A stretch of 24,000 bases of DNA, from positions 1,390,606 to 1,414,605 of the forward strand of contig CAVWQK010000005.1 of NCBI GenBank assembly GCA_963757145.1, written 5' to 3'. The translations under genes were made by a program, and so were the position numbers. This document shows, piece after piece, positions 1-24,000 of this stretch. The DNA is from an uncultured Acidobacteriota bacterium (lineage in GTDB: Bacteria > Acidobacteriota > Terriglobia > Acidiferrales > UBA7541). Position 1 is the first letter of the stretch. Every line of letters starts with the position of its first letter. The notes under the pieces are model-generated. The model saw nothing but the letters and a program-made list of their open reading frames with translations. It searched no databases and had not been told where the DNA came from.

Positions 1-1484
1 CGATCAGCGTCCTGCAGAACTATGCCGCGTGCGCCGACAGTGACGAGTCCGACGCGCGCAAGAAAACCGCCGCGGGCCTTTCGCAGATGGCTGAGCTCTA
101 CGCGAAGGTCGACCCGAAACTACTCGTCGCCGCGTTGCAACATCTCGGATTGCGCCTGAATGTCGAGCAGGATGCCGAGCTGCAGACGTTGGTCAGCGCC
201 GCCTTCGTGCGATTGAGCCAGCAAGCCGCCACGAGCCGCTGCTACTCCGCGATGGAGCAGGCGCTCGATCTTCTCGCTGGAGTTGAAGCGCAGCGGCCGG
301 GCACCGCGCGCACGCTCCGCTCGAAAATGGGCATCGAAGAGCGCGTCCCTGAATTTGTCGAAGAAGCCTTGCGCGCGCGGCAAGCCGCTGCGGGCCTCAC
401 GAGCGTGCTGAAGATGCTGCCGCAGACCACCATGGAGCAGCTTGCTACGCGCTTCAATCGCTGCAGTCTCCGCAACGACTCGGAACATGTCGCAAATCTT
501 GCCGCCGATTTGGGCGAGGAGGCGGTGCAGTTCCTTCGTAGCACGTTGCGCGGGGGAACGGTTACGGAAGCTGTCGAAATGGTCGGCCTGCTGTGCAAAC
601 TCGATCCTCGATCCGTCGAAGTGTTTCTCCCAGCACGGATGAAAGACTTCCCGCGCAACTCACAAGATCGTATTCTCCGCCAGATTTCCGCGAGCGGCTC
701 TCCTGGACGCTGCCGGATTCTCTTGGAACTGCTCGACCATCTCGATCCGCTGGTTATGCCGCTTGCCATCGACGAGATCGGCGTCACCGAAGATCGCGAA
801 GCGCTCGGCCGTTTGCTCACGATTGTTGACGGCGATCTGCCCGTCGGCGCGGGGACGTATCTTCGCGTGAAAGCCGTCGAAGCGCTCGGCCGCATTCAGG
901 CGCCCGAAGCCGTCACCGCGCTCAAACGTGTTCTCGAGGCGAAAAAATTCCTCGGCTTTCTTCATCCACAGGAGCTTCGCATCGCCGCGATGCAAGCGCT
1001 CGAAAAACTCGATCCCGGCTGGGCTGCCGCGTTTTTGCCGTACAGCGGGCTCGACAAGGCCGACCTTACGCTGGCTCCGCTGGCGCTCAAGCCCAACAGC
1101 AAGTTCGTCCGCCAGCGTCGCCACAAACGCGTGCGCCTAACCAAACCGGTGTTCGCCGTGAGCACCAATCTGAAAGAGGCCTGCAGCCTGCAAATCAAGA
1201 CGGCGAGCCTCTCGGGCGGCGTGGCCACGATCAGCCGCCATCTCGCGCCCGGCACACCAGTTCAACTCAAATTCCAAATCGGTCTGCGAAATCTTCAAGC
1301 CACCGCACTGATGCGCGACTATCGTGCCCAAGATATGGCGTTCGAAATTGTCGACATAACGCTGGAAGAGCGGAGCCGTCTGCGCAGGCTGCTCGCCGAC
1401 CACATGTCGTCCCGCACCGCCGCGACCGCAGAAGACGCTCTCGCTTCAGCCGAAACGCCCGTCCCAACCGGTTCGCGCGGGTAG
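1..1484 (+). CDS. HEAT-repeat protein with C-terminal PilZ-like domain (5' end probably outside window)
   Basis: The frame of the 87..1484 ORF is open with no stop from nt 3, so the N-terminus is likely cut by the window edge. HEAT/PBS-lyase-type repeats are present (e.g. KAVEALGRIQAPEAVTALKRVLE). The C-terminus has RQRRHKRVRL followed by IKTASLSGG, resembling the PilZ RxxxR ... D/NxSxxG motifs, with T in place of D/N. Confidence 0.6.
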   Translation, partial: ISVLQNYAACADSDESDARKKTAAGLSQMAELYAKVDPKLLVAALQHLGLRLNVEQDAELQTLVSAAFVRLSQQAATSRCYSAMEQALDLLAGVEAQRPGTARTLRSKMGIEERVPEFVEEALRARQAAAGLTSVLKMLPQTTMEQLATRFNRCSLRNDSEHVANLAADLGEEAVQFLRSTLRGGTVTEAVEMVGLLCKLDPRSVEVFLPARMKDFPRNSQDRILRQISASGSPGRCRILLELLDHLDPLVMPLAIDEIGVTEDREALGRLLTIVDGDLPVGAGTYLRVKAVEALGRIQAPEAVTALKRVLEAKKFLGFLHPQELRIAAMQALEKLDPGWAAAFLPYSGLDKADLTLAPLALKPNSKFVRQRRHKRVRLTKPVFAVSTNLKEACSLQIKTASLSGGVATISRHLAPGTPVQLKFQIGLRNLQATALMRDYRAQDMAFEIVDITLEERSRLRRLLADHMSSRTAATAEDALASAETPVPTGSRG

Positions 1485-1695
1485 CAGTCAAGCTCGGATC
1501 GCCTCTCAGCGGGTCCGATCCCAATCCCGCAAAATCACGCCGATTTCGCACACGTGTGCCACATTCTTGGCGTCCGCGCATCGAAACAGATAGAATAAAG
1601 TGTTGCGCCGCTCATCAATTCCAGGTCTGCAAAGGCTCCCAGGTCTGTAAACACACGGCGCGGTCGAATACCGTCAGGAACGGCGAAGATAATTC

Positions 1696-4752
<3,057 letters not shown>

Positions 4753-4810
4753 CTTACGGTCGTTCGATGACGTTGCCCAAGATTGAGTCTTGGCACAATG
4801 TCTAGTTACT

Positions 4811-5180
4811 GTCATTCCGAGTGAAGCGAGGAATCTGCTTTTACGGTGTCAGCATGGAGAGAACGTACTGTGTCTATATCGCGGCGAGCCGCTTTCGCAT
4901 CCCCAATGTCGGGGTAACAAGCCGACGCGTGGAACGAGTCAAAGAACACCGAGAATCAACAAGACCAAGCTTCGCCAGTCAATATCGAATGCATCGCTTA
5001 GTTTATTTCGAGACGTATCGAGACGTGAAACCCGCGATCGCTGTGAGAAAATTAAATCCTTCACCCGCGCAAAGAAAATCGCTTCAATCGAAAGCAGAAA
5101 TCCGACCTGGACCGATCTGGCGTCAGAACAATTTGCGCCATATCCAAAAACGGCAGATTCCTCGCTTCGCTCGGAATGAC
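4811..5180. mobile_element. Inverted-repeat-bounded GIY-YIG cassette
   Basis: 4811-4838 is GTCATTCCGAGTGAAGCGAGGAATCTGC. 5153-5180 is GCAGATTCCTCGCTTCGCTCGGAATGAC, its reverse complement at 27 of 28 positions. The repeats bracket only the small GIY-YIG gene, in the secA-mrp intergenic region. No target-site duplication is seen. Confidence 0.65.
4854..5179 (+). pseudogene. GIY-YIG nuclease family protein, disrupted by a 1-nt frameshift
   Basis: The N-terminal part (MERTYCVYIAASR..NVGVTSRRVERVKEH..HRLVYFETYRDVKPAIA) is in the frame of ORF 4821..5207. The conserved C-terminal part (EKIKSFTRAKKIASIESRNPTWTDLA) is in the frame of ORF 4790..5179. The frames switch at about 5042/5043 (ATCGCT|GTGAGAAA). 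One extra base there would restore AIA-x-EKIK, as in intact family members. Confidence 0.65.
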
Positions 5181-5210
5181 AAGCCTAAGAAATCTCAGGA
5201 GAACTAAGAA

Positions 5211-6053
5211 ATGCCGCCAGCACCCCAACCCCAACAACTCCCCCCGCGCCAGCCAATCCCCGGCGTGAAAAATCTGGTAGCCATCGCCAGTGGCAAAGGC
5301 GGGGTAGGCAAAACCACAGTCGCCGTAAACCTAGCCCTAGCCCTCTCAAGACTCGGCCACAAAGTCGGCCTCTTAGACGCCGACGTCTACGGCCCCAACG
5401 TCCCCATCATGCTAGGCACGCGCGAAGAGCCCCGGGCCACCCCCGAAAAGCGCATCCATCCGGTAGAAACCCAAGGCATAAAGATGATCTCCATGGGCCT
5501 GCTGAGCCCCGGCGACGCCCCCATGATCTGGCGCGGTCCGATGCTCCACAGCGTAATCACGCAATTCCTCCGCAGCGTAATCTGGGGCGAGCTTGACTAT
5601 CTCCTCATCGATCTCCCGCCCGGCACCGGCGACGTCCAACTCACGCTCATTCAAACCGTAGCCGTCACCGGCGCGGTCGTCGTCACCACGCCCTCCACCG
5701 TCGCCCTAGCCGATGTCCGCAAAGCCATCGAAATGTTCCGCCAGGTCAATGTCGAAGTCTTAGGCGTAGTCGAAAACATGAGCACCTTCGTCTGCCCCCA
5801 CTGTGCAAAACCCATCGACATCTTCGGCCACGGCGAGGGCACAAAAACCGCCATCGCCTACGGCGTCCCCACCCTCGGCGAAATCGAAATCGACCCGCGC
5901 ATCCGCATCGGCGGCGACACCGGCCAACCGGTAGCAGCCCAGGGCCAATCCTCGGCCCCAGCCAAAAGCCTCTACGCCATCGCCCAAGCCGTAACCAAAC
6001 GCCTCGACGAACTCGGCACCAGTACCCAAGGTCCACAAGTGACCATCGATTGA
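5211..6053 (+). CDS. mrp: Mrp/NBP35 (ApbC) family Fe-S cluster carrier ATPase
   Basis: Has the deviant Walker [10 protein letters not shown], the DLPPGTGD switch and the CPHC cluster-ligating motif. AGGAG lies about 10 nt upstream of the ATG. Confidence 0.9.
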
Positions 6054-6060
6054 TAGGTTC

Positions 6061-6339
6061 ATGCCAGCACTGAAGAAATCGTTCACCGCCATGCTGCAAA
6101 AGAGCCCGAAGAAGGGTGGCTGGACGTTTGTGATTTGGCCAGAGTCGGTGGAATTTTTCGGCACGCGAGGCCTGGTCAAAGTTCGCGGCAAAGTAGACAG
6201 CCAAGAATTCCGCAGCTCTTTCATGGCGCTGGGCAATGGGAAACACAAGCTGCCCATGAAAGCCGAAATCCTGAAGGCAATCGGAAAGAAAGTCGGCGAT
6301 ACCGTCAAAGTCGTTCTCGAAGAACGACTATCGAAGTAG
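6061..6339 (+). CDS. DUF1905 (YdeI N-terminal-like) domain protein
   Basis: 92 aa. The pattern [64 protein letters not shown] is typical of DUF1905. It starts 8 nt after the mrp stop. Confidence 0.6.
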
Positions 6340-6415
6340 CGAAAACGCTGAGGCTCGGCCGATTCTCGAACTCTGCGCCCGCTGTGGTAAATTTTCAAGG
6401 TCCCGTGCGACTCAA

Positions 6416-6937
6416 ATGACGATCCGCCCCTACCAAGGCAAGCGCCCTGAAATCGCGAAGTCCGCTTACATCGATCCTGCCGCCATTATTATTGGCGACG
6501 TAAAAATCGGCGAAGACTCCAGTATTTGGCCGCTCACCGTCGTTCGCGGCGATGTCCACTACATCCGCATCGGGGCCCGCACCAATATCCAGGACGGTTC
6601 GATCCTTCATGTAATGCGCGACGAATATCCGCTGATTCTCGGCGACGACGTCACCGTCGGCCACGCCGTCACGCTTCACGGCTGTACAATCGCCAATCGC
6701 TGCTTGATCGGCATGGGTTCGATCATCCTCAACGGCGTGACGATCGGAGAGGGAAGCATCGTCGCAGCGGGCGCGCTGATCCTTGAGCGAACCGCCATTC
6801 CGCCCGGCAGCCTCGTCGTCGGCCATCCCGCAAAAATCAAACGCCAGCTCACCGGCATCGACCAGGCCAGCATCGACGAATACGCCAAGCGCTACGTCAC
6901 CTACAAAAACATCTACCGCGAGGAACCCGCAGAGTGA
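6416..6937 (+). CDS. Gamma carbonic anhydrase family / hexapeptide-repeat (YrdA/PaaY-like) protein
   Basis: 173 aa left-handed beta-helix hexapeptide pattern: IIGDVKIGEDSSIWPLTVVRGDVHYIRIGARTNIQDGSILHV...GHAVTLHGCTI. Confidence 0.85.
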   Translation: MTIRPYQGKRPEIAKSAYIDPAAIIIGDVKIGEDSSIWPLTVVRGDVHYIRIGARTNIQDGSILHVMRDEYPLILGDDVTVGHAVTLHGCTIANRCLIGMGSIILNGVTIGEGSIVAAGALILERTAIPPGSLVVGHPAKIKRQLTGIDQASIDEYAKRYVTYKNIYREEPAE

Positions 6938-8577
6938 GCGAGCAAGACCAAGACAAAGCAGCCAAGCGCGCCCAGTGGGAAGAAATCAACCGCGCCAAAG
7001 CGCTAGCCCGCCAGCAGGAAAAGGATGCGGCCGACCGAGCGAAAGCCGCTCCAGCCGCGCCTCGCAAGCAATTCCAGGCGATCAAGGGCACCCGCGACTT
7101 GCTCCCTCCAGACACCGCCCTCTGGAATCACGTCGAACAAACCGCCCGCGAAGTTTTCGCCACGTTCAATTTCGGCGAAATTCGCCCGCCAATCTTCGAA
7201 CCCACAGAACTCTTCGCTCGCGCGGTAGGAGACGACACAGATATCGTCGGTAAGGAGATGTATACCTTCACCCCCGCGAGCGATAGGGTTGAATCGAGTC
7301 CGAATCTGGTGGCGTTGGGCGCCCACCTGGACAACATCAAGCGCTTATTTGACGCCGGGGAAATCCCCAAAACTCCATTCAACAAACTAGCGATCGAAGA
7401 TGCCCAGAAAACCTGGCGCGAGATTGAAAGCTTAGCAACTTCCGAAAACAAGATTCCGAAGCTGGACCGACTGGTAGTTCTTATCGAATCGATGAAGCTT
7501 GGCGATTCGATCTCGCTCCGCCCTGAAGCCACAGCGAGCGTCTGCCGCGCCTACATCGAACACTCGATGCAACAACTCCCGCAACCCGTAAAGCTCTACT
7601 ACATCGGCCCAATGTTCCGCCGCGAACGCCCGCAAAAAGGCCGGTACCGCCAGTTCTATCAAATCGGCGCGGAAGTCCTCGGCGGCCAGGACGCCCCTGC
7701 CATCGACGCCGAACTCATCGACATGCTGATGACCTTCTTCGACGAGCTCGAACTCAAAGGCCTCGAACTCGACATCAACTCCATCGGCCACAACGCCCCA
7801 AACTGCCGCCCCGCCTACGTCGCTCTCCTCAAACAAGAACTCGAAACGGTAAAAGACAAACTCGGCGAAGATTCGCGGCGCCGCATCGATACCAACCCGC
7901 TTCGCGTCCTCGATTCCAAACTCGACTTCGAACAACCCATCATTGCCACGCTCCCCAAAATCGCTGACCATCTCTGTGCCGAGTGCCAATCCCACTACGC
8001 CGCCGTGAAAAACCAACTCCAACTCCGCGGTATCTTCTACCGCGAAAACTGGCGCCTGGTCCGCGGCCTCGACTACTACATGCGCACGACGTTCGAAATC
8101 ACCGCCAAAGGTCTCGGCTCGCAAAACGCCGTCTGCGGCGGCGGCCGCTACGACGGCCTAGTCGAACTCCTAGGCGGCCCACCAACGAAAGGAATCGGCT
8201 TCGCCATCGGAGAAGACCGTCTCATCCTCTCGCTACAAGAACAGGCCCGAGAGGGCGCCAGCGAAGCGAGCGCACTAGCCACTAATCTTCAGTCACTCGA
8301 CCTCTTCATCGCCTGGATGGGCCACAACACCTATGCCACCGCAGTCCGCGCCGCCAAAGACCTCCGCAACGCCGGCTTCAGCGTAGAAGTTCCCCCCACC
8401 GAACTGAAATTCGGCAAAGCCCTGGGCCAAGCCGACAAACTAGGCGCAAAATTCGCCCTGATCCTCGGCGAAAACGAAGTAAGCGAAGGCCTCTGGACGT
8501 TAAAGACTCTGTCCGACGGCGCCCAAGTGAAACTAACCGAACCCGACCTAATCGCGCACCTTCGCCAAAATCTCTAA
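6934..8577 (+). CDS. hisS: Histidine--tRNA ligase with N-terminal extension and internal insertion
   Basis: Class II HisRS motifs are present: GTRDLLP, KEMYTF...LRPE, FRRERPQKGRYRQFYQ, CGGGRYDGLVE. The GTG start overlaps the upstream stop (GTGA). At 547 aa it is over 100 aa longer than typical bacterial HisRS. Confidence 0.93.
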   Translation: MSEQDQDKAAKRAQWEEINRAKALARQQEKDAADRAKAAPAAPRKQFQAIKGTRDLLPPDTALWNHVEQTAREVFATFNFGEIRPPIFEPTELFARAVGDDTDIVGKEMYTFTPASDRVESSPNLVALGAHLDNIKRLFDAGEIPKTPFNKLAIEDAQKTWREIESLATSENKIPKLDRLVVLIESMKLGDSISLRPEATASVCRAYIEHSMQQLPQPVKLYYIGPMFRRERPQKGRYRQFYQIGAEVLGGQDAPAIDAELIDMLMTFFDELELKGLELDINSIGHNAPNCRPAYVALLKQELETVKDKLGEDSRRRIDTNPLRVLDSKLDFEQPIIATLPKIADHLCAECQSHYAAVKNQLQLRGIFYRENWRLVRGLDYYMRTTFEITAKGLGSQNAVCGGGRYDGLVELLGGPPTKGIGFAIGEDRLILSLQEQAREGASEASALATNLQSLDLFIAWMGHNTYATAVRAAKDLRNAGFSVEVPPTELKFGKALGQADKLGAKFALILGENEVSEGLWTLKTLSDGAQVKLTEPDLIAHLRQNL

Positions 8578-8769
8578 TCCCTCCGCAGCGCGATCCTCGC
8601 GGCTCCTAGGGCGTCGCTTCAGCGCGCCGAGGCAACCGAACTCCGCGTCTCGTCGCCAAATTCCTCGCTTTTTCCTCCGGCCTCCACTCGATCACACGCT
8701 GCAAACTCCCCCTCCCCCAGTTACAATAGTCCAGCACCAACGACGCTCCCAAACAAAGGACCATGCTCC

Positions 8770-10554
<1,785 letters not shown>

Positions 10555-10562
10555 AGTTCGGG

Positions 10563-10618
10563 GTCGGACCTTTAGATCCGACATGGTTGCCAGGAGCGAG
10601 AAAGGGGCTTTAGCCCCT
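10563..10618. repeat. REP-like hairpins upstream of the RAYT gene
   Basis: Hairpin 1 is GTCGGA(10563-10568)/TCCGAC(10577-10582), a degenerate copy of the downstream GTCGGACC..GGTCCGAC palindrome. Hairpin 2 is AGGGGC-TTTA-GCCCCT (10603-10618). Confidence 0.5.
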
Positions 10619-10631
10619 GAGGAAAAATGTT

Positions 10632-11177
10632 ATGGGGCGACTGACACACCGAACGGCTCCTGGATGGACCTACTTTGTAACCACCAAAGCATGGCAAAAT
10701 GTCGCAGTATTCCAAGTCGCAGCAATAGCGGAAGTTCTCCTTGCAAAATTGTGGGAATATCGAAACCGGAAAAACTACCCGCTCCACGAATTTGTTCTGA
10801 TGCCCAACCACTTGCACGTAGTGCTCACGCCCTCCAGCACAACAACTCTTCAGAAGGCCATGAACCTGATCAAAGGGAGGAGTTCTCATCCGATCAACCG
10901 CGTGCGTCAAAGCAATATGCAAATCTGGCAATCAGGTTTCCATGAATCCAGAATCCGAGATGCCGCCGACGATCAGAAAAGAGCCGACTACATCTGCTTT
11001 AACTCTGTCGTTGCCAAGCTAGTCGAGAATCCAATCGATGGACTCTTCAGTTCCGCCAGCGGAAAATACGAACTCGACCCGATTCCTCAGGGACTGAAGC
11101 TCCTCACGAACGCCTCCAAAGGTGTCGGACCTGAAGGTCCGACACCCACGGCGAACGTCAGATCGGCGGGCGCATGA
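10632..11177 (+). CDS. REP-associated tyrosine transposase (RAYT; IS200/IS605 TnpA-like Y1 HUH enzyme)
   Basis: HUH motif in LMPNHLHVVL, followed by WQSGFHESRI and the catalytic-Tyr region RADYICFNSV. Palindromic REP-like sequences flank the gene. The 3' end reads through the downstream REP (GVGPEGPTP) and overlaps the mutL ATG. Confidence 0.8.
   Translation: MGRLTHRTAPGWTYFVTTKAWQNVAVFQVAAIAEVLLAKLWEYRNRKNYPLHEFVLMPNHLHVVLTPSSTTTLQKAMNLIKGRSSHPINRVRQSNMQIWQSGFHESRIRDAADDQKRADYICFNSVVAKLVENPIDGLFSSASGKYELDPIPQGLKLLTNASKGVGPEGPTPTANVRSAGA
11121..11146. repeat. REP palindrome (11-bp stem, TGAA loop)
   Basis: GGTGTCGGACC-TGAA-GGTCCGACACC is perfectly self-complementary. It lies at the 3' end of the RAYT ORF. 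Confidence 0.7.
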
Positions 11178-13258
11178 GCCGCATCCGCATCCTCCCGGAA
11201 GCTGTCGCCAACCGCATCGCCGCGGGCGAAGTCGTCGAGCGCCCGGCCTCCGTCGTTAAAGAACTGCTGGAAAACGCCATCGACGCCGGTGCCACTGCGA
11301 TCCGCGTCGAAGTCGAATCCGGCGGCAAGCGCATGATCCGCGTCATCGACGACGGCCACGGCATGACGCACGACGACGCGCTCCTGGCGTTCGAGCGCCA
11401 CGCCACCAGCAAACTAAAATCCGCCGACGATCTCACATCGATCGCCACTCTAGGCTTCCGCGGTGAAGCCATGCCGACGATCGCCGCCGTCTCGCGCCTG
11501 CTCCTCGAAACGCGCGACGCCGTCGAGCCCGAAGGCGTCCGCGTAGAATTCGCCGCCGGAAAATTAGTCGGCGTAAAATCCGCCGGCCTCCCTGCAGGCA
11601 CCTCCGTCAGCGTCGCCGATCTTTTCTACAGCGTCCCCGCCCGCCGCAAATTCCTGAAATCCGAAACCACCGAGCTCGGCCACATCGCATCCCTAGTCAC
11701 CCACTACGCCCTCGCCAATCCTGGCAAACAATTCGTCCTTACCACGCCCACGCAACAAATCATCGACTGCGCTCCCGTCGAACGTCTCGCCGACCGCATC
11801 TACCAACTCTTCGGCAAGCAATCGCTCGACGAACTCGTCGAAATCCCCACCGCCAGCGCCGCGTTCCGCGCCGCAATCACCGAGCCCGAACTCGAACCCA
11901 ACCAAGAAAGCGCCCGCATCAGCGTCTACGGTTTTACGTCACGCCCCGAAATCCAGCGACCCAATCGCAACGGCATCTACGTGTTCGTCAATCGCCGTCT
12001 CGTGCGCGACCGCCTCATCCTGCACGCGATCCACGAAGCCTATCGCAACATTCTTCCCGGCAATGTTTTCCCCGCGACGCTCCTTTTCCTCGAAATGCCC
12101 TACGACGAAGTTGACGTCAACGTCCACCCCGCAAAAATCGAAGTCCGCTTCCGGCGCTCGCAATTCGTCCACGACTTCACGCGCGATTCAATCCGCCAAG
12201 TCCTGATGTCCGCGCGCTCCGTCCAAAGTTTCGCTGCTGCAGCCGCAGGCTCCGCCACCGCCGCGGCCATGAGTCCCGGCGTGTCCGCAGCCTACGCAGT
12301 CGCAAACGCCAGCTCAGCGCAACCCGCGATCGGCGACGGCACCGCAGGTAACGGCGCGTCGTCGGTGCCCAATCCCGCCAGCGCAACATTCGTCCCGCGC
12401 GCCGCAATCCCGGCGTTAGAAGACGTCGGCCTAGGTTCCGGCGCAGGCTCCGATAGCGGCTTCGACCTCACCTCCACCCCACTCCGCCCAGTCCCGCAAC
12501 GCTTCTCGTTCGAAACCGGCGAAACTTTCGCCGCCGGATCTGCGGTTGGTTCCGCATCGCCGCTGGCAGTGCCGGCATCCTTGACGGCTTCCGGCCCCGT
12601 GGGCTCCAACTGGGCCGCCAACTTCGCCGCTGCAAACGGAAACGGCGAAGCCCCCGCTCGCCTCCCACACCCCGACGAAATCGCCGACCTAAAGCCTTTG
12701 GGCCAAGTCAGCGCCAGTTTCATCATCGCCGTCAACGGCGAAGGACTCTGGATCGTCGACCAGCACGTAGCTCACGAACGCGTCCTCTTCGAGCAGCACC
12801 TCGAAGCCCGCCGCGCAGGCAAAGTCGAAGGCCAGCGCATGTTACTGCCGATGATTCTCGAACTGTCCCCCCGCCAGCTAGTCATCTACGAAAAAATCGC
12901 AGCCGAACTTTCCGAAAACGGCTTTGAAGTCGAACCGATGGGCCCACGCAGCGTAGCGATCCAAGCCGTCCCCGCAGGCGTCACCGGTAACGACGCCGAA
13001 AAACTCCTCACCGAAATCCTCGATGGCATTGAGCGCGAAAACGCCGCCATCTCCATCGAAACGCTGCAAGCCAAAATCGCCGCCAGCACCGCCTGTCACG
13101 CCGCGATCAAAGTCAACATGCCCCTCGATCAAACAAAAATGGAATGGCTCCTGGCCGCCCTAGCCAAAACTGACTGCCCCATGAGCTGCCCCCACGGCCG
13201 CCCAGTCGTCCTCCGCTACTCCGTAAAAGAAATCGAGCGCGCTTTCCACCGCATCTGA
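11174..13258 (+). CDS. mutL: DNA mismatch repair endonuclease MutL
   Basis: Has the GHKL ATPase N-terminus NRIAAGEVVERPASVVKELLENAIDAGA and a long Ala/Ser/Gly linker. The C-terminal endonuclease motifs are DQHVAHERVLFE and CPHGRP. Confidence 0.95.
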   Translation: MSRIRILPEAVANRIAAGEVVERPASVVKELLENAIDAGATAIRVEVESGGKRMIRVIDDGHGMTHDDALLAFERHATSKLKSADDLTSIATLGFRGEAMPTIAAVSRLLLETRDAVEPEGVRVEFAAGKLVGVKSAGLPAGTSVSVADLFYSVPARRKFLKSETTELGHIASLVTHYALANPGKQFVLTTPTQQIIDCAPVERLADRIYQLFGKQSLDELVEIPTASAAFRAAITEPELEPNQESARISVYGFTSRPEIQRPNRNGIYVFVNRRLVRDRLILHAIHEAYRNILPGNVFPATLLFLEMPYDEVDVNVHPAKIEVRFRRSQFVHDFTRDSIRQVLMSARSVQSFAAAAAGSATAAAMSPGVSAAYAVANASSAQPAIGDGTAGNGASSVPNPASATFVPRAAIPALEDVGLGSGAGSDSGFDLTSTPLRPVPQRFSFETGETFAAGSAVGSASPLAVPASLTASGPVGSNWAANFAAANGNGEAPARLPHPDEIADLKPLGQVSASFIIAVNGEGLWIVDQHVAHERVLFEQHLEARRAGKVEGQRMLLPMILELSPRQLVIYEKIAAELSENGFEVEPMGPRSVAIQAVPAGVTGNDAEKLLTEILDGIERENAAISIETLQAKIAASTACHAAIKVNMPLDQTKMEWLLAALAKTDCPMSCPHGRPVVLRYSVKEIERAFHRI

Positions 13259-13351
13259 CCGTGTCGGCAAGATTAGGTACCGGCGCAGCTGCTTTACGCT
13301 GAGCCGCCAACGGTGCGCCCCAGCTTGCCCGGGCCGTAATCCTCACCTCCA

Positions 13352-13380
13352 TTTTCGCTTCCGCCGCAACCACGTATAAT
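13352..13380 (+). promoter_or_regulatory. Putative sigma70-type promoter of fabI
   Basis: Perfect TATAAT at 13375-13380, about 30 nt upstream of the fabI ATG, with GGAG as RBS. The -35 is poor (TTTTCG/TTCGCT). Confidence 0.35.
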
Positions 13381-13409
13381 CTTCACGCACAAACGACCAC
13401 GGAGACGCA

Positions 13410-14174
13410 ATGACCGAAACAAAAAAAACCGCCGTAATCTTCGGCCTCGCGAACAAACGCAGCATCGCCTGGGCCATCGCGCAAAAACTCCACGCCGACG
13501 GCTGGCAGCTCGCCATCACCTATCAAAATCAACGCCTCGAGCTCGAAGCCAGAGACCTGATCGCGGAACTGCCAGGTGCCGCCGGCTTCATGTGCGACGT
13601 GACGCAGGACGATCAAATCACCAATCTTTTCCAGCAGCTCCAGGAAAAGTACGACGTATTGCACGGCCTCGTACACAGCATCGGGTTTGCGCCCGAAAGC
13701 GATTTGAAGGGGGAATTCGTCAATACCACGCGCGACGGATTCCGCATCGCGCACGACATCAGCGTCTACTCGCTGATCGCTGTGTCGCGCGGAGCGCTAC
13801 CCTTGATGACGTCGGGCGGCGGGATCGTCACGCTCACATACTACGGCGCGGAAAAGGTCGTGCCACGATACAACGTCATGGGAGTCGCGAAGGCGGCTCT
13901 GGAAGCGACAGTGCGTTATTTGGCCTACGACCTGGGAGCGAAGGCGATCCGTGTTAACGCCATTTCTGCAGGGCCGATCAAGTCCTTGGCATCGCGAGGG
14001 ATATCCGGCTTTGGCGAGATGTTGAAGACGCAGATTGAGCGCGCGCCGCTCAAACGCAACGTCGATCCCGCCGAAGTCGGCACGACCGCCGCGTTCCTCC
14101 TCTCCGAGGGCGGTTCCGGCATCACCGGCGAAACCATCTACGTCGATTGTGGCTACAACATCATGGGCTTCTAG
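13410..14174 (+). CDS. fabI: Enoyl-[acyl-carrier-protein] reductase (NADH) FabI
   Basis: 254 aa SDR. Contains GLANKRSIAWAIA and the catalytic Y-x6-K in YNVMGVAKAALE, plus SAGPIKSLA. Confidence 0.93.
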   Translation: MTETKKTAVIFGLANKRSIAWAIAQKLHADGWQLAITYQNQRLELEARDLIAELPGAAGFMCDVTQDDQITNLFQQLQEKYDVLHGLVHSIGFAPESDLKGEFVNTTRDGFRIAHDISVYSLIAVSRGALPLMTSGGGIVTLTYYGAEKVVPRYNVMGVAKAALEATVRYLAYDLGAKAIRVNAISAGPIKSLASRGISGFGEMLKTQIERAPLKRNVDPAEVGTTAAFLLSEGGSGITGETIYVDCGYNIMGF

Positions 14175-14186
14175 CTCCTCCTGGTG

Positions 14187-14222
14187 CCGCATCCTCCTGA
14201 TTTTAGGAGGATGCGGGTTTTC
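14187..14222 (+). terminator. Rho-independent terminator of fabI
   Basis: 12-bp perfect stem CCGCATCCTCCT(14187-14198)/AGGAGGATGCGG(14205-14216) with loop GATTTT, followed by GTTTT. Confidence 0.8.
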
Positions 14223-14362
14223 CGCTCCGCAGTCATCGTTGCTTAATCGCTGGGTGCCCAAGTTCGATTTCTGAACCTGGGTCTCTCTTTCTGCATTCCC
14301 CTCATTGCGTCTTCCTTCCGCTGTCCTCTCCACGTAAGATATCCCCGGCCAATCTCTCTCGA

Positions 14363-15082
14363 ATGCCCAGACTGACCATCGCCATTGACGGCCCCGCCGG
14401 TTCGGGGAAGAGCAGTGTCGCGCGCCGCATCGCCGGCATTCTCGAGTATCTGTATCTCGACAGCGGCGCAATGTACCGAGCGCTCGCGCTAAAGGCGATC
14501 CACCGGTGCGTCGCTTTCGATGATGACGCACAACTCGAATCGCTCGCCGGTGAGACTCATATCGAGTTGAAACCGCCGACTATGGAGCAGGAAAAAGCGG
14601 GCGCGAAAAATCGTGTCTTTCTCGACGGTGCCGAAGTGACCGACGCGATCCGTACCGGCGAAGTTGCGCAGGCCGCATCGCGGCTTGCGACGATTGCCGG
14701 AGTCCGCCACGTGCTCGTCGCCGAGCAGCAGCGCGCCGGCGCGGGCGGCGGCGTCGTGATGGAAGGCCGCGACATCGGCACCGTCGTTTTCCCTGGGGCC
14801 GACTTAAAAATCTTTCTCGACGCCTCGCCCGAAGTTCGCGCCGAACGGCGCTGGAAAGAGCACGAAGAAAAGGGCGATCATCTCACGGTGTTCCAGGTTC
14901 TTGAGGAAGTTCGCGAGCGCGACAAGCGCGATCGCGAGCGCAGAGTCTCGCCGCTCGTGCGCGCGGCTGACGCCGTCATCATCGACAACACCGCAATGGA
15001 CATCGAAGAAACCGCAAGACTGATCGTGATGCTGGCGCGCGAGCGCGAAAGGAATCCGGTCCCGGCACAAAGGAGCGTCTGA
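14363..15082 (+). CDS. cmk: (d)CMP kinase
   Basis: P-loop IAIDGPAGSGKSSVA, then YLDSGAMYRA and GRDIGTVVFP. Confidence 0.92.
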   Translation: MPRLTIAIDGPAGSGKSSVARRIAGILEYLYLDSGAMYRALALKAIHRCVAFDDDAQLESLAGETHIELKPPTMEQEKAGAKNRVFLDGAEVTDAIRTGEVAQAASRLATIAGVRHVLVAEQQRAGAGGGVVMEGRDIGTVVFPGADLKIFLDASPEVRAERRWKEHEEKGDHLTVFQVLEEVRERDKRDRERRVSPLVRAADAVIIDNTAMDIEETARLIVMLARERERNPVPAQRSV

Positions 15083-16920
15083 TGCGAATGCTGGCGATGG
15101 CGGCGATGAGTCTGGGTGGCGCGCTGCTGGTTATTCCAATGATGATTCTCGGCAACCCGAACGCAAGTGCCGTTCCGAACGCAAACCCCGCCGAGCAATC
15201 CGAAGAGACTCGCAAATTCCGTGCGTATCTCGACGCCGACTGGAAGCGGTGGATGGAGGAGTATCCCGACGTCGCCACGCAAGTCGGCTATCCCGGCCAG
15301 GACGCCCGCTGGACCGACGATTCGCCGGCGGGAATCGAGCGACGCAAAAAGCACCTTGCCGAAAGCATCGGGCAATTGAAACAGATTCATCGCGACGCGC
15401 TGCCCGACGGCGAAAAACTCAACTTCGACCTTTACTCGCAGTTGCTCGAGACGTCCGAAGAGGGATTGAAGTACGGCGACGACCCCCTCCCGTTCCGTTT
15501 TGTCGTACCGCGCAGCCTCTGGATGCCGATGAACCAGATGGAGGGCATTCAACAAGGCGCCGCCGACGCGCTCGAAAGCACGCCGCACCACCGCGTCGCC
15601 GAGTACGAAATCATCCTGGAGCGCATGAAAGCGCTGTCTGCTTCGGTCGATCAACAGATTGATTTGCTGAAAGAAGGATTGAAGCGGGGCTACACGCCGC
15701 CGAAGATCACGATGCGCGACGTGCCGAAGCAAATCGCCGATTTGATTCCGACCGATCCGATGGCGAGCGCGCTGCTGCAGCCGTTCACGGAGTTTCCCAC
15801 TGCGTTTTCTGATGCTGACAAATCGCGACTGACGGATCAAGCCAAGAAAATATACACATCGTCGCTGGCTCCCGCGTTTCAGAGACTGCACGATTACGTC
15901 GCGACGACCTATGTTCCTGCCTGCCGTGACAACATCGCCGCGATTTCGTTGAGCAACGGCGCCGCTGCGTACGCTTTTCACGTGCACTGGCAAACGACAA
16001 CCGACCTGACGCCGGCGCAGATCCACGAAATCGGATTGTCGGAGGTGAAGCGCATCCGGGCCGAGATGGACAAGATTATTGCGTCGGTGAATTTTAAAGG
16101 CGGCTTCCACGACTTCACCGAATTTCTGCGCACCGATCCGCGGTTTTACTACGACAAACCCGAGGATCTGGTCAACGCCTACCGCGTGATTGCGAAAAGA
16201 ATCGATCCCGAACTGGCGCACGAATTCGGCAAGCTGCCGCGGCTTCCCTACGGAGTTTGCGAAATTCCTGCGTTCAAAGCGCCGTCGCAAACGACCGCCT
16301 ATTACCAAGGTGGTTCGCCGGCAGTCGGCCGGCCTGGCTGCTACTTCGTGAACACCTACAATCTCCACGCGCGGCCGAAGTGGGAGATGGAAGCGCTATC
16401 ACTGCACGAAGCTGTGCCAGGGCATCATTTGCAGATTTCGCTCGCGCAGGAGATGGAAGACGTGCCGGAATTCCGGAAGCATGTCGGGTATTCGGCGTTC
16501 GTCGAAGGCTGGGCGCTGTACTCGGAAAGCCTCGGCGAAGAACTCGGATTGCTGAAAGACCCGTATTCGAAATTCGGGCAGCTCACGTATGAGATGTGGC
16601 GCGCGGTGCGGCTCGTCGTCGATACGGGCATGCACTCGATGGGCTGGACGCGCGAGCAAGCGATCCAATTTTTCAAAGACAACACCGGGAAGACCGACCA
16701 GGACATTACCGTCGAAGTCGACCGCTATATCGTGTGGCCGGGGCAGGCACTCGCGTACAAACTCGGGCAACTGAAAATTCGGCAGCTGCGGACCGAAGTG
16801 GAGAAGAAGCAGGGCAGCGCCTTCAGCGTCGGGAAATTTCACGATGCGGTACTCGAGTCGGGCTCGATTCCGCTCGATGTCCTCGACAGTCACATCCACG
16901 CCTGGCTCGCGAAGCCGTAA
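15082..16920 (+). CDS. DUF885 family protein (putative secreted metallopeptidase-like)
   Basis: 612 aa with an N-terminal signal-like hydrophobic segment. HEAVPGHHLQ and the surrounding block are characteristic of DUF885. The ATG overlaps the cmk stop (TGATG). Confidence 0.8.
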   Translation: MRMLAMAAMSLGGALLVIPMMILGNPNASAVPNANPAEQSEETRKFRAYLDADWKRWMEEYPDVATQVGYPGQDARWTDDSPAGIERRKKHLAESIGQLKQIHRDALPDGEKLNFDLYSQLLETSEEGLKYGDDPLPFRFVVPRSLWMPMNQMEGIQQGAADALESTPHHRVAEYEIILERMKALSASVDQQIDLLKEGLKRGYTPPKITMRDVPKQIADLIPTDPMASALLQPFTEFPTAFSDADKSRLTDQAKKIYTSSLAPAFQRLHDYVATTYVPACRDNIAAISLSNGAAAYAFHVHWQTTTDLTPAQIHEIGLSEVKRIRAEMDKIIASVNFKGGFHDFTEFLRTDPRFYYDKPEDLVNAYRVIAKRIDPELAHEFGKLPRLPYGVCEIPAFKAPSQTTAYYQGGSPAVGRPGCYFVNTYNLHARPKWEMEALSLHEAVPGHHLQISLAQEMEDVPEFRKHVGYSAFVEGWALYSESLGEELGLLKDPYSKFGQLTYEMWRAVRLVVDTGMHSMGWTREQAIQFFKDNTGKTDQDITVEVDRYIVWPGQALAYKLGQLKIRQLRTEVEKKQGSAFSVGKFHDAVLESGSIPLDVLDSHIHAWLAKP

Positions 16921-17013
16921 GCGGCATACCCCTGTTCCTCTTCGAAAAAGAAAGCCCCATGTTCACACACCGAATCTGGAGTACTCGACTCCCTGCTTGA
17001 TACGCGTCAAGCG

Positions 17014-18396
17014 CTACTGGGCGTCTTGGCGGTTGGTGATGGTCACGCGGAACGGGGGGCGCGTGCGTTCGGCGGGGTCCTGGTCAAAGGTTTGGGAGGT
17101 TTTGACGGGGTCGTAGTCGCGCCAGAGCCAGGTCATTTCGGCGGGGAATTCGGCGGCGCCGTGGGCTGAGTTGTGGGTGCCGCGTCCGAAGCTGAGACGG
17201 AAATCGTAGCCGGTGGCCTTGAGCGCGTTAGCCATGCGCAAATTCGCCAGCGGCCAGTTACCGTAGCGGAGATCGAGATCCTCGGAGCCGTCCTGGAGCC
17301 AGACGCGGATGTTGCGCTTCGGCTCGCGCAAAACTTTGTCGGGATAATCCTGGCCCCCATCGGGATTCGCGGGATCTTCCTTCCACTGGATGCTCGAGAA
17401 GCTGCCAATCCAGGAAATCACGCGGCTGAATTGATCGGGCTGCTGCCACGCGGCATTAAACGAGCAGATGCCCCCGGAGGAAAGCCCGGTGATCGAACGG
17501 CTGTAAGCGTCCTTGCGGATGTTGTACTTGCTTGCGACGTCGGCGAGGACTTCGTCGCGCAGGAAGCGCGGGTAACGGTCGCTGACGGTGTCGTAGAGCG
17601 TGCTACGCATCGAGTCTTTGAGCGTGCGCTGCCACTTCTTGCCGTAGGCCTCGACGAAATTGTAGGTGGGCGTGCCGGACGAGTCGGAGATGTCGCCGGG
17701 ATTGATGAAGACCACGATCATGACCGGGATCTTTTTCTGCGCGATCAGGTTGTCAATCACGTTGAGCGTGCGGTTTTTGCCGTTGCGATCGAGATAGCCC
17801 TCACCGTCCTGTACGACCAGAAGCGCCGCGGGAGTTTTTGCATCGTATTGCGCGGGGACATAGATCCAGTATTCGCTTTTCATCCCGTCGTAAATTTTGC
17901 TGATGTGAACGATTTTGTCGGAGAGTTTGCCAGCGGGGACGTCGGGATGCTGGTAGGAATCGGGCGTATAGACGGGAACATCGTAGCTGCCGCCGAATCG
18001 GTCATGGCCGACCAAGTAGTGAAAGGTATGCGAAGTGCCCAGACGTTCGATGCGCGCGGGTGCGTACCAGAGATCGGTGGATGGAATCTGCTTCATCTCA
18101 GGGCCGGGTGCATCGTCGATGAAAAGCGAAGGTTTAGATGGCGACTGCGTGACGAAGAAAAATTCGGGACCCTGGCCGATGAAGGCGCGGCCGGCAAGGA
18201 GATCTTTTGGATCAAAGGTAGAGATGATGGCTTCGCGGAGCTGAGGGCTATTGGATTTGGCTAGTTCGATGAGTTGCGGGGCGGTGGATTTTTCGGGAGG
18301 TGGCGCGGCCACTACCAGCGCGGCGGGCAGTAAGAGGGCCAGCGCAAATTGCGCGGCCGTGACTACGAAACTCCAATTGGTGTTGGCGTTTGGCAT
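17014..18396 (-). CDS. Secreted alpha/beta-hydrolase, putative esterase (enterochelin-esterase-like family)
   Basis: Nucleophile elbow GLSSGG, and an esterase-family block WIYVPAQYD...ALLVVQDGEGY...IPVMIVVFINPG. I prefer the internal ATG at 18396 (MPNANTNWSFVVTAAQFALALLLPAALVVA), which starts directly with a signal peptide. The upstream extension to 18561 overlaps the divergent promoter region. Confidence 0.75.
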   Translation of the reverse strand: MPNANTNWSFVVTAAQFALALLLPAALVVAAPPPEKSTAPQLIELAKSNSPQLREAIISTFDPKDLLAGRAFIGQGPEFFFVTQSPSKPSLFIDDAPGPEMKQIPSTDLWYAPARIERLGTSHTFHYLVGHDRFGGSYDVPVYTPDSYQHPDVPAGKLSDKIVHISKIYDGMKSEYWIYVPAQYDAKTPAALLVVQDGEGYLDRNGKNRTLNVIDNLIAQKKIPVMIVVFINPGDISDSSGTPTYNFVEAYGKKWQRTLKDSMRSTLYDTVSDRYPRFLRDEVLADVASKYNIRKDAYSRSITGLSSGGICSFNAAWQQPDQFSRVISWIGSFSSIQWKEDPANPDGGQDYPDKVLREPKRNIRVWLQDGSEDLDLRYGNWPLANLRMANALKATGYDFRLSFGRGTHNSAHGAAEFPAEMTWLWRDYDPVKTSQTFDQDPAERTRPPFRVTITNRQDAQ

Positions 18397-18578
18397 TGCG
18401 GTTTCCCTGAACCTCGATTTCGCAAATTTGACGCGCCATGATAGCTCGAAAGGGATGCTGAATGGCAGGGCTCGCAGCGACCTCGCGGGGCGGGCCAGAG
18501 CGCACGGGAAGGCCACGGGGACTTCGCCCTGCGCTACAGGGTGGTGTGGTAGCTCGCGCATCGCGGAGGATTTCGGGG

Positions 18579-19112
18579 ATGAGCACGGCTCGGCTTGAGG
18601 CCTTCAGCGACGGGGTGATCGCGATCATCATCACCATCATGGTGCTGGAGCTGAAAGCTCCTGAAGGGCACACGTTCGCGGCGCTGGCGCAGATGACGGG
18701 AATTTTCCTGAGTTATGTTCTTAGCTTTGTTTATGTCGGGATTTACTGGAACAATCATCATCACATGCTGCATGCGTGTGAGACGGCGACAGGTGGGATT
18801 TTATGGGCGAACCTGCACTTGCTGTTCTGGCTGTCGCTGATTCCGTTTGCTACCGCTTGGCTGGGGCAGAATCATTTTACCTCGGCGCCAGCGGCGCTTT
18901 ATGGGATGGTGCTGCTGCCGCCGGCAATTGCGTGGGTGATTTTGCAGCAGCAGATGATCCGGTCGCAGAAGGGCGAGTCGCTGTTGAAAAAGGCGGTGGG
19001 GGAAGATTGGAAGGGAAAGTTGTCGGTAACGATGTATGTATTAGGGATCCTCGCGGCGTTTCGCGCACCGCGCATCTCAGTGATGCTATATACAGTCACG
19101 GGGATAATCTAG
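18579..19112 (+). CDS. TMEM175 (DUF1211) family potassium channel
   Basis: Signature RLEAFSDGVIAIIITIMVLEL (RxxxFSD) at the N-terminus and multiple TM segments. GGAGGA at 18566-18571 sits 7 nt before the ATG at 18579. The annotated upstream start at 18462 is Arg/Gly-rich and unlikely. Confidence 0.8.
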   Translation: MSTARLEAFSDGVIAIIITIMVLELKAPEGHTFAALAQMTGIFLSYVLSFVYVGIYWNNHHHMLHACETATGGILWANLHLLFWLSLIPFATAWLGQNHFTSAPAALYGMVLLPPAIAWVILQQQMIRSQKGESLLKKAVGEDWKGKLSVTMYVLGILAAFRAPRISVMLYTVTGII

Positions 19113-19428
19113 TTTGTGCCGGACAAGAGGATCGAGCGGGTTGTCACAGAGGAGAGGTAGGTGGGCGGTTTTGCCGTCGAGGAAACTTCAGGGGATAAAG
19201 CCCATCGTTCGTGGCTACAATTAATGTCGCGGTTGAAACCACGACCCACGAAGCTTCAGGCAGTGACGCGGTTAGATCGCGACCAACTAGGATTGGCGAT
19301 TTCAGAGTCAAAGGGCGTAACAGGCTGGCGGCCGTCGACGGTTTTCCGCCGAGGCGAATGCTAAGTACTGTCGAATTAACAAGTAGCGCGAAAAAGCCGT
19401 ACAAAATGCATGTTTTTTGAAATTGTGC

Positions 19429-19457
19429 TTGACAGAAACGGAAACTGCCTTTACTTT
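19429..19457 (+). promoter_or_regulatory. Putative sigma70-type promoter upstream of the Y-RNA-like cluster
   Basis: Consensus TTGACA at 19429-19434, a 17-nt spacer, then TACTTT at 19452-19457. It sits in a locally AT-rich stretch (19381-19440 is about 38% GC). Confidence 0.45.
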
Positions 19458-19660
19458 GAGGTTACCTCAGATGTATGCCTGCCTGACGGCAGGTCCTCAC
19501 TGAGCGAGAATAGCAAACGATGAGACATAAACAACTTAGCCTGACCGGACGCATGACATGGCGACAGGGTTTCGTCGATTGCTTTATCCCGCGATCGTAA
19601 ATCCTTCGACTTGAAGTGCAATCCGAAATAAAGCGTTACGGGGACAAGTATTTACATTTG

Positions 19661-19756
19661 TTTCCGGGATGGTGAAGTTCACAGCTACTTCTGGCAAAGC
19701 CGCAAGGCTCGGGTTCGACTCCCCGTTCTACTGTGAACGATTATTCCTCCCGGAGA
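19661..19756 (+). ncRNA. Y-RNA-like ncRNA unit 1 (T-loop-containing)
   Basis: Closing helix TTTCCGGGA(19661-19669)/TCCCGGAGA(19748-19756). Shared motifs are TGGTGAAG (19670-19677) and CGATTATTCC (19738-19747). A second helix is TTCACAG(19678-19684)/CTGTGAA(19731-19737). Inside are GCC-GCAA-GGC (a GNRA hairpin) and a T-arm-like GGG-TTCGACT-CCC. TTTT lies at 19760-19763. Confidence 0.55.
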
Positions 19757-19877
19757 AGGTTTTCGGCCGCGATCGATTGATTTGATGTTGTTGTGGGGCG
19801 CAAGTTGATCCCGCTCTCAGCAAGCGGTCGTGGTGTGTCCGCTGGAGGTGTGTTGGGAGAGAGGAAAGCTTTTGATT

Positions 19878-20009
19878 TTGCGGCGTGGTGAAGGCGCGAG
19901 ATACATCGGCCCCATTTGTCGCGGGTTCGATTCCTGCCGGTGGCGAAAGCTGCCGTAGCTCAGTGGCAGAGCGATGGGGAAAAACTCGTACCGATTATTC
20001 CCGCCGCAA
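19878..20009 (+). ncRNA. yrlA: YrlA-type Y RNA with circularly permuted tRNA-like domain
   Basis: Closing helix TTGCGGCG(19878-19885)/CGCCGCAA(20002-20009), with TGGTGAAG (19886-19893) and CGATTATTCC (19992-20001). The inner elements, in order: CCCCAT (19910-15); 5-nt variable TTGTC; T-arm GCGGG-TTCGATT-CCTGC (19921-37); 7-bp acceptor-like stem CGGTGGC-GAAA-GCTGCCG (19938-55); TA; D-arm GCTC-AGTGGCA-GAGC (19958-72); G; ATGGGG (19974-79), which pairs with CCCCAT. Confidence 0.8.
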
Positions 20010-20058
20010 TTGTGACGAACGCGGCGCAGGCGAATGTATGCAGGTTTGTGTTGCGGAA

Positions 20059-20144
20059 AACCGGGATGGTGGAGCGTGGAGATACTTCTCGACACGAAGC
20101 GGGGAGCGAAACCCCACAACTCCGCTCGTTTGTTCCTCCCGGTT
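20059..20144 (+). ncRNA. Y-RNA-like ncRNA unit 3 (no tRNA-like module; YrlB-like)
   Basis: Closing helix AACCGGGA(20059-20066)/TCCCGGTT(20137-20144). Motif variants are TGGTGGAG (20067-74) and CGTTTGTTCC (20127-36). An extended helix GAGCG-t-GGAG/CTCC-GCTC encloses two small hairpins (CTTC..GAAG and GGGG-AGCGAAA-CCCC). Confidence 0.5.
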
Positions 20145-20152
20145 GATTCTGG

Positions 20153-20191
20153 CCGGCGCGAATCGCGAATCTAGCGAGCGATTCGCGCCGG
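20153..20191 (+). other. Perfect 14-bp GC-rich hairpin between the Y-like RNAs and the coding genes
   Basis: CCGGCGCGAATCGC(20153-20166), an 11-nt loop, then GCGATTCGCGCCGG(20178-20191). There is no downstream T-run, so it is not a canonical intrinsic terminator. It may be a processing, stability or protein-binding element. Confidence 0.6.
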
Positions 20192-20266
20192 AGCTGGGGA
20201 TGTCCGATGTTGAAATGAAAACGTGAGAACGGATTTACGACACGAGACAGAAAGGAGGACGCGCAA

Positions 20267-20527
20267 ATGGAAGAATGGAGCTCATTGCAGGGCCCGGTGT
20301 TGATGGTGAACGGCAAGTTGACGCTGATGATCCCGCTGGAAGACGGAGGGGCCGAGTTGATGGATTGTTCGCGCGGCATCTCCGAAGTGGAAGGGCCGTG
20401 CCTCAAGATCGCCATTCCGGATTGGCTTGCCGGGATGCTGCGGATCGATGAGGGCGACATCGTCTGCGTCAGCAATTGGGATGGGAGGCTGCACATTCAG
20501 CCGAGTCAGGCGCGCGTGGTGCAGTGA
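20267..20527 (+). CDS. Small hypothetical protein with AbrB/MazE/SpoVT-like motif
   Basis: 86 aa. Strong RBS AGGAGG (20253-20258) 8 nt before the ATG. The C-terminal half LKIAIPDWLAGMLRIDEGDIVCVSNWDGRLHIQP follows the SpoVT-AbrB pattern (..IP..l...l.i.eGd.v.v....g.l.i.P). The N-terminal half has a second GKLTLMIP element. The stop is 45 nt before the rsr ATG. Confidence 0.55.
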   Translation: MEEWSSLQGPVLMVNGKLTLMIPLEDGGAELMDCSRGISEVEGPCLKIAIPDWLAGMLRIDEGDIVCVSNWDGRLHIQPSQARVVQ

Positions 20528-20572
20528 GAGCTGAAGGAGTAGTGGATTTTGTGGGAAAGGAGGAAGGGTGAG

Positions 20573-21913
20573 ATGGCGAAGATGAACGTTTGGAAGCGGA
20601 TGTTTCCTGGAGCGGTTGCGCGGACGCACGAAGCAGCGGTGGCGCAGCGGGCCGATGCGAAAACCGAACTTCGGCGCAGCGTGTTGACCTGCTTGCTGTG
20701 GGAAGACACGTTTTACGAAAAGGGGAGCGCGATTGCGAAGCGTATCGCGGAGCTTGTGGCAAAGACGGAGCCCGCGGACGTTGCGGCTCTCGCTTGCGAG
20801 GCACGCGATGCGATGCAGCTCCGTCATGCGCCGCTCTTCCTCGTGCGCGAACTCGCGCGCCGCAAGGGCGCAGGTCCGCTCGTGGCGGATGCGCTCGAGC
20901 GGGTGATCCAGAGGGCCGATGAACTCGGTGAGTTCGTTGCGCTCTACTGGAAAGAGCGGAAGCAGCCGCTTTCGGCGGGTTCGAAGCGCGGGCTGGCGCG
21001 GGCGTTCACGAAGTTCGACGCCTACCAGCTGGCGAAGTACGACCGCGAAGCGGTGGTCAAACTCCGCGACGTGCTGTTCCTGTGCCACGCGAAACCGAAG
21101 AATGCTGAGCAGGCGGCCGTTTGGAAGAATCTCGTCGAGAACACGCTCGACTCTCCCGATACCTGGGAGGTTGCATTGTCCGCAGGGAAGGACAAGCGCG
21201 AGAATTTCGAACGGTTGCTGCGCGAAGGCAAGCTGGGCGGCATGGCTGTCCTGCGAAACCTGCGGTTGATGCTGGCAGCGGGCGTCGAGCCGTCGCTCAT
21301 TCGCGAGCGTCTCGAAAAAGGCGTGGCGCGGGCGTTGCCGTTTCGATTCGTGACGGCAGCCCGGCACGCGCCGAAGCTGGAGGAATCGCTCGAGAAAGCG
21401 ATGCTTCGCGGCATCTCCGGATTGGGAGAGCTTGCGGGATCGACCGGGCTGGTTGTGGACGTGTCCGGCTCGATGGACGCAGCACTCTCGAACGGGAGCG
21501 AGACTACGCGCATCGATGCGGCGTCGGGTTTGGCGATTTTGCTTCGCGAAAAGGCCGAGGAGTTTTGTATTGCGACCTTTTCCGACGCATGCGTTGAACT
21601 GCCGCCCCGCCGCGGGTTCGCTTTGCGAGACGCGATCTCGGGTTCGCAGGCGCACTCGGGGACCTACCTCCAGCGCGCGCTGGAACAGCTGCGAGAAAAG
21701 CGCGAATGGCGCGACCTCTCGCGGCTCATCGTGATCACCGACGAACAGTCGCACGACGGAATTTTGCCGGCGTGGACCGAACGGGCGTACGTCGTGAACG
21801 TGGCACCGTACAAGTACGGGATCAGCTACGGGAACCGGTGGACGCACGTGGACGGTTGGTCGGAGCGGGTTGTGGACTACATCGCGGCGGTGGAGGAAGA
21901 AGCTGCGGCGTAA
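20573..21913 (+). CDS. rsr: Ro60 orthologue (Rsr): TROVE domain plus C-terminal vWA domain
   Basis: TROVE-like blocks are present: LLWEDTFYEKG, DAMQLRHAPLFLVRELA, KRGLARAFTKF..YQLAKYDRE..KLRDVLFLCHAKPK. The vWA MIDAS motifs are VVDVSGSMD and LIVITDEQSHD. The start is chosen at the ATG at 20573 behind AGGAGG (20558-20563). The ORF track begins at a TTG at 20549. Confidence 0.85.
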   Translation: MAKMNVWKRMFPGAVARTHEAAVAQRADAKTELRRSVLTCLLWEDTFYEKGSAIAKRIAELVAKTEPADVAALACEARDAMQLRHAPLFLVRELARRKGAGPLVADALERVIQRADELGEFVALYWKERKQPLSAGSKRGLARAFTKFDAYQLAKYDREAVVKLRDVLFLCHAKPKNAEQAAVWKNLVENTLDSPDTWEVALSAGKDKRENFERLLREGKLGGMAVLRNLRLMLAAGVEPSLIRERLEKGVARALPFRFVTAARHAPKLEESLEKAMLRGISGLGELAGSTGLVVDVSGSMDAALSNGSETTRIDAASGLAILLREKAEEFCIATFSDACVELPPRRGFALRDAISGSQAHSGTYLQRALEQLREKREWRDLSRLIVITDEQSHDGILPAWTERAYVVNVAPYKYGISYGNRWTHVDGWSERVVDYIAAVEEEAAA

Positions 21914-21951
21914 TTTTTGTTTGCAATGTCCGTAGAAGAAAAATAATTGGC

Positions 21952-21979
21952 CGGCGCGACGAAGAGATTCGTCGCGCCG
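21952..21979 (+). terminator. Terminator-like hairpin downstream of rsr
   Basis: 12-bp perfect stem CGGCGCGACGAA-GAGA-TTCGTCGCGCCG, 38 nt after the rsr stop. The trailing CTCTATT is only weakly T-rich. Confidence 0.55.
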
Positions 21980-21981
21980 CT

Positions 21982-22701
21982 CTATTGGATGGGAGCGATC
22001 TTCCGACTCTGGGCGCTGCATCGGCTGGCAGATGCTAGCGGCTTCGCGGCCTTTGGCCTCGCAGTCGGCGCTTCGCGGGTGCTGTGAATTTCGCCGCGGA
22101 CGGCGACAAGCCAGGAGTTGATAAGGGGCAGCTTGTAGACGAGTGCCGGGGGCCCTTTCAAGAGTTCTTCGACGGCGTCGTAATTGCCGGGCGATGCGAC
22201 TAGAGGAAGCAGTCGCATGCCGTTGCCAGAGCCGTCGTCTTTACCGCCATGGCGACCGGCGATGGCGGCGCATCGGCGGGTCCCAGCCGCGGAAATCGAC
22301 TTTCCGAGATTTCACGAGTGGCAGAAGCGGCTCCGACTTGGGGGGCCGACATAACCGTCGAGCGCGAGCGTGTAGCCTTCGTTGCAAAGCTCGGCGCAGA
22401 GCTGCACGACTTCCTGCGACGGTGTGACGCTTTCGAAGATTTCGATCATGACCTGATCGGGTGGGAGGAGGCGTGCGGTGCCCCGCTCGAGCGCGAGCTT
22501 GTCGAGATTGATGAATGCTTTCGCGTGGCCGGTGAGCGGTTGCAGGCCGAAGGCCATGGTGGAATCGACGATCAGGCTGCCGCTGGCTTCTTTATAGTGG
22601 TGAAAGACATTTTCACTGCCGGCGCGAAAGAGGGGCTCGTAGGCGATAAGTTTTAATTGGTCGTCGAAGATCGGCTGACGGGCGAAGAATTTTTCGTGCA
22701 T
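21982..22701 (-). pseudogene. Decayed EAL-HDOD signalling protein gene (frameshifted, internally deleted, 3'-truncated)
   Basis: The N-terminus MHEKFFARQPIFDDQLKLIAYEPLFR...GYTLALDGYV is typical of EAL-HDOD proteins. The frame breaks at the C-run near 22337-22343, after which PKSEPLLPLVKSRKVDFRG continues in another frame. A third frame (ORF 21982..22218) carries the HDOD-start-like AVEELLKGPPALVYKLPLINSW..RGEIHSTREA. The AEKVE/QGYFF part of EAL and most of HDOD are absent. Confidence 0.6.
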
Positions 22702-22841
22702 GCACCCTCTCAGGAAAATGGAGTTCAAACAGCATTTTGAAAGGGAGTCGGATTGCTTGTGGCGGAGAACTTACCGCCACGGTTTACGAAAAGCTCGCGG
22801 TCTGGGGAGCGACCACGACTTCAGGGTTATGAACCGAACGT

Positions 22842-24000
22842 TTACGTCGGAGCGGACATCGAGCCCAAGAATTCGGTGTTCGACTTTGTTTTGGTAAGGC
22901 GGCTGAGCAGCAACTCCATGGCTTCGACTGTGGAGAGCGGGCTCAGGACTTTGCGCAAGACCCAGACGCGGCTCAGTTCGTCGGGCGGGAGCAGGAGTTC
23001 GTCCTTACGTGTGCCGGAACGCTGAATGTCGATCGCGGGGAAGACGCGCTTGTCCGAGAGGCGGCGGTCGAGGTTGATTTCCATGTTACCGGTGCCCTTG
23101 AATTCTTCGAAGATGACGTCGTCCATGCGGCTGCCGGTGTCGATGAGCGCAGTGGCGATGATGGTGAGCGAGCCGCCCTCCTCCACGTGCCGCGCGGCGG
23201 CGAAGAAACGACGCGGACGCTGGAGCGCGTTGGCGTCGATACCGCCCGAGAGCACTTTGCCGGAAGGCGGAGTGACGGCGTTATAGGCGCGTGCGAGCCG
23301 CGTGACCGAGTCGAGAAGGACGACGACGTCGCGCTTGTGTTCGACAAGGCGCTTGGCCTTTTCGAGCACCATTTCGGCGACTTGGATGTGGCGCTGCGGC
23401 GCTTCGTCGAAGGTCGAGCTGATGACTTCGCCCTTGACGGTGCGCTGCATGTCGGTGACTTCTTCGGGGCGCTCATCGATGAGCAGGACGATCAGCGCGA
23501 CTTCGGGATGATTGGTGGTGATGGAATTGGCCATGGACTGCAGCATCATGGTTTTTCCGGTGCGGGGCGGCGCGACGATGAGCCCGCGCTGGCCTTTGCC
23601 GACGGGGCAGAGAAGATCGAGCACGCGCCCGGTCATATTCTCTTTCGTGGTTTCCATCTTGAGGCGGCCCTGGGGATAGAGCGGCGTCAGGTTATCGAAA
23701 AATATTTTGCTGCGGGCGACTTCGGGATCTTCGAAATTAACGGCTTCGACCTTGATCAGAGCGAAGTAGCGCTCGCCGTCTTTCGGTGGGCGAACCTGGC
23801 CGGAGACGGTGTCACCGGTGCGAAGATCGAACTTGCGGATCTGTGAGGGCGAGACGTAGATGTCGTCCGGGCCCGGGAGGTAATTGTACTCGGGGGCGCG
23901 CAAGAAACCGAAACCATCGGGGAGACATTCGAGGACACCTTCGGAGAAAATCAAACCGTTCTTTTCGGTTTGCGCGCGGAGGATCTGGAAGATCAACTCC
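22842..24000 (-). CDS. rho: Transcription termination factor Rho (N-terminus beyond the window edge)
   Basis: Near-colinear with classical Rho: [25 protein letters not shown], Walker [34 protein letters not shown]. The frame is still open at nt 24000. Confidence 0.96.

What the first reader, a model, noticed from the sequence alone, without database searches (positions are those of the whole stretch)
19429..21979. Ro60 (TROVE+vWA) module with three tandem, architecture-sharing Y-RNA-like genes and no known partner enzyme
The 1.15 kb between the TMEM175 stop (19112) and the next credible ORF (20267) has no convincing coding potential. It contains three + strand units built on one plan. Each has a terminal helix whose sequence differs but stays complementary: TTTCCGGGA/TCCCGGAGA, TTGCGGCG/CGCCGCAA and AACCGGGA/TCCCGGTT. 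That is compensatory variation. The 5' arm is immediately followed by TGGTGRAG, and the 3' arm is immediately preceded by CGWTTRTTCC. In all three, a single T is bulged between the terminal helix and a GG:CC pair. A TROVE+vWA Ro60 orthologue follows on the same strand. In Deinococcus, Salmonella and Mycobacterium, rsr is accompanied by one or two Y RNAs whose paired 5'/3' ends bind Ro. In Salmonella the locus is embedded in rsr-yrlBA-rtcBA. Here there are three diversified units upstream of rsr, plus an extra small AbrB-like ORF. No rtcB/rtcA/rtcR is present, and the module sits next to a destroyed host gene. This looks like a self-contained, possibly mobile Ro/Y-RNA variant whose effector is unknown.
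Basis: partly seen in the sequence, partly recalled or inferred. Interest (0 to 1): 0.85.

Follow-up and report, generated by a model that had tools for sequence, protein, structure and literature searches.

The report
Ro60 gene with three Y-RNAs
A soil acidobacterium carries a Ro60 (Rsr) gene preceded by three small structured RNA genes of the bacterial Y-RNA type. This is a cut-down copy of an ordered set of up to six such genes found across its whole order, so it extends a known system and is not a new or mobile one.

Summary
Three + strand units (19661-19756, 19878-20009, 20059-20144) share one plan: a 5'/3' closing stem, a bulged U, a GG:CC pair and a UGAA/GNNNRUU internal loop. A TROVE+vWA protein follows, and its best matches among solved structures are all Ro60 proteins.

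In 60 related loci from Acidiferrales MAGs (metagenome-assembled genomes) the same plan recurs only upstream of rsr and only on its strand. It occurs as six paralogue classes in a fixed order, A-B-C-D-E-F, with 2-6 per locus in nearly all loci. The window holds classes A, B and E. Base-pair covariation supports the folds of B and E. Class A is conserved but varies little.

Unit 2 is tRNA-like in the manner of YrlA (the tRNA-like bacterial Y RNA), with a T arm, a closed acceptor-like stem and a D arm. It scores below Rfam's cut-off for that family (39.9 against 69 bits). A conserved promoter (TTGACA-17-TACTTT, 19429-19457) and a conserved structured leader precede the array. A clade-specific 86-aa ORF lies between the array and rsr.

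The "mobile, self-contained" reading is not supported. The locus sits next to rho in 57 of 60 loci, lies among housekeeping genes, and has no close viral relatives. The absence of rtc genes is ordinary for rsr loci.

Verdict: a new variant of a known kind, of moderate interest.

The parts
19429..19457 (+). Sigma-70-type promoter: -35 TTGACA (19429-19434), 17-nt spacer, -10 TACTTT (19452-19457)
   Evidence: CTTGACAG, a 17-nt spacer and TACTTT (TACCTT in 2) are found at the homologous place in 48 of 61 loci. The generic scan missed it because the -10 hexamer matches only 3 of 6 consensus positions. That it is a promoter is inferred from conservation and geometry, not shown.
19464..19624 (+). Conserved structured leader RNA between the promoter and unit 1. 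It contains a 26-codon ORF (19520-19600) that is probably not coding.
   Evidence: DNA identity of 67-83% in more than 40 loci. Alignment A8 of 39 sequences has 19 pairs, 97.7% of cells paired against 28-55% in the slid controls, and 12 cells with compensatory change. No Rfam match. The ORF keeps its length in 34 of 39 sequences but shows no codon-position or synonymous-change signal.
19661..19756 (+). Unit 1, class A Y-RNA-like gene (96 nt): closing stem, bulged U, GG:CC, helix 2, a small hairpin and a T-arm-like GGGUUCGACUCCC
   Evidence: Fold. Orthologues are present in 29 loci by pattern search and in about 50 by profile HMM. In A2, 97.3% of cells are paired but covariation is slight (6 cells). 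The class-B covariance model scores it 42.1 bits, E 1.1e-6.
19878..20009 (+). Unit 2, class B, YrlA-type Y RNA (132 nt): the closing module plus a tRNA-like domain. The domain has a T arm (GCGGGUUCGAUUCCUGC), a closed acceptor-like stem and a D arm (GUAGCUCAGUGGCAGAGC).
   Evidence: Rfam YrlA RF02553 scores it 39.9 bits, E 4.9e-7, below the gathering score of 69. In A3, 39 pairs are 96.6% paired, 13 pairs and 62 cells show compensatory change, 0 of 500 shuffles reach the observed values, and slid controls are 33-48% paired.
20059..20144 (+). Unit 3, class E Y-RNA-like gene (86 nt): closing module (motif GGUGGAG) plus two plain hairpins and no tRNA-like element
   Evidence: Fold with z -2.86. 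In A4, 20 pairs are 96.2% paired, 8 pairs show compensatory change, and 0 of 500 shuffles reach the observed values. The class-B model scores it 29.2 bits.
20153..20191 (+). GC-rich hairpin CCGGCGCGAATCGC / GCGATTCGCGCCGG (14 bp, no U tract) just after unit 3. It may be a terminator, a processing site or a stabiliser.
   Evidence: A hairpin of the same sequence family follows class E units in at least 15 other loci. Its function is inferred.
20267..20527 (+). ORF86, a clade-specific small protein, possibly a cradle-loop (AbrB/MazE- or double-psi-like) beta-barrel
   Evidence: Present between the array and rsr in 39 of 60 loci at 40-79% identity. Only 263 homologues were found, all about 85 aa and without a specific name. 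The AlphaFold2 (AF2) model has pLDDT 74.7. Pfam matches are below threshold: UFD1_N1 in 43 of 43 members and MazE_antitoxin in 18 of 43. Foldseek aligns MazE at 27-31% identity over 41-48 residues with E above 0.5. An AAGGAGG ribosome-binding site lies upstream.
20573..21913 (+). rsr, a 446-aa Ro60 homologue: TROVE/HEAT-repeat region plus a vWA domain with the MIDAS motif DVSGS (residues 296-300)
   Evidence: Pfam TROVE E 2.7e-15; VWA_2 (26.1 bits, cutoff 27) and vWA_Ro60 (18.4, cutoff 27.7) fall below threshold. It aligns full-length to Thermus phage phiLo Ro60 (9KOP/9L5Y), E 4.7e-25. The top 13 Foldseek PDB hits are all Ro60/Rsr. MIDAS residues are invariant or nearly so in 39 homologues.
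21945..21986 (+). Hairpin after the rsr stop codon (19-nt arms, 84% complementary), probably the end of the operon
   Evidence: It shares GGCCGGCGCGA with the hairpin at 20151. Its function is inferred.

Best explanation
This is the chromosomal Ro60 (rsr) locus of an uncultured Acidiferrales bacterium (Acidobacteriota, Terriglobia). A conserved sigma-70-type promoter at 19429-19457 probably drives one precursor transcript: a structured leader, three Y RNAs, then ORF86 and rsr.

Each Y RNA is closed by pairing of its 5' and 3' ends. Next to that stem lies an invariant module: a bulged U, a GG:CC pair, an asymmetric loop (UGAA opposite GNNNRUU) and a closing G:C pair. This module is the local version of the GNCGAA(N)G / GGUCCGA site through which Ro60 rings hold Y RNAs, and it most likely docks the 446-aa Rsr.

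The inner parts of the three RNAs differ. Unit 1 has a T arm only. Unit 2 has a complete YrlA-type tRNA mimic. Unit 3 has two plain hairpins. These parts would act as exchangeable adaptor or gate modules. They would tether Rsr to different partners (PNPase by analogy with Deinococcus, Salmonella and phage phiLo) or control access to its cavity, so tuning decay of structured RNA under stress.

Shown here: the sequence architecture, its exclusive linkage to rsr in position and strand, the conserved folds, and the homology of the protein to Ro60. Inferred: transcription, processing into free RNAs, binding to Rsr, and the identity of the partners.
For: The architecture is as described.

The units are linked to rsr in position and strand. 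Pattern search finds 127 upstream same-strand units against 12 weak matches elsewhere. All 187 covariance-model hits and all 661 nhmmer hits lie on the rsr strand. All the covariance-model hits, and every unit kept in the nhmmer census, lie upstream of rsr. A control of 694 kb of unrelated viral DNA gave only one true YrlA pair.

The docking module is invariant across 126 units, while the stem beside it takes 2-4 different pair types per position.

Covariation supports classes B and E.

Classes B, C and F match Rfam YrlA at E 1e-3 to 5e-7.

The protein is homologous to Ro60.

Literature: bacterial Y RNAs lie within 4 kb of rsr on the same strand, carry GNCGAAN0-1G near the 5' end, come at least two per species with one tRNA-like, and can be polycistronic (PMC4201824). 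Phage phiLo Ro60, the closest solved relative, binds two upstream Yrl RNAs and recruits host PNPase (PMC12135203).
Against: No expression or binding data exist for this uncultured lineage.

No unit reaches Rfam's YrlA gathering score (best 39.9-41.6 against 69).

The presumed docking motif is GGUGAAG or GGUGGAG, with U where the published motif has C.

Unit 1 shows almost no covariation.

The protein is a short, divergent Ro60 (446 aa). It scores 20.6 bits against NCBIfam's Rsr equivalog, whose cutoff is 900. The AF2 model was too poor to show a closed ring.

The units lie in what may be the 5' part of the rsr mRNA, so a cis-acting role is not excluded.
Confidence: 0.75

Rival explanations
1. 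The units are cis-acting elements of a long rsr mRNA leader, for example Rsr-binding sites for autoregulation or processing and stability signals. On this reading they are never released as free Y RNAs.
For: All units lie between one conserved promoter and ORF86-rsr on the same strand. No canonical U-tract terminator lies between them. A conserved structured leader precedes them.
Against: Unit number varies from 1 to 6 and the distance to rsr varies from 46 to about 1900 nt, with an extra gene inserted in 15 loci. A leader with a fixed regulatory geometry would not tolerate this. In Salmonella and Deinococcus, Y RNAs co-transcribed with neighbours are processed into free RNAs (PMC4201824). Strong hairpins separate the array from ORF86.
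Confidence: 0.12
2. The RNAs work with ORF86, a small beta-barrel protein, or with tRNA-handling enzymes. Their link to Rsr would then be only one of neighbourhood.
For: ORF86 is conserved next to the array in 39 of 60 loci. Units A-D and F carry tRNA-like arms that tRNA enzymes recognise in YrlA (PMC4201824).
Against: Arrays occur in loci where no ORF86 was detected (e.g. L007, L014, L018, L029). The invariant part of every unit is the Ro-type stem, bulge and loop, not the tRNA-like part. Class E has no tRNA-like part.
Confidence: 0.06
3. The units are decayed or permuted tRNA genes, or a repeat family (REP-like), with no function of their own.
For: T-arm and D-arm sequences are present. Rfam's tRNA model 'hits' stretches that span two adjacent units. 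An IS200/Y1-type transposase gene lies in the window at 10632-11177.
Against: ARAGORN finds no tRNA. The Rfam tRNA hits are about 135 nt long and join the D arm of one unit to the T arm of the next. The units occur nowhere else in the window or in the flanks of the related loci. Six classes have kept their order and their compensatory pairs across genomes whose Rsr proteins are only 68-89% identical to the window's.
Confidence: 0.03

Closest known systems
YrlA (Rfam RF02553; Salmonella Typhimurium, Mycobacterium smegmatis and more than 250 other species; Chen et al. 2014, PMC4201824)
   Same: Unit 2 (and classes B, C and F in relatives) has the same layout: a 5'/3' stem, a purine-rich motif near the 5' end, a YUAY element, then a T arm, a closed acceptor-like stem and a D arm. 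It lies within 4 kb upstream of rsr on the same strand.
   Different: Scores are 30-42 bits against a gathering score of 69. The motif is GGUGAAG, not GNCGAAG. Up to four tRNA-like paralogues per locus accompany two or three units that are not tRNA-like.
Deinococcus radiodurans Rsr with Yrn1 and Yrn2 (the RYPER complex with PNPase)
   Same: Several Y RNAs lie upstream of rsr and are made as a polycistronic precursor. One has only a T-arm-like element, as unit 1 does. There are no rtc genes at the locus, and the partner enzyme is encoded elsewhere.
   Different: The window has three RNAs (up to six in relatives) rather than two, and no tRNA gene lies within the array. The Rsr is shorter (446 aa, against 496 residues in the solved D. 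radiodurans chain 2NVO). An extra conserved small ORF and a structured leader are present. A partnership with PNPase is untested.
Thermus phage phiLo Ro60 with Yrl1 and Yrl2 (PMC12135203; PDB 9KOP, 9L5Y)
   Same: It is the closest solved relative of the protein (E 4.7e-25 over the full length). Two stem-loop-stem Y-like RNAs lie upstream of its gene.
   Different: That system is phage-borne, whereas this one is chromosomal and syntenic. Its motif is CGAA. No relative of the acidobacterial protein was found in IMG/VR.
Salmonella rsr-yrlBA-rtcBA operon (RtcR/sigma-54 controlled)
   Same: rsr and two Y RNAs share one operon.
   Different: This window has no rtcB, rtcA or rtcR and no sigma-54 promoter. 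The RNAs lie upstream of rsr, not downstream. The promoter is of the sigma-70 type.
Vertebrate Y RNA paralogues (two to four per species)
   Same: Several paralogues share one Ro-binding stem with a bulged nucleotide and differ in their loop modules.
   Different: Vertebrate Y RNAs are independent Pol III genes. Here the genes form a collinear array behind one bacterial promoter, and some carry tRNA-like modules.

Membership tests
Ro60 / Rsr protein family | TROVE (HEAT-repeat) domain | tested here: met
   Pfam PF05731 scores E 2.7e-15, 56.9 bits against a cutoff of 23. phmmer aligns it full-length to phiLo Ro60, E 4.7e-25.
Ro60 / Rsr protein family | C-terminal vWA domain with a MIDAS motif | tested here: met
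   VWA_2 scores 26.1 bits (cutoff 27) and vWA_Ro60 18.4 bits. The DxSxS motif, DVSGS at residues 296-300, is conserved in 39 homologues. An alpha/beta fold is predicted for residues 287-445.
Ro60 / Rsr protein family | Closed ring (doughnut) architecture | tested here: inconclusive
   The AF2 model has pLDDT 65 and pTM 0.42. The top 13 Foldseek PDB hits are all Ro60 (E 3.7e-14 to 1e-7), but TM is about 0.3 because the model is not closed.
Ro60 / Rsr protein family | Match to NCBIfam's Rsr equivalog (NF041674) | tested here: not met
   20.6 bits against a cutoff of 900. The protein belongs to a short, divergent subfamily, so it is a homologue but not a member of that equivalog.
Bacterial Y RNA (working definition of Chen et al. 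2014) | 80-130 nt RNA whose 5' and 3' ends pair into a stem next to a large internal loop | tested here: met
   The units are 96, 132 and 86 nt. Folds are and the stems are conserved in 126 units.
Bacterial Y RNA (working definition of Chen et al. 2014) | Encoded within 4 kb of rsr on the same strand | tested here: met
   The units end 429-817 nt upstream of rsr on the + strand. The same holds in 58 of 60 related loci; the other two are truncated.
Bacterial Y RNA (working definition of Chen et al. 2014) | GNCGAAN0-1G motif near the 5' end | tested here: inconclusive
   The motif here is GGUGAAG (units 1 and 2) or GGUGGAG (unit 3). It occupies the same position and has the same length but carries U for C, and this holds in 126 of 126 units.
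Bacterial Y RNA (working definition of Chen et al. 2014) | Bound and stabilised by Ro60/Rsr | not testable with these tools
   This needs RIP-seq or EMSA.
YrlA (Rfam RF02553) | Covariance-model score at or above the gathering threshold of 69 bits | tested here: not met
   Unit 2 scores 39.9 bits. Units 1 and 3 give no hit. Orthologues in relatives score 30-42 bits.
YrlA (Rfam RF02553) | tRNA-like domain: T arm, closed acceptor-like stem and D arm | tested here: met
   Met for unit 2 only. All three helices carry compensatory changes in 29 orthologues. Unit 1 has the T arm only and unit 3 has none.
tRNA gene | Cloverleaf recognised by a tRNA finder | tested here: not met
   ARAGORN finds 0 genes in the window. 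The Rfam tRNA hits in relatives span two adjacent units.
AbrB/MazE (SpoVT-AbrB) fold, for ORF86 | Significant profile or fold match to the swapped-hairpin barrel | tested here: inconclusive
   The best MazE_antitoxin E-value is 0.0011, below threshold, in 18 of 43 members. UFD1_N1 matches 43 of 43, with a best E-value of 0.004. Foldseek E-values are 0.6 or higher.

The most novel reading that the evidence does not exclude
Acidiferrales Rsr serves as a hub for many adaptor RNAs. An ancestral, strictly collinear array of six specialised Y-RNA paralogues sits behind one promoter and a structured leader. Each paralogue keeps the same Rsr-docking module but presents a different effector module. One class, D, appears to carry a complete cloverleaf mimic that is circularly permuted at the D loop. 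Lineages then prune the set, and the window keeps A, B and E. If this is right, bacteria evolved Y-RNA repertoires larger than those of vertebrates, and the presence/absence pattern across genomes could reveal each module's partner.
Probability: 0.35. Interest if true: 0.75.

Novelty: new variant of a known kind. Interest (0 to 1): 0.55.

Why it matters
Two questions in the Ro60 field remain open: what the tRNA-like and other effector modules of bacterial Y RNAs bind, and why cells keep several Y RNAs.

This lineage offers a natural experiment. Six paralogue classes share an identical docking module but have different inner modules. They are retained in different combinations across at least 60 genomes, and current Rfam thresholds miss them. 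That pattern supports comparative inference, by asking which genes co-vary with which class. It also supplies compact constructs for binding studies.

For genome annotation, these results show that Ro60 loci in Acidobacteriota carry unannotated ncRNA arrays that can produce false tRNA calls.

Tried and rejected
- **Rfam at gathering thresholds.** It found nothing in the window and only artefactual tRNA hits in relatives.
- **ARAGORN.** No tRNA.
- **Generic promoter and terminator scan.** It missed the conserved promoter and gave only chance-level terminators.
- **Sigma-54 promoter search.** Chance level, with none upstream on the + strand.
- **Mobility.** No relative of the protein was found in IMG/VR. 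A 15-mer from unit 2 hit 120 viral contigs at random. Of the 80 tested with the covariance model, only one unrelated contig (L114) held real YrlA-like RNAs.
- **Defence-system reading.** PADLOC gave no hit for Rsr, ORF86 or the accessory 280-aa protein.
- **The accessory 280-aa gene of 15 relatives as 'missing effector'.** It has no Pfam, NCBIfam or PDB match and is absent from the window.
- **The 26-codon ORF in the leader.** Its length is conserved, but there is no codon-position or synonymous-change signal, so I rejected it as coding evidence.
- **AF2 model of Rsr.** Confidence was too low to judge ring closure.
- **Reviews PMC10870794 and PMC6047535, and the supplements of PMC4201824.** None is held, so I could not check whether any Acidobacteria were in the 2014 YrlA list.
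- **Metagenome scan with a class A 18-mer.** It showed the unit is widespread (more than 120 contigs) but gave no evidence of expression.


Full report
**Observation**

The stretch 19112-20266 has no convincing gene. It holds three + strand units at 19661-19756, 19878-20009 and 20059-20144. The quoted stems and the flanking strings TGGTGRAG and CGWTTRTTCC are present exactly as described. Each string occurs three times in the 24-kb window and nowhere else. Folded alone, each unit closes its 5' and 3' ends into an 8-9 bp stem, bulges one U, then forms GG:CC and opens into an internal loop. Energies lie 2.3-2.9 sd below shuffled controls.

**Genes around it**

The ORF at 20573-21913 (446 aa) carries a TROVE domain and a vWA domain. 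Its only sequence matches among solved structures are the Ro60 of Thermus phage phiLo, aligned full-length at E 4.7e-25. The 13 best Foldseek hits of its low-confidence model are all Ro60/Rsr structures from phage, Xenopus, human and Deinococcus. The MIDAS motif DVSGS is conserved. The protein is far from NCBIfam's Rsr equivalog (20.6 against 900 bits), so it is a short, divergent Ro60.

The rest of the window is housekeeping: SecA, an Mrp-type ATPase, HisRS, AspRS, MutL, FabI, Cmk, DUF885, an esterase and TMEM175 upstream, and Rho downstream. No Rtc gene and no sigma-54 promoter is present.

**Related loci**

The protein has thousands of relatives, and the listed best 120 are 82-100% identical. 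Sixty loci were fetched from species-representative genomes. Nearly all are Acidobacteriota MAGs labelled Acidoferrum, Acidiferrum or Acidoferrales (lineage).

A search for the composite pattern found 127 units upstream of rsr on its strand. Elsewhere in 638 kb there were 12 weak matches. By terminal stem and length the units fall into six classes. In every locus their order is a subsequence of A-B-C-D-E-F.

A covariance model built from class B gave 187 hits, all on the rsr strand and all upstream of rsr. Three fell in the window, at the three units. Run against 694 kb of unrelated viral DNA, the same model found only one genuine YrlA pair.

Class-specific profile HMMs gave 661 raw hits, all on the + strand, and this census:

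| Units per locus | Loci (window included) |
|---|---|
| 6 | 9 |
| 5 | 18 |
| 4 | 17 |
| 3 | 10 |
| 2 | 4 |
| 1 | 1 |
| 0 | 2 |

The order was always collinear. The window (A-B-E) is among the ten loci with three units. The window's closest relatives (L001, L003) have A-B-E-ORF86-F. The window has therefore lost F; only 46 nt separate ORF86 from rsr.

**Structure**

Across 126 units the module next to the stem is invariant:
- a bulged U (125 of 126 units);
- a GG:CC pair;
- the loop UGAA opposite G-N-N-N-R-U-U;
- a closing G:C pair (126 of 126 units).

The stem itself takes two to four pair types per position, for example GC, CG, UA and AU at position 2.

| Class (window unit) | Orthologues aligned | Pairs | Cells paired | Slid controls | Compensatory change |
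|---|---|---|---|---|---|
| B (unit 2) | 29 | 39 | 96.6% | 33-48% | 13 pairs, 62 cells |
| E (unit 3) | 27 | 20 | 96.2% | 48-58% | 8 pairs |
| A (unit 1) | 29 | 23 | 97.3% | 31-55% | 6 cells |

In class B the compensatory changes include the T arm, the acceptor-like stem and helix 2, and no shuffle of 500 reached the observed values. Class A is conserved but nearly invariant, so its fold is consistent with the data but not independently proven.

**Relation to known RNAs**

Rfam reports nothing at gathering thresholds. With relaxed thresholds unit 2 matches YrlA end to end (39.9 bits, E 4.9e-7, gathering score 69). Classes B, C and F in relatives score 30-42 bits. Rfam tRNA 'hits' of about 135 nt in relatives join the D arm of one unit to the T arm of the next, and are artefacts.

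Chen et al. 2014 (PMC4201824) define the family this way. YrlA-like RNAs lie within 4 kb of rsr on the same strand in 254 bacteria and 22 phages. They carry a GNCGAAN0-1G motif near the 5' end that overlaps the Rsr-binding site. [quoted passage not shown] The Deinococcus pair is polycistronic. The present units fit all of this, except that the motif reads GGUGAAG or GGUGGAG.

**ORF86**

This ORF is conserved between the array and rsr in 39 of 60 loci. Its family has only 263 members, all about 85 aa and without a specific name. The model (pLDDT 74.7) is a two-fold beta-beta-alpha-beta repeat. The only hints are matches below threshold to the MazE and UFD1-N1 barrels. 'AbrB-like' is therefore plausible but unproven, and its role is unknown. 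A DNA-binding regulator of the operon is one possibility, and this is pure inference.

**Promoter and leader**

A block at 19361-19600 is 67-83% identical in more than 40 loci. It contains TTGACA-17-TACTTT (19429-19457), present in 48 of 61 loci. A leader of about 160 nt follows, with conserved helices (97.7% of cells paired, 12 compensatory cells) and no Rfam match. A 26-codon ORF inside it keeps its length but shows no coding signature.

GC-rich hairpins without U tracts follow unit 3 (20153-20191; conserved after class E in many loci) and rsr (21945-21986). The simplest reading is a single promoter and a processed polycistronic precursor. That reading is inferred.

**Mobility and the broken neighbour**

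Rho lies downstream in 57 of 60 loci. TMEM175 and the esterase lie upstream only in the four closest relatives. DUF885 is the upstream neighbour in others. The remnant at 22063-22701 (- strand) matches residues 8-265 of a 408-aa EAL/HDOD-type protein, with an in-frame stop and a deletion. That gene is intact in L011, L020, L024, L047 and L053, and fragmentary in several other loci. The module is a stable chromosomal feature, and it did not cause the decay of its neighbour.

**Mechanism**

Most likely (0.75) the three RNAs are Rsr-bound Y RNAs. The invariant stem-bulge-loop module docks on the Ro60 ring. The variable inner modules act as adaptors or gates. PNPase is the default partner by analogy (PMC4201824, PMC12135203).

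| Rival reading | Confidence |
|---|---|
| Cis-acting leader elements | 0.12 |
| RNAs serving ORF86 or tRNA enzymes instead of Rsr | 0.06 |
| tRNA relics or repeats | 0.03 |

**Novelty**

The kind of system is known. Four things are new:
- an order-wide collinear array of up to six paralogues, of which the window keeps three;
- a variant docking motif that escapes Rfam's threshold;
- a conserved promoter and leader;
- a clade-specific small ORF.

No paper in the held library links Ro60 or Y RNAs with Acidobacteria in this sense. I rate it a new variant of a known kind, with interest 0.55.

Noticed in passing
window 19429-19624: A conserved TTGACA-17-TACTTT promoter and a structured leader RNA of about 160 nt lie upstream of unit 1. 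They are shared by about 48 loci and have no Rfam match. The leader can form alternative pairings: GCGUGA:UCACGC, or GUCGU with ACGCGAC.
   Followed up: partly
window 19520-19600: A 26-codon ORF (MRHKQLSLTGRMTWRQGFVDCFIPRS) lies inside the leader. Its length is the same in 34 of 39 loci and its start codon varies among ATG, TTG and GTG. There is no third-position or synonymous-substitution signal.
   Followed up: yes
window 22063-22701 (- strand): A pseudogene of an EAL/HDOD-type protein (408 aa in relatives). It has an in-frame stop and an internal deletion, and its C-terminal third is missing. The + strand ORF 22249-22656 is probably an antisense artefact of it. The same gene is decayed independently in several relatives.
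   Followed up: yes
L005 3921-4099, L011 3003-3146 and 24 other loci (class D; absent from the window): Class D units read like a complete tRNA cloverleaf that is circularly permuted at the D loop. The order is the GAGC strand of the D stem, an anticodon-like hairpin, a T arm (GCGAG UUCGAUU CUCGC), a closed acceptor-like stem that sometimes carries a 38-nt insertion, and then the GCUC strand. GAGC:GCUC can pair in 25-26 of 26 units but never varies.
   Followed up: partly
L011 4091-4930, L013 3980-4930 and 13 other loci: An extra conserved gene of about 280 aa lies between ORF86 and rsr in 15 of 60 loci. It has no Pfam, NCBIfam, PADLOC or PDB match and is absent from the window. It is a candidate accessory factor of the system.
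   Followed up: partly
L114 11812-12092 and 12144-12938 (IMGVR_UViG_3300009545_000021): A viral contig, fetched by a chance 15-mer match elsewhere in it, holds two tandem YrlA-like RNAs with canonical GACGAAUG and GCGAAUG motifs. A 264-aa protein with a MIDAS-like DRSQS motif (apparently vWA-type) and no TROVE region follows directly.
   Followed up: partly
L005 3720-3856, L019 3795-3931, L018 4313-4443 and others: The Rfam tRNA model passes its gathering score on stretches of about 135 nt that join the D arm of one Y unit to the T arm of the next. This is a source of false tRNA annotation in these genomes.
   Followed up: yes
window 19757-19877 and the A-B spacers of 17 loci: The spacer of about 115 nt between classes A and B holds a conserved GCUAnGGGUGUG box (GCTGGAGGTGTG in the window) followed by a purine-rich run. 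It may be an internal promoter or a processing signal.
   Followed up: no
window 20151-20161 and 21949-21959: The two strong hairpins that bracket ORF86-rsr begin with the same 11-mer, GGCCGGCGCGA. A different conserved hairpin (GAGCACAGCC...GGCUGUGCU) follows class D units in relatives.
   Followed up: partly
window 10632-11177: An IS200-like Y1 transposase ORF (Pfam Y1_Tnp, E 2.6e-10) is wedged between AspRS and MutL, and its end overlaps the MutL start by 4 nt.
   Followed up: no
window 18462-18561: The called starts of the divergent esterase (- strand) and TMEM175 (+ strand) ORFs overlap by 100 nt. The TMEM175 Pfam match begins at residue 44, so its true start is probably further downstream.
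   Followed up: no
L199, L207, L210, L213, L254 (ENA 'human gut metagenome' contigs): The class A 18-mer, which is otherwise found in soil-type contigs, also occurs on low-coverage contigs labelled human gut metagenome. This may reflect contamination or mislabelling.
   Followed up: no

Follow-up and report, generated by a model that had tools for sequence, protein, structure and literature searches.

A predicted YrlA-type Y RNA with a circularly permuted tRNA body, encoded upstream of a short Ro60 gene in an uncultured Acidobacteriota bacterium

The plus strand of the 24,000 nucleotide stretch of DNA analysed here (the "window") very probably encodes a YrlA-type Y RNA at 19879–20008, made up of a predicted Ro60-docking stem and a circularly permuted tRNA body. 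This RNA, unit 2, ends 564 nt before the gene for a Ro60 homologue on the same strand (20008 to the start at 20573), and the locus contains two further, less tRNA-like Y RNAs, units 1 and 3. Its features are the following.

19663–19754, plus strand: unit 1, second Y RNA (fold; 40 homologues aligned in A3; 39 bits with R1, see below)
19879–20008, plus strand: unit 2, predicted YrlA-type Y RNA with terminal stem and tRNA-like domain (MFE fold; full-length homologue alignment)
19879–19885, plus strand: basal helix of unit 2, 5' strand UGCGGCG, pairing with 20002–20008 (fold)
19886–19894, plus strand: putative Ro60-binding motif UGGUGAAGG (motif match)
19896–19900, plus strand: connecting stem, 5' strand GCGAG, pairing with 19985–19989 (fold)
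19901–19909, plus strand: conserved single-stranded block AUACAUCGG, counterpart of the YrlA YUAY motif (column conservation)
19910–19916, plus strand: anticodon-stem equivalent, 3'-strand side, CCCCAUU (CCCCAT at 19910–19915), pairing with 19973–19979 (fold)
19916–19920, plus strand: variable loop UUGUC (positions 44–48), with G46 and C48 (sequence)
19921–19937, plus strand: T-arm GCGGG/UUCGAUU/CCUGC, with one G.U pair (fold and homologues)
19938–19955, plus strand: acceptor-stem equivalent CGGTGGC-GAAA-GCTGCCG, 7 bp with two G.U pairs (fold)
19956–19972, plus strand: U8 and A9 (TA at 19956–19957), then the D-arm GCUC/AGUGGCA/GAGC (19958–19972) (sequence and fold)
19973–19979, plus strand: G26 (19973) and the anticodon-stem equivalent, 5'-strand side, AUGGGG (19974–19979) (sequence, fold, homologues)
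19985–20008, plus strand: 3' return strand with CUCGU, the conserved CCGAUUAUUCC facing the Ro motif, and CGCCGCA, which closes the basal helix (fold and homologues)
20060–20143, plus strand: unit 3, third, short Y RNA (fold; 37 homologues aligned in A4)
20153–20191, plus strand: 14-bp perfect hairpin 3' of unit 3 (sequence)
20267–20527, plus strand: orf86, 86 aa, between the RNA array and the Ro60 gene, with an RBS-like GGAGG upstream
20573–21913, plus strand: Ro60 (TROVE + VWA) homologue, 446 aa, presumed protein partner (Pfam TROVE, 3e-15, and VWA_2)

The MFE fold of 19879–20008 is a long terminal stem that bears a circularly permuted cloverleaf, and with RNAfold both the MFE and the centroid structures of 19878–20009 show the same four-way arrangement and terminal stem (-56.1 kcal/mol), so the permuted cloverleaf of the original prediction is recovered in both; the z-score of the single-sequence fold is a modest -2.1. 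From 5' to 3' the modules are the anticodon-like stem, a 5-nt variable loop, the T-arm, a closed acceptor-like stem, U8A9 and the D-arm, and the element order and positions first proposed agree with ours base for base. The nucleotides used for tRNA tertiary contacts, also claimed to be in place, are all found in unit 2 (U8, A14, G15, G18, G19, A21, G46, C48, U54, U55, C56, A58 and the pair G53-C61, with G15:C48 as the Levitt pair) and are invariant or covary among homologues. Because these elbow and core nucleotides of tRNA are kept, the distal body should fold into an L shape. A protein-coding origin of this region was considered and rejected; the ORFs 19817–20119 (minus strand), 19885–20226 (plus strand) and 19960–20496 (minus strand) contain no Pfam family, and the indels among homologues are non-triplet.

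Homologues of unit 2 align over their full length in 35 loci. R1, a covariance model made here whose match to 19878–20009 holds by construction, was run on 60 related Acidobacteriota loci, on either strand and with the downstream flanks included, and it finds 210 related units in 57 of them, all 210 preceding the Ro60 gene and sharing its strand. Unit 2 and these 210 units lie no more than 4 kb from a Ro60/TROVE gene and on its strand. A regex unit detector has some off-target matches (e.g., window positions 14742–14831 inside cmk), which are taken as chance since R1 gave them no support. In A2, an alignment of 83 tRNA-like units, 91.6% of pair cells are paired (37–46% in slid controls) and 30 pairs have double changes, values that are reached by 0 of 500 shuffles. 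The T-arm (98.8% of cells paired, double changes in 3 of 5 pairs), the D stem (98.8% paired) and the acceptor-like stem (95.5% of cells paired, double changes in 7 of 7 pairs, always 7 bp in this lineage) are preserved by the substitutions in homologues rather than broken by them, which was the outcome on which the original prediction depended. In the anticodon-like stem covariation is seen at the core pairs C-G, C-G and A-U/G-C (AU 17 / GC 17 in A1), and the outer pairs are variable, with only 67% paired in A2. Tertiary pairs, which were left out of the model, are kept as well: U8-A14, U54-A58 and G18-U55 in 83 of 83 units and G19-C56 in 80 of 83. The Levitt pair 48:15 covaries in the same 83 units (U:A 43, C:G 27, U:G 6, other 7), as has been reported for YrlA (Chen 2014, PMC4201824).

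That unit 2 is not a normal tRNA gene, as originally proposed, is borne out. ARAGORN finds 0 tRNA and 0 tmRNA genes in the window and the tRNA model RF00005 has no match there; the acceptor strands are joined and capped by a GAAA tetraloop (19945–19948), with neither free ends nor CCA, and the anticodon-like stem is loopless. When the halves of unit 2 are placed in tRNA order and connected by an artificial anticodon loop, ARAGORN calls a 75-nt tRNA, and the same un-permuting gives a call for 66 of the 83 homologous units compared with 5 of 83 in their native order. This firing of tRNA models once the halves are juxtaposed, and the report that dimeric tRNAs can score as YrlA (Chen 2014), would fit a decayed remnant or artefact of tandem tRNA genes, T half then D half, with no Ro-related role. 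However, the acceptor strands are only 4 nt (GAAA) apart, too close to accommodate a discriminator, CCA, spacer and leader, and anticodon arms are missing. The terminal stem, the UGGYG motif and the UUAC block, none of which is part of a tRNA, match the tRNA-like parts in conservation and in strength of covariation. The null result with ARAGORN, the tie of all 210 related units to Ro60 genes and the covariation effectively refute such an origin.

Among known RNA families the only Rfam match with E < 0.1 on either strand of the whole 24 kb window is that of YrlA (RF02553) to 19905–19998, with 39.9 bits and an E value of 9.8e-6, in which the T, acceptor-stem and D arms align to the consensus. 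The original expectation that the YrlA model would score this RNA is thus borne out in part, as the match omits the terminal stem and lies under the gathering threshold of 69 bits; at gathering thresholds Rfam has no match in the window. The same search of 15 related loci gives no YrlA and only tRNA-model matches, in which the tRNA model exceeds its cut-off by bridging two adjacent tandem units. Sub-threshold RF02553 scores are also seen for Y-like RNAs beside a Ro-like protein gene in two phages, the mycobacteriophage prophiT37-1 with 38.9 bits and Xanthomonas phage 10KY502B with 55.9 and 46.7 bits. Since neither any of the 15 related loci nor the phage Y-like RNAs reach 69 bits, this cut-off evidently misses divergent relatives. 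Rfam places its outer stem on AUCGG/CCGAU (19905–19909 / 19991–19995), which we regard as a local-alignment artefact. We note that GGUGAAGGC at 19887–19895 looks closer to the model's ggCgaAUGC than does this outer-stem mapping.

The ends of unit 2 are predicted to pair into a long interrupted stem with UGGUGAAGG on its 5' strand, and this stem would be where the Ro60-type ring protein, whose gene begins 564 nt downstream, docks. Its basal helix has double compensatory changes at 5 of 7 pairs in A2 (e.g., GC:61/UA:19 and CG:64/GC:19), and the connecting stem covaries as well (e.g., AU:36/GC:40 at one of its pairs, CG:44/AU:19 at a second). Between them lies the Ro motif region, in which a U is bulged out and the flanking GG doublets are paired to CC at 20000–20001 and 19991–19992. 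The published bacterial Ro60-site motif is GNCGAAN0-1G (Chen 2014); the exact motif is not found in the window, whose GGUGAAGG is one base away from it (U replaces C). The replaced base is paired, and its partner covaries with it (U-G 33, U-A 31, C-G 12); the form UGGYGNNGG is kept in 82 of 83 tRNA-like units and also in units 1 and 3, while the exact published motif is present in 6 of the 83 tRNA-like units and 7 of 40 unit-1 RNAs. The single-stranded block at 19901–19909 has the family consensus GUUACWUCG with invariant or near-invariant columns. It corresponds to the YUAY/UA motif, the kink described for YrlA (Chen 2014; Wang 2018, bioRxiv 10.1101/312249): the family consensus is GUUAC/GCUAC, and the window's AUAC (19901–19904) keeps the U, A and C and has A as the first Y.

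Unit 1 shares the terminal stem and the UGGUGAAG motif with unit 2, followed by a GCC-GCAA-GGC hairpin (19699–19708) and a T-arm-like hairpin (19710–19725), and has neither a D-arm nor an acceptor stem. Unit 3 consists of a terminal stem, UGGUGGAG, AUACUUC and small hairpins with no tRNA-like domain, and its terminal stem and inner hairpin covary among the 37 homologues in A4. Related loci carry arrays of about 3–6 units spaced 4–8 nt apart, in which copy number and order vary and the link to Ro60 is constant. Units 1, 2 and 3 are Y RNA paralogues, and this close spacing suggests that they are probably made as one precursor and then trimmed. The hairpin at 20153–20191 is kept, with compensatory changes, behind a unit-3-type RNA in 7 other loci examined and may be a terminator or processing element that divides the RNA array from the mRNA. 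A related arrangement is found in Xanthomonas phage 10KY502B, which encodes a short Ro60 53% identical to that of the window and has three tRNA-like units upstream of it (found with R1). In the sequence of that phage two short units can also be seen that carry the same end motifs.

The units could instead be a cis-acting leader of the orf86-Ro60 mRNA, with the tRNA-like bodies acting mainly as RNase P/Z-type punctuation or to stabilise or regulate the downstream message. They precede the Ro60 operon and share its strand, those of related loci are 4–8 nt apart as in one transcript, and a consensus scan of 19100–20700 finds no sigma-70-type promoter and hence none between the units and the genes. 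A terminator scan of the same interval gives none that is convincing; its terminator-like sites are no commoner than in shuffles, and two of the three are upstream of unit 1 (one) or inside it (one). On the other hand, every unit has a covarying terminal stem of its own that bears a conserved Ro-type motif, which a pure processing signal would not need, a conserved strong hairpin stands between the array and orf86, the array varies in copy number and order while the Ro60 link does not, and the characterised homologues, though processed from precursors, accumulate as Ro60-bound RNAs. We consider a leader very improbable and prefer separate, stable Y RNAs that would act in trans. A sigma-54 promoter, such as that of the Salmonella rsr operon, was considered in the conserved block upstream of unit 1 (~19545–19600) and rejected on inspection, as the GG-to-GC spacing is wrong.

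The presumed partner carries a DVSGS MIDAS-like motif, and its nearest solved relative is the phage phiLo Ro60 (PDB 9KOP/9L5Y; E 4.7e-25 over residues 16–441). It scores only 20.6 bits with the NCBIfam Rsr equivalog NF041674 (cut-off 900) and belongs to a divergent, short (~445 aa) subfamily with thousands of metagenomic homologues. orf86 is found by tblastn at the same position in 39 of 60 loci and has no Pfam, NCBIfam or PADLOC family, its sole trace being UFD1_N1 with an E value of 0.21. PADLOC has no match for Ro60, orf86 or a 135-aa ORF, and RtcB/RtcA/RtcR context was not found in the window. The idea that orf86 and the Ro60 ORF are one interrupted gene was rejected; they are in the same frame, but two stops separate them and there is a good RBS and ATG at 20573, the same Met at which Ro60 homologues begin.

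In summary of its relationship, unit 2 has or nearly has the published features of YrlA RNAs, and the gene linkage, module order, tertiary nucleotides and Levitt covariation uphold the original assignment as a YrlA-type permuted tRNA mimic whose anticodon-equivalent stem leads into a predicted Ro-binding helix. The distal end of the RNA would be the permuted tRNA body, with a short anticodon-like stem. In characterised YrlA and Yrn1 the distal module is the effector side, tethering Ro60 to PNPase in Deinococcus and Salmonella; a further factor reads its conserved D and T stems, and the tRNA enzymes TruB and DusA also recognise it. The substrate nucleotides for TruB (psi55) and DusA (dihydrouridine), U55 and a D-loop U, occur in unit 2. 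By analogy its distal module would also be the effector side. What the analysis shows is the sequence, the fold, the covariation, the pattern of tertiary pairs and the strict linkage to Ro60 genes; transcription, Ro60 binding, modification and the effector of unit 2 are inferred.

The 7-bp acceptor-like stem raises the question of RNase P. Mycobacterium smegmatis YrlA, the only one of three characterised Y RNAs with a 7-bp acceptor-like stem, is an RNase P substrate both in vitro and in vivo and acquires CCA, and unit 2, whose stem is 7 bp in the window and in its 83 homologues (95.5% paired) and whose un-permuted form satisfies a tRNA detector, might likewise have its loop cut and its new 3' end trimmed and given CCA, so that the functional form would be a two-piece Y RNA whose acceptor end is free, as in a tRNA. 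Against this, 69 of 83 units have a GNRA loop, a sign that selection favours a stable closed cap over a disposable linker, the sequence has no C or CCA behind the 3' strand of the stem, and most YrlAs are considered closed-loop molecules (Wang 2018). We think a two-piece form unlikely. Its extension, in which RNase P opening and CCA tailing throughout this Acidobacteriota/phage lineage would give a two-piece, CCA-ended and possibly chargeable adaptor on Ro60, and arrays of up to about six divergent paralogues would supply a single short Ro60 with interchangeable adaptors to different partners, is somewhat more doubtful still. A closed YrlA-type RNA is the reading we prefer.

On this reading, the YrlA design of a Ro60-docking stem and a permuted tRNA body would extend into abundant uncultured soil Acidobacteriota and to the short ~445-aa Ro60 subfamily. 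The conceptual gain is small, as unit 2 is a well-supported but expected member of the YrlA class. A full-text literature search for Ro60 and Y RNA in Acidobacteria found nothing, although it did not cover the list of 254 species in Chen 2014. In practical terms, the curated Rfam YrlA threshold misses the Acidobacteriota lineage, adjacent units can set off false tRNA calls (one phage record apparently holds such a call), and the 83-sequence alignment, with its clean helix and Levitt covariation, is a ready seed for a better model. The invariant 7-bp acceptor stem, the selected GNRA cap and the multi-paralogue arrays offer handles on the partner of the tRNA-like module.

Red-algal permuted tRNA genes have a 3'-half-before-5'-half order that resembles that of unit 2. 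Unit 2 cannot mature into a decoding tRNA, because its anticodon-equivalent stem runs on into the predicted Ro-binding stem. It would share with tmRNA and the TYMV TLS an L-shaped tRNA core built on a D-loop/T-loop elbow; unlike these and other tRNA mimics, it lacks a free CCA end, an anticodon loop or a surrogate for one, and any aminoacylation signal.

Closer parallels are found among the bacterial and phage Y RNAs. Deinococcus radiodurans has several Y RNAs, including Yrn1 and Yrn2, upstream of rsr and made as a polycistronic precursor; a T-arm is present, and both strands of the Ro-binding helix are recognisable, as in unit 2. Yrn1, unlike YrlA, has no full D arm, its T and D elements are otherwise oriented, and it apparently evolved independently of YrlA; the D. 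radiodurans Rsr-PNPase complex (RYPER) is a functional model for tethering Ro60 to an exonuclease. Yrl1 and Yrl2 of Thermus phage phiLo are encoded directly upstream of Ro60, bind it and form a ternary complex with host PNPase; they are stem-bulge-stem RNAs with a CGAA motif for which a tRNA-like domain is not reported, and are phage-borne and thermophilic (PMC12135203). M. smegmatis YrlA and YrlB lie upstream of the Ro60 gene, as here, and are processed from one precursor; the acceptor-like stem of YrlA is 7 bp, as in unit 2, and YrlB has only a T arm, like unit 1. Unlike in M. smegmatis, the loop here is a conserved GNRA tetraloop, and related loci hold up to about six units where M. smegmatis has two.

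YrlA itself (RF02553; Chen 2014; Wang 2018; Salmonella Typhimurium YrlA structure PDB 6CU1) is the class to which unit 2 is assigned. Both it and unit 2 are encoded near a Ro60/TROVE gene on the same strand, have ends that pair and a CGAA-like motif (in unit 2 a putative Ro motif) near the 5' end, place a UA-containing motif ahead of the V region, and have as distal domain a circularly permuted tRNA (V loop, T-arm, closed acceptor stem and D-arm) with a covarying Levitt pair. The D stem GCUC/GAGC of unit 2 is identical to the YrlA consensus and the T stem is nearly so. The differences are the lineage Ro motif GGUGAAGG in place of GNCGAAN0-1G, an added 7-bp basal helix, conservation also of the 3' strand facing the Ro motif, a 7-bp acceptor-like stem with a natural GNRA loop where Salmonella YrlA has 6 bp and a CCG loop, and a partner Ro60 of ~445 aa with no RtcB/RtcA/RtcR in the window. 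Unit 2 thus belongs to a class already known, and what is specific to its lineage is the GGUGAAGG motif, the 7-bp and usually GNRA-capped acceptor-like stem, and the short ~445-aa Ro60.

Unit 2 (19879-20008, + strand), the tRNA-like Y RNA, contains every element of the permuted tRNA that the original prediction had placed there, in the following order:

19910-15 (+), anticodon-like stem, 3'-strand side, CCCCAT
19916-20 (+), variable loop, TTGTC
19921-37 (+), T-arm, GCGGG-TTCGATT-CCTGC
19938-55 (+), acceptor-like stem, CGGTGGC-GAAA-GCTGCCG, 7 bp including two G.U
19956-57 (+), U8/A9, TA
19958-72 (+), D-arm, GCTC-AGTGGCA-GAGC
19973 (+), G26, G
19974-79 (+), anticodon-like stem, 5'-strand side, ATGGGG

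Both the minimum free energy and the centroid RNAfold structures of 19878-20009 have this predicted arrangement (-56.1 kcal/mol, z = -2.1; 5 of 200 shuffles are equally stable), and they include as an extra element a long interrupted terminal stem, which is made up of a basal part (19879-85 with 20002-08), two GG/CC pairings (GG 19887-88 with CC 20000-01, and GG 19893-94 with CC 19991-92) and an inner part (GCGAG 19896-900 with CUCGU 19985-89). The nucleotides expected to make tRNA tertiary contacts are all present (U8, A9, A14, G15, G18, G19, A21, G46, C48, U54, U55, C56, A58 and G53-C61 in tRNA numbering), as are the stem pairs U12-A23 and C13-G22, on which the three base triples known from YrlA and tRNA-Phe depend (Wang et al. 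2018, bioRxiv 10.1101/312249).

ARAGORN calls neither a tRNA nor a tmRNA anywhere in the window, in agreement with the prediction that unit 2 is not a normal tRNA gene. When the unit is un-permuted, by connecting its 5' half (acceptor 5' strand to anticodon 5' strand) through an artificial 7-nt anticodon loop to its 3' half and appending a discriminator and CCA (the anticodon is arbitrary and carries no meaning), ARAGORN calls a 75-nt cloverleaf; it does likewise for 66 of 83 homologues, whereas just five of the 83 give tRNA calls in native order. Where units lie head-to-tail, the Rfam tRNA model exceeds its own cut-off by combining one unit's D half with the T half of the unit that follows; among the fetched loci (L numbers) such bridging matches are found at L025 2726-2856, L015 3104-3233, L006 2844-2980 and L042 3046-3195. 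Other false tRNA calls on these RNAs are L062 2869-3026, L015 2819-2895 and, in Xanthomonas phage 10KY502B (L061), 3456-3523 and 3235-3304; the GenBank record of this phage annotates a "tRNA-Thr" atop a YrlA-type unit (L061 3451-3584). Among 40 unit-1-type RNAs, four are weakly called by ARAGORN, as is one phage unit. That unit 2 is a remnant of tandem tRNAs is effectively excluded by the 4-nt loop that joins its acceptor strands, the lack of anticodon arms and the equal degree of conservation of its non-tRNA parts, and a protein-coding explanation of the region is unsupported.

In blastn comparisons with 60 genome loci, mostly from Candidatus Acidoferrum/Acidiferrales MAGs, units 1, 2 and 3 of the window each prove conserved upstream of Ro60. 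A covariance model built on an alignment of 35 full-length unit-2 homologues gave 210 matches (E<=0.01) spread over 57 of these loci; in a search of both strands that included up to 4 kb of downstream flank, all 210 share the strand of the Ro60 gene and precede it. There are about 3-6 units per locus, often spaced by just 4-8 nt, and they are of four types, of which the window has a reduced set of three units:

Type 1, ~93 nt, T-arm only
Type 2, ~125-168 nt, tRNA-like, one to three per locus
Degenerate type, ~140-178 nt, tRNA-like domain degenerate
Type 3, ~85 nt, short

Unit 1 (19663-19754) has a GNRA-capped hairpin and a T-arm-like hairpin without D-arm or acceptor stem, and unit 3 (20060-20143) is a short stem-loop RNA; the two are conserved in about 40 related loci and have in common a UGGUG(A/G)AG 5' motif, an AUAC/CUAC-UUC block and a UUCC 3' motif. 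Paralogues of the degenerate class, present in many loci (e.g., L015 3301-3441 and L052 2897-3040), retain the tetraloop-capped 7-bp acceptor-like stem and, of the D arm, the 5' half (UAGCUCA), and have a degenerate T loop and an extra GNRA-like capped hairpin. It appears that, within the arrays, the tRNA-like domain is either decaying or diversifying.

In the 35-sequence alignment 89.4% of the cells are paired in the window structure versus 33-43% in slid controls, and 18 pairs have double changes; none of 500 shuffles reaches the observed value in four of five measures (13 of 500 do so for further pair types), and RNAalifold independently recovers the T, acceptor and D arms and the basal helices. 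In the larger set of 83 tRNA-like units these values are 91.6% versus 37-46%, with 30 double-change pairs and observed values matched by none of 500 shuffles. The T and D stems are each 98.8% paired and the acceptor stem 95.5%, with double changes at all seven of its pairs; the anticodon-like stem is 67% paired overall, only its three to four inner pairs (C-G, C-G, A-U/G-C) being solid and the outer ones variable. The larger set was aligned to the covariance model, a procedure biased toward the modelled helices; as that model contains none of the tertiary pairs, these provide an independent check. U8-A14, U54-A58 and U55-G18 are present in 83 of 83 units and C56-G19 in 80, and the Levitt pair 48:15 is U:A in 43, C:G in 27, U:G in six and other in seven; G15:C48 / A15:U48 compensation is a YrlA hallmark (Chen et al. 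2014, PMC4201824). The helices and the Levitt pair covary, and the substitutions that would speak against the original prediction, those breaking the T, D and acceptor-like helices in homologues, are not what the two alignments contain. The units have a conserved RNA-level structure, a docking-type terminal stem with a tRNA-shaped distal domain, that is strictly linked to Ro60 genes.

The acceptor stem is 7 bp throughout the lineage, as in the Mycobacterium smegmatis YrlA, where that length makes the RNA a substrate for RNase P and then for CCA tailing (PMC4201824). Obligatory cleavage is argued against by the GNRA tetraloop that closes it in 69 of the 83 units (GAAA 46, GCAA 14, GAGA 4, GCGA 3, GUAA 1, GGAA 1), and we consider a cleaved form of these RNAs improbable.

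Two genes follow the array:

20267-20527 (+), orf86, 86 aa, no known family
20573-21913 (+), Ro60-type protein, 446 aa, Pfam TROVE (3e-15) and VWA_2, DVSGS MIDAS-like motif

The latter is a divergent, short Ro60 that scores 20.6 bits against the NCBIfam Rsr equivalog (cut-off 900). Among solved structures it is most similar to Thermus phage phiLo Ro60 (9KOP/9L5Y; E 4.7e-25, residues 16-441), which has the canonical doughnut shape, binds two Y-like RNAs encoded just upstream and complexes host PNPase (PMC12135203). Over 8000 metagenomic homologues of the window protein, a member of a short (~440-450 aa) TROVE+VWA subfamily, are found at E<=1e-3; the top 120, mainly of soil Acidobacteriota origin, share 82-100% identity with it. 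A phage 10KY502B protein listed without annotation as a "hypothetical protein" (L061 3626-4945) shares 53% identity with it, and upstream of the phage gene the covariance model finds three tRNA-like units; by eye, two short stretches between these have the same GGUG...GUUACUUC...UUCCC signature, which connects the acidobacterial RNAs with a broader lineage of short Ro60s. Orf86 gave no Pfam, NCBIfam or PADLOC family, the sole trace being UFD1_N1 at E 0.21. It has a GGAGG ribosome binding site and is in frame with the Ro60 ORF, with TGA (20525) and TAG (20540) between them; since 39 of the 60 loci have it at this position between array and Ro60 gene, with 60-79% identity, it may be an uncharacterised Ro60 companion. 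Synteny is stable, with rho convergent downstream in the window and in 56 of the 60 loci. Otherwise the window consists of ordinary chromosomal sequence (secA, hisS, aspS, mutL, fabI-like, cmk, DUF885, esterase and a TMEM175-type channel), in which no rtcB, rtcA or rtcR was seen. An IS200-like Y1 transposase ORF (Pfam Y1_Tnp, 2.6e-10; 10632-11177) lies between aspS and mutL and overlaps the mutL start by 4 nt.

Directly after unit 3 is a perfect 14-bp GC-rich hairpin (20153-20191, CCGGCGCGAATCGC / GCGATTCGCGCCGG) with an 11-nt loop and no U tract, which recurs with compensatory changes after the unit-3-type RNA in L001, L002, L003, L012, L015, L030 and L049; a possible role is to end or punctuate the RNA array ahead of the mRNA, as a terminator or a site of processing. 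About 18 loci have a conserved block 60-110 nt upstream of the first unit (~19545-19600, GGCGACAGGGTnTCG...GATTGCTT...CGCGA...TAAA), and other loci have a different one with a CTGTAGC/GCTACAG inverted repeat. The block at ~19545-19600 may be a promoter or regulator site; it does not match sigma-54 spacing and was not called by a sigma-70 scan.

By analogy with the systems characterised by Chen et al. 2014 and Wang et al. 2018 and in phiLo (PMC12135203), the units would be transcribed, probably as one precursor, and then trimmed. The UGGUGAAGG side of the stem would bind the outer surface of the Ro60 ring, and the tRNA-like domain, which may be recognised by the tRNA enzymes TruB and Dus, would be the effector-binding end that tethers Ro60 to PNPase or another factor reading the D and T stems. 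The same Ro60 could use units 1 and 3 as alternative adaptors. A pure cis-leader role is unlikely, since every unit has a covarying stem of its own that closes it and bears a Ro-type motif. The unit-2 result is solid and will not surprise a specialist; its main practical value is a seed alignment and a caution on false tRNA calls.

At Rfam gathering thresholds nothing is found in the window. At permissive thresholds YrlA (RF02553) matches 19905-19998 (39.9 bits, E 9.8e-6), as the original prediction expected but below the gathering score of 69; no other match on either strand of the 24 kb reaches E<0.1, and the T, acceptor and D arms fit its consensus column by column. Y-like RNAs beside the annotated Ro-like protein of mycobacteriophage prophiT37-1 (38.9 bits) and the short Ro60 of phage 10KY502B (55.9 and 46.7 bits) also miss 69, and we therefore regard that score as a conservative curation threshold rather than a biological criterion. 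YrlAs are recognised by a Ro60 gene within 4 kb on the same strand, a GNCGAAN0-1G motif close to the 5' end, T and D stem-loops that hardly vary, with an acceptor-like stem-loop between them, a conserved YUAY ahead of the V region and the tRNA tertiary nucleotides (Chen et al. 2014, PMC4201824); most have been described as circularly permuted tRNAs, and the solved Salmonella domain mimics an L-shaped tRNA whose acceptor stem is closed and which lacks an anticodon loop (Wang et al. 2018, bioRxiv 10.1101/312249). These published features are present in unit 2 with three qualifications. The putative Ro motif is GGUGAAGG (UGGYGNNGG in the window family) rather than GNCGAAN0-1G, which is exact in just six of the 83 tRNA-like units, and its variable C/U pairs with a covarying partner; YUAY is AUAC in the window and UUAC/CUAC in its family; and the Rfam gathering score is not reached. 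This comparison and the covariation support the reading of unit 2 as a YrlA-type permuted tRNA mimic, and the window RNA is a YrlA/Y RNA, sub-threshold in Rfam, of an Acidobacteriota lineage whose Ro60 is short and whose Y RNA units come in arrays.
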